In this document: positions 1-64,000 of the stretch, piece after piece
Layout of the letters: each line of letters starts with the position of its first letter
Position numbering within the stretch: the first letter of the stretch is position 1
Source: Moniliella sp. 'wahieum'
Taxonomy: Eukaryota
DNA length: 64,000 nucleotides
Assembly: GCA_003971905.1 (NCBI GenBank)
Contig: RSEE01000015.1
Span: forward strand, 310,001-374,000
Reading direction: 5' to 3'
Program-made: the position numbers and the translations under genes
Notes under the pieces: generated by a model
What the model was told of the DNA's origin: nothing
Database searches by the model: none
The model's input: only the letters and a program-made list of their open reading frames with translations

Positions 1-1057
1 CCACGGTAAATGAGCTTCAGTTCATCACCCACGGCCAGGCGCACCTCGCCCGACTCAAGTTTGGGAAGCGACATCCATGCCACCTTTCGCATGTTGAGTC
101 CTTGGTCCCAACGAATCTTCACATTTTCTTGGGTCTGCGACTCCTTCAATTTCTTGTCGTAATCAGCTTCGATTTTGACGAACGGGCCCAAGATGTTTTG
201 ATACTGGAACGCATCCTCGTACCGCAGCAGAATCCCCGGCGGATCTTCATCCAACCCAGGCTTATCAATGTCCTCGAGCGTCGCCTTGGCATTTTCCTTC
301 CATAGCTCTTCAAGGCGGTTGTTTTGGTGAAACGTGATTCCCTGCTTGGGAGCCTGCGCCATCTCAGCATCGGTAGGGGCCTTGACGAGCCACGTAAGGA
401 AGGCCTTGTCCTCAATGAGCGGCGCCCAGCGAGATGTGTCCGAGCGGCAAAGCCTCCATTCCCACGGTGGCCAAACCGGCCCAGATCGACGGATCGTGCG
501 CCGTCGCGGCTCCACTTGTGGAGGTACGTTTCTCCTCCGTTCTGCTTGGCCATTGTTGATGAACGCCAGAGGTCCAACCGCAGTGTAGGCCGTGCCGTTA
601 AAGACCAAAGAATACACACCCCCAATAGCACTGGCCAAGCGACGGTCATACTTGGCAATCAAGAAGAGAAGGCCACTGTTCAATGGAAGGGTTAGATCAG
701 TCGACAGGAGGAGAGGAGAGTTGAAACATACCCTGAACGCAACATAAGGAGACGCGTGGGTTGGCCTTTGAAGAGCGCCCATGTCCTGCGACGAACATGT
801 ATGCGCCCCAGTACCGACACAATGTCCATTCCCCCGCCGTCAACCGAGACTGAATGGGCCGACTCGCATCGACTGGTTCCGGTCACCCTTCTTCTGGTGG
901 TCGCCAGCATTGATGCGGCTCGCAGTGGCACCTTGCCTCGTCCCCAACCGATCGTCCGCACCGAAGTGGTTCGTGCCACCTCACCCCCTCTGTAATGCGA
1001 TCGACACTGGGTCGGTCGGGTCCTGTCGTGCCGTGCTCGTCCCACACGGGTTCCCAT
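1..1057 (-). CDS. UPF1: UPF1/NAM7-like RNA helicase, 5' part only (runs off window), with a non-canonical N-terminus
   Basis: Minus frame is open from 675 to 1 and reads [16 protein letters not shown]...[76 protein letters not shown], the UPF1 stalk/1B region. A GTATGT..CTAAC..CAG intron at 731-676 joins it in frame to ORF 692..1111. Start codon uncertain (ATG at 1057 chosen). Confidence 0.85.
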
Positions 1058-2659
1058 CCCAAGAAACCCCGGGGGCGGGCCTCCCGCCGGGCGCCCAACG
1101 CTGATGGCCAAAGCCCGGGCGCTCCCTTTTCAGTCTCTGCTACGGGGACAATGCCTCCCCTTGATGATTGACGGCTTTTTTGCATGTGTGGGGCTCGCCA
1201 CCATCACAAGTACCCTGATCCTCTCTCCCCCGTTTCTGGGACACGGGAGGGACAAGCTCCATTCTCCTCCGTTTCCGGCTGCGATCGATCTTCTTCCGGT
1301 CTGCGCTTACAGAATCAAACACGTTTTCTCGATCAGACACACATAGCCTTGATCTAGCACGTTACAATCGCCAACCAGAAAGGTTTGGCCTGTGCGGTTC
1401 GACGTACCTTTTGGAAATCTGGGTTGGACAAGTGAGCATGTGGCCTGGTGGTCTTGTGGACGTTGGGGCCTTGTGGTATCACGAACGGGGGCTGGGTCCC
1501 TCGCCGGCAACTGGCCTGGGGCTTTCATCCGCCGTTGCCCCTGACCCAGGAGAATCGGCGAGGCAGATGGAGGCGGTCAGGCAGGGGCCGCCAAAAAGCC
1601 TCGCCTGGCTTCCCATCCGCACCGGTCGCACATTCCATCCCCAAGTTGTTCTGCGTGGCGGCGATGGTGGTGGGCAATGGCGCGAGTGTTGGGCATGACG
1701 GCACAAGCGAGCCAGTCTCCAGCCGCGCTCTTTTGTCGGCGTACCGACGACCGCGCTGCGGGCTGGCATTGCACATTTCAAGTCCGCGTTCCCCATGGGG
1801 ATGCGCCACATGTCGCATCTTGTGCGATCGCATGCGACACGTCGCACTACTATTACGTGGCTACGACCCACGAGAGGGAGAGATAGCTGGCCGATCCATC
1901 CCAGTAGACTAATCTTGGGGACCCCGCGGTCGTGACATGCAAACGTGGCTCGCATCGGTCGGTTGGACCATCGAGGAACAGAGGAAAGGAATCATCTGTG
2001 GCCAGGCGTATAAAAGGATCGGGGATGAGCGCAGCGACAGAGTGCTGTACAACAGAAAATTATACCGGCGGTGAGGTTGCCATGGATCAAGCCGTGGTCA
2101 TATGGATCGGGGCGCGAAAGCCAAATGGATTTGCTTTATTGTGGACTGTATGTATTCCAGGGGGACAGATGACCATGGAGGTGACGCTTGAGAAAGTGGT
2201 CCACTGAGCAGGCCTTTTCCGGTCAGACACAATGTAAACTGGGTTATGTCGCTTGTAGAGAATCACCTCGTGCACGTGTGCCCAACCAATAACGTCCGTC
2301 GGTTCATGGTGCCGACTTCATGCAGACTCTGGGCGTGTTCCAACGTCTTGGCGCGCCTGGCCTTGTCGTTGGCACTCGCACTGATCATCAGCTGTTTGCT
2401 GCTCTTCATCGTCTGCCGACGAAAGAGGCTGTACAATCCGGATTAGCGTTCCTGTGGTCCACTCGCAGTGATAGGTCTGGATCCGTACCCTTGCATCTTG
2501 ATCGGAAGGATGGGCCTCAGACATCTCAGTGACCAAAGTGGGGTTGCCTTTTGGATACAGTCGAGGCGAGAACGGGCCCGGATCAGAAGAAGGGTGACGA
2601 AGGGCTGGTGCTGATGGACGATGATAAATGACGGGACGAGGGGATTATGCCGTCGTCGT

Positions 2660-4015
2660 CTATGACGGGCTGGGAAGATGGAAATGCGTCGGCCCAGCTG
2701 CTGGGTGATGCTGGGAAAGGGGAATATGGGCGGTAGCGCAAGGCGTGCTTGGGCGATGATGAGTTGGCCACATAGCTAATCGAAAATGCCGGTAACAAGG
2801 TTCCGGATAGATATGAGGACTACGTACGAAATTCAAGGTGGGCAAGACCCACAAGATTGTGCACCAGAAATTTCGATTAGCCATGCATCTGCACCATTTT
2901 TCGTTTTCGTCGCAGACGAGGACGAGGTGGGGGGTGCGCGCCGCAGCCTCGCGTTGCGCACGATTGGCATCAGCCATCCGGGTACTCGCAGGGCACGGTC
3001 GATGGCAGCTTGCGGTCCTCGCTGTATATGGGACCGCAACGCCGAGGAGGTAGAAGAGGACGAGGAAGAAGATGAAGAAGATAAACGACTAGGAGGAAGA
3101 TGAGGAGGGGGAGGAGGGTGTTGGGTGCCCGGTTGGCCATAGCCGAACCCGCCATAGTGGTCTTAATGGTACTTGTGCAACCTATGTGCCTCGGCCCTGC
3201 GCTGCTGCGGCGCGAGTCGGGGTTGGGGGCATAGGTCCAGGGTTGTTTGCGATTACGGCGAGACCGGGGGCGCGATACATCCATTGCCACTTGGGAAAAC
3301 TCATCAAGCTCTGCTTCGGCCCCTGAACGCTTGCCGCCCGGAAAGCCATCCGCCATAAACTTAGCGTACCCGTCCGACAGCAAAGCTGATTTCCTCTGCT
3401 GTGCCTCGGAAGTCAGGTATTGAGCGTGTGCAACTTGGCCTCCAGCACTTGGATCTTGCTTTCCGCCTCGGCCACTTGGGCCGTGCCAGCATCAGTTTCC
3501 TGTTCCGTCATGGCAGCCTGAGCCTTCTTTGCGCTGCCAAATAGGTAATGCGCGCTCGGCGTGGCCACCGTCGCTTTCTCCCCGTCTTGGTGGTGGTTGC
3601 TCCTTCTTCCTTTGCAGTCCCCGCAGTGAGCACGGCCAACATTCCCGAGACACCCTGCTCGATCACAGCGCTGCGCTGCGCTTCGAGCCGGCTCAGTCCG
3701 GCCGCATGCTCCGCCTTGACTTGCGCCACGGCGTCGGACGCTGCACTGGCCGCGGTGGCTTGGGATGTGGCGGTAGCCTGCTGCAGCTGCGCCAAGACAG
3801 CATGCTTTTGTGCTAGAGTGCGACTTGGGAGCACTCGCGATCCTATGGATCAGCTGCGAAGCAGCCTTCAGACAAGGCGTGAAGGCAAAGTGGTGAGCCA
3901 CAAGTCTTCAAGCAACGTCTGATTGTGAGGAGCAACAGGTCAAGAAAGGAAGCAGAGCGTACCTTCAGACAAGGCGTGAAGGCAAAGTGGTGAGCCACAA
4001 GTCTTCAAGCAACGT
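2660..4015 (-). pseudogene. Degraded or frameshifted hypothetical coiled-coil protein gene
   Basis: Successive minus ORFs (3508..3834, 3413..3901, 2970..3383) give an Ala/Gln/Glu-rich heptad-like segment, broken by shifts and a stop. Splice-like signals lie at 3919-4060. No family recognised. Confidence 0.3.
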
Positions 4016-4019
4016 CTGA
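3865..4019. repeat. Perfect 58-bp direct repeat (3865-3922 and 3962-4019) with a 39-bp spacer
   Basis: CCTTCAGACAAGGCGTGAAGGCAAAGTGGTGAGCCACAAGTCTTCAAGCAACGTCTGA occurs twice. Confidence 0.95.
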
Positions 4020-5279
4020 AGGGAAGGAGAAAGGAGAGAAGAAGGGAGATGGAGCGAGCAGGGCGTGCGCGGCCTGCGAGTGGAACGCTTCCGCTCGGCT
4101 AGGCGAGCGTCACCGATCCATTGAGGGCCGCGCAGGAGAACCCTAGCAGTACCCTCTAACATTTTGGTCTTCCACTCGGAGAAAGATGGGTGACAGACAT
4201 AAAATAGCAAGGGGTGGGGCGAAAGAGACCGCTCAGCCCAGTGACTCAGATCAGATCTGAGGCCCTGATATAGCAATTGAAGCACAGGCAAGGGGCTATA
4301 GTGTGGGATCGATGAGAGGGGGGGACATCCGCACCCCACTAGCTCGGGCACTGCGCCTGCGGCTCCTCCTGTGGGGCACATATGCCAGTGAAATCCCAGC
4401 GATATGCTCACAGCTGTGCCATCCGCCCAGAGAGCTACCCCATCGCCCCTCTGCATAGCCTGCCGCTGTTGCTGCTGGCAAAGGCACAAAAGATGGGCAT
4501 TCTCGCCGTCCTGGGTCTCAATCGCTAATCGTGTGGGTAATGCCCCACCCGTATACCCCGCCACAGATCGAGTCCCACCGCCTTCTCCCTCCGGTTTGCA
4601 TGCCCTTTCTCGACCACTTTCATCGTCCCACTCGGCACATTAATATGCACTGACTCTGGCTGCCCACATGCCCCATAGCAAAAAAGCCCAGGATGGAGCG
4701 CCATTGACGTGTAGCGGCAATGGAGAGGCGATGATCGACTGTGACATGTGACATGTGAACATTCATCGTTGATAATCGATCTCGCAGTACAGGCCACGCC
4801 GTGCTGGTATGATAGAAACGTTGCTGTTACTCAATAACGCTCCTATCCGAGCTGTGGCTTCAATGGGTGCCCAAACGGCGCAGGGTATATACCTTGTTTG
4901 CCTCGTCGGAAAGACAGAGAGGGTACTCTCCGACATATAGCTTGAGATGTATATTATGCAGGGGATCACAATAACGTTCATCAAGACACAATCAAACACT
5001 GTGCGGACTGATATGTTGGTACTTAGTATATGTACTAGTGCTGTGGGGGGTTATGCATTTTATGTAGCTTGCCCACCCCCAGACCACTGGAGACGGGAGA
5101 CGGGCTTATAGGGACTTTGTGAATAAGACATGTGCGGGTATCGGTACTACTCTGCTACCGCCCCTGCAGCCCCGTGCGTCTCGACCAGTCCCAATCTCAC
5201 AATCCTTGCTGGTAGGACGAAAATATATACACCACACAATACAAGTCTGCAAAAGCGCTTTTTATATTGTGTGCATTCC

Positions 5280-5740
5280 ATTGACAGAGCTTAAGGCTGG
5301 GACAGGGGGAACGCTACGTCTAAACCGAACCGTTCATCTTGCGGGGGTTACTTGGAAGCGCCACCAAGATTAAGGGACCAGGGGGATCGCCAGGATATCA
5401 GGACCCTCCGGCTCACGCCATCCGGTCCCGTACCCTAGGAAGCGCGTGTGGACACGGAGGAACGTGGTTGACATACGAGCGAGGAACCATTCCCCACTGA
5501 GACTTAGTAGCCAACTCCTTCCAATGCGCAAACAACTTGCCCGCCGTCTTGGTGCCGTAGTATCCTCGCGTCGTCAAAACCAGGGGGAAAAACGGTTCTT
5601 GAGTGCGTCCCTGGTACTTGGCGTTCTTGTCGCATTCTGCTTGTTCAAGCAGCCGAAGCAGTTCCTTCTCCCGGCGTTCCAAGGCGACGCAGTGCTCTCA
5701 TGCACCACCCGCCGGTACGCGCTCTGCGCCTCCTAATTAG
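5280..5740 (-). mobile_element. 5'-truncated non-LTR retrotransposon remnant: restriction-like endonuclease C-terminus plus 3' UTR, CRE/Cnl1-like
   Basis: ORF 5413..5682 contains AECDKNAKYQGRTQEPFFPLVLTTRGYYG, fitting the K-x2-KY...F-x-P-h-V...G pattern of RLE domains. A shifted frame continues RMSTTFLRVHTRF. The 3' segment recurs at about 9985-10048. Confidence 0.6.
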
Positions 5741-6228
5741 ACACAGTTCAATTCTGTGTGGCACTAAAAGGGAGAAAGACAAGGGCATAGTAACTAAGTT
5801 ATTAAAGCTCTCACGTTTCCCCCTGCACTCCAAAAGCACCGTTCGAGACTTTTCGGACCACCCATCTCATGCACACTGATCATTTGTGTGCCACACGGCC
5901 TATAGGATGTGCATATGTGTGGTGGCCGAGAAGAGCGCAAACATCGTTAGATCACATATGTCTGCTTTTACCCTCTCACATGCATGTTGGCACACACAGC
6001 ATTCTCTTCTCCGCGACAGACTCTCCTGCACAGTGTGCGGGGCTATGTAAGGTAATCTTGACACAAAAGCTCCCAAAGGCGAAGATATCATGCCCTCTTG
6101 AGGCCAATCTCATAGACCTCTCCCGCGTCCACTTTCCTTCCATTTTCCTTTCCTCAACACATCTCACGCCCACACCCACCTCTTTCCATTTTCCTAGCAT
6201 CCAACGCTGCTCACGACCTTTTTTCATT

Positions 6229-7662
6229 ATGCAGCTCATTCGTAACAGTCTGGTTATTCTGCCGTGCTGGCGCTTGATGCCACAAGCGCCCTGGCTGCTC
6301 CCTTGCTCTCCACCAGCCGGCGCTCGAGCACGATGCCTCTTGCGCAACAGCGAACGTAACATCTTGAGTGACGGCGTGGTGGACAAGGACAAGCTCTCCA
6401 AAGAACTTCTTCGTTTGCGTACCAAGTATGCCACTGGATTGACCAACTATGAACGCAACGTTGGCAAAAAGCACGCGCACGATGCCACACCTCGTCCACC
6501 GTGACACGGGCAGCATCCTCCTCGGCGTACAGGAGGACGGTGCTCTTTGGACCGGACAGGCTAAGTGGGGTGGCCAGCTGATCGAGCTAGGTTCGTCCTT
6601 TCCTCCTAATGCGGATGACAGGGAGTGGGATAAAGTAACTCATCTTCTTCGCCTTTTGGAAACAGACTTTGACACGGGCAGCGCGGACACCCTGGTTGTC
6701 CCAAACGCTTACCTCGCCCTCCAAATCGAGCGCATCCAGGAATACCGGCACCACGTTTAACATTTCCTACGGCGACGGCACTAGCGCATCCGGTGAAGTG
6801 TACTCGGATACCCTGGCTCTTGGCGGTTTGTCGGCCGACAAGGCCTACATTGGCCTCTCAAAGCAGTCGTTCCTCCGCAGTGACGGCAACAGCCAGGGCA
6901 TCAGTGGGATGGCCTTCCCTTCAATTTGCACCTTTAAGCAAAAAGAGCCCTTCTTCCAATCGCTCATCAAGGCTGGTGGACTGGACCAGGAAGGGTTCAT
7001 GTTCAAGGTGCGGAACCACTCGCAATCGACTCTGACTCTTGGTTCGCTTAGCTCTACCGCCGTGTATGTGCCAGTGACAGAGGCGGCATACTGGACCGTC
7101 AATGCCAAGATTAACCAGCAGTCCATCTCGGCCATCATTGATTCGGGCACGACGTTGATTGTGGGTGCGTACACATCACCTCTCTCTGTTTCATGATGGC
7201 GGTCATTGTCTTCACACACCATACAATAATGATAAGCTGACGCGAGAGGTCTCTGTCCATGATGTTTTCCTTACTACTATAGCCCCCACTGCCCAGGCCA
7301 CCCAGCTCTACAAGTCGCTGGGGCTTAAGGCCCAGCGTGACCTACTAGGCTCGGTCACGGCTACGTTTGATTGCGCCTCCCCCCCAAGGTGAGCATGACC
7401 TTTGGCTCCAAGACCATCTCCCTTGGTGAAGCTACATCTTATGGCAAGGATGACGATGGCAAGTGTGTGTTTGCCGTAGTTGGCCAAGACATTGGTACTG
7501 ACAGTTGGGTCACGGGCGACGCCCTCTTCCGCAACACCGTACGTTCTCCCCCCCCCGACACAAACACCGCCACCCTCCATACACACCTGGTAGTACTGAC
7601 CTCGTTTCCTCTTGCAGGTGGTCTCGTTTGACGTGGCCAACAAGCATGTCGGCTTTGATTAG
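6229..7662 (+). CDS. Secreted pepsin-like aspartic protease (family A1), 4 exons
   Basis: Hydrophobic N-terminus and pro-region. Catalytic motifs LDFDTGSAD and IIDSGTTLI, flap motif ISYGDGT, terminal GDALFRNT/VVSFD...VGF. GT-AG introns at 6591-6665, 7165-7282 and 7539-7617. Several 1-bp shifts. Confidence 0.93.
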
Positions 7663-8033
7663 AAAACTGGATCATCGTGTACCTTTTTCTCCTTTTTCTC
7701 ATTTGTTGGCTGTCCCCGCGTTAAGAAAAGAGCGATCAGCAGCAGATACTCTTTCTTCCTCCCTCCGCGTTCTCTTTCTTTTTTGGCCCTGTCCATGTAT
7801 TGGCGCACACTCTATTCAAAAGGGTTTGTCAAGTCGGGCCTCACGAATCTGCCTTCAACCACAAAACACGCACGCGCTTCTCTATGTTTTCACAACCCTC
7901 ATTCCCTTCTCTCCACTCATTGTTCGAATATTCATAGTTCAGATGGACCCCTCTGTGTGACCTTATCTGCCCTTCAATCATCTCTTCGGGTTTACCAGGC
8001 AAATGAACGGAGGATATGGGTCCCCTATACAAA

Positions 8034-9400
8034 CTAAAACCAGATCAACCAGACAGGGGAGAGATTGGGCATAACACCCACCCACCCGCGTCGATAAAGA
8101 TTCATTGGGATGCGTCGTGAGGGGAAGAAATTGAGGCTACACCTGGGGTTGAGCCGGTGCCTCTGTTGGAGTCTCGAACGATCCCAGCGGGGGCTCGTTA
8201 GCGTGGCGGCGGTACTGACTGCCAGCCCGCCTGGGTGCCTTCGATTCAGCTTCGTCCAGCGTCTCGCGCTCCAAGTGGAGACGTTTGGCTTTTCCCATCG
8301 CCTGTGCATCCCACAAGGCCTCCGACCGTTCCAGAAGCACTCTCTGATGCGCCGTCGGTCCAGCGCAACTTGTACAACAGGCAGTAGGTGATTTCCGCTG
8401 ACCCAATTCCATATCCCCCGCATCTCTAACCGCCGCACTACGGCCCAAGCAGAGGAGAGCTTGTTGCGTTCGAACATGCACATGTACCACAACTGGTGCA
8501 GCTCAAACGATGCCTTGAGACGCAGCTCGGACGTCTCCCATGCGCGGTTAAGACGGGTCCCGGCCCAGCATTCCCTCGTGGAGTGTGACAGGAACAACAA
8601 TGTTGCCATACTCTTCCTTGTGCGCCTCGTCGTTCCCCATGTTCACCGGGCCGCAGTATTTGATCGAATGCTCCGCTTCGCTGACAGGGATCACGTCGAA
8701 AACCTTGAGCAGAGAATACCACACCGGGGCACAGAATACTGCAGAATACCACGGACATCCGGATCAGTGAGAGTGACGCGGGTACCGTTTGCTGCACCAC
8801 ATTGTGCGGCGTCTCGGTATGGGCCAAAGCATGCGCCGCGGGCGGGCTTGATGGGTATAACCAGGGGTTTGATGCCTTGCTGGGGACGCGGAACTCGACC
8901 GCGCGTCGAGTTGTGGATGGGCACGGTGGAGGTGCCATCGCCATTGGGTCGCGGGGTCATGGAGTTGTTCTACAGGCTTTTGCCGGTACAGCGGACCGTG
9001 ATGTTCTTCCGGATGGGCAGTGGCAAGGGGCGTGGCAAGGGCGAAGTAGGTGCGACCTTGACGTTTTGCGGCAGGAAGTTGCCCAAGGCATAGCGACCGC
9101 TCTTGATGAAGCGCTACGAGAACTGGGATTGCATGTCGCGCATTTTTTGCACCTGCTCCGCCGTCGCATTCTCCGGCAGCTTGACTGCGAACTGTTCGCC
9201 CGGCTGGGGGGGCAGCGGGGCGTCGGTGTGCTTGGCGCACACATTGGCGAGGTGAGCGAGAGCAAAAGTGGCGTGGGGGCGATGCTCAGCGCGGCAGGAG
9301 GCACGCCGAGACGGAGTGCGACGGCCAGCATCCTTCTTCCCCAGCTGTCTGTCGGTTGCGCCCTAAGAGCCGTCGGGTGAGGCAGCGTAGAAGGCGGGGG
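8034..9400 (-). pseudogene. Degraded hypothetical gene
   Basis: Protein-like minus-strand segments (e.g. IKYCGPVNMGNDEAHKEEYGNIVVPVTLHEGMLG) are interrupted by in-frame TAG/TGA and frameshifts. No family recognised. Confidence 0.3.
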
Positions 9401-9920
9401 GGTTACGCCTCGCAACAAGCACTGGTGGGGGTGGGGTCGCACCGACCGCTGCACGGGTCACCGGTCAGCGCGGAGCCAAGGATGATCGCGTGATCAATGT
9501 AGGATCGACAAGTGATGACATGTGACACGTGACATACATGACACTGGGCAGGTGCGGGAGGGGTCTTTGATAAGTTGGACGCTGGGCGATGACAGCGATG
9601 GCTTGGATTCGCGTTCGGTAAGGGTGGGCCCTGGTGGGCTCCCCCCTTCGACGCCACCCTCCACCACCGGCTCCAACCACTCACCCGCACCAGCAAGGAC
9701 ATCATCAGTTACCTGGTCCACCTTTTGGTGCCTCCCTCACGCTCCTCAAGTCCACTATGGCACATGTCGTGGGCGAAGTGTTGGAGACGCCCACATGTCC
9801 AACAACGGACGCCTCTCGCGAACCCCTTCCTAACCCTCTCCCCTTCTGACCCAGCTCTGTTTTTAGGCGCTTCCACCCTTGTCCCAGCCTGCCTTTTATG
9901 GCAGGTGCCAGATGGTGCCG

Positions 9921-10048
9921 ATCCGCTGGCGGCTTCCGGGATCTGGCCTATTAAATGTTTGGCGACAGCAAGCAAAACACAAGCCGGATGAGCAGGTCGG
10001 TCTAGGCGCAGCGCCAATTCTTTGTTCCTAGCCTTAAGCTCTGTCAAT
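9921..10048 (+). mobile_element. Second, diverged copy of the 3' segment of the element at 5280-5400, in the opposite orientation
   Basis: GATGAGCAGGTCGGTCTAGGCGCAGCG...AGCCTTAAGCTCTGTCAAT aligns with the reverse complement of 5280-5338 (GATGAACGGTTCGGTTTAGACGTAGCG...AGCCTTAAGCTCTGTCAAT). The last 19 nt are identical. Confidence 0.65.
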
Positions 10049-10304
10049 ACTATTCTTGCACCAGTAGGATGTGCCAAGGTCGGGGGAGAAGGACCAGTGG
10101 ACGGCAGAAAAGTAAGCCGAGTTGCACTCCACGTTTGTCCGAGCCCCACAGCGGACCTGGCGCTGCTGGCCGCGACACGTGCGTTGTGATCTGCAAAGAA
10201 AAACCCCAGTCCGAGTATAGCGAAAAGACAAGGAGGAATGGGTGTGGTACAACCCGGTCGCACGTCACGGTGCCTACCTCCGGACACCTGGTGACGTTTC
10301 CCAA

Positions 10305-10477
10305 GATGGATGGATGGATGGATGGATGAATGGATGGATGGATGGATGGAGGATGGATGGATGGATGGATGGATGGATGGATGGATGGATGGATGGATGG
10401 ATGGATGGATGGATGGATATGGATGGATGGATGGATGGATGGATGGATGGATGGATGGATGGATGGATGGATGGATG
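10305..10477. repeat. (GATG)n tetranucleotide microsatellite, about 170 bp
   Basis: Near-perfect GATG run with a few interruptions, read directly. Confidence 0.98.
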
Positions 10478-10837
10478 ATGTTTGAAGACGGGGCAAATGG
10501 TGTGCTGCTCTGCGTAGGCTGGACAGCTGGTATGGACTGAGATCCGAGGCTGCTCCAGTGCGTGGGGCTGCCAGTGAAAAGCTGCCGTGGCTGCGCGGAT
10601 GCCGGGAGACGCGCCGAGTGCGGCCCTGTGCCGCGCGGGGTAGTGTGATGCGTGTGATGTGGCGCCGCCGCGCGGAGGCAGGGGTGGGGCAGCCGGGCAG
10701 TGTCTCCGTGCAGCAGCTGCAGCGGGGCTGCCTTCAACCCTGCGCCTTGGGCCGCCTTCTGGCCCGCGCCCCCGCTCCCCCACGCAGCGCCCCCCCGGCG
10801 CCTCTTCGCCTCGCCTGCCCCCACTCCCTCGGCCGCC

Positions 10838-13409
10838 ATGGACCCCTCCGCCCCGCTGTCGCCGCGCATCCTCGCGCCCACCGCCTTCTTCACCCGCCCC
10901 GCCGCCGCCGCGCCCCCCCGCCCCCGCCCGGCCCCACGGGCTCGGCACGCCCCATGCGCAATGTGCGCGTGCCCGGGTCCCAGTCGGCTACCGACGACTC
11001 GGACACCGACACCGACGTGCGCACCCGCGCCGCCTTGGCAGCCGTACGCGCCCCAGCTGGCGCCGCAGCCGCCTACCGCACCCGGCAGCCGCGTCCACAG
11101 CAGCTTGCGCATGGATCGCGTGCCAGCACGCCCGTCACTGGCCGCCCGTCGACAGGGCTGAGCACCTACCGCTCCGCTCATTCCTCCGCCTATGGCTCCG
11201 CCTATGGCTCTGCCCGAGCCAGCATCACGTCTGCCTACGAGTCGGCGTACTCTGTGGCTCTGGCTCCGAGTCCGAGTCCCGCACCTCCTCTCGCCCGAGC
11301 TTCACCATCCCACGCCCCACCTTGGTCCAGGGCCCCCCCCCGCCCATACTACCTCTGCACTGGATGTGCGGAGGCGCAGTGCCGGCTCCGTCGCTAGTCC
11401 CAGGGGCAGCCTCACCCTCTCCAGCACTCCACTACCACCAGCCGCTGCAGATGTGGGCGTGCCTAGCGTCGTCCCGGCTGAAGACACCCAGGGGGAAAGA
11501 GAGGAGGATTGCGCTTCCCCCACAGCCTCGCATCCCTCCCGTACAAGCCCGCTTCCCTTTTCTAGTCAGGAAGATGATTCGTGGCATGATCGCGCAGAAA
11601 GCAATGGAACCACCACCACACTGGGCGACAAGCTCCGGACCGAGGGTGGGACTAAACCTCTGTCCTCCTTCACGCAGGCATCCCACACTGGAGCCGAGTC
11701 CACCTTATCTCATGGCGCCACCTACTCCACCATTGGTGACAGCCCCAAGGGCTTGTCCGTCTCAGACATCAACCCTCATTTCGGGGGAAAGTGGCCCGCT
11801 GGGACTCCATCTCAGCAGTCAGTTGCATCCTTGGACCCGCTTGCAGGCCAAGTCAGTGCCCAATCCTACGACCTCTTTGTCAAGCGTCCTTCGGATCCAC
11901 CTGCCCGCCCAGCGAGCTCCTTAGGTGCAACAGAGTGGAAAGGACGACTCATGCCGGTCACCCAGGGTGCTACGGAGCGCAGGATGCGCAAGTATCGGCT
12001 GTGGCTGGGTGGGAACCGCTTCTTCTTGGGTGGGTTGGGTCTTACTTCCCAAGCTCCTCCTGGGCGGCGCTCATATCCTTTGCCCTTGTCCTCGCCCTAC
12101 CGGCCGTATGGATGGTCTGGGACGGCCGATGGGTTGTCCACAATATTTCCCCTGGGCTTGTTGTCGTTGTGGCCTATTTTTGGATGGCGAGCATCGCTAC
12201 CATGATACATACCGCCTGCTCTGACCCTGGAGTTTTGCCGCGTAACTTGGACCTCCGTCCTGCCTGCCTCAATCCTGACGACCAAGGCGACGGAGAGGTA
12301 TTCCTTGCTAGTCCGAGCGACAAAGCGGTGCCGATCGCACGTCGCGTCCGGGTGGGTCCTCAAGGCCGGATCTTGAAGCTCAAGTGGTGTGAGACATGCC
12401 GCACGCACGTACCGCCCTCCTAGGAGCTCGCACTGTCGTAGCTGCGACAATTGCGTCGAAAACATTGATCATCACTGTACTTTTCTCAACAACTGTGTGG
12501 GGCGAAGAAATTACCCCTCGTTTCTCTGGTTGCTCTTTGTTCTCCTCACCTCGCTCGTGCTCATGCTGTCACTCAGTGTTGCACACCTCGTCATGCTCAC
12601 CTGGCACAAGGACCATTCTTATCCCCGCTCGGGCCACCGTAGCCCGGGGCTCTCCTTTGGCGGCGCTCTGCGCAGGTCTCCGGCCTCCGCCGTTGTGGGA
12701 CTCATGTCCGCGTTCCTGCTGGCGCCTGTGACGACGCTGATGGGGTACCACGTCCGTCTCCTCTGGCTCAACCGGTCCACGGTAGGAGATCCGGATGGCG
12801 GCGCGGAAGGTGGGCGCAGATGCAGCAGGTCTGGAAGAGGTGGAAGGGCCGACACAATCGGCCACCGCCGAACCAGAACCCCGTTCTTCTTTCCTCAACA
12901 CCTTTCTGGGTGGGCTGACTGCCCCCTGTCGTCTCCTTCTCCCTGGAGGAGATGGAGATAAAGACTCCACCTTCCCTTCCTCTTCCCGTCCTCGCCGGCG
13001 CCGCAGTACCCGGCCTGCTGACCCCAACCCCTTTGCCCGTCCGGGCCAAGGAATGAAGAACGTGCTCGCAACCCTATCCCGTCCCTACTCGTTGTCCTGG
13101 ATGGATCGGCGCGGATGGGCGCAGCCCGATCTGCGCCGGACCAACCCTGCCTTTCTCTTGACCGACACGCCGCTGCAGGCACAGGGCGAGACCCCCTGGC
13201 CACCTGGAGCACCAATCACAGTGTCCACTTCCGAAGGGCTGGGGGAGAAGCATACCGGCCACACCTACTCTGCTTCGGGGGAGACGCGCATCCCACTGGG
13301 CACGCCGGAGGGATTGGCGGGGACATGGTCCCACCAAGACGCCCCGCCTGCCCATACGAACGACGGCGCTGGCGCCCACAACACATACGAGATGCGTCAA
13401 CGCTTCTAA
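10838..13409 (+). CDS. ERF2: DHHC palmitoyltransferase, ERF2/ZDHHC9-like
   Basis: [46 protein letters not shown] cysteine-rich domain, upstream GGNRFFLGG and [10 protein letters not shown] motifs, hydrophobic TM segments, and a late NPF motif. Spans several frameshifted ORFs. Start approximate. Confidence 0.88.
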
Positions 13410-14288
13410 CTTACGATGATGGCATTACGATGATGGCAAGACCTGAGGCCTCAGCCCGAGGTTTCTGTCGCTGCGCTGGATCGCTGGATCGCACCAGACG
13501 GTCAGGTTTGCTGGGGCTGAGCGCTCAGGCTGAGCGGGCGTCGACGCAGCAGCTGTGACATGTGACACCGGTTTTGATTGGTTGTCGCAGATGCTCGATG
13601 AGTTCAACGTTTACATGGCATGGCAACATGTCGTCGGCAATGCTCACGTTGGGCCTCTCATCCCCCCTCCTCTCTCCTCGCTGTCCTTTCCTTGATGCTC
13701 TTATCTCTCTCTTTGATACCATCTTGCTCGCCCACGTCATCTACTCCGCCACGCGCCAATGCGTTGTTCTGGAACAGGCATTCCACCGCCTCAGCCATGG
13801 GCGGAGACAGGATGGAAGAAATAGGTGGGGCGACTTGGGGCGCCCGAAATGGGGCCTCAGCTGCTGAGTAGATTCGGCAAGGCAGATAGAAGATTGTCGT
13901 GTCGGCTGGAATGACGTCGGGCCTTCCTGACCACGTCGGGCGGTCATGCGTCCATGCATGACGTTTGTTTGTGACAGGTGGCATCCGCCTATCCGCTCCG
14001 AACAGGGGCAGTGTGGACCCACACGGGGGGGCGACACGGGCGCCGTGGCTGGTTCGCCCTGGTTCGTTGGTCTTCCCTCCTCTTCTGTTCCCCCGCGTGG
14101 AGGGCGGCGGGAGAACCACAGGCCACTGCCCCCGTGCCTGCGCCTCCCGGCGGCGGTGGGTCCCCACCGCCCCAGTGCGCCCTCCCCGCCTCGGTGCTTC
14201 TGGGGGCGCGCACTGGCCACTTATTTAAACGAGCCCCCTGGCCGGTGCTCCCCCATCCCTCCTCCATCTCCCACATCTCTCTCCTACC

Positions 14289-16291
<2,003 letters not shown>

Positions 16292-16801
16292 ACAAGTCGA
16301 CTTTGCCACTAGCTCGCCTTGTTTTGTTCTCTGTTTCTTCATCCCATGATGCCCCTTCGTTACGGCGCTCGCGACGCTCGAGGCCGTTGTACTACAAAAA
16401 TTCCCATGATTTGACTCCACATGCTGTTGAGATGTAGAATTCCCACTTGATATAGTTCCTTGAAGGGGAGGAATAGCCATCGTACATGCTAACTGCATTT
16501 GCAGCTCGTCAAACACGTTCAACATTCCTTGGACTGATAGACCCACGCGGGGTCCCGCCTCAAGCACAATTGGCTGCCCTATCCACCTACCTACATCTAC
16601 TTCCCCGGCGGTATGGGCGGGAGCTGGGGGTGCACCCTGCCCGGCTCGCCTGAGGCAGCACGACATGATGCCATGTGGCAGGTGCTTTGGCTCGGGGTTC
16701 AATGGAACGTTGACAGAATGAAGATGAATGAATGGTAGATGTACAAAACATGCGGGGCGAAGGCGAGGGGCGCGAGGCGCGAGGCGAACCTGGGCGGCAC
16801 T

Positions 16802-19800
16802 CTAGACGAGGCCGAGGGTGCAGATACAGCGGAAGCGGGTGGCCCATTCGAGTGTGGCGTCGTCCAAGCGACCGGTGGGGAGGTTGAGCGTGCCGAGCAA
16901 CGAGGACGATTTCCACCCCCAGGATTGGGACAGGGTGAAGGTCCGGTCCTGAGCTGAAGCGGGTCAAGGCGTTGCCCAAGGGCGACGGACAGTGGATGGC
17001 GAAAAAGGCACGGATGGCCTTGCGTGAATCGGTAAAGGGCATAGCGGGGCGCGGGGGCGTGGTCCAGTTCAGCCCTTCGCCCAGCGGTAGCGAGGGGTGC
17101 AAGCTTTCGCTCAACAGCTGGTCCAGCGCCGGCGCGCGCAGCCGCGGCTTGTCCTTGTCGCCCTGCTCGGGCGGCGCAGACGCGGCGGGATACTGTCGCT
17201 GGGGTTGTGGCGTTGGAGGTAAATGCCCAACTGGGGTCCTTTAGGTTTGGGCGTCGTGACCACATACAAGTTCCACAGACTGCCAGCATAGAACCACGTG
17301 GGCGAATAGAGTCGACTGCGGTCTTGTAGCTTGTCCACGCCCCAAAAGTCCACCCCGATCCGCATTGGTTCAAATGGCACCCACAGCTGTCCCAACGACC
17401 GCGGCACACTTGCCTGCCCAGCCCCAGCCCCGGGCCCGGCCCACGCTTGCTCCGCCCACGCCTCCAGCTCCTCCCCACGCGCCGCGCGCGCCGCAACGCC
17501 AAACGACTTGTGCACCGACCCGCCCCGCGCGCCTGGGGGAGCGGCAAAGCGTGCAAGTCGGTAACGCGGCCAAGCCCGTTGCCGTTGCGCCGTCGACGAC
17601 GCATACGCATCCGCCTCCGCATCCGCCACCACCTCCTCCATCTCCACTTTGGACTGCGACAGGTGGTCCCGGATGGTCTGGGACGAGCTCACCAAGCTGC
17701 TCAGGTTGTCGCCCAGCTTCACCGTCTCGTCCTCCGGGACGCGGAAGAAACGTTTGCGGGCGCGCGTGCGGTGGGAGAGCGCGCTGGGCGAGGCGGGCAG
17801 GCCACGCGACGATGACGCGGGCGAAAGAGGAGGCAAAAACGCTTCTTCTGAATTGGCGGGGGCGGGTCGGAACGAAGCCAAGGTGACTGCCAAGTTCAAC
17901 TCTTTTGCGTCCCCGTCCCCGCTCTTGGTCGGCGCACACGACTCGATCCGCGTTCGCAGCTCCATCCCGGACCACAGCCCACGCTGCAGCACATCCCCGC
18001 GCGTGTAGAGCTCGCGCGAGGTAGGCGATACGTCATCGGCCATACTGCTCAGCTCGTCAAAGCTCATGTGGGTATAGTAGATCCCGTGGCAAACAAGTCA
18101 CGGTACTCCTCTCATCTTCGTCTTGGTCTTGGTTTTGGGTTTGGTTCGGTCTTGGTCGTGGCGTTGGTCTGGGCTTTGGTCTTGATCTTGGCTTTGATCT
18201 GGGTCTTGATCGTGATTGTGATCTTTGGGTTGCTCCTGCCCTACATTAATTTTGCCCATCTCGTTCGGTGGGCGGGGGGGTTGGGCTGCGCATCCCGGTC
18301 GCCGGTGGGAGAGCCAGTGAGCCTTCTTGGCCCTTCGAAACTCGACCACCTGCCGGGCAAATTTGTACCGTGTCCATTCGGTCAAGGTAAAGAACGAGTC
18401 GGAGGAGATGAGGGTGCGAACCGTGGCGGAGGGCAAGCCCAACTGAGGATCGTACGCCCACACCACGGGTACCGGCGGCGGCGGTTCCACCGCCCCGGGG
18501 GATCGGACGCCGCACGCGCAGGCTCAGGGTCCGGCTCAAGCTCCAACGTGACAGACGTCATGGGGGAGATGAACGTCGGAGTCGCACGGCCCGCTAGGTC
18601 GCGCAGTGCTCCCTCGCCCGAATCGGGCACCGAGCCCGACCCGACCCGCCTGAATCGGTCCGCGAGCGGCGCAGCAGCGACCTGGGTCGCTCCCGCCTCG
18701 TCAGAGGACCCTGGGTCGTCGAGCGTGGGGGGCGAAGAAGCACGGGGAGAGAGGAAGGGCGCCTGCGGTGTGCTCAGCGGCGGTAAGTGCGCCGGCGCGT
18801 GCAAGGGCGAAGGCAGGGGCGAGGGCGAAGGCAGGATGGGAGTGATACTGGGCATGGGCGTTGCGGTCCGCATCGTCACGTCCTAGTAGCCGTCGCCCTC
18901 GTCGTGTCGGCACGGCCGGGCGGTAAGTGCATCTCCCATTCTAGCACCTCACTGCCCCAGCGACAGAGCCAGCACACGGCTGCCTGGCCAATCTTGCGGC
19001 ACGACAGCCCGTAAAATACAAGAGGTCGGGAAGGTGGATCGTCGAGCGTCGGCTCGGGCGGCGGCGAGGGACTAGGGGTGGGTACGGCGGTCGAAGCAGT
19101 AGCTGTGGCAGGGGCGGTAGCGGCGGCGGGGGCGGAAAGGGGAGAGGCGATTGGGAAGGGGATGGGGGCCAGAGTTGGGGCGACGGCCGTCGTCGAGGGC
19201 GGAGGAGTGGCGGGCGTTGGATGGCGGCCAAAGGGGGAGGGGAGGGAAGGGTAGAGAGGGAGCTCCATCCAACCAGGGGCTCGAGGAGCTCATCCACCGG
19301 CCGCGGGGCGTCAGGCAGGAGCGAGGTGGCAGGCACGATGCCCAGGCCAGCAGCGAAGCGGAGGTAGGTGGCGACGGTATAGGGGGTAATGCTGGCGCAG
19401 AGCAGGGTGAAGGCGAGGGAGGTGACGCTGGGCAGACCAAGGTAGGTGCTGGTGGCGATGAGGGAGAGGAGGAGAAGACGCGCGGGGGTGGGGGAAGCCT
19501 GTGTGGGGGGGGCATGCGCGCGGGCGCCGGCGGGGTAGGGAAGGCCGGGCTGAGAGGCGCGTCGGCGGCGGGTTGGCCCACACGGGCAGCTGCAGTGGCG
19601 GAGGCGCGCCATAGAGCGTGGCAGGCAGTACTCGAACGCCGGGCGCGACATGTTGGGGTCGGGAAAGGGGAGGAGGAGCGGGCAAGACAGGCTGCCGTCC
19701 GCCTCGCCGGCGCGCGGGCAAAGCGCGCGTGGAAGAAGGCGGCCTGGACGAGGATGAGCTTGTGCACGGGTACACACGCCCAAACGCGGCCACCGACACG

Positions 19801-20025
19801 TCGCAGCAGATGCCCACGCCGGGGCGGAGAGCACGGCTGATGTGCTGGTGCAGCGCGAGGGCGGCGAGGTGGGTGCGCTGCCGCTGGCGGGTCGAGGCGG
19901 GGGCGAGGGCGGCGGGGGGCGTGGGCGGCCAGGGTGGACAGGGGGGCGGTCCCGGCAGGCGCGGCGGCGCCCAGAGCGACGTCCATGTCGCGCTCCGCAC
20001 TGGCGCGGCTACGCAGGGACGCCAT
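16802..20025 (-). CDS. Fungal BTB/POZ-domain protein (germ-cell-less/Btb2-like)
   Basis: CDVSVAAFGRVY.VHKLILVQAAFF BTB start, DPNMSRPAFEYCL, SDSFFTLTEWTRYKFA, GIYYTHMSFDEL, RLYSPTWFYAGSLWNLYV and C-terminal FSSGPD..SQSWGWKSSSL. Many frameshifts. Confidence 0.75.
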
Positions 20026-20176
20026 GGGCGGTGGCGGTGGGCGTGGCGGTGGTGGGGGCGATGGGGATGGCGATGGGGCGGGCAGAGAGGCGGGGATGGT
20101 GCGTGCGGCGCGGACTGACTGGGCTGCTCGGACCGGCACATGTGGGCTGCTGGCTTATGTCATGTGTGGGCCGCAG

Positions 20177-23073
20177 TCACCTGACGTGGGATCTGTGTGT
20201 GCGTGGGTGTGCGCGTGCTAGTAGCCTACGACAGGAAGATGTCGATGATCGATTAACGTGCAAACATATACTACGCCGACCCAAGAGATGGTGCACAGCC
20301 GAGCTGAGAGGCCGCCAGCGGCTACTGGGGCGTGCTGCTCGCGGCGCGCGCAGGCGCGAGGCAACCGCCGTGCCCGCCGTCGCCTCCCGCGCGCGCCGCA
20401 GCATCGTCCGCGACACGCGTCCGTCGCCCGAGTGCGCCGACAAGTCCGCGTCCCAGCTCGTCGATCCCACTGGCGACGCACTGATCGGCCCGCCGCGTTC
20501 GGCCCAGGCCCAGACTCCGACCCGTACCGTACCCACGCCCATACCCATACCCATCCTCAGTCCCAGCCCCAGCCCCAGGTCCAGCCCCGAGCTCGGCCTC
20601 GGCGATCCCCCCCGCGCTGCGGCGGCGCGGCGAGCTTGCACGCGCATGCGCCACTCGGACCGGGGCGAGGAGGGGTCGGGCGAGGCGGGTGTGGATGGGC
20701 GCAGCGGGCGCAGGGAGAGGGAAGCAGAACTGGTATCCTCCGCCCGGGGGGGCGGCATCTCCGAAACCGAGCGCACATGCCGTCTTGTAGTGCCAAGCCC
20801 GATCTGCGCCCCAGCACGGCCGTATGGCTCCCGCTGCCGCGCGCACGTGCCGCTCCACAGGCCCGGGGGGAGGAAACGTACTCCCCGTGCCGGAGGGCAG
20901 GCGGGAGCGTACTGAGCTGGCTCAAACGCGGGCCGAGAGGGGGGCAAACGAGAGACTGCTACTGGCCCGCGCGGTGGAGCGGCCACTGTGAGCGCCAATG
21001 GTCGATATGGACATGGAATGGGCGTGCGCGATAGGCCCAAGCCCAAGCCCAGACCAAGAGGTGTGCTGGTGTTCCTCGGGATGTCTTTGCCCATGTCCAT
21101 AGTGTGGTTCGGGTTCGGGTTGAGGTTCGGGTTCGGGTTGAGGTTCTTGTCCTTGTCCTCGACAAGCGCATGCAAAGCACACGTGAGTGTGCGCGCTTGG
21201 TCATCGCTGCCACGCACGACCGACGCCAGCCGGTCCACCATCGTCTCCCATCCATCCTCGCCGCTTGGAGGGAGGAATCGACCTGCGCCTCGATCGCGAA
21301 CTGCAACAGCATCTGCAGCGATACGTTCATCTCTGCCACGTTCTGCGCCAAGTCCACAAACGGTTGAGCCACCTCGTCGGCATACAGCTCGGGCACCCGT
21401 GCTGCCACTTGCTCCAGGTTGCGCAGATGCGTCGCCTTGCCTGCCCTTTGCGAGGCAGAGGCAGAGGCAGAGGCAGAGGCAGAGCCAGGCAGGGGGGTGG
21501 GCGTGGGCGTGGTAAGCGAGCGGATACGAGGCCAGTCGTGGTGAATCGGGCTGGCGGGGGGTACCAGTCGAGGGGGAGACTGCGTCGGTCCGGCCGAAGC
21601 AGATGGAGCTGAGGCGAGACGCGGTGCGCACTTCGCGTTCTCGTTCCCGCTGGAGCCCTCGCGCGGGGGCTCGACAAACGAAATGCGGCGCGTACGGTCC
21701 ACGAGCGAGTCGTACCCGCTGGTATAGGTAGGCGTGCGTGTGTGGGTGGGAGAGTGGGTGAAGGAGGCGAGGGAAGCATGTGTCGCGTGGCTCATCGCCG
21801 TACTGACTCGCAGCGGACGATGGGGCAGGGTGCTGAGCGAGGCTGTTCGATCGTGGTTGCGCAGCGGAGGTAGACGAGTGGCAATTTCGGCGACACTGGG
21901 CCGGGGCGGAGCAGGCTCCTCCCTCCTCCGCTCAGGCAGACGGCTACCTCCTTCGTCCGAGTGACGCGGGAGGGGGGAAGAGAAGGGTGCATGAGGAGCG
22001 TCCCGCGGTCGCGTGTACGCTGAGGAAGAGCGTAGTAGGGGACACGCCGGGCGGGTGCTGGTCGCGCAAGGGAGAGCGATTGGGCTGGCTGGTGGGATAC
22101 GCGGTAAGAAGATCCATATGAAAGGCGCGAGGCTTGCGAGGGCGAGCGGGTCGAGGTACTAGGGCGATAGGGCGAGCTAGGTGGGTGGCCTTCCGCCCGC
22201 GGTGTAGGTCGAATGGAAGCTGAGGACAAAGACAAGGCGTCGCCCGCCCTGCCCAGATCGGATGAGGGAGGCGCGCAACACACTCCCGCCTCGTCGTCCA
22301 CCTCGGATCCCGAGGCATCGGACATCAAGTCCACAAATTCGCGTGGCGGAGGGGGCTCTTGCCCATGCGGTGGGACGTGGGGTAGGCGGGGAGGAGGGGT
22401 CCTGCACGGGGAAAAAGTGCGAGGACGATGTCCTGGTTCGTGGGCGCGGGGAGGAGGTGGCGATCGCAAACGAGCCGTTGCGCATCCCAATGGGGGAGAG
22501 ATGTCGGCGATGGAGACATCAGCGAGGGACACGTCGGCGGCATAGGGGTCGAGGGCAGACCGATCGCCGTCGGGGCCAAGGCCGAGCCGGCTGGCCATGC
22601 TGCCCAGGCTGAGGGTGGAGACTTGTTCGTCGTTGGAGGGGGACGAGGGGATGGATGGGTAGGGGGAGGGGGGCGGGGAAGGGGAGGGGGGGGTGAAGGT
22701 GACGGCGGGGGGGAGGGCGACGTGAGCAGGCGGGGCGCAGGGAGCACATTGGGGCTGTGGGGCCGGAAGGCAGGCGGGATGGGGGCGCGGGCGGGGGCGC
22801 GGGCGGGGGCGCGGGGCGGCGGGGGCGGGGCGCCGCTGGAGGCCGAGTCGGCGTCGATGTCGCTGAGGCGGGGGGAGCGTGGGGGCGGGGACGGGGACGG
22901 GGACGGCGAGGGCGAGGGCGAGGGCGACGGGGAGAGGGCGGGGCGGGAGGGTGGGCGCGGCGAGGACGGAGGGCGTGCGGCGGAGGAGGTCGGCGATGGG
23001 CAGGCGGCGGACCGTGCCGAGGCCCGGGCGGGAGAAGGCGGCGGCAGCGGGCTGGGCGGCGGCGGGCGGGCAT
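20177..23073 (-). CDS. Hypothetical Pro/Ser-rich protein with a short helical core
   Basis: Chain of long minus ORFs. Non-low-complexity segment HLRNLEQVAARVPELYADEVAQPFVDLAQNVAEMNVSLQMLLQFAIEAQVD...WETMVDRLASVVRGSDDQARTLT. Both ends uncertain. Confidence 0.45.
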
Positions 23074-23456
23074 CGCAGCCCACAGCGGCCGGCCGGGGCG
23101 GGGGGGCAGGGCAGGGCAGGGGGGCCAGGGGCGCGTAGAGTAGAGCAGAGCAGAGAGCAGAGAGTAGAGGCTACGCGCCGCGTGTGCTGGCTACCAGCTA
23201 ACCCAGCCAGCCTCCCTCGCCCGACGAGGATGCAGCTTGTTCTGGCACGTGACCCCCCCCAACAACATCCACTCCCCCTTGCAACATTCAAATCCCACGT
23301 GCCCCTGCCGCTGCCTGCCCCCCCCCATTAGCCTGACTGCCTAGCTCCTATCAAGGTTGCGTGGAGTAACTAGTAACCCCCCCCCGCAGACACACATCCC
23401 ACACGGCCAGCATGCCTCACGCACCCTTGCGCATTCATCGGTGCCCCCCACCCCTG

Positions 23457-24854
23457 CTACATTATCTCCTCCCCCGAGTCATCCTCCTCCCCGTTCTCGT
23501 CCTCCTCCTCCTCCTCCTCCGACGCGCCGGCGCCCTTGTCCTGCAGCTGCTTCTCGCGCTGCAGCGCCAGCGCACGGTCCCGCTCCTGCTGGTGCGACGC
23601 CTTGCTGGCACTGTACTCGGGCCGCAGCGCCCAGTAGCCCGCATACGTGCCCTTGCGCTCCATCTGCGCAATCGACGACAGCACCTCGCGAAATACGGCT
23701 CGGGCTGCTCCGTCTGCTGCCGCAGCGTCTGGAACTGGTAGTACTTGTACTTTTCAAACAGCGCAAACAGCTGCTGCAGCAGATCCGTACGCGGCATCCG
23801 AGCAAACTTCTCCACGCCCTTGCCCTGCTTGATGATCTTGCCCGTCTGCTCATCCCAGTCAGCAACCCGCCCTGCCTGCCTCCAACCGCAAACCAAAAAG
23901 AAACAAGAAGACAGTCCACATACCGAAAAGCCAGCTTGCTGGTGTGCCAACCCCGACGTGATCCGGCTCTCCAGCCCCGAGTCAACATCGTCCATCATAA
24001 TCATCTTCCGCTTCGGCTGCATCGCTTGCGACTGACGCAGCTTCATCATGCGTCGGTACTCATCCAACCTCTTCTCTTCCGCTAGTCGGCCGGAGAGCTT
24101 GCTCCCGCTCGGCAGGGTGCTCGCAAGAGTCGATGGGACCCGCGGGTGCAACCGCCGCTTCGTTCGCCACCTTGCCGACAATTGCCGTATGGCCTGGGCA
24201 TCGTTAGCTTCGCCCCAGGAGGGCGGGGGGGGGGGGGGGGGACATACGCCTGAATTGGAGTTCTTCTTGCGCTTTTGCCTGGCACAGCTGCCGAGTCTGC
24301 GCCTTGGAGCGGAAGCACGTCTTCATCCTCCGACTCCTCCCCCGACTCGTCGTCCGAATTCGACCCCGAGTCCACCTCCTTGCCATCCGCCTTGCGACGA
24401 GCCTTGCGCGCCCTTCGTTCTTTCTCCGCCGCCACATCCTCGTCCGGCCGCTTCTCCTTGAAGGCAAAGATGTTGCGGCTGCCGGTATTGTGTTGGTCGG
24501 TGAGGCGAAGGTTGTAGGCGCGGGGCAAATGGGCCAGGGTGGGGTCCAGTGCAAAAGCCGACGGCGGCAGCGGCACCGCAGGCCCTGGCGCAGGCGGCAA
24601 GATGAGCTCCATCTCCGTCTTGGTAGACCCGGGCTCGGGGTCGTACAGACGCACTGTGCCCAACGGCTGCCCGGCCTGCTCGACCTGGGACCAGGCATCG
24701 AAAAGGAACTTGGGTACCTTGACGAGCCACAGCTGGTTCTGCGCACCACTTACATCCAGATCCTCGTCGGGCTCGGCATCGTAGAACGGCTCCTTGGTTT
24801 CGGGCTCCTTGGCGCGGTGAGACCGGCCGGCGCGTCGTCGGGGAGATCGTCCAT
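23457..24854 (-). CDS. TFG2: Transcription initiation factor TFIIF beta subunit (RAP30)
   Basis: N-terminal LWLVKVPKFL..W and C-terminal winged helix ARMPRTDLLQQLFALFEKYKYYQFQTLRQQTEQPEPY..EVLSSIA...GTYAGYWALRPEY. Intron 24247-24194 with a CTAAC branch site. Confidence 0.93.
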
Positions 24855-25093
24855 GGCTCGGTGGCGGGGCGGTGGTGGGCCGGAAGCACAGAGGGGATGG
24901 CAAGTTTCAAATTGCATCCTGCCGAGGTAGCCCTCGGGAGGCAGGAGGCGTGATGTGCAGGATGGGTGATGGGTGGTGCCTGCCTGGGTCATGACGTACC
25001 CCCGGGCAGCGTGGATTACGGCATGCGCGGCGCAGGACACGCTGCGCTCGGACGAGCGTCGCAGTCGGTCGCTCTGAGCCTCCAACCGTCGCG

Positions 25094-25999
25094 ATGGTGC
25101 GTGCCCCTCCCACCCCCCCCCACCGCCTCCTCCGCGGCCCTGACCCCCATGTCCTAGTCCCGCCCCACTGCCAGCGCCCCGCATCTCGTCTGGGCCGCAG
25201 GCCACGTCCTGACGCTCTTCTGCGGCGTCTGGGCGCTCAAGTCGGCCGTTTTCTTCTGGACGCACACGGTGCCGGTCTATCCTACACTGCCGCCTACCTC
25301 GGCGCGCTGGTTAGCTATGGGATTGTGGTGTACAAGTCCTTTGGGCATCCGCAGATGTCCAAGGCCAGCCTGCACCGCATCCTTTTGGATGAGAACGTAC
25401 AGTACCTCGTCCTGTCGCTCTACTGGCTCTGGCAGACGCACCCTGTCCCGATCACGCTTCTTCCCTTTGTCGTCTTCTCCCTCTTCCACGTGCTCACCTT
25501 TATCCGCACCACCCTCATCCCGCTCGCGTTCCCACCCCCGATCCAGGGCACGCCTGCTGGCACCGCCGCCTCGTACTCAAAGAAGGCACAGACGCTGATC
25601 CAGAACTGGGTCAAGAACTACTACGACCTAGCCATGTGCATTGTGGCCTATGCCGGTACTCATCTTTGTCCGTCTGCTCCTCGGTGTGGCCCTGGGCGCC
25701 AACTCGGTCTTTGCACCTTCGTCTTTGCCCACTTTTACGCTTGCGCTTCGTCATGAGCTCGTTCACCCGCCAAGCCTTTGGCCGCGTCCAAGCCCACCTC
25801 GACACGCTCAGCCGCGACACGCTGCCCAGACCCGCTCCGCAAAACTTACCTCACCACACGCGACCTTCTGGCCCGTTACGCAAACGTCGTGCTGCCCTTT
25901 GACATGGCTGTGCCTGCGGGCACACCGGCCAAACCTTCAGCCCCGCCCGCAGCCACGGCCCCAGCCCCGGCCCCAGCGCCAGCATCAGCCTCCGCGTGA
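25094..25999 (+). CDS. POM33: TMEM33/Pom33/Per33 family ER and nuclear-pore membrane protein
   Basis: VWAAGHV, AYLGALVSYGIVVYK, LLDENVQYLVLSLYW, LLPFVVFSLFHVLTF, WVKNYYD and LRLRF...SFTRQAF. The ATG is followed directly by intron 25097-25157. Confidence 0.9.
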
Positions 26000-27202
26000 A
26001 CAGCTACACTACCCCTCCCTCGGCGCCCAAGGCCACTTCCCCCGCCGTTCCTCCCCCTGCTTTCACTGCCACGCCCTAGGCCACGACACGTAACATGGAC
26101 GCCGCCGCGGATGCGCCTACCGCGTCGGGCGCCACGTTGTACTCCAGTCCCCCTTGATGGGAAGACTAGGTTTCCGGTGTCCGTCGCACGGGATGACCAG
26201 TGTCCCCTCCCCCCATCTTACCTTACGCCTGGGGGCTGCAAATCTGATCCCGTAACCAAATATGGTGGAATGGTGGATTCCCTCCCTCCCCTTCCCCTTC
26301 TCTCTCGCCCTCCCCCCCCCCGTTCTCATCTCGTCTCTCTTGTGCACGAGGCTTCGGTGTGTGCTCCTAGTTTACTTCCTCTTCCTCTGCCCCGTTTCTT
26401 GTGATAAGGCTTGTCGTATTATCCTGTTCTTCCCCCCGGGCTCCTCCTGGACCGTTTCCCCCGCTTGATTGGGGCGGCCGCCCGCGGTGCTGGCTAACCG
26501 GATGGCTCATTGTTCCGCCTCGCTGATGCGGCGGTAGGTAACCGGTACCCTGCCATGGGGCGTGCCTCGCATGCACAGGCCACAGCCAACGAGGGAGGGA
26601 AAGGGAAGGGAAAGGGAACCCCCTTGCTCAGGGCCCTGGCCGGCGCGCAAAATAGCGGAGAACGGCACCGTATCCCGCAGGGCGTAGGGCCAAGTACGCG
26701 CGAAAGTGGGCACGGCGCGCGCGAGGCTGTAGACGTAGACCTTGGTTCAGCTGCCACCGCCTCAATTGGTATAGCACGGCAGGGGGTTGGCATGGATTGG
26801 GCGGGATCAGCCTGAGCGCTCAGCTGAGCGATAACCTTGCCTCTGCGTTTCCGTCCGTCGGTCGTGCAGCACAGCCCATGTACACCCCATAGCCCCGTGC
26901 GACGCGTGCGACGCGTGCACACGCTTCTATCAAGGGGGCTCTTGTGAGTCGCGTGACAAAAGCCCCGGTTCGGCCGCGCACGCCCACCTTGGGGCCGATA
27001 TACACGGATAGGAGGAGGGGCACAACGATTGATGCCCTCCCTTGGCAAGTGCCTCATTGATGAACGGAGGCCTTGACGGGGGGGGGGTCAGTGCGCTCCA
27101 GCCACCGGGGTCGGCGGGCCGAAGCTGATGGAACGTGAGGAGAAGGCTTGATTCGTTTGATGGGGTCCCGGTTGGTTTCGTGGTACGCAGGATAAAAAGA
27201 GT

Positions 27203-27300
27203 TGCTTCAAAGGGGAATCGAACCCCTGTCACATCGAAGTCCCACAGGCGCGGGGCCAGTCTGGCAACGATGTAGTGTAGTATACCACAACCATTGAAGC
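27203..27300 (-). tRNA. tRNA-Gly(GCC) with a 24-nt intron (27261-27238)
   Basis: Acceptor stem GCTTCAA/TTGAAGC plus discriminator A. Anticodon arm CATCG-TT-GCC-A^T-CGATG with the intron at position 37/38. T arm AGGGG-TTCGATT-CCCCT. Downstream TTTTT Pol III terminator. The D arm pairs poorly. Confidence 0.85.
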
Positions 27301-29060
27301 GTACAATACCCTTATGCTACAGCTTCACCCCTTTTAGGTCCTGCCTTCTCGTAGTTCGGCCCACCGTCTAGTAGCTCATACCGAGCATGGACCAAATCCA
27401 TCTCCATTGTCAGAATCACACCGTGCTAGGGGGCCCTTGCCCACTAGGCCCGTATGGGCACTATGGCGTGATTCCTATCAGTTGGGAGATCCTGTGTCCA
27501 CCTCTCGACTGTGCCCCTTCCTGAGGAGGTCATATACCTCCTCTGCGTCCATAGATGTATGCAATCCATCTGCACCCCCCCATCTCCGTCTCCTGACATC
27601 CATCAAGCCATCCTAGCTTGCACTCGTTCCTCAGTTCCTATGGTATCACCTTTTCTTGTCTTGCATCGCAATTGCATGGTGTGGATCCAATAGTCATAGC
27701 GACCATCATCTCGAATGAAGCTCAACGTCCCAACTCCTCATCACATCCCTCACCTCTTCTGTGGACTTTTTCAACTTCGTTCTTGTCACCCTCTTCTCTG
27801 TTTTCGGAGAGTGAATCAATGGCACTCCTTCCCAATTCCTGCCGTAGAATGTAACCAAACGAGGGGTCACTGGGATGCGGTTCAATGGACTCTTACTTTA
27901 CACACTCAGGCTTTTTCCATCGGGCGAAGACTTTCCTGTACATACATGCTTCCTCCCGGAGATTTATATCGCAAGGCGAGGGCAGGGAGTCGCCCCCAAT
28001 CTTCCCCCTCTGGCCTTGACGCGACGAAAGGGGTGCCATCCAGAGGACTCATAAACGGATGTCTCATCATGGCGGTGTGGTAGCTAAAAAGTCACGGTGG
28101 TCCTGGGTTTTTACTTATGGCGCACAGGTCCACCACGGTAATGCTTACCCTTTGGCGCTACATGATATGCTTTGGAAACGAATCGCCCGGGAAGCAGAGG
28201 GTTATATCTGATGATGCGAATGCCGAATGACATCCTATAATTGGGTTTAGGGGCGAAGAGCAAAGTGTCAGCAAACGACAGATGAGCAAGCCGGCATCAG
28301 TGGTGATGGAAACAAACGCATATGATGAGATCGACTCTTGGCACATGTTGTTTTTGTCACGATCGCCTGTTGCAGTAAACGAGACAGTGCCTTCTCCCAA
28401 CGTCCGACATAAGCGCGGACGTCTTAGCATCCTCCGGCTCCTGGACGGAAGCTGTTTCGAAACTGCTGTCAAACCAACGCGACAGTGAGGTCGACGCTGG
28501 GGAGGGAGTGCGAATGCATAGTATAGTGGCTGGCGGTCTTCTGAGTTCCATGTGGCGGCAAACAGCCTCTGGACTACGTCGCAACCTTTGTGCATGTATA
28601 GTTTTACTTGAGAGCTCATGCGTCATCAGCGGCCGGGCCCCCGTCGTTCCGGTAAACGATGAGCGCCCTAGCCGTAGCAGACTGCAAAACTACGGGGGGC
28701 CCACACAATATAGCGAAGAGGTATATGGCCAGTATAGCAGGCAGTATAGCTCGTCGTCACCCGTCCTTACCGTGTTTTCCCTGCATCAATTCCACAAAGG
28801 CCAGCGCTATCTGTTCTGGGACTCGACCTCCGACTCAGCTGCTACATTCACTCTATAGATGCAGCATTGCAGGCGGGAGGGAGGGAGGGGGGGGGGGGGG
28901 GGGGTGGGGGGTAGAGACAGGGGCGCAAGCCCCGCTCAACGTTTTTAGATTCAAGAGACGAGACTCCATAACAAACAGGTGAAGCAAGGCGAGCAAAGCA
29001 AGCTTGCTTTACATATTCAAGAGACCAGACTCCTTAACAAAAAAGAGGCATAGAGCCAAC

Positions 29061-29707
29061 TCACTGCTGGGCAGCAGCACGTGGTGGAGCTTGAGGTTCT
29101 GGACGAGAGGGCCGTGGGTGTTGACAAACTGGAGGTAGCAGCCGTCCTGATGATACGGTTCTCGGCCATGGCCTGGGTGAACTGGGTGCGGTCGAGCTGG
29201 GTGAAACCCCACTTTTCGACACGATGATCTTCTGGCGACCGGCAAACTTGTACCGGGAGCGACGCAGAGCCTCGAGCACAGCAGCCTTGTTGCTGTCCTT
29301 GCAGCGGATCGAGATCAGCACCTGGCCAATGTCGACACGGGCCACCGTCGTAGGGCTTGCCCCAGGCACCACGCATACCGTCTGCAGACGGTCAGCGCCA
29401 GCGCAGAGCATCTTGTTGATACGGATCAGTGGAAGGGGTGCACACGGATGCGCTGTGGAAAGCGTCCTTGCCCCGTCTGACACACTTGTTGGCGCAAATA
29501 CGCGCAGCCTCAAGCGCCTCCGAGGTGATCTGCTGGTGCTCGTCGCACACCATGTGGGCACAGAAGGGGAAGTCATCGACCGACGCACGCTTGCGGCCCA
29601 GGTCAAAGATGGGATCTTGGGCTCGGGCACACCACGGTTGTAGCGCGACTTGGGGTAGGGCTTGTTGCAGTGCAGTAGCGGTAGCAGCGCGCAGGACGAC
29701 GACCCAT
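29061..29707 (-). CDS. RPL10: 60S ribosomal protein L10 (uL16), heavily disrupted by indels in this sequence
   Basis: [91 protein letters not shown] and KWGFT. 3' end approximate. Confidence 0.93.
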
Positions 29708-30662
29708 CTTGATGAACTTGGCGGCGGTGGTGGTGAGGCACAGCCAAGCAGAGCGGCCAGGTGGCCACGAGGACCGGGCGGCGTGTGCGGAACCCTAACC
29801 GGAATTGAAAATCATGGCTCAGAACGGGGGCACTGTCGGCATTGCTGCGGCAAGGGAAAAATTGGCGTCAGGTGGTTACGCAAGGGCCGCCCCCCCCCCT
29901 GCCGGTGATAGAGGTGATCTGGGGCCGTGGCTACGACAGGGTGTGCGGTTGGGCGGAATATGCGTCTGGTTTCCAGTGCAATCGCCCATGGAGTCTGACG
30001 CGGACGGTCTGGTCTGGGCCTCAGGTCGGCAGGCGCAGGGTGTGTGAAGCGTGCGGACTGCGAGCGGTATGCTTTCCTAGTGAGAGAGCGGGTTAAAAGC
30101 AACGTGATAGATTCATGCCTGCTGAGGGGAGGGGTAGCAGAAGGAAGGGATGGCCAAAATGGGCGGGGGGGTGGGGCATGAGGCGGGGGCCAGGGCCTGA
30201 CTGAATACGTACGTGGCCCATATCCGCCATGCCTTGGCCAAGGGCGGAATCGCAGCGGAGCGGAACTGCGATGCAAGGGGAGCGCTAGCGCAGCGCGGCA
30301 GATGTGATGACATGGTGGGCCTGGCAGGGGTCAGTGGTTGCCATACACTGGTGCCGTGCTGGGGTGCCGGGGCGGAAGGGCGAGACGGGCCCCGTGAGAC
30401 GAGCGGAATGGAGGGGTGCCCCACGGGGGCAGGTGGGTGATGGCCTCAGCGGGCGGCTGGGCCGGGGCGCGAGAAGGGCGAGACGCGTGCAGGCAGCTGG
30501 CCGCTGCCGCGCCGACCCGTGCCGAGGCTGGCCCACCCAGGCCGACGCCCGCAGACACGGTACATGCCCCCGCCCAGCACCGCCAGCACCCGCAGCGCAT
30601 CCACCACCATCGCCCGCGCCTTCTCCGCCGACGGGCTCCGCCTGCCCTCTCTCTGCCCCACC

Positions 30663-32770
30663 ATGCTCCCGGCGTGCAAGAGCGCCGACGTCAATCTGCT
30701 TGTGTACCACTACCTCAAGGAGAGCGGCTTCACCCACACCTGCTTTGCCCTCCGCCACGAGGCCCGCCTCGACGACGACCCAACAGCCAGCACGCCGTCG
30801 TCGAGCCCGGCGCCCTTATCCGCACCCTCCAGAAGGGCCTGCTCTACCTTGCCGTTGAGGCCCACATCAACCCTGTGCGTGTGCTTACCCTCCCCCCCCC
30901 CATCCGTCTTGCTGCGTCCCCATGCTTACTTCGCCTGCCATGACACGCGCACAGGATGGATCCGAGGTGGCCTGCAGCGCGCCCTTCCGCCTCATCGGCC
31001 CTCCCCACGTCTGTGACGGCCGCACCTCCCCTCCGCCCGAACCGCGCAAGGAACGCCTCCTATCCTCAGCGGCTCACTCCTGATCCGGACCCGAAAGAGC
31101 GCCGAGAATTTGCTGACGCCGCAACACAGACCTTCCCGCCGCCGCCGCCGCCGCCGTCACAGCCCCAACCCAACGGCGGCGGCCCGAAGCGGAAGCCAAG
31201 TGAGGAGCAAGGCTCACTTCCCCGAAGCGATAAGAGGCCACGTAGGGAGCTCTCAGAGCCTCCCACAAGGAACGAGGGCAGGAGAGGCTCCGATGAGGAT
31301 GAACCCCCCGATTCGGACTCGGCAATGAGCAAGAAGAGAAGCGCAAGGGCTATAAGGAATCTAAGAAGGCCCGCTCGGTTCCCGACCCAGGCTTTCATCC
31401 TTACCCACGCCAGGTGGAGGATGGGACCCAGTTCACGTCGGACGAGGTACAGGTCCTGACGGGGCATGTGGGCGAAGTCTTGTGTCGGCGTGGAACCCTA
31501 CGGTGCCCGACTTGGTTGCCTCGGGCGCTGGGGACGCGACGGTTCGAATCTGGGACTTGAGTCTTCCGGGAAAAGAAGGGGTGGAACCCATTGACCCTAC
31601 GACTGGGCCCACAGCCCGCTCCCAGACGACCAAGATGATTTGCAAACACCTTCCTGCAACTCACGCAAAAGACGTGTCCGCATTGGAGTGGAACCCAGAT
31701 GGAACGCTTTTGGCTTCCGGTTCATACGATGGGATCTTGCGCCTCTGGACACCCCAGGGGGACCTCCATCTGGTTATGTCTATGCACCAAGGGCCCATCT
31801 TTAGCGTGCACTGGAACCGGCAGGGCACACGTCTTTTGACGGGTTCAGCCGACAGCACGGCTATTGTCTGGGATCTTGGGACTGGGGGGTGTTGCAGCAG
31901 TTTGCTGTGCACTCGGACAGCGTCCTGGATGTGGATTGGCTTTCCTCTCCCGGGGATCTGGCTGGCAGCGGGTGGCAAGACGATATCTTTGCCACCTGCA
32001 GTGCTGACAACACCATTGATCTCCTCAAGCTCGGGGAGGGGAAACCACTTCGCGTCCTCAAGAGCCACGAGGACGAACGAAGTCAACGCCATCTCTTTTG
32101 ACCCGTCCAACACACTGTTAGCCTCTGCGTCTGACGACATGACGGCTAAGATCTGGATGGTGGATGCTGCACTTGAAGGACTAGGGGGGGGAGGGGACTC
32201 TCTCCGGCTTCGCGCAGGCGCACGCGACCGACCGACGAGGCGCGACCGCTCCTCCCTCGGACTCGACAGAGCAGGAGAAGGAAACTCCCCTGCCCGATCC
32301 TCCCACGTCGAGCAAATCCTCCCGGAGCGCCAAGTGCCTCAAGTTCACTCTTGCTGGCCATACAAAAGAACTGTACGCGCTCTCTTGGGCGCCACAGGGC
32401 CTAAGACTGCCAACGAAGCCCAACCTCGCATGTTGGCCACGGCATCGTTTGACCACACGGCGCGGATCTGGAACGCCGATACAGGCACGTGTCTTCGGGT
32501 GGTGCGGGAACATACCGACTCGGTTGTCGCACTAGCGTGGTCCCCGTGCGCACGCCTCTTGGTGACCGGGGGGATGGACGGATGGTGCTGGTAACGCGCG
32601 TACGCGATGGAGTGATTGTCAAGCGCTTCAAGGCAGCTGGGGGGGTGATGGACATTCAATGGCACTCGGACACGGATCCGCAGAGCCACCATCTCGGGCC
32701 CGACTGAGCATTGCCCAGCAGAACCGCATCTTGACTGTGTTGTGGATTCGGGAGCTGGCGGTGTGTGAGA
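30663..32770 (+). CDS. SIF2: LisH + WD40 protein, SIF2/TBL1 (Set3/NCoR HDAC complex)
   Basis: LisH SADVNLLVYHYLKESGFTHTCFAL followed by PGALIRTLQKGLLY..VEAH. WD40 repeats WNP..LVASGAGDATVRIW, DVSALEWNPDGTLLASGSYDG and EVNAISFDPSNTLLASASDDMTAKIW. Intron 30875-30954. End approximate. Confidence 0.92.
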
Positions 32771-33079
32771 AGGGAAAATCCGGTGATTTATCTGGGCAGC
32801 TCTCAGGGGGAGGGAGGGAGCAGCATTGTATTGCCGGGACCCCTGCTGCCGAGTGCGGTTTACTAGCACCCCCTCGCCAACGACGCGTTGGTTTCACTGC
32901 TCGTGTTTGCCTCCTATGGTTTGTCTCTTTGTACCGCTGTACTGTACTGGTCTACCCCAAAGGACCCTCCGGCCTGCCGAGCGGACGGGGACGCAGGCCA
33001 TGCCCTGTTCAATTATGGGTTGGTTTGCGTATCTACACATTCATAGCCGGCTCAAAAGTGCAAGGGAAGAGAGAGGCAA

Positions 33080-33128
33080 GCGAGAAGAAGGAAGTAGGCC
33101 CCCGCGGGGCCTACTTCCTTCTTCTCGC
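33080..33128. repeat. Perfect 23-bp inverted repeat with a 3-nt loop
   Basis: GCGAGAAGAAGGAAGTAGGCCCC-cgc-GGGGCCTACTTCCTTCTTCTCGC. Confidence 0.97.
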
Positions 33129-33172
33129 ATGGAGGAGGTATGACGTGAATGAGCAATCTCACCGATCCCATC

Positions 33173-35171
33173 TCAAATAGGCAATTGATATACGATGTTG
33201 CTCGTGCAGTTGGACACGGACCGAGTGGCGCCAAGCAAAGTATTCTTCCGCCCGAGGATGGGATGCACCCGCGGAGAGAGGCGGAGCAGAGTGTATATAA
33301 CCAATGTTAGGTCGGGTCGCATGCGCAAGCGCTTTGAGCTTAGAGTAGGTGTAGGTGTACCACTGCTGCGTCTGCGACAGCGGTGGCGGATCGGCCGCAA
33401 AGATGTCATCCACGTTTGTTTCTTGTGTGCTGACCGGCGTGAGTGAGTGGAAGCAGTAGACTCGACACATCCACACCTTCCACCCCAAAAGACGGGTAAG
33501 CAAACGCGCGATCTCACCCTGTTGGTTGAGGCGGATATGGTGGTCGTCAAACGTGTACCTCTAACGTGCCGAGACGGCGAAGCGGGCGACAGTTACGGAG
33601 GTGCCAAAGAAGATCTTTCAGCAAACCTTCCACGATGTTCACATCTGCCGCTGAGCCGATGCACCAAACTCATATACATATGCGCCCACAAACGTGCAAA
33701 CTGGGGTGGAAGTACATGCCCTATTATTCTCGATCGGGTGGAAGCCCAGGGGTGCCAATGCACCTTGGAGCTTGCGGGACCAGCTGGTGCGCACGTCATC
33801 TACCCCATACACGCCCTGCGCAGCTTGAAGAAGGCTCGACCGTGTCCATCGGGTGCACCGCCAAACCCGGCGGCTGCGGCATGTAGATGTCTTCCTCAAC
33901 CTCCTCACTCATGGAGGTAGGGGTTGAGAAAATCAAATGGTGCAGGACCAGGTCCGAGGTTACACGGCCAACACGGTGCGGGGAGACATGATCCTCACTG
34001 GCCAGTCGGGGCGAGCTGACGCGCAGATAGATGCACTTGCCTTACCACCCCCCTCCTCGCCCGGGCTGGGCTTGCAGATAAAGTGGGCGCGAGCAGCTGC
34101 TTGGTTTCGCGCATCAGCGCCATCTCGGGCCTGTCCCAGTCGACCAAGTCCCAGCTGTGGATCGCCTCAAAGTGGGGCATCCCAGCCTTAACAATGGAGA
34201 GCCAGGTGTTTCGGCGTCAGGGCCAGTAATAGCCTGCCGAATGATAGGCCGGTTGAGGTCGGAAGCAGCGTCCTTTTTTCTGCAGTAGCCAAGAGGACGA
34301 CGCGGAGGTACGGTGCTTGTCAATTGGGGTAGCAAGGTTAGCAGAGTGATGGTAAGGAGCGGGGTAAAAAGTTGGCGGACTACCGGCATCACCTCAGGTG
34401 ATGCGACAGATGGCGGGGAAGGCTCCTCCTTTACCGTTTCCAGTACCCTGGTTTCCACGGGGCTCTGACGGTACGCATGCCCTCGTCCCTCAGCGTCATA
34501 GCAACAAAAAAGTCAACCAGAAGGGTTATGTGTAACGCCACGGTGCGCCTCCCCGGTCCAACTCTGCCGCGGCCCCATCGCTCTCCCAAAACTGGAGACG
34601 TTTGCGGTGCTTGATGGATACACAAAGAGCGCAAGGTAGGTGTCACACAACGAGGGGTATATGGTAAGAACTGGCGGTGGAGAAGAAGGAACTTCTGATC
34701 TTCCCCCGCTGAATAGCCGTCCTTCTCCATCCATTCGAGGATGATGCGCAAACGAGCGCGAAAATGAGCAAATGATTCGTGCCTGCAACAGTGGTGCAAA
34801 GAATGCTGTGTCAGCCGCGCCAGTCTGTGGGGTAAAAGCGGGACAAACGCAGCCAAGTGGCACTTTTGTAGAGCAGTAAGCTCCTGGCAGAACTTAGTGT
34901 CTGCTTGCGCCCGAGGAAGCTATCAAGCTCCTTGAGATTGACGTAGGCGATAGAGAGGCGACGGATGTGGTGCGCGTGCTGGAGGATGGGCTCGCTCAAG
35001 GCAGAAGAATGGCATCGCGAGCGTATTGGCGCACGCGCTCAGTGTGGTGTCGGCACAGTGAGATGGATTCGATGGCTCGGCCTTGGAGCTCAAGGGAGAC
35101 AATCTCCGAATGTGAGGCCCAGTTCTAGGCCAGGAAGCTGTCGCGTCACTGGCAATAGCGGATACTGTCAC
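33173..35171 (-). CDS. Hypothetical, possibly leucine-rich-repeat-like protein (fragmented)
   Basis: Overlapping minus ORFs with Leu-rich segments (HIRRLSIAYVNLKELDSFL; TPTLRSLCI; PLLTITLLTLLPQLT). No clear family. May be a pseudogene. Confidence 0.3.
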
Positions 35172-36471
35172 GGAGGATGGGTGCGCGCGGGCCAGCTCTT
35201 GGCTGAAGAGCAGCGTGGGGGTGTGGGTCGCAGGGGGGGGGGGGGGGGAAGGAAGGAAGAGGGGGAGGGGGGAATGTTAAAATGATTGATCTGCCAGACG
35301 AGTGGGGGACGACAATGTCTAAGATCTAACGTCCTAACCAGACATGTCGGGATCAGACTCATCTGGTCACCGATGCTCACCAGATTGACTGGACCCTGTT
35401 TTGTTCTAGACCCTGTTTCCCCCTTTTGGTCTATGCTCCCCTTTGTTTTCTCCGTGGGACTCAGCTCACTTGTCCTCCTCTTCTCCGAGGTATATATACC
35501 TCGCTCCCATGCCACTCGATGAATATGATCTCTATCCTTTCCCCCATCTCCATCTCCTGTTAAGACAAAAAAGGAGAACAGCACTAAAGATGATTGTCGG
35601 GGGTTGCGGATATGGAAGGGATGGTGCCAGGGTCCAGACCTTTCAGGACCATTTTGTTTGCTGTGTGGCGCAGGAGGCTGTCATACGCCACACTCACACG
35701 CACATACTGCCCGCATCCACCCGCAAGTCTCGCTTGGGAAACGGCCTTTTCTCTCATCTCGAGGTTATGGGGCTTTTGATATGGTCGCTTTTTGCCGATG
35801 ACCGTCAGGAAAGGCCATATCGCTGAGACGTTGAAGCACTGTCCAAGCTTGGTTCGGCGTGGCTGGCGCTGACGCGTGACGCGACCGGCAATCGAGCATC
35901 GATTAGGTCGATTAGGTTAATCATTAATCACTATTGAATTAATCAATCATCGAGGTCCAGAAGCACCCGGCGTTGCGTTGATGTAGGGTTGGTTATAATA
36001 GCGCACCCTTGGACTGCATCAACCTGCTTTGCTTCCTCTCTTCCTCCATGGAAGTGGGCTGTCTATCCGTTGATCGTGCCTTCAAAAAGGGTATTTCAGA
36101 GAGTGATGCAGTCCGGCTTGTAATTCAAAGCAAAATAGCGAGGCGCAATAAAATCTGATGGCGTATTTTCTCTTTTTTCTCTCTTTTACTTAATTCGCGG
36201 AATCCCGCAAGACTGGGCTAGTGCCTTGGACCTTTTCGCCCCTTGAATGTTCTTGCCACAATTTCCAATTCAATTCGCTGGCTCAATTCTAATCGATGTT
36301 GAAGTTCAACGTTCAATCCAATTCATCTCCCACCACCACGCCACTCGCATCCGGTAAGCGCCATAAACAACATCAAAAGAGTAGTTTCTTACGCAAAACT
36401 ACGCACAGTGAGATTCCACCAAAGCATCACCCACCTGTATCGCTATCTCTGCCAGTAACCCTTGCGACGAG

Positions 36472-38474
36472 ATGCCTGAAACCTCCCAGACCCCGGCCTC
36501 CACACGGAAAGCCTCCGCAAGCGTCGCCACAGAGATCACAAGGACAAAGATCATGCTCGCAAAAAGGAGCGCCGCGAGAAGAAGAGGCGGAATAAAGAAC
36601 GCAAGGAGCGCCATGGCAAGGACAGCAACATGGAGACCACCAATCGCAGCTTCTACTCCGACGCGCCCGAGGCAGACATGAGCTTTGAACCCGGCGAAAA
36701 GACCACCGACACGGCCTTCACAGCGAATGACGAGGAGTCACTTCAGCTGGCTGAAGAGAGCGTTGGCGATCCATCGCAGCAGCAGGCGGAGGCCCACCTT
36801 TCCCCCATTCTAGCGGAGCCACACCTTGAACCCGAGCCATCAAGCCAGGCAGATTCACAGCTACATGCTGGGGTGCCCGAGCCCTCATGGCAGGATTCGT
36901 ACGCTGCAGGGGAATCTGCGTCTGAGCTTCGTCAACGTTCGAGTAGCAACGAGCTGCAGGAGCATGAAGCCGTGCCCACGCCAGAGGAGGCCGCGCCAGC
37001 CACGCCGGAGGCGGCCGATGATGACGACGACGACGTGGCTGTATTGGACACCCGCCTGCTCCGGTCGCGAGAAAGCGCGGACGGCCGAGCAACAAGGAGT
37101 TGGCGGAACGTGCCAAAGCAGCTGGTGTGGCGACGCCTGCAGTGCCTTCCACCGCGCCTAGGAAGCGCGGTCGGCCGAGCAGGAAGGCGGCACAGCAACT
37201 AGAGGATGAAGATGCTGACCGCCCTTCAGAGGAACCTTTGGATGAAGGGCAATCTGCGCTTGAGCCTCCCCAAAGCCCTGGTAGCGATGCGTCACAGGAG
37301 CATGAAGCCGTGCCTACGGAAGAGGAGGCCGCGCCAGCCGCTCCGGAGGCGGTCGACGAGGACGACGGGGCTGCATTGGCCGCCCCCCCCGCCCCGGTCG
37401 CGAGAGAAAGCGTGGACGGCCGAGCAAAAAGGAGTTGGCGGAGCGTGCCAAAGTAGCTGGCGTGGTGACGCCTGTCTCGCCCCCCACAATTCCCAGGAAG
37501 CGTGGCCGGCCGAGTAAGAAGGACCTTGCTGCACGCGCAGCGGCTGCTGCAGCGGCTGCGATGGCGATTGAGAACAACGGCGCCACAGACGCTGGCGAGT
37601 CGTCTCTGCCCAAGGCACGCAAAGCATCGCAAGCCCAAGTGCCGAGTGTGGACGTGCCACCGCCGCCTCTTCACTCGATTCCCCTTCCGCCGATACTTGC
37701 TGCTGGTCCGGCCTCGGGGACGGTCAACTTTATCGTGCTAGGTGGTCCGACCTTTGCGCGCTTGTTTTCTGGTATGTTGTCGAAGATCTCTTTGGGTTTG
37801 GGTTGACACTGACATTGGAACAGACATTCCTACGCTGGCTGCTATGGAATCGCTGGTGCGGGATCGGTTGGACTTGGACGCGACAGAAACGGTGTTGTTG
37901 GCCTATGCTTTCCGTGGCATGATGATGAGCTGCGTAACCAGACCGATTTCGCTGCGTTTGAACGCAAGATCAAAGCTCTTCCGCCTTGGACGCCGGACGA
38001 AGTGGTGATCTACGTCAAGCCGCCGGAATCCTACTCGTACCAGTTCATTTTCCCCCAGCTTTCGCATCAGATGCCTGTTGCCGCCGCCCCGGATGCGCCG
38101 CAGGATGATGCTATTGGACATGCGGCTGGGCTAGCGATGGGGACCCAGACTAGCGCGACTGCGGACACGGATGACGTGATGGCGTCCGATGAGGAACAGC
38201 AGAGTGCCGCAGAGAGCGATGAGTTGGAGACGACGCCGTTCGGGACACAACCGAAGAAAACGCAGAAGAGCCCTGCCCAAGAGGGGGGATGGCCAGTGTG
38301 CACGAGTGTGGGGTGTGCCACGCTACGCCGCACCATCCGCTTGCGGACTGTCCGTTGACGGTTGACACGGAGCTGATGCGGGCGCGGTACCAGGAACTGG
38401 TGGCACAGGGCCGGCGCAAGAACGCGTCGGAGCGCCTCGCCCAGCGCGAGCTGGCGCAGCTGCTTGCAAAGTAA
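36472..38474 (+). CDS. Acidic, disordered nuclear protein with 4 AT-hooks and a C-terminal CCHC-like zinc knuckle
   Basis: Basic NLS-like start (KKERREKKRRNKERK in a shifted frame). RKRGRPS appears four times across frames within a duplicated unit. ECGVCHATPHHPLADCP lies near the end. Probable intron about 37742-37823. Confidence 0.65.
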
Positions 38475-39250
38475 AGAGATGCGTGGAAGGTGTTGGTTCT
38501 GCTGGATGTCAATATGATTGATTTTTCTTGGTGCTCTTGACTGGGTCGTAGATGATCGCGATGATGGAAGAAGGGGGGGGAATTCGTAATGATGGCCCTT
38601 GCACTTCCGTGTTCGTAGAATAGCATTTGCCACCTTGAGTGGCAGGGACATTAGAACCGCTTCGCCTATACTAGGCCCGCTTTTCGAGCGTTTGCTATCA
38701 GCTCGTGCCCATCCAATCTTCATCAGGAGGCCAATGGTGTCGCCCGCAGGCCCAGACCTCTGCCTCCCGGCATTTGTTTTGTCCAAACAGTGACTGCAGC
38801 GTGAGAGGAGGATGAGCATGGCGGACGTGTTGGCGATGAAGCGCGGCCGTCTCCCACACGACAACACTGCAACCAAGTTCCTTCCGCCGGAGAATACTCG
38901 AAACCTCTGGGCAAAGGAAGAGACGGCGTGCCGATAGCATGTGTGCTGCTGGTCGCACTCGGTCTGCTCGGGCAGCCGATGCAGCTCCTTGGCCCAGCAT
39001 CGGCTGCGTAGATGCCTCATCGATCTCATCGTCCGTGGCCTCAGCCTGGCCTTCCTCGTCCCTTCGAGCCCCACGAGCACCTGAAAACCGACGCAGGCCG
39101 AGAGGGATCACGTGACCAGGGCCTCACGTGCGGAGAGCGGAAGGGGCGGAACAGCGGGCTTCTTGAGACGGGTGGATGGAGGGCTTAAGCACCCTGCTGT
39201 TCTTTTTTCGTGCGCCACCACGGCCAAGCAAGCAAGCAAGTGCGCCTACG

Positions 39251-40804
39251 ATGCTGCCTCGCCGGATGCTCGCCAGGGCAGTCGCACGCCCCGCTCTGCA
39301 TCACGCCCCACGCGCCGCGCCTCGTCCCCGCCGCTCGCCCCCGTGCCTGCCCCCTCGTGCACACCACCCCTGTGCGCGCCAGCAAGGCCGGGAGTGTGGA
39401 CATTCCCTGGTTCATGGAAGAGGAGACGGCGCTCGAGGACGAGGCCTTCGTGCGGGGCCCTGTGCAGGACCCCGAGGTGCCCCGCCTAACGTCCTTAGCG
39501 GCATGGGGGAGGGAGTGGATACACGCACAGTTCCTTCTGCCCAGCCAGCTGGAGGATCTGTACGACGTGCTCCTCTCTGGTCCCGCGTCCCATTTGGTCG
39601 CGTCTGTCCTCGAGCCCACGATGGGAGAAGGCTCGGTCTACTCCATGCACCAGAGCCTTGTCCCTGCCGGACGCAGTCACTCGCGTCGCCCTCCGATCGT
39701 TTCATCCATACCCTTCCCTCGCGCCTGAGCAGCCCACAGCCGATGGATCCTCATCATCGAGGTCCGCAGTGCCACGCGCGGTGCGGTCAAACGCCTGGCG
39801 AGGAAATCGGGTACTACGTACGTCATCTGCCTCCCCCTCTTCTTGCTCTGTACTAACCTTCAACATGCCAAGTTGGAACAAACCGCCCCTCCCGCTGTGG
39901 CACTGGAGAGCACAGCCGAGTTCCTCGAAACCCTTGACCTCACTCCTGAGGAGCGAATGGAGCTCCCCCTGGCCCGCCTCTCGTCTCGCGTGAGGTCCAA
40001 GAGGGCATTCGGATGCTGCATAGTTCCAATCCTGAGCGCTACACACCCAGTGCTCAGCACTGTCTTCTGTCTTTCCCTTGACATGGTCCAGCGCCTGCTG
40101 CAGCTCGACGTCCCCCTCCCCCGGCCCAGCTGGCTCGGCGTAACACCCGTCTGCAGCTGTTCCAGCATGTGCGTGAAGCGGCGATGCCCGAGTTGGAGCG
40201 CTCGCTGTTTGATCGGGTCGAAGCTGCATTTGAGCGTGTCTACAACATCCCCCTCCCGCCGAAGAGCAGAAGGCCCAGCTCCAGGGATACGATGCGCGGA
40301 CCGACACCATGCCCACCAAGGTGGTGATGCAGCATGTCTACACCCTGGTCGATCGCGAGTCGGGTCGGGAACTCGTGACACCCACCAAGAGCCAACGTCC
40401 CATCCACCCGGTGCAATACGAAGGTCTCGTCCCCTTTACCCAGGCGACCGCGGTGAACCGTTCCAACCCCGGAACCAACCGGTACATCAACTTCCGTGGT
40501 CCCCGTATCGCGGCTCGGGTCGACAATCAGCGCAAGAGGGGTGACGGTAACTGGGCCATGGTCGATGCTGGGTGGTGCCAGGTGCATGTGGTGACCCCGC
40601 GTGCGCGGAAAGAGTACCCGATGGAACGGAATTGGGGAGGCTATGGCGCAGGCTGCGTACGAGCGGGACAATGCCCTCGCCTTCCTCCGCGCCCGCCCGA
40701 AAGACGAAGACATGCTGATCAAGCGCGACTACAAAAAGCGCCGCCCACCACCGCCCATGCGGGCCTCGAATCCCGGCGACGATGACTATGATAAATGGGA
40801 TTAA
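39251..40804 (+). CDS. ATP25: Mitochondrial ATPase synthesis protein 25 (RsfS-like)
   Basis: Arg-rich presequence-like MLPRRMLARAV, DIPWF, WILIIEVRSATRGAVKRLAEEI, and the RsfS-type NWAMVDAGWCQVHVVTPRARKEY. Confidence 0.7.
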
Positions 40805-40871
40805 TGCATCTGGTGGCTAGCTGGCGCGTGGCATGTGGATGGGATTGGCCGTTAGGGCAAAGGGAGACGCT

Positions 40872-42613
40872 CTACCTTGCGTACCCCGCGGGCATGTTTT
40901 GCCCCCCAGCCGTGTCGAGCTTGGCGCTGCGTGTACCAAATTGAATGGCGCGCTTAGCCCGCTCGGCGGTAGCCCGGAACCCCAATGCATGTGCCACGTC
41001 CCGCAACAAGCGCTTGTCCCCGACTTGGTCTGTAGGACCGTAGAACGCCTTTTGCTCCACAGGCAGTTGGGCCACATAGTTTACCACAGCCAAGGCAAGG
41101 AACGGGAAACGGCTTCCCGCCCGGTAGAAGAAATGACCCGATCGTCGCGCCCTAGGTTGCGTTCGGGCAAGCGGTCCAAATCGAGCTGCAGCTCGTCCCG
41201 GAGGCCCGGGTAGGCCTTGCGCTCAAACGCAAGGCGGTGACGTTGGTAGCCTCCAAAGAGCTCGTCGGCACCTAGTCCGCTGATCAGTACACGAGCCGGC
41301 GTGGTATAGGGCGTTTCGTGTCCCGTCTCTGGGTTGGCGACCATGCCCCGGCCCAAGGCAGCAAAGTAGAGTGCCATGGCAATGCTCAGGTCCATCTGGA
41401 TCCCCATCACCATACCAAGAGTCAGCTGATCCTATCCCTCCCATGCATACGCATACGCCACGCGACACGCACGTACCACTGTATCGCTTGGCGCCATCGT
41501 ATCTACCACCTTGGCTCGTTGGGCGGCATATTCCTCTTTGGAGACGTTGATCGTGACCAGGCGCCAGGCACGCTCGGGGTGGAGCGTGCGCAACTCCTCC
41601 AGCGCAGCAAACGCGGTGAGCCGATCGGGGGTGTTGTAGTCGTCAGAAGATTGGAAGGCAACGTTCAACAGGTCGATCGGCTGTGTAGGCGGGAGATGCT
41701 GGTGCATGAGCAGGGCCAGGGTGGTGCAGTCGATTCCGCCCGAGAAGAGGAGGGCAGCGGAGACAGTGTTGCTTTCAGGGCGGCAGAGGATCGGGGGAAG
41801 GCGACTGGCAACAGAATCACGGAGTACTTGGATCAGGTGCTGGATGACCGCAGCCTGTGTCTCGCTAGGCGTGGTATTAGTGTTGGGCAAGACCGAAGGC
41901 AACGTCCATTCTGGGCGAGATCGGGGGAGGAGATCAAGGTCCGGTCGGAGGCGCGAAGGAGAAAGTAATTATCACATGGGACTTCAGTGAGCGGAGTGGG
42001 ACCTGCAGCACCGCAGGAAGCAAGGAGGAGATGCTCGGGGTTAGGGGATTGGAGGAGGGAGCGCCGTCCTAGGGGGTCGCGGCCATAGACCAGTCTTCGT
42101 CCGTGATGAAGCAGAAGGCGTAAGGCCCGTCGATGCGATCAAGTATGGAGGAGGGCGGTGGTGGGGCTGAGGGAAGAGGTGTGGACCAATAACTCGAGGG
42201 CAGCGAGGAGCGCTTCGCCGTCGTTGGCGGCGGTGTGGAGGGAAGCGAAGAGGTGGCTGAGAGCGGAGGCGGCGGCGGGGGCGGCAGGGCGGGGTCGAGA
42301 GCGAAGATCTGGCCGTTCCAGCGAGCGTGCCGAGGGCAGAGCGAAGGGGCTGGGGGGTTATGTAGCGGCCGCGGAGGCCCAGGACGCTGGAGAAGAGGCG
42401 TGTGTCGTGCCAGGCAGGCCAGAAGGGGGCGATGGTGGCGCATTGGTCGGGGCCTGGGCGGGAGGACGAAGGGTTAGTTTAGCGAGGGTGTGGAGGGGTT
42501 GGGGGGAGCAAGACGCACCACCAGGCGGTTGGTGGCGACCAGCTGCGTCCAGTGGCCGCCATCGTCGCCGGATCCGAGGAGCTGGCGGCGGCGACGAGAC
42601 AGATGCCGCACAT
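40872..42613 (-). CDS. ASNSD1: Asparagine synthetase domain-containing protein 1 (YML096W-like)
   Basis: MCGI N-terminus, [77 protein letters not shown] and [12 protein letters not shown]. Confidence 0.92.
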
Positions 42614-42870
42614 GATGGCCAGGACGGCTGGATGGTGGAGCCAGCAGGCAGCGCGGCGTCTTGTAATTTTTTTTGATCGTCCTGAAGCTTGAAGCTTGAA
42701 GGCGCCTGAAGACGTCAGGCCTGACCTCGACCGGTGCGGGGGGCATCTGCGGAATTCCTGTTCCGCCCTGCCTCGCCACTCCTTTTTGCCGGGGTTTGGC
42801 CAGGGCAATTTTTTTCGTCCAGTCCGCCCTCTCGCCAGCCCTGATACGACGCTTCCAATCTCTTCTGACC

Positions 42871-43961
42871 ATGGCGCTGCGCAACTACGTCCAGCGGAGG
42901 AACCACAAGGAGCGTGGCCAGCTCGCTTCCCGCAGCCAGCTTGGCCTGCTCGAGAAGAAGAAGGACTACAAGCTCCGCGCAGAGGACCACCACGCCAAGT
43001 CTCGTGCAATCAAGCGGCTTGAGGAGAAGGCCGCCAACCGGAACGCGGATGAGTTTAGCTTCAGCATGATCCGCGGTCGCATCGACCAGCGCACCGGACG
43101 CCACATCACCGGCTTGTCCAAGGAGCAGGCCAATTTCTCCCACGCACTCATCTCGCTCTTGAAGACACAGGACTCGGCTGCGCTGCGCGACCAGCTGCGG
43201 CGCGAAAAGAAGCGGGCGGCCAAGCTGGTGGACAAGCTCGGTCCGCTCGTGCCGACTATGCGGGTTGTATGGCTGCGCACGCTCGTAGTCGGTGACTTTC
43301 AGACCGCACGCGAGGACAGGTCCTGCAGCTGGCTAACCTCTTGGCTGGCGAATGGGGCCCGCTGGACGAGATGGACGATGTCGATCCCGAGGCCCAGGCG
43401 GGGGAGATGGGCAAGAAGACGGTGGTGCGAATCTGTGGACGAATGTACGTTGATGCACACAGACTGGGTTGTTTGGCGGATACTGACCAAGGGATAGTGC
43501 GGAGCATGGCGGCCAAGGATAAGGGCAAACGCAGGGCCGAACCTGACGACGACGAGGAGGAAATCGACCCGACCGACCTGGATGGCGACGATGATCTTGC
43601 CCCCAAGGCAGGAGGGGGGAAAGTATGCTGCATACCTGGTGCAACTGCTGAGTGGACGGCAAGCACGAATGACCGTGCTGGAATCGGCATTGGGCAAGCT
43701 GGAGTTGGTGCGCAAAATCATGCGGACCAAGGGACAGCATGTCAAGCTTCAGACCCGCAAAGACGAGGAGCGTCATGACCAGCTCACCGACTTGGTCGCC
43801 GAGGGCAAGGTGACACCGTTTGGCATTGCATTGCCCGGGTACGAGGATGCCCAGGCGGATGCAGACTACCAGGACTCGTTTGGTTTCAAGCAACGTGGCT
43901 TCAAGGGTACCCCGAACCCAAGAAAAAGTCGTACAAATGGAGCACAGAACGGCAACGCTGA
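42871..43961 (+). CDS. UTP11: U3 snoRNP / SSU processome subunit Utp11
   Basis: RRNHKERGQLASRSQLGLLEKKKDYKLRAEDHHAK...KAANRNADEFSFSM, LLKTQD, and C-terminal KSYKWSTERQR followed by a stop. Confidence 0.93.
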
Positions 43962-44223
43962 ATGGAATCCACCTCTGTCTATTGTATGGTCTCCATTCCA
44001 AGTCCTGGATATCTAGCTGTCATAGCGCCCAACGTCAACGCCCAGAGGCGAAGCGACCTATCACTACTTTACTGCCAACTATGTTCAACGGTCGTGTGCG
44101 CTTTCTTGATGTTGACAGCTGATAAAGAGCACCCGATAGCCGGATGTCGTTGTCATTGGCATTGGCATTGCAGTGACAGCAGCTCACAGTGTGGAGACGC
44201 GAGCTGGACACATTTATACAATC

Positions 44224-44765
44224 TTACGGCTTGTTACCATTCAGCAGGCCTGCCGCCGCCGCCTCCTGGTCCGCCTCGAGCTGCTGCACCGGCTGTCCAG
44301 CAGGAACTGCCTCGTTGTAGGCTGCGTGCCGCGGTTTGGAGGGGCGCGCTGGTCACGTCCACGCCCCCGGGTTTTGCTTGGCCTGGGCCAGAAGCTGATC
44401 CTCGGGTCCACCCAAGACAGGACCGTCAAAGGCGTCGGCACGCGTGCCGAGCGACTCGGCGTGATCGTCGCCCCCTTCCTCGGGAGGAATGATCATGAGT
44501 CCCCACCCGTTTGGCCCGTCTGTCCAGTGTGTACAGACGCACCTGGGAGCCCTGCTACCCCAGACTCGTTCACCCCCGTTTCGTCCGAGGTGACAGTGTT
44601 GCGCGCGGCTGGAACTTGTCCTTGGTTTTGTAACTGCTCTTGGAGCCGAGCGAGGCTGCCTGATCCAGGGGAAACCATTGTTAGCTGAGATGAATGAAGG
44701 GGGGGGGCGCGTACCTGCTCCTCAATGATTTGCGCATCCGACTTGCCAGCGTACTCGTCCGACAT
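44224..44765 (-). CDS. Small Gly/acidic hydrophilic fungal hypothetical protein
   Basis: MSDEYAGKSDAQIIEEQ, an intron at about 44714-44661 (GTACGC..CTAAC..CAG), then ETGVNESGVAGLPGASV and IPPEEGG...GGPED in a shifted frame. Confidence 0.6.
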
Positions 44766-45308
44766 GATATTGCTCAGGTGGGGATCGTGGGTGTATGGGG
44801 TAAGAACGGGAGAGCGAGGCCATGCGATTTATACCATCAGCCTACGGCCTAATGATGCAGGCTAGAGGCGAATGACGTCGAGGGCAAGCTACAAGGGAAA
44901 CGTCGATCTCCTCTTCTTGCAGGGCAACGTCATAGCTGCCGTCGGACCAGCGGGCCGCACACTGGGCTGAATGCTGAGCTGGACGCACTGACCAACTCGA
45001 GGGCCACCCGAGGATCGAAGACGGCGAGCAGCGGATTAGAACCGTACGTCTTCGCAGGAACTAACCCATCCTATTGAACAACCATCCTCACGCGTCGTCG
45101 TCATCGATGCATTGGGCCGTCGCTCGGACCAAGCGCCCATCTGGGCTGCTGAGCACTTCGTTCACCGACCGTTCAGCTTGAGCGCCGTCCCGATCCGCCT
45201 CTCCTCGGCTACACAACGGCGGCTGTCCCCCGCGTCATGGCACTGGGCCTGCCGCGCGGGCCGAGGGAGGCCAGGCGGAGGCGGCATCCTGGCCATCGAG
45301 CGCAGCGC

Positions 45309-48300
45309 CTACGCCATCGCCTTGGCCAGCAGACCTTTGTACTTGTCCCCCAGCTCGTCCCACAAGCCTGGACGGGCGCCCTGCATGGCCTCCAGCGTCG
45401 GCCCCAGCTCTTTCAGCCGCCGCGGCACTTCCCCCCTCAGGTCCAGGGTGGCGACCGGTCGTGGGCCCACTCTTCTTTGCCCATCGCGGCCGCTGGATCG
45501 ACCGCGCCGGCCTCGTCCATCACTCCGAGATCCAGCAGGTCCGACACGTGCATCCCCCCAACGACTAGTCGTCCCACCCGTCCTCGTCGACCTCCTCCGC
45601 CTCGGGCTCCTGGCCTGCCGACTTCACCGTCCAGCACTCCATCAACGCACCCAGCAAGCAAGCGCGACGGTGGAGCGGTAGAGTGTGTTGGCCGGCCATG
45701 GAACGCGTTACAATTTGCCTCCGGTCGGTAGCACTTCCCCCCGTACAGGTAGCGTCAGTAGCAGATCCCCTCCCTCCCGCAGCAGACGCAGCAGACGCCA
45801 GGGCGTTCACCTTGCGTGCCCAGACGCCATGCAGCGATCCGTCTCTTGCATCCAGCGTTCCGCCACGAGCGCAGCCCTGTCCGTCACCCAAGTCCAGCGC
45901 AGCGAGCACAGCCAGCGCATCGGTCCGCGGGCACACCAGCGTCGGGCCGGAATCAGGTAGAGAAGGGGCACGAGGATGCCGTGGGTTAAGGATGCTGTCT
46001 TGGCTGCCTTGAGGCGAGAGACGAGGGCACGGAGCAGCTCGCTGCTCTGTTGGAGCATGCCCTTCTCTCCGGATCAGGGCACAAAGGAACGGTCCAAGCG
46101 CCAACCGGCCGTCGTTTCGAGCGTGTCCTCGGGTCGAGCAAGGCAGTGAGCACGGGGCAAGGAAGGCGCGTGTCGAGGTGGGTGGCAGCGTGGGAGCAAG
46201 GGTGATGGGAAGCCCGTTCCAGGCCAGTGTGGGTTCGGGCGCCTTGCCAATGAGGTAGGTGAGGCTCTGGACGAGCGCCTGTTGCACGTCCGGTCTTGTC
46301 CCAACTCGGCCCAGGCACCCACCAGGGCGGGGAGAAGGGTGGGGCAGCTTGGACTGTAGTAGCGCATCGGGCTGAGCCGCACGAAGCAATGCATCAACAC
46401 ATGCCAGAGTAGCTGCCGCCGCCCGCGTAGCCCAGCGTCCATATCCTCCTTAGTCGCCCCCTCGATACTGCCTTCCAGCTGCACCTCGGCCTCGGTGGGG
46501 CGCACCACGTACCCAGCCACAAGGGGAATGCAGCACTGAGGATGGCCACATCCGCTGGCGCTTGCACCTGGGACACAAACGCCTCCAACACATCCTCCGC
46601 CACCGAGCTCACTACCGGATCGTCTCGCTGGGCCAGGAAGGTGTGCACCACGCCCTCGGCCAGCGCGGACGCTTCGCGGCGCTGACGCTACCCGAGGAGA
46701 GCGCAGCGACGCCAAACAGCCTGCACGGCCTCCAGAACCAGACGCTCGTGTCACTTTGTTCAGCAGTCTGGGTGCTTTGCAACAGACGGCCCAGGTGGCC
46801 CAGGAGAGTCGGCGCACACTCGCTGGCTTCAGGTGGCGTGGTAGAGGAGGCGAAGTGACGATAAAAGTTGCGCACGGTCCGCGTCGCGGCGGCCGTCGCA
46901 ATCGCATCGCTGCCGCCCAGGGTGAGGGTGGCCGCGTTAAGGAACTGAAGAGAGATGCTGAGGGGCAAGGCGGCGGCAAACTGGGAGGCAAAGAGGAACG
47001 TTTGGGCGGTCAAGAGAGGCGGGGCATTTTGCACATACGGCGCCACGGCCAGATCAAACGTTTTTTCCAGTTCAAACGCTGGCGTTTCAGCGAGCAGGTC
47101 TCCGTTGCCTCCCAAGAGGAGCAGGATAGCCTCAATCGGTTTCCACCAATCTGATCGTCCTTGAGCGCGGTACGCCTCTCCGACGGCCACGCGCGCCGGC
47201 ACAGCGCGTACCAATGCTTTGACACTTGCGTCTGGAATCACCTCCAATAGGTCCGACACCGGTCTCGAGCCCAGTGGCGCGCAAGGATTCCGTGCCAGCA
47301 AAGATGGCACCTCCACCATCGGCCTCATCAAGCTCGGCGACAAAGGCGTTGATGAACGGACCATTCCTCCTCTTGCTCGTTGGTCACCATGCAAGTTGGG
47401 TCAAACTTTCGACCCAGGAGCCGAGGAGAGAGATCCCACCTTCCTGACCTGGGCGGAGAAGATTGGAGCAGGTTGGAGACCGTCTTGTGGTACGCGCGAA
47501 GAAGCGCGCTGGCCGTCTCCACCGCTGCGCTCGCCACACCCGGGAGGGAGGAAGCAATGTCCCCATCGCCTTCGGGGGGAAGCCAGCTGGCTCCCCTCTG
47601 CCGAGGGGCTGGTTTCGTAGGTTTCCAAGGCCTGTGCGGCAGCGCGGGTAACAGCGAGGGAGGCAACGACCACGTCCGACACGTGCGATTTGAACACAGG
47701 CTTGACATGCGACGCCAGCTGGAGCGTGCGCAGCGCCTCGGCAGTGAGTGCAAGCTGTTCCCATGTTTCCACTCCCTGGGCACTCGTGGCGAGCGCATGC
47801 AAGCCCTGCTCGCCTTGCCGCACGAGCTGAAGAAGGGCAGGGATCCAACGAGGGAGCACAGTCTCAAGCGCCGTCTGGGCCGCTTGTGGAAACTGTTCCC
47901 GGATCAAGTAGGTAGCCTCGAGCATCTGACGCACCAGACCAACAGCGCGGGCCTGAAGGTGCGCATCGATGCCTTGGGGCGATGAGACGATGGCCTCGAG
48001 ACTAGGGAGAAGCTGATCGGTAAGGTGGAGGAGCTGGTGCTCGTCCAACTCGGAACGGGCAAACTCGGACAGGAAGACGAGGGCGCCATGAGCCTTGTGC
48101 GGGGTAACATTGGCTGGATCAAGTGCGGAAATGAGGACAGGCAGGAGCTCGGGCATCTGGTCGGGGAAGTCGGTGCTGGCCACGTGGCTGAGCGTGAGGG
48201 CCGAGGCGAGCCGGAGTTTGCGCTCGTCAGAGAGCAGGAGCTCAAGGAGGGTGGCGCGAACTTGGGCCTTGGCCGCGGCGGGCATGGCCTCGCCGTTTAC

Positions 48301-48543
48301 GCCTGTGTAGTTGGCGCCGAGAGGAGACCAGGTGGCATCGACAACCTGGCGCAGAAGTAAGGAAGCGGCCTGGCGGATGGGCAGCGGGACAGCCGGGGTG
48401 GCAGCGACCTGGACGAGAGCAGGGCCAAAGAGGCCGTCGCTGGTCTTGCGGTGCTGCAGCTGGGCCTCGGCATGGGAGCGGAGGCCCGTGTCGGCGTCGA
48501 GGGTCTGGGCGAGGAGCTGGGCAACCGCGTCAGGATCAGCCAT
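45309..48543 (-). CDS. KAP114: Importin-beta family karyopherin, importin-9/Kap114-like
   Basis: IBN_N-type start LLAQTLDADTGLRSHAEAQL...IRQAASLLLRQVVDATWSP, VASTDFPDQMPELLP, WWKPIEAILLLLG, FLFASQFA and an acidic C-terminal tract. About 3.2 kb with frameshifts. Confidence 0.85.
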
Positions 48544-50331
48544 GGCGGTGGGGGGGAGGAGCAGCAGAAAAGTGGTGGAGAGGAGGCGTGCTAGGCTTGC
48601 TGGCTGGTTTTTTTTGTTGGTTTTTTTTCTGGCAGCCAAAGCGAAGAGGTGGTGCGCGCCGCGCTTTTACATCAGCAGCCCCACACTTGTCTTGCCCAGG
48701 AGAGCAGGGAAGGGGATGTTGCCTTGACGCGTCGCGCCGCCCCCACGCCGGGGCAGGCATCGCACGCACCAGGATTGGTCTTGCGTCCGGCGCTCCCGCC
48801 CCGCCCGCGTCCCACCCATGCGGGCGTGCCAGCCCCATATCCATCTCTTCGCGCCCCTCACACCTATTACGTCTGCGTCTCATGTCGGAATCCGACCCCC
48901 GGGTCTTACACGTTTCCCCCAACCTACTAGTAGTACTACACTGGACGTTAGTACGTACTAGAGTTACCGCTCTTTTTACCATCGATGGCTCGGGACCCTC
49001 TTGGCGTTTGTTTGCATGGGGTGCAGCCCAGTCACGCCTTCTTCCGAGGGAGGCACAGCAGCGCGTCCTGGCCGCCGCCTGGTTCCGCGGCTTCCCCTTC
49101 GCACGCGTTCCCTCCACCTGGGCGAGTCCTCGACGCTACGTTAAGTACCACATTACTTGCTGCCCACGGTCGATTGACACTGTGCGTATCGAACACGAGG
49201 CCTACCCCACCCAGTGTTGCTCTCACAAGACCGGGTCAACCAGGATACTACTAAGGACTTGCAGGGCAGCATATCTCCACGCTCTTTCTCCTTGCAATGG
49301 TTGTGGCATCGGAATCGTAGTCGGCCCAGGCCCATGCGGACAATGAGTTCACGCCGTGTCTGTGCGCTTCTCGCCCTGTGTTGGCCACCGCGGCGACCAT
49401 TTTTTCATGCTGGGGATGGTGGCTCTCAGCAACTTTTTTGTAGCTTCTGCCGGGTTCGGCCGCTTGAACTACACGGAGACCTGCCTTGAACGAACGATCG
49501 GAGGAAGTTGCAGGGTTTGAGGGGGTGGTGTGGGGCATCATGTGTGCTTGCATTGTATGCTGATTTTGGCGCTTGGACACAAGCGTAGTTTGCTGGTGCC
49601 GTGTGGAACGGCCATGCATATTCTTTGTGACGGGGGATAGGGGTGTTCTGTTTTGGCACATTGGGCCCTGCAATGGGCGAGGCACTAGTATTGCTGTGAT
49701 GCATACTATGATGTGGGGGCCAAAAGAAGCGCGAGCAAAAGTGCATACTGGTGACGGCAACTGGTGTTGGAGCTGTTGGGCTGCTGCCCCATGGATGATT
49801 TGGCGGGGCATGTTTGCCCTGAGGATGAATATTGAAGGGTGAAGCTTGAGCCTCAATCGGGAAGCGATTGGCGTAGGACGATGGAGCGGGGAGGAGGAGG
49901 GGACTAGGCACAGATGGGGTGCGAGGGCATCGGATGGACTGTGCGGCTGCATGCGGGCGAGGTGTGATGTGACATGTGATACAGTGTGCTGTGATACGGG
50001 CGATGGCGATGGAGAGTGCGCTGCTGCCTGCGCTGGAAAGCCAGACCCCCTCGGGGTGCCAGGCGGCTGTCGGGCTGTCGGAGCTGGGATGCGACGATGC
50101 GGAGGGCAGGCGGTGGATCGCATGCGCCGTGCTCAGCCATCCGATGGCTGAGCATTGATAGAGCATTGCCTCCTGCTGCTCCGCCCTCGCCATCGCCCTT
50201 GCCCCCGCCCTCGCCCTCGCCGTTGCCCCCCCCCTCGCCATCGCATCCCCCCCCCCCCCCCAACCACCGCCCTCGCTACCCCCCCCCTCCCTTCCGTGGG
50301 CCGATGAGCCGCGATCACGCGCGCCGTGGCC

Positions 50332-53300
50332 ATGTCCAGTGCCGCCGTGGCCATCACATCTCCCACCCCTAGTCCCCCCCCACCTCCTCCTCTTCGCCCC
50401 TCCCCACTGCCTTTTCCACCCATCTGCATGCCCTCGCCCGCGCCCACTGGGCTGCCCAGCCCCCTCACGCCGCGCTCGACGGATCCACCGTCCCCCAAAT
50501 CCTCGACGCTGTCCTCTCCGCCCTCTCTGTCCTTGGCAGCCCCGACACGCTTGCTTCCCTCGCCGCCTCCGCCAGCCTGGCCTGGCGGCTGGACCCACTC
50601 TACACCAGGCGCCACACCACCCAAGACGGCGAAGCCAGGATGGATCCGTCTCTAGGAACGGCGCTTGGGCTCGGTCGCTGCCCACCACGCCTTCCTGCGC
50701 CCACGCCCACCCCCTCCACCCAAGTCTCGAGATGGGCCTGGGCCTTTTCTGGTACGCTTCCCCTTCCCTTGCTGATGATCCTGTCCCCGCGCCCGGTCCC
50801 GACCAGGTTCGCGAGACCGAGTCGGATGAGTGGCAGCTGTGCCTGTTGGGGGAGGGCGAGCAAGAGCGGATCATGCGCCGTTCGGTGGCGGTCAAGATGC
50901 TGACGCATGCCCTGAGTACGTCGGCCACTGAGGAACCGCCGCCGCTCACTTTGCGCGCCGGTGCCAAGACGCCCAAACGCAAGCCATGCTGAATACAGTT
51001 CCGATGGCGTGCACATCCGCCCTGCCGTTGCCGCTCCCGCGGTCGTCGTCACTGCCGACAATCCTGCATCCGGCTCGAGTCTGGCACTGCCCGAACCGGC
51101 CGTGTCGAGCACGGCAGGCGCAGAGGACATGCCGTCGGTCATGCACTTAGCCTCCATCGCAGCCCATGGGGTGGGAGTTTTGGGCTCGGAGGCGTTTCGA
51201 ACTCCTTCCACATCGCCCCGTCCTCCTTCGAGCGTGAGCGAAGACAAGCCCAAGGAGAAAGAGAGAGAGAAAGGGAAAGAGAAGGAGAAAGAGGAAGAGA
51301 GAAAGAAAAGGAAGGAGGTACAAGCCGTGCTCATGCGCATCTTGCCGCCATCGCTGCTTCCGGCCCGTCTCGTACACCGCACCGTGAGCGTAGGCCACCC
51401 CTGCCGCCCCAGCCGCCAGGACCAGAGGGCGTGACACTCACCCTAACTGCGTCCGAGGCGGAGAGACTGACAGTAGAACGGGCCGAGCGGGCGTTTGCGG
51501 CACGGATTGTTGAGGCATGTGAGCCTTCCACCCGAGTTGCCAAAATTCAACTCCAGGTCGAAGTCTTTCTTGAGGGGAAGCAGGTGCCGCTCTCCCATCT
51601 TGATGCGCATTTAGGGGACACGGAGGACGTGCCGGGCCCCTCGTCCAGGGTACGCTGGTCCTCTTTCCCCCGACCACCCAGCCAGTCCGATGAGCCCGAC
51701 CTGTTTGGCCGAGTGTATCCTTCCTCTTCCTCCTCCAATATCCCTACCCCATTGGAAGTCGCAACGGCCCGGTCCTCCCCAGAAAGCTCGCTTTTGCCAA
51801 CATCGCCTCTCCCTTCCGCACTTTCGGGGGGCGAGGATAAGATTCATTTGGTGGGCGGGACGTTTTCCATCCATGCCCGCTCGGCTTCCGAGGCAGGACG
51901 CGTGGTGGACATGTTGCGTACCCTGGTACGTCGTCTGTTTCCTTCCCTGCGGGCAAGAGACGTGAGCTAACCGTTCTTTGCTAGATGTATGCCGGGCAGG
52001 CGATGCTGCTTGAAGCGCAGTTCTTGGCCAACATGGGGATGGAACTGCCCTATCCGGAAGATGTACCGACTTCGACCCCCGCGGCCCGTGATGCCACCCC
52101 ACTGTCTCCTCCTGAGACTCACGCGAAAGAGAAGGATGGTTGGGGCAAGCAGATTTGGTCCTTACTCTCTTCGGTACGTCCCAACCACCAAGGTACGATC
52201 ATTGCGCCCCAAGGAGCAGAGATGGAATAGTGAGCGCATCCTGCGCGTTGAGGATGCTCCCTCGCACCCGACGCGCCCGCACATCAGTCACCTCGCTTCA
52301 ACCATTTCTGTAAGCCGGCTTGGGCATCTGCACCAACCGCGCCCTGGTTCCGTTTCGCGTTTTCTCCGTTCACTTTGGGGAAATGAGGAAACGTCAAACA
52401 CCTCTCCAGTTTCATCGCGACGTTCTTCGTTTACTCGGTCTCGCACTCTTTCTTTCCGCCGCACCCTCTCTCCTCCCACCACCCTTTTCATCGCAAGAAT
52501 GATGAAGGTAGCGCATCGGAGCCCGAGTCGGAGCATGCGGCGCAGGCGGTGCAGGCCGTGCGTTGGACACGACCCAGTAAGGTCGAGCGGATCGTCACCA
52601 CGTCTCCCTTCCTCCAACGGGAAGGGAAAAGTTTCGCTTCGTCCCAAGCGATCGCCCTGATTCGCGCTATCCCCCTCCCACGCCTACGCCGATCCCAATA
52701 CCCACGGACGCCCTTCGCCCCAACGACATGGGAGGCACGTCCGCCCACCCCACCCCTTCGTCACCCAGGACACTCCCCTCCCGTGCGCCGCGAGCAGAAC
52801 AGCGCCGCGTCACAAGTCTCACCTTCCCGCGCCCAATACAAGCGAAGCCCCGGAGCGTTTCGATGACGCTGCCTTCCTCGGACGCGGACTTGGCGCAGGG
52901 CATAGCCCCTGACGATGCCACCTCGACCGACAAGGCAGAGGCCCTGCCTCGGCCCTTGATCTTGGGCGATGATGCGGAATGGGTAACGATCGACTTTTTC
53001 CGCGCGCTTCGCAAGACAGGCGACGTACGCCTAGGACAGGTGGTGGAGACGTTAGCCTTGGCTGCCGCGGCCGCGGCCGGGGCCGGGCCAGGGACGGGGC
53101 CAGAGGCAGAGCCAGGGGCAGGGGTGGGGGCGGAGCCAAGCAAGGCGCCGCCCGACGTGGCGTATGGAGAGGAGACATGCTGGACCCTAGCGCACAATGG
53201 GTACCTTGTTACCCTTGCCGCTCGAGCGGTACGCGCGGGCGGGGAGAACCCGCCTTGTCTTCCCGGGTGAGCGTGGCCAGCGAGAGTGACTCGGCATGTA

Positions 53301-55603
53301 GCCAGTCGGAGAAAGCCGATCCCGAGAGTGAGGCGCGGGCTGTGGCCGAGTTACTCCAAGTTGGGATTGAGCCTGCACGCCAGGCGCTTCGCTTGGCCGA
53401 TGGCCTGGTGCGCCGTGCTAAGCAGCAAGCCGAGGCTGACTTGGGCGTCGATTCCGACCCACTCGTTCACGGTCCCATTGGGCCCGTCTCGCTCTGGACG
53501 GTTGTCGACGGGGTCCCGTCCAAGACCCAATGGCTCTCACCGGGTGCCTACCTGTGGTCTTTGGGCAAGTTTGTCGAAATGCTGATCTACCACACCTTTA
53601 CCGCCGACGGCCTTCCCTCCCAGCCCCGGCCCACCCCCACTTTCTTCTTCCGTACGACCCACGCCGTGGTAAAGGCCACAGCTTCTCCCTTTCGTCTATA
53701 TCACCTTCAGCTCCAAGATCCCTTCCTTCCGTCCCCACCCCAGGAGAAGGAGCAGCGTTTGGAAGCGGTACGTTGGAATTCCTTTGTGAAGAGCCGAGCT
53801 GACGATCTCCAGGCACGCGAGACGCTTGTGGACTGGACCCAGTCCTTCTATACGTCGGTGCAGCGTCACCTAGACAACGCCGCGCTCATCCTGGCGCAGC
53901 AGGCGGAAGCGCCTGGTGCCGCGGCGAGCGAGGCGCAGGATGACCCCAGCTCTCCTCGAGCCAGACTGTATGCGCTGCGCCAGGTTCTCGCCGAGGAGCA
54001 CACCCACCTCGAAACCACCATCCGCTCCACCCCCATCACAGAGCTGAACGATGCACGGATAGCGTTGCATGATCGCGCTGCGGCGGCGGCGGCGGGCCGA
54101 GGCTTGGTGGGGGAAGTACCTTGCTGATCCCATGCCAGAGACGCACTACGCCTGGCCCCCCTGGGAAGAGGAGTGATGCTGCCCTCGTCTTCTGTCGTGG
54201 TGCGCATGAACGATCCCTTGTCCGTCGTGGCGTACACCCTCAGCCTCCCTAGTTTCCAACGGGCCGTTCATTCCCATGCAGTCAGCCGGGATTCGGCGGT
54301 AGGCTCCCCACTCGAGCCCAAGGATTCGATGGAAGAGTTGACTGCGCAACCTTCCCGCTCCACTGTTTCCACTTCCCAACAGTCCACCGCTGAGCCTCCG
54401 CCTCCCGACCCCGACGATCCCGACGCGCAGTTCTACCGCCCTGAGCGCACAATGGGCGTGACCAAGGCCAAGAAACGGGCCAAGGATGCGTCGTTGCTTA
54501 CGTTCAACAAGCTCCGTCGCCTCTCCTCGCGGCAGAATGAAGAAGGGGACCATACGTGGCCGCGCAAGGCGCCGTATACCCCGTTGCGTCCCGTGTCGAC
54601 GCCCAGCCTGTACAGCATGCCTGAAAAGGATGAGTATGACTCGGATGGCGGCCATGGCACGCCCACCTACCCCCACTACCCCCACTCAGTGCATGTCAAG
54701 CACACGGTCACCCGGGGCGCGCAAGGTATCTTGTACAGCGTGGCACGCCGCTTCGTTTGCCCGCTTGCGTTCCCTGTGGGGTATGGGGGAGACGGATTTG
54801 GTAGAGTCGTTGAGCCATTGTACCAACTGGGCCGCTGGCGGCGGCAAGTCCTCCTCGGCGTTTTTCCGTTCGTCAGATGGCAAGCTGGTGGCCAAGCAAC
54901 TGCAGGCCGTCTGGACCATGGATGAGACGGAAGCGTTCCTGGACTTTGCGCCATCGTACTTGGCGTACGCGACCCACTGCGCCACCAGCCACCAGCCTAG
55001 TCTGCTGGTCCGCATCCTCGGCGTCTACAGCATCAAGATCAAGGACACCACTGGCCGGATACCTCGGAAGCAAATGAATCTGATGGTGCTGGACAATGTA
55101 TTTGCCCATCCTGCCGGGGCTGGGCCACTGCTGCGCTTTGATCTCAAGGGCATCCGCGACCGACGGGTGAAGCATGCCAATTTCGCCTTGGACCCCGGCG
55201 GCCATGTGTGGCACGATGCCGAGTGGGCGGAGCAAATGCGGCGCAGCGCGTTTGTCCCTGCGCCCGAGAAGAGCGGCTACTGCGTGCGCTCGAGCGCGAC
55301 GTGGCGTTCCTAGTGCAGCGGGACCGGATGGACTATTCGTTGCTGGTGGCGGTAGCGGGCACGCGGGTGCGGGTGCAGTGGTGGACTACCGGGGCGTTTA
55401 CATGGGGCAAGCAACTGGAGAGCACGTCCAAGCGCGTGCTCAAGTCGCCCGATGGTAAACACAACGTCACCATCCTCCCGCCGGGCGAGTACGCCGAGCG
55501 CCTGCAGACGGCAGTACGCGAGTACTTTGTCGCGTGCCCCACGGGCGGGGAGCGAAGAGCGAGGGCTGCCGAGCGTGTTGTAGGGTCGGTGGAAACAAGG
55601 TAA
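50332..55603 (+). CDS. FAB1/PIKfyve-like phosphatidylinositol phosphate kinase with no visible FYVE domain
   Basis: PIPK motifs GGKSSSAFFRSSDGKLVAKQ, LVRILGVY, FDLKG, MDYSLL, VVDY, FTWGKQLES and TILPPGEYAERL. FAB1-type segments WSLGKFVEML and VVRMNDPLSVVAYTLS. Start uncertain; multiple shifts. Confidence 0.82.
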
Positions 55604-56090
55604 TTTTTAATGCCCCACGGCCCAGGTGGAGGTGGGGGCGGTGGGGGAGGTGGTAGAGGCCCTGAGATGGCAGAGGGCAGACTGGACAGGGCGGGCTAGG
55701 GTGTAGGGCTCCCCCTGTCCACACCTTAGCTATGCTCGTCCCGAGCGGAAACGGGCGTGCAAGCAAGTGTTCCGCGTTCCGCCCACACCGCCTTCGTTTC
55801 AACTTTCAACCACCATGCAATATATCACACATCACACACATCATATCACATATCACACATCACCGGTCACCCTTCTGTGTCTCCTGTAACCACATGTAAC
55901 CACCCAAGAAACTACCACACGCAATGCCCCCTATACACACACCTCTCTCTCGGACAGTCTTCTGCCTAGCTAGACTAATATTGGTCCCAGAAAAACACGA
56001 CAAGGCATCGAAATGAGGTTCTGCAAGGTTTGCATCTCATTCATGCCACAGTGTTCCTTGTAAGGAGAGTATACATATGTTGTAGAATCT

Positions 56091-56936
56091 TGTCATGGGG
56101 GGGGGGGTCCCGAGATGGGACCCCCCTTAGCTGTAGTTTAGGAGTACATAAACCCTTGGACAGGCCAATCGGTGTCTCGTATGTTAGGTCCTGCTTCAGA
56201 TCCTGGTTAAACCGAGCGGGTGTAGAGGCGAGGAGAGACCGTCTAGTGTGGGTGGCTGCCTGCGTGTATATAGAGGCCGCAGCTCAGACACTCCGAGGTA
56301 GGGTTACGTCGTAGGTCGTTATAGACAAGTTGAAGGGGTCCAGGAGTTCCAAAGTTCTCTGTTCCTCGCAGCGTTACCACACGTACGCTGTAGTAGGCGG
56401 GAACACCGACGAGTCCTAAGGAAGAGCAAGCCCTACTGAGTACTGATGAGAGTAACCGCGGCTTGCAGTGTACTCGACGTATTAAGTCGGAAATTCGTAA
56501 TAAGCGTATAAGGGCAGTGGTATAGAAGGTGAAAGAGCGAGAGAGGAACGGGTAGTCGGGCAGACCAAAGACAGGATGGTCGACAAGGACCACAGCCAGC
56601 AAGCCTAGACATGGCTGCTTCTATACAACAGAAGAAATCAGGCCTCAAGTGCCCCATGGAAGGTATAGACAGAATGGGGGGCACTTTTTCCAGAGAGGAA
56701 AAGACAAATGCACAGCCCATGCTCTCAAAGGCGCTGACGCTGCGTAGTCGGGCGTAGCAGGAAGGGTTCTGCCAACTAGACTGGGTGCAAGGGGCACGAA
56801 ACATTGTACCGATGAGCCCAAGCGATCACATGGCAGGCGGCGGATGATATCCGCAGCATGGATACGACGGTCGACTGGCTCTCTGTCGCTAGTCTAAAAC
56901 AGGACTGACGCGTGTTGGGCTGAGATGTCTACGACA
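56091..56936. mobile_element. Possible solo LTR (846 bp)
   Basis: Non-coding segment of lower GC bounded by TGTCAT...ACGACA (TG..CA, 5 of 6 inverted match). Contains a TATATA and a 10-bp GC hairpin near the left end. No target-site duplication found. Confidence 0.35.
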
Positions 56937-57797
56937 TTCGGGGCTCAGCGTCCGAAGATAACTCGATTACCGCGATAACCGGAGCGCCCCGTAACAGAGA
57001 CGCTCGAGAAGAAGAAATTGGAAATGGGGGCGAGATAAGCCGAACAATTACATCAGTTACACTGCCCGATACATAGTATCTCAGAGTATTATTCGCCCAC
57101 GAAAGGCTCTCGCACAATCGTCGTTCGTACCGCTCTCATCCATTTTCATATCCTTGATATACTAAGTGAGAGCGTACCCAGCCAGGTCAGGAAACGGTCT
57201 GAAATTCGCCACGGACATATCCCATCCGATTCGGATGTCGGATGGACACGGTGGATCTCGAGACTGGTGATGCCTTGTTTATTCACGAAGTTTTGGTCTA
57301 CCCAGCGCTTACGGGGTTTGTGGATGGTATCAGTTTTATCCCATCCACTCTACCCGCAAGCCACTTTTTTCCGACCAGAATGCATCGGGGTGTAACCACA
57401 ACCGGTCCACACCATCACAATCCTGCGAACCACCGCCGCATATACGACCGACAGAGGATTGAAACTGATCGACGAGGTGAAAGAGCACCGCGGTAGACTT
57501 TATTGGAGGGGGGAGAGGGTAGTGAAATTCGGTGGACAGTGGCCATAGGGGGCATTTCAGAAGTGGCTTCGAAAGCACGTAATGAACAATACCACGGGTA
57601 GGGTGGTAGGGTTGTTTTCGCAGCTTGTAATTTTAGCGACTTCATGGTGTGTGTTCCTGCACGTGAAGTTGCGGAGGGAAAGGTGAAGCGGCCTTCTTCA
57701 CGAATATCGCACGTAACTTGGAGGAGAGGGGAAGAGGAGCTAAGCGTGTACCCTTATCACACCTTCACGCTTAAGATGTTGCCAAACGCATGTGGCT

Positions 57798-60588
57798 CTA
57801 TGCCGTCGGTGTTTGGACATCATGTGGCACGGGAAGTGTGCAGTCCATGAGGGATGACGGAGAAGGGGAGGGGGATGGAGTAAGATCCTCCGACAAGGCA
57901 GTGGGCGAGAACATATCTTGAGCGGACGGAGGGGGGGTCACTAATTTGGAACCCCTCGTTGACAACTGCTTCTGAGGAAGCGGTAGAGCATCAGTGGCCT
58001 GATCACGGAGGATATCGGCGCGCATTTTTTGACGGCGCCGAGCAATATACCGTGAGCGTTTGGCCCTTCGCCTCTGTTTCCGTTCCTCCTCGGGGAGTTC
58101 CGGAACACCGCCGTTGCGCTTTCGGAGGGCCTCGGGACGATGACGTGTACAATAAAAGTCGTCCGTACGCCAGTCGATCGGAGAAATATTTTGACGAATT
58201 AGAAAGTTGTTCCAGCAGCGGGTATGCTGCCTGATTCCACACACGGCGCACTCTAACATCGGCCACTTTCGAACACCGAGGGAAAACTGTCCCTTGCGGC
58301 CACAGACCTCACAGTCATAGGTCACCATTCCTGGTGCTGTTGTCGCCGCTGACTTGGGTTTAGGAGCGAGCGATGCAGTGGGATCCCTCGGTGTGGGCTG
58401 CTCTAGCTTCTGGCTTATTGGGTCCAGGAAATGAGCGGGATCTCCCTGGCAATATTGCCATGGCCTTACAGCACCACCTTCCTTTTGTTCGCCTCTAGTC
58501 GCCCGCCACGCCTTCAACCACTTGCGCTGGGCTGCCGCTCGCTCCTTTTTGGCCCAAGTCTGCTGTAGGGCCCTCTCCTTCTTAGCCTGGGTCACTTGCA
58601 GCACCCCCCTTTTCTCCGTCCGGGCCTTCTTCCTCCCGGATTCAAGCGTAGTATCCACCTCCGCTTTGACTTGGTCTTCAACCCGTACTTGCTCTTGAGC
58701 CACCGTGCGGCAAGAACGCTTCCGCGTGTCCTGGAAAAGCTCCATGAGTTGAGCTCGGGCTTGAGTTGCCTCCATTTTCTCGGCCTTGGCTTGGGCATCC
58801 ACATCCGCTAATATTTTGTCCAAGCGCGAGGACAAACATGTGAACATGGCCACCTCGTCCGCGTGTTGCTTCCTCCTCCTCTTGACTTTTTTCTTCCTTG
58901 GTGGGCAAAGGGCGGAAAAGAAGGCTTCCCACTCGGACCGTGCGCAGCAGACCACCTCCATTTCCACACTCCCCTCGAGTGGAGCTTCAAGTGCTGCGGC
59001 ATCCAATGCGTACTGTTTGTCCCATTGCTGGAACTGTGCGAGCTTTTCCGCGTCGGCTGAGAGTGCAGCACGCCGTATTCCACTTCCGACTGTGCTCCTG
59101 GCATCATATCGTTGGCGTCCGGACCAACATGGTGCTCAGGACTCAACATTGACTCCGGGCACGGCATTTGTGAACGAGAGGGTATCGCCGTCCCGTGCTC
59201 TGCAGGGGGAGCATCAACGACGATACCGTCATCACACTTGGACGAGTAGGCGTCCGTCGACGGGCGGCCCTGCTGAGTCAGTAGGGCATCAGAGTATGTG
59301 TCTTCCCCACCATCCTCAGCTGCATTCGAATCTTGGTAGGGCCAGGGGTTAGGTGCCTGTTGTGAGGACACCATTTCCATCTTGGTTGGTGAATGAGCCC
59401 GTGTTTCTGAAGACGGCCCGACTCGAGTAGCCGCAATTCAGGAAGATGCACCCCCTTCACAGGATCCTCCAAGTCCTCTGAGTCCTCTGAGTCCTCAGAT
59501 TCTCCTGGTGCCTCCGGTTCCGTTGGCTGTTGTGGCTTCCCCGAATGGGCATAGAGTACCCATAAGCGCGTGCCAATTAGGTAGTACGTGTTCCCGTTCC
59601 GATCAGACCCTATAGGGTCGTTTTGCTCGTGTTGAACAAGACTTTCCTCAGTCACCATATGGAGGCAGTCGGGCGTTTCGGAGATCCAAGAAGTGACATC
59701 ATGAAGGACTCCTAATTGAATGGGACGGGACAGGGAGGCAAACGTGCGTGGGTGCTCGTCCGACCCGAGCCAAGCAGAATGCGAAGGCATACGACGCTCG
59801 TATTCAGCCCGCAGGGTGCTGAGCCATGTCTCAGACGAGACGGTTCCGGGAGTGAGGAAGCGCATCAGCAGGCGAATTATCTCGGCTGTGCGCACAGCCG
59901 ATCCATTCACCAAATCCTGCTCCAGTTGCCACGGTGACATGGTGGCAGACCCGAGGAGTGGCCGGAAAGCCGAGAGGAATTGGCAGACGGCAGCAAAGCG
60001 TGCATCGCGGCGGAGACGGGCGATTCCCGGCTCGGTGCCCTGTGACGCAGCGAGAGCGGTGGTGAGGGGGTGTGAGCCAGGTTCGACAGAGGCGATAGGG
60101 AAACCCCGAGGAACTGAGAGCGTAGGCGTGGGTGTGGGTGTGACGACAGGTGGTGGTGGTGGCGGCGGGGCAACCTCCACAACAACGTTGCGCGTTGTTT
60201 CTGGTGGAGGCCAATCAAACCCTAGAAGCATTTGGAGTTGATGGGCAACATTGTGCTGGAGGGCCAGCTGAACTGCAGGGCCAAGCGGGATCCATGTGCC
60301 CTGACACTGGATGGGCGTGCCCTTCACTCTGTCATACTTGCAAGTGAGGATGAGCTTATCCAGTATACTCCTCCACTCGGCAGGCCCCAGTCCAGCAGCT
60401 TTCAGGATCTGGGTCGCGTTCAAGTATCCATCGGTCTTCCGGCGCATGCACGCAATGTTGCCCACCTTTGCCTCGTATACGGGCACACGTCCGTAGTTCA
60501 CCTCAGTAACCTGGCTTGGAGTTGGCGTGACGGTGGATACACCGGCGAGAGCGCTCGCCGCAGCGCCAGGAGCACCAGATGGAGGCAT
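57798..60588 (-). CDS. APSES/KilA-N domain fused to a DDT/WHIM-like module and a PHD finger
   Basis: ORF 59278..60648 holds YGRVPVYE..VGNIACMRRKTDGYLNATQILKAAG...QGTWIPL (APSES), then LRRDARFAAVCQFL...LEQDL (DDT-like), FASLSRPIQLGVLHDVTSW (WHIM1-like) and PIGSDRNGNTYY...RLW (WHIM2-like). ORF 57798..59006 holds EVVCCARSEWEAF (WHIM3-like) and CEVC..CAVC..QH..C..FYC..H (PHD). Two frameshifts in the linker. First in-frame ATG is at 60588. Confidence 0.8.
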
Positions 60589-63500
60589 GGCTGTGGTAGA
60601 AGAGGATAGAGCAGGCGGCAATTTGAGTGCTGTTCCCGCAGATGGCAAAGCGGATTAGACCACAGCGGGCGGAGGCGGAGCTGGTTGGGTAGAGCTCAGA
60701 GCGAAAACGGTGCTGGCCGATGTCGATTGTAATGAACGCCGGCGGTGTGTGTGTGGTTCACGCCAACACCCACGCTCAGACGCTCACGACGCCAGTGCCC
60801 GTGAGTCCGTGTAACCCTAACATACACCGCTATTTACCCATTCATTACGTACCAGACTGGCCTAGTGCAGCACAAACTGTGTTACGTAACAGTGTCTCTG
60901 CCGCAGCATTAACCAGGCTCGTCCTGACGGACACATTTCTGCTCTCTGGATCTGATACGTAATGACATTTCTTTCGGAATGTCCAGATCGTTTGGAGTTC
61001 ACCGACAATATACATGAGGATGCCGGCATAACTGCTCATAATTTCTTGCCAGGGAAACTTTATGTGTAGTCACAAAATTCTATCACGAAGCCTCGATTTG
61101 AGTGCGAGCCATGCACGGTCGAGAGGAAAAAGTTAGAAGACCAAAGGTTGATCCCACCAGAAACTGGGGACTGTTTGACTGCATGAGATACTAGAAAAAG
61201 GCAGGATTTGCTTGGATTTGAGAATGAATTGTCGGAAGGATGGCGATGGAAGAGGATCGATGACCCCGCAAGAGGTGACGAACAAGTTGCAAAGACCAAT
61301 CCAATGAAGCCTGTAGAGGAATAGGCAACAAAATAAATTATGAGCGTTACAGGATAGCTCTTGGGTTTTGGCCAGGATCCCGTCAGTCCCCTTCCGTCCG
61401 GCGTTGGTGCACCGCTGTTTTCGCACTTCTGCTGTACATGCAGCACGGTCAGGCCTGATGAAGACTGGCCGCATGATGACCCTGTTGGGGTGATAGGCTG
61501 GCTTAAATGGTCAACACCACCACTAGTGCGATTGCACCACTGTCGACCGCAATCAAGACGCCAGGGCCCATCACAAAGGAGAAAGTGTGAGTGTAAACAA
61601 TAAGGTCCGCAGCCCGCAACAAAAGGAACAGGGACCAAAAGCGGAATGCACCCCAGCCTCAACCAGAAAACGCAGTAGGGAAAAGCCTCCAGACAAAAGA
61701 AACGCACCAATGAGAGAGTTCGACATTGGCGATGGAATAGGTCAACATAAAGAAAGGATTTGAAGCGGGCCCAAGCGCACAAATAACCACCGCCGTACGG
61801 CTGGTAAAGACTGGGGCCAGATAACCCAGGTCGAAGGGAAACTGCACCATTTCGACAGAACCAAGTTCATCGTTTCGGTCGATGAGACAATCCGTTCGTC
61901 AGGCAGACATAACCCAAGCAAGAGAGACGGAGGAACCTTGTGAGTACGGCGTCGGGATCGTCCTCCCGTCTTCGCCAGGGATATAATAATGCTCGTTGTG
62001 TGTATTTCGCACGGGCGACCGATTGAGGTACCGTTGGGGGTGGTAACGCAAGAAATGGCTTGATGGTAGGAGACAAATTCCCTCTTCGTGGGCAGCGCAC
62101 CCCATGTCAAGTCAGGGCGTCAGAGCGTAGCTCAATTTTGGCGGTCCAGCACGACTAGACAGAAAAGTCCGTGAAGTCTGTGAAGTCCGTGAAGATATTC
62201 CATGTGTAACGCGTCTCGCGCGCCATAGCCCGTCGCGGGCATATTCCGCTTCGAGGCCGGATGTGGCCATAATTGAGTGACCTGCCCATCGCCCCAGGGA
62301 CGGGATACAACCACGGCGTCACCTCTGGGGTGGACTTACTGTTTAGTCTGAGGAGCGGGGCAGAACGGCCGACGCGTAACCGCAAACTCCATTCAACGGT
62401 GGGGTAATCGGGTCGACGATCATGGTGTATTCTGTGCACTTGGGGCAAGAGGTAAGGGGCTGTCGTCAACCGCCCCACCACGATGGAGCCAACTGCAGCC
62501 CTCACCACGTTCCGAACCTCAACGGGTCCAGAACAACGACCAGACTGGGGCATGTGCCCGACTCTGTCTCATCTCTGCGATCGAGGCCACAGCGATGCGC
62601 CCACCCAAGTGTACTATCTCAAAGCATCGACGAAAAAGCACTGCGAGGTAAGGGTTATTCTTGGAAACACACAACCCGGCACCAGCAGCGTTAGGCTGAG
62701 GGCACCAGCAGCATTAAACAGTGCGCATGCTCAGCGAACGTTGAGCTCCGGCACGTCTCGCGCAGGACTTTCAGCACAGGAAGCTCGTGGTGATGATGAG
62801 GATGGTGGTCTGCTGAAATATGGAGTCTGAGGCTCCGACCCTCAGGCCAGAGCTCAGGGACGGAGTCGCTGCAAACAAGCACAGCACCAACCCTAGCCAT
62901 CTGAGCGGAAGACGAAAACACTGACCCTGTGCCCCAAGGCGCAAGTGGCTTACGCAGTTGGACCACCATGTGTCATGCATTATGATGGGTGATGGATGGA
63001 ACGGTCAGTTGGCCACTGCATAGCGATCGGTGATTGGTACGTAAGCGCCCTCGAAATTCTGCATGCCGGGACCGCCACTAGCGCAACAGCAGGAAAGCGA
63101 CACAAACTACTAGGACGACAGGCCAAGAAGGAACGCGGCGTTGTGGCGACCACCAGGATGGTCCGTACGCGCGTTTGCTGACAGCTGTCCTGGAGCTCAC
63201 ATCCAGCCATCATCCCGCCAGACAATGCGCGCATACGCCAACCGGATTCGTTTGTCCTGGGCCATTCCTAGAAATGATTTATCGCGGGAGGGCGCGATGA
63301 AGCAACCATGCCATGAAAACGCCCCAAAAGAAAAGAACTTCATCCGCAGTACTGAGAAAAGCTATCAAGAGAGACAGAAGGTGATATGGCGGATAGGATC
63401 GATATGTGGAGAGGTAAGAAAGAAGTGGCCTGGCATGGACGGGCCAAGTAGAGGCAAACGATCGTGCTTCGCACACTTAGGTCACGTTTGGCATACCACA

Positions 63501-64000
63501 TCATAGTAGTGTTTGCACTTACACCCCCGCCCCACTCCACGACGCCTCGAGGCGATGATCCGATTGCCTGCTGGTGATGATGAGTCCGAGACAATTTGTG
63601 GGCTTGGTGGGGGAATCTCTTGAGGCCCATTAGAATTTGGCGCACGCATGAAGTATAGCGACACCAACATCAGTTTATACTACTGTGTGCATCATCTGGA
63701 AGCACGGTATCATAGAGGGCATGAGCTTGCCGAAGTCATTGGCGGTGGATTCTCAGTCCAGAGGGTATGTTGAGGAAAGATATGAGCTCCGAAACTTACT
63801 CAGGGAACCACTGCGGACGGATATGTTCATGTGATGGGCCCCACAAAATGAAAACCGACGACCACGCTCCGATAAGAGGGCAGCAATCAAGAGTCGCTGG
63901 AAAGGCCTCCCCTGAGTAATGGGAGGGGAGGAGAAGCTTAGGCCGTGACCTTGCTAATACGAACAGCGTATAGGATCAGAGATGAGACCACAAGTTGACA

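What the first reader, a model, noticed from the sequence alone, without database searches (positions are those of the whole stretch)
57798..60648. APSES (Mbp1/Swi4-type) DNA-binding domain fused to an RSF1/Ioc3-like DDT-WHIM-PHD chromatin module
Seen: the APSES/KilA-N domain (about 60513-60214) and the DDT/WHIM1/WHIM2-like block (about 60025-59545) lie in one uninterrupted frame, joined by a Pro/Thr linker. A WHIM3-like segment, a coiled coil and a PHD finger follow after two probable sequencing shifts. Established: Mbp1/Swi4/Res proteins pair APSES with ankyrin repeats, while DDT-WHIM proteins are ISWI remodeler accessory subunits that normally lack a sequence-specific DNA-binding domain. 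No ankyrin repeats are visible here. I do not know this architecture. Inference: a lineage-specific chimera that could target an ISWI remodeler to chosen loci.
Basis: partly seen in the sequence, partly recalled or inferred. Interest (0 to 1): 0.8.

Follow-up and report, generated by a model that had tools for sequence, protein, structure and literature searches.

The report
APSES domain fused to DDT-WHIM-PHD protein
A fungal gene joins a DNA-reading domain of the cell-cycle factor Mbp1 type to a protein of the kind that guides nucleosome-sliding machines, a combination not found in any other searched protein, though it comes from an error-prone assembly and is unusually divergent.

Summary
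On the minus strand, one gene runs from ATG 60588 to stop 57798-57800. One uninterrupted frame encodes an Mbp1-type APSES domain (residues 17-129; E 8e-16 to solved Mbp1 domains), a Pro/Thr linker and a ~160-residue block (60027-59548).

That block is the N-terminal module of a fungal family, mostly basidiomycete, that carries a PHD finger further on (E 2e-43; 48 members). The window is collinear with this family through the PHD.

None of the 48 members has an APSES domain. No protein among 1.84 billion representatives combines the two parts.

DDT/WHIM identity is supported only below curated thresholds: collinear DDT, WHIM1 and WSD hits and RSF1-like nearest clusters. The fold search was inconclusive.

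The two frame changes have no canonical intron signals. HSP70 and a PIP5K gene in the same window show similar breaks inside conserved sequence, so assembly indels are the likely cause.

Caveats:
- The copy is the most divergent family member (43 of 96 conserved columns).
- Its APSES wing region is altered.
- No reads, RNA or whole genome were available.

Plant homeodomain-DDT proteins are a precedent, so this is a new variant of a known kind.

The parts
57798..60588 (-). Whole inferred coding region (about 929 codons if the two frame breaks are read through): ATG 60588-60586, stop TAG 57800-57798
   Evidence: ORFs. Sequence. Codon usage favours frame A to ~59400, B ~59340-59060 and C from ~59030.
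60202..60540 (-). APSES / KilA-N winged-helix DNA-binding domain of the Mbp1/Swi4 type (residues 17-129), divergent in the wing region
   Evidence: phmmer against solved structures: 4ux5_A 8.1e-16, 1mb1_A 3.4e-15. 56 of 56 hits carry KilA-N plus ankyrin. Pfam KilA-N 19.7 bits, below the cut-off of 23.8. The window is identical at 25 of 45 columns conserved at >=80% in 179 homologues.
60028..60201 (-). Pro/Thr-rich linker (residues 130-187), same frame, no stop and no in-frame ATG
   Evidence: Sequence; translation.
59548..60027 (-). DDT/WHIM1/WSD-like block (residues ~188-347), homologous to the N-terminal module of a fungal block+PHD family
   Evidence: P0058 E 2.1e-43. Alignment A1 has 22 invariant columns. 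Family profile i-E 1.5e-41. AF2 model pLDDT 76.7, helical core >90. Family members give sub-threshold DDT (3/48) and WSD (12/48) hits. Nearest named Atlas clusters carry DDT/WHIM1/WSD.
59548..59625 (-). WSD-type motif 'DPIGSDRNGNTYYLIGTRLWVLY' at the end of the block
   Evidence: Aligned with the 'PIGWDxxxNxYWLFDDNRLWIQ' motif. That motif gives the Pfam WSD hits in relatives.
59028..59547 (-). Acidic, non-conserved linker holding both frame changes. A to B lies between 59437 and ~59340; B to C lies between 59135 and ~59045.
   Evidence: Frame limits. Codon usage. No canonical intron. No family homology in frame B.
58035..59027 (-). Conserved C-terminal module in frame C: 'SVEMEVVCC..EWEAF' segment, 'RKRSCR' motif, basic coiled-coil-like stretch and zinc finger
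   Evidence: tblastn with P0058 residues 519-862, E 3e-36. Family profile i-E 5.6e-27.
58149..58313 (-). PHD-type zinc finger, ligand pattern C-x2-C...C-x2-C-x4-H-x2-C...C-x2-H (last ligand His, as in P0058)
   Evidence: Pfam PHD E 0.015 and PHD_4 E 0.0023, both below cut-off. Sequence. PHD found in 36 of 48 family members.
60630..60852 (-). Candidate intron in the 5' leader (GTACGT...CTAAT...CAG), unverified
   Evidence: Pattern scan; sequence.

Best explanation
This is one real gene of a smut-related basidiomycete. In it, a divergent Mbp1/Swi4-type APSES DNA-binding domain has been placed in front of the lineage's RSF1-like chromatin protein. That protein has an N-terminal DDT/WHIM-like helical module, an acidic linker, a basic coiled-coil region and a PHD finger. 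The two frame changes in the linker are small indel errors of the assembly.

Proposed working:
- The APSES domain binds a DNA motif. It need not be the MCB motif, because the wing region is changed.
- The DDT/WHIM module holds an ISWI-type ATPase through its HAND-SANT-SLIDE part.
- The PHD finger reads a histone tail.
- Nucleosome sliding would thus be directed to chosen sites by one polypeptide.

Shown: the domains, their order and their single frame; membership of the block+PHD family; absence of the combination elsewhere in the sets searched.

Inferred: that the frame breaks are errors, that the block binds ISWI, that the APSES domain still binds DNA, and that the gene is expressed.

My odds: fusion real at the DNA level ~0.8; gene intact and functional ~0.65; ISWI-linked function ~0.6.
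For: APSES:
- E 8e-16 to solved Mbp1 domains and E 1e-22 to APSES-ankyrin proteins.
- The core motifs MRR..D..NATQILK.AG and QGTW are kept.

Block and C-terminus:
- E 2e-43 and 3e-36 to P0058, collinear.
- 48 family members were collected. The block starts within the first 60 residues in 47 of them. PHD is found in 36 of 48.

DDT/WHIM nature:
- WSD in 12 of 48 members, DDT in 3 of 48, one WHIM1 hit, all in the canonical order.
- One member is named 'WHIM1 domain-containing protein' by UniRef.
- The nearest named Atlas clusters all carry DDT/WHIM1/WSD. One is named 'Remodeling and spacing factor 1'. Scores 0.88-0.75, with 186 shared features for the first.

One gene:
- Only 58 residues (174 nt) separate the two domains.
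- There is no stop and no in-frame ATG between residue 120 and residue 216.
- Codon usage favours frame A throughout.

Frame breaks as errors:
- HSP70 (14229-16291) changes frame twice within 200 nt of perfectly conserved sequence, with no room for an intron.
- PIP5K changes frame between profile positions 130 and 138.
- Real introns in the window carry GTAYGT..CTRAC..YAG signals and are 45-80 nt long. None lies at the breaks.
- Frames A and C stay open for 458 and 445 codons.

Mechanistic precedent:
- In budding yeast, the Mbp1 DNA-binding domain (1-136) tethered to an Isw2-recruitment helix restores Isw2-directed nucleosome positions at Mbp1 sites. Swi6 recruits Isw2 through the Itc1 WAC domain (passages of PMC7968928).
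- DDT binds the SLIDE domain of ISWI, and plant homeodomain-DDT-WHIM proteins exist (passages of PMC4901127).
- Neurospora WHIM and PHD proteins co-purify with ISWI (passages of preprint 10.1101/2021.06.29.450346).
Against: - The window protein gets no Pfam DDT, WHIM1 or WSD hit at E<=1.
- All family hits to these models are below the curated cut-offs: best WSD 22.5 against 25.4, DDT 18.1 against 22, WHIM1 13.9 against 19.1.
- The family profile finds no solved DDT/WHIM protein by sequence.
- Foldseek finds nothing at E<=0.001.
- In the wide fold search the top matches are calponin-homology domains (Z 9.4, 8.6). Ioc3 is only rank 27 (Z 5.2, rmsd 9.2).
- The copy keeps only 43 of 96 columns conserved at >=85% in the 48 relatives. 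That is fewer than any relative (lowest 49; P0058 83). The losses cluster in the WHIM1/WSD half: 9 of 23 kept there, against 18 of 22 in the DDT-like half (my tally of the columns printed).
- The APSES domain differs at 20 of 45 highly conserved columns, including the wing (GGYGKY becomes GTPIQC) and K69, R72, T73. DNA binding or its specificity may therefore be changed or lost.
- The fusion is seen in a single, indel-prone assembly. No orthologue with the same architecture supports it.
Confidence: 0.5

Rival explanations
1. The fusion is real at the DNA level, but the gene is a decaying or recently inactivated paralogue. On this reading the two frameshifts are genuine and the protein would end after the block (436 residues). 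A canonical block+PHD gene and canonical MBF/SBF genes elsewhere in the genome would do the work.
For: - Two frame breaks.
- It is the most divergent member of its family, 43 of 96 conserved columns against 49-96 for the relatives.
- 20 of 45 conserved APSES columns are changed.
- It has no orthologue with the same architecture.
Against: - Frames A and C remain open for 458 and 445 codons and keep coding-type codon usage.
- All eight zinc ligands and the RKRSxR motif are kept.
- HSP70 and PIP5K in the same window carry the same kind of break, so breaks are expected from the assembly alone.
Confidence: 0.2
2. The fusion is an assembly or reading artefact. On this reading two separate genes, an APSES gene and a block+PHD gene, have been brought into one frame. 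The cause would be a misjoin, or indel errors that removed a stop and a start.
For: - The assembly demonstrably contains small indels.
- All three frames are open across the GC-rich low-complexity linker.
- In 47 of 48 relatives the block starts within the first 60 residues.
- No reads could be examined.
Against: - Only 174 nt lie between the end of the APSES domain and the start of the block. That leaves no room for a terminator, a promoter and two untranslated regions.
- Codon usage is continuous in frame A.
- There is no composition break.
- A 130-residue stand-alone APSES protein would be unusual.
- A chance in-frame misjoin inside a 174-nt stretch is improbable.
Confidence: 0.12
3. The gene is real, but the block is not an ISWI-binding DDT/WHIM module. 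The family would then be another kind of helical chromatin or scaffold module. The protein would be an APSES transcription factor with a PHD reader that acts without a remodeler.
For: - All DDT, WHIM1 and WSD hits are below curated cut-offs.
- The best fold matches are calponin-homology domains (Z 9.4), with Ioc3 only at Z 5.2.
- There is no sequence match to solved DDT/WHIM proteins.
Against: - The sub-threshold hits recur in independent members and fall in the canonical order DDT, WHIM1, WSD.
- 9 of the 10 best Atlas hits with a family share one family or clan, and the clusters shown carry DDT, WHIM1 or WSD.
- UniRef names one member a WHIM1 protein.
- For helical models, Z below about 13 may reflect only a common arrangement (note).
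Confidence: 0.18

Closest known systems
Basidiomycete block+PHD family (e.g. Sporisorium scitamineum SPSC_01723 = P0136; closest member P0058, unnamed)
   Same: The N-terminal block, the 'EMEVV..EWEAF' segment, the RKRSSR motif, the basic coiled-coil region and the PHD finger are collinear. In the window and in P0058 the last zinc ligand is His.
   Different: In 47 of 48 members the block starts within the first 60 residues, and none has an APSES domain. The window copy has an APSES domain plus linker in front, a shorter linker after the block, and the lowest conservation of all members.
RSF1 (remodeling and spacing factor 1), partner of the ISWI ATPase SNF2H
   Same: The overall order is an N-terminal DDT/WHIM module, a long charged middle and a PHD finger. 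The RSF1 layout is recalled, not from a call. Clusters named RSF1 are among the nearest in the Atlas feature search.
   Different: RSF1 has no APSES domain. Similarity shows only as sub-threshold Pfam hits and language-model features. No direct alignment with RSF1 was made here.
Plant homeodomain-DDT class (RLT1/RLT2), ISWI subunits
   Same: A sequence-specific DNA-binding domain lies N-terminal to DDT and WHIM1-3 in one polypeptide. DDT binds the SLIDE domain of ISWI (passages of PMC4901127; PMC11950633).
   Different: The DNA-binding domain is a homeodomain, not APSES. These are plant proteins with other accessory motifs (D-TOX, HARE-HTH).
Mbp1/Swi4/Res1/Res2 (MBF/SBF DNA-binding subunits)
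   Same: An N-terminal APSES domain with about 40% identity to the solved Mbp1 domains. The domain sits at the extreme N-terminus.
   Different: There are no ankyrin repeats and no Swi6-binding C-terminus. The wing residues are changed.
MBF/SBF-Swi6 recruitment of Isw2-Itc1 in budding yeast
   Same: The logic is the same: an APSES DNA-binding domain brings an ISWI complex to specific sites. The Mbp1 domain (1-136) plus a recruitment helix is sufficient (passages of PMC7968928).
   Different: In yeast the link is in trans, through Swi6 and the WAC domain of Itc1. Here it would be covalent and through a different accessory protein. No WAC domain was seen.
Neurospora ISWI accessory factors IAF-1 (WHIM) and IAF-2 (PHD); yeast Ioc3 and Ioc2
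   Same: These are fungal WHIM and PHD proteins that co-purify with ISWI (passages of 10.1101/2021.06.29.450346). Ioc3 is the only WHIM-type chain in the fold list.
   Different: There the WHIM and PHD parts sit on separate proteins. There is no APSES domain. Orthology was not tested.

Membership tests
APSES / KilA-N DNA-binding domain | Significant sequence similarity over the whole domain to solved APSES domains | tested here: met
   4ux5_A E 8.1e-16 over residues 17-129. Three further Mbp1 chains at E 2e-14 to 3e-15.
APSES / KilA-N DNA-binding domain | Pfam KilA-N (PF04383) at or above the gathering score | tested here: not met
   19.7 bits against a cut-off of 23.8, E 7.9e-4. Relatives P0060 and P0061 reach 33-36 bits.
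APSES / KilA-N DNA-binding domain | Conserved core motifs (MRR..D..NATQILK.AG helix-turn-helix; QGTW wing base) | tested here: met
   These positions are identical in the window. Overall 25 of 45 columns conserved at >=80% in 179 homologues are kept. The stretch K69..Y95 is largely changed.
MBF/SBF proteins (Mbp1, Swi4, Res1/2) | Central ankyrin repeats and a C-terminal Swi6/Cdc10-binding region | tested here: not met
   No ankyrin family at E<=1 in any of the three frames. 56 of 56 long APSES hits do carry ankyrin families.
MBF/SBF proteins (Mbp1, Swi4, Res1/2) | Binding of MCB/SCB DNA motifs | not testable with these tools
   This needs a binding assay. Changed wing residues make the specificity uncertain.
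DDT-WHIM ISWI accessory proteins (BAZ/ACF1/RSF1/Ioc3/Itc1) | Pfam DDT (PF02791) at gathering score | tested here: not met
   No hit in the window at E<=1. Three of 48 relatives hit at 16.6-18.1 bits against a cut-off of 22, each at the start of the block.
DDT-WHIM ISWI accessory proteins (BAZ/ACF1/RSF1/Ioc3/Itc1) | WHIM1 and WSD (WHIM2/3) motifs after the DDT domain, in that order | tested here: inconclusive
   WSD in 12 of 48 relatives (best 22.5 bits against 25.4). WHIM1 in one at 13.9 against 19.1. The order is DDT, WHIM1, WSD. The window copy has no hit. One relative is named a WHIM1 protein by UniRef.
DDT-WHIM ISWI accessory proteins (BAZ/ACF1/RSF1/Ioc3/Itc1) | Fold like the solved WHIM-type protein Ioc3 | tested here: inconclusive
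   2y9z_B has Z 5.2, rmsd 9.2, 156 residues aligned, rank 27. The top matches are calponin-homology domains at Z 9.4. Foldseek found none at E<=0.001.
DDT-WHIM ISWI accessory proteins (BAZ/ACF1/RSF1/Ioc3/Itc1) | Binding to the HAND-SANT-SLIDE part of an ISWI ATPase | not testable with these tools
   No ISWI sequence of this organism was available: no genome is held.
PHD finger | Eight zinc ligands in C4-H-C3 spacing | tested here: met
   Read from the frame C translation: C-x2-C, C-x2-C, H-x2-C, C-x2-H. The last ligand is His, as in P0058, where other relatives have Cys.
PHD finger | Pfam PHD (PF00628) at gathering score | tested here: not met
   15.7 bits against 24; PHD_4 18.3 against 30.6. 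36 of 48 relatives hit PHD at E<=0.01.
Basidiomycete block+PHD family | Collinear homology of the block and of the C-terminal module | tested here: met
   E 2.1e-43. tblastn 5.8e-43 and 3e-36 with P0058. Profile i-E 1.5e-41 and 5.6e-27.
Basidiomycete block+PHD family | Block at the extreme N-terminus of the protein | tested here: not met
   In the window the block starts at residue ~188, behind an APSES domain. In 47 of 48 relatives it starts within the first 60 residues.

The most novel reading that the evidence does not exclude
The gene would be a natural covalent version of a link that budding yeast makes in trans. There, MBF/SBF recruits Isw2 through Swi6 and Itc1. Here an Mbp1-type DNA-binding domain is built directly into an ISWI accessory subunit. 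One polypeptide would then read a DNA motif, read a histone tail and position nucleosomes. As a 'Rosetta stone' fusion it would also argue that the coupling between APSES factors and ISWI remodelers is old and widespread in fungi. It would offer a compact, programmable remodeler-targeting module.
Probability: 0.3. Interest if true: 0.65.

Novelty: new variant of a known kind. Interest (0 to 1): 0.45.

Why it matters
How ISWI remodelers find their sites is an active question. Work in yeast (PMC7968928) argues that they are obligately targeted by sequence-specific factors, among them MBF/SBF. A gene that fuses an MBF-type DNA-binding domain to an RSF1-like accessory protein would be independent evolutionary evidence for that coupling. 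It would also add a fifth architecture to the four recognised fungal KilA-N subfamilies (SBF/MBF, APSES, Xbp1, Bqt4; PMC4862756). It is easy to test by ChIP, MNase-seq and co-purification. Its weight is limited: it is a single instance in an indel-prone assembly, both halves are unusually divergent, and DNA-binding domains fused to DDT-WHIM are already known in plants.

Tried and rejected
Introns as the cause of the two frame changes:
- A strict donor search found 4 candidates, none plausible.
- 55 single-intron solutions of 235-517 nt were listed, none with a branch site and all with weak donors.
- 30 and 221 two-intron candidates had no canonical signals.
- Real introns in the window carry GTAYGT..CTRAC..YAG and are 45-80 nt long.
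- A single long non-canonical intron from frame A to frame C is not excluded. It is disfavoured because frame B has coding-type codon usage.

The 7-base insertion scars reported for this genome (earlier notes) do not explain the breaks. By arithmetic, one 7-nt insertion shifts the frame the wrong way for either break. This was not examined further.

Checks that were not available:
- Reads and RNA: none was listed for 57700-60700, and no RNA holder was listed.
- Whole genome: none is held, so the parent genes could not be sought.
- Complex prediction was not used, because no ISWI sequence of this organism was at hand.

Searches that returned nothing useful:
- A word-based search with the block alone, longer proteins, gave no hit. 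This search is weak: it also missed P0058.
- Metagenome scans: none with the ORF. With the alignment, one distant locus (L001) was found. It had a 32% match to the DDT-like part and no APSES match within 5 kb on either side.
- The family profile against solved structures gave only 5ijp_A at E 0.23.
- Foldseek against PDB gave no match at E<=0.001.
- The Atlas search with the whole 436-residue ORF gave no usable hit.

Other checks:
- Antisense ORFs 58765-59352 and 59720-60241, and the neighbouring ORFs, have no Pfam family.
- There is no second copy of either domain in the window.

Literature:
- No paper joining APSES with WHIM or DDT appeared among the 15 listed of 95.
- Two papers hold both 'APSES' and 'ISWI', each once. 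Both are unrelated by title.

Full report
**What is there**

Between 60654 and 57798 the minus strand carries three long overlapping open frames:
- A: 59278..60654, 458 codons
- B: 58808..59437, 209 codons
- C: 57798..59135, 445 codons

The first ATG of frame A is at 60588, in a reasonable start context. A codon-usage score trained on the window's long ORFs favours frame A from 60560 to about 59400. It favours frame B from about 59340 to 59060, and frame C from about 59030 to the stop. The three frames are therefore parts of one coding region of about 929 codons.

**APSES domain**

Residues 17-129 (60540-60202) match the solved DNA-binding domains of Mbp1: 4ux5_A E 8.1e-16, 1mb1_A 3.4e-15, 1l3g_A 4.4e-15, 1bm8_A 2.2e-14.

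In the large word-indexed search, all 56 hits carried KilA-N plus ankyrin families, best E 1.2e-22. The domain is therefore of the SBF/MBF kind. Pfam's KilA-N model stays below its cut-off (19.7 bits against 23.8).

Against 179 homologous domains, the window keeps 25 of the 45 columns conserved at 80% or more. The kept columns include MRR..D..NATQILK.AG and QGTW. Most of the stretch K69..Y95 differs, for example GGYGKY becomes GTPIQC. No ankyrin repeats occur in any frame.

**The block and its family**

A search of 1.84 billion representative proteins with the 436-residue ORF gave 799 hits at E<=0.001. Most cover only the APSES part.

P0058 (1195 aa) matches residues 152-368 at E 2.1e-43 and 42% identity. 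Nine further listed proteins also match only the block.

A profile search with alignment A1 added more, giving 48 members. They come from:
- many Ustilaginomycotina (Ustilago, Sporisorium, Pseudozyma, Jaminaea, Microstroma, Tilletia, Malassezia and others)
- other basidiomycetes (Calocera, Phaffia, Tulasnella, Auricularia, Cryptotrichosporon)
- one Mortierella relative
- one chytrid

In 47 of the 48 members the block starts within the first 60 residues. PHD is found in 36 of 48.

The window is collinear with P0058 in two pieces: residues 70-255 to 60099-59551, and 519-862 to 59027-58035. A family profile hits frame A (i-E 1.5e-41) and frame C (i-E 5.6e-27) but not frame B. The window gene is thus a member of this family with an APSES domain added in front.

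**Is the block DDT/WHIM?**

The evidence is consistent but sub-threshold.
- The window copy has no Pfam hit at E<=1.
- Among the 48 relatives, WSD is hit in 12 (best 22.5 bits against 25.4) and DDT in 3 (16.6-18.1 against 22). WHIM1 is hit once at E 0.042.
- The hits fall in the canonical order: DDT at the start of the block, WHIM1 in the middle, WSD on the 'PIGxDxxxNxYW' motif at the end.
- UniRef names one member a WHIM1 domain protein.
- In a language-model feature search, the nearest named clusters for the block all carry DDT, WHIM1 or WSD. One is named 'Remodeling and spacing factor 1'. Scores run 0.88-0.75, with 186 of 256 features shared for the first. By the tool's own standard this is a lead only.
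- The AF2 model (pLDDT 76.7, helical core above 90) found nothing with Foldseek.
- In the wide fold search the best matches were calponin-homology domains (Z 9.4 and 8.6). Ioc3 came at rank 27 (Z 5.2, rmsd 9.2). For a helical model this is inconclusive.
- The family profile finds no solved DDT/WHIM chain by sequence.

I put the DDT/WHIM reading at about 0.8 for the family. ISWI binding is inferred from that.

**Is the fusion unique?**

Any protein with both parts should out-score proteins with one part. Only two hits exceeded 101 bits. P0057 is a chytrid protein with seven APSES-like stretches and no block. P0058 has the block only.
- Of 212 fetched proteins, 0 had both parts, 16 the block only and 196 the APSES domain only.
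- None of the 48 family members has an APSES match: all phmmer E values are 0.45 or more, and KilA-N is 0 of 48.
- The Atlas gave no usable hit for the whole ORF.

Limits of this check:
- The representative library collapses proteins at 50% identity.
- The window's own genome is not in it.
- The word-indexed search is weak; it missed P0058.

**The two frame changes**

A single shift from A to C is impossible, because both frames are closed between 59278 and 59135.

No candidate intron has the signals of the window's real introns, which are GTAYGT..CTRAC..YAG and 45-80 nt long.

The same window shows that the assembly carries small indels:
- The HSP70 gene (14229-16291, +) matches the Pfam profile at positions 1-189 in one frame and 257-598 in another.
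- The missing 67 positions are encoded in the third frame across the roughly 200 nt in between.
- Read against the HSP70 motifs as I recall them (NVLIFDLGGG and [11 protein letters not shown]), the window reads '[17 protein letters not shown]...' and '[14 protein letters not shown]'.
- That corresponds to a 2-nt loss and a 1-nt gain inside otherwise conserved sequence, with no room for an intron.
- The PIP5K gene changes frame between profile positions 130 and 138, with 23 nt where 21 are expected.

Two breaks in a 2.8-kb gene are therefore expected from the assembly alone.

**Arguments against an artefactual fusion**

- Only 174 nt (58 codons) separate the domains.
- There is no stop and no in-frame ATG between residue 120 (inside the last APSES helix) and residue 216 (inside the block).
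- Codon usage and composition are continuous.

A misjoin cannot be excluded without reads. None was listed.

**Divergence**

The copy keeps 43 of 96 columns conserved at 85% or more among the 48 relatives. The lowest relative keeps 49, and P0058 keeps 83.

By my tally of the columns printed, 18 of 22 are kept in the DDT-like half but only 9 of 23 in the WHIM1/WSD half. For example, the 'ERFRKL' helix and 'LFDDN' are changed. Some of the deficit comes from the shorter linker and from the hard-to-align coiled-coil region.

Together with the altered APSES wing, this fits either rapid evolution after the fusion or early decay. The long open frames, the intact zinc ligands and the kept RKRSxR motif argue against old decay.

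**How it most likely works (inference)**

The APSES domain gives DNA-sequence recognition. The DDT/WHIM module docks an ISWI ATPase, since DDT binds SLIDE (passages of PMC4901127). The PHD finger reads a histone tail.

Precedents:
- In budding yeast the Mbp1 domain (1-136) tethered to an Isw2-recruitment helix restores Isw2-directed nucleosome positions at Mbp1 sites. Swi6 recruits Isw2 through the Itc1 WAC domain (passages of PMC7968928).
- Plant homeodomain-DDT-WHIM proteins are ISWI subunits (passages of PMC4901127, and PMC11950633).
- Neurospora WHIM and PHD proteins co-purify with ISWI (passages of preprint 10.1101/2021.06.29.450346).

**Comparison and novelty**

Fungal KilA-N proteins are classed as SBF/MBF, APSES, Xbp1 and Bqt4 (passages of PMC4862756). 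None of these is described there with a DDT/WHIM or PHD part.

My searches found no paper on such a fusion. Among the 15 papers listed of 95, none held 'APSES'. Two papers hold both 'APSES' and 'ISWI', and both are unrelated by title.

DNA-binding domains fused to DDT-WHIM are known in plants. I therefore rate this a new variant of a known kind, not a new kind.

**Surroundings**

Downstream, the convergent PIP5K gene ends about 2 kb away. Upstream, 60700-64000 has no Pfam-recognisable ORF. The antisense ORFs over the gene have no family.

Earlier notes of this scan call the genome smut-like. That agrees with the family's taxonomic range.

**Verdict**

- Interest is moderate (0.45). The architecture is unusual and testable, but it rests on one indel-prone assembly and a divergent copy.

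Noticed in passing
window 14229-16291 (+), breaks near 14948 and 15130: A highly conserved HSP70 gene changes frame twice within about 200 nt, with no room for an intron. By comparison with recalled HSP70 motifs, 2 nt appear lost and 1 nt gained. This shows the assembly carries small indel errors.
   Followed up: yes
window 54462-55603 (+), break near 55240-55265: A PIP5K (phosphatidylinositol-4-phosphate 5-kinase) gene changes frame between profile positions 130 and 138 of its catalytic domain. Upstream, a chain of long + strand ORFs (50993-55313) in changing frames may be its poorly conserved N-terminal part.
   Followed up: partly
window 15116-16801 (-): An ORF hits Pfam 'NAD-GH' (PF10712) at E 1.4e-64 while lying antisense to the HSP70 gene. 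It is most likely a spurious antisense frame, not a gene. That this Pfam family arises antisense to HSP70 is recalled, not from a call.
   Followed up: no
protein P0057 (Phlyctochytrium planicorne, 1873 aa): This chytrid protein is annotated 'swi6' and has seven separate stretches matching the APSES domain. Tandem APSES arrays looked unusual to me.
   Followed up: no
protein P0251 (Entophlyctis luteolus, 1365 aa): This is the only family member with the block far from the N-terminus (residues 971-1152). It also carries a GYF domain (E 2.6e-18). It is another lineage-specific fusion of the same module.
   Followed up: no
window 60630-60852 (-): A candidate intron with good signals (GTACGT...CTAAT...CAG) ends 42 nt upstream of the ATG of the fused gene. 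It may be a leader intron or point to an upstream exon. No ORF with a family was found upstream.
   Followed up: partly
window 60700-64000: More than 3 kb upstream of the gene has no Pfam-recognisable ORF on either strand, with lower G+C (0.48-0.52) and a strong AT skew around 61250-62000.
   Followed up: partly
window 45565-48666 (-): An importin-beta-like gene (IBN_N, E 1.3e-10) is spread over a chain of minus-strand ORFs in changing frames. It probably combines introns and indel errors.
   Followed up: no
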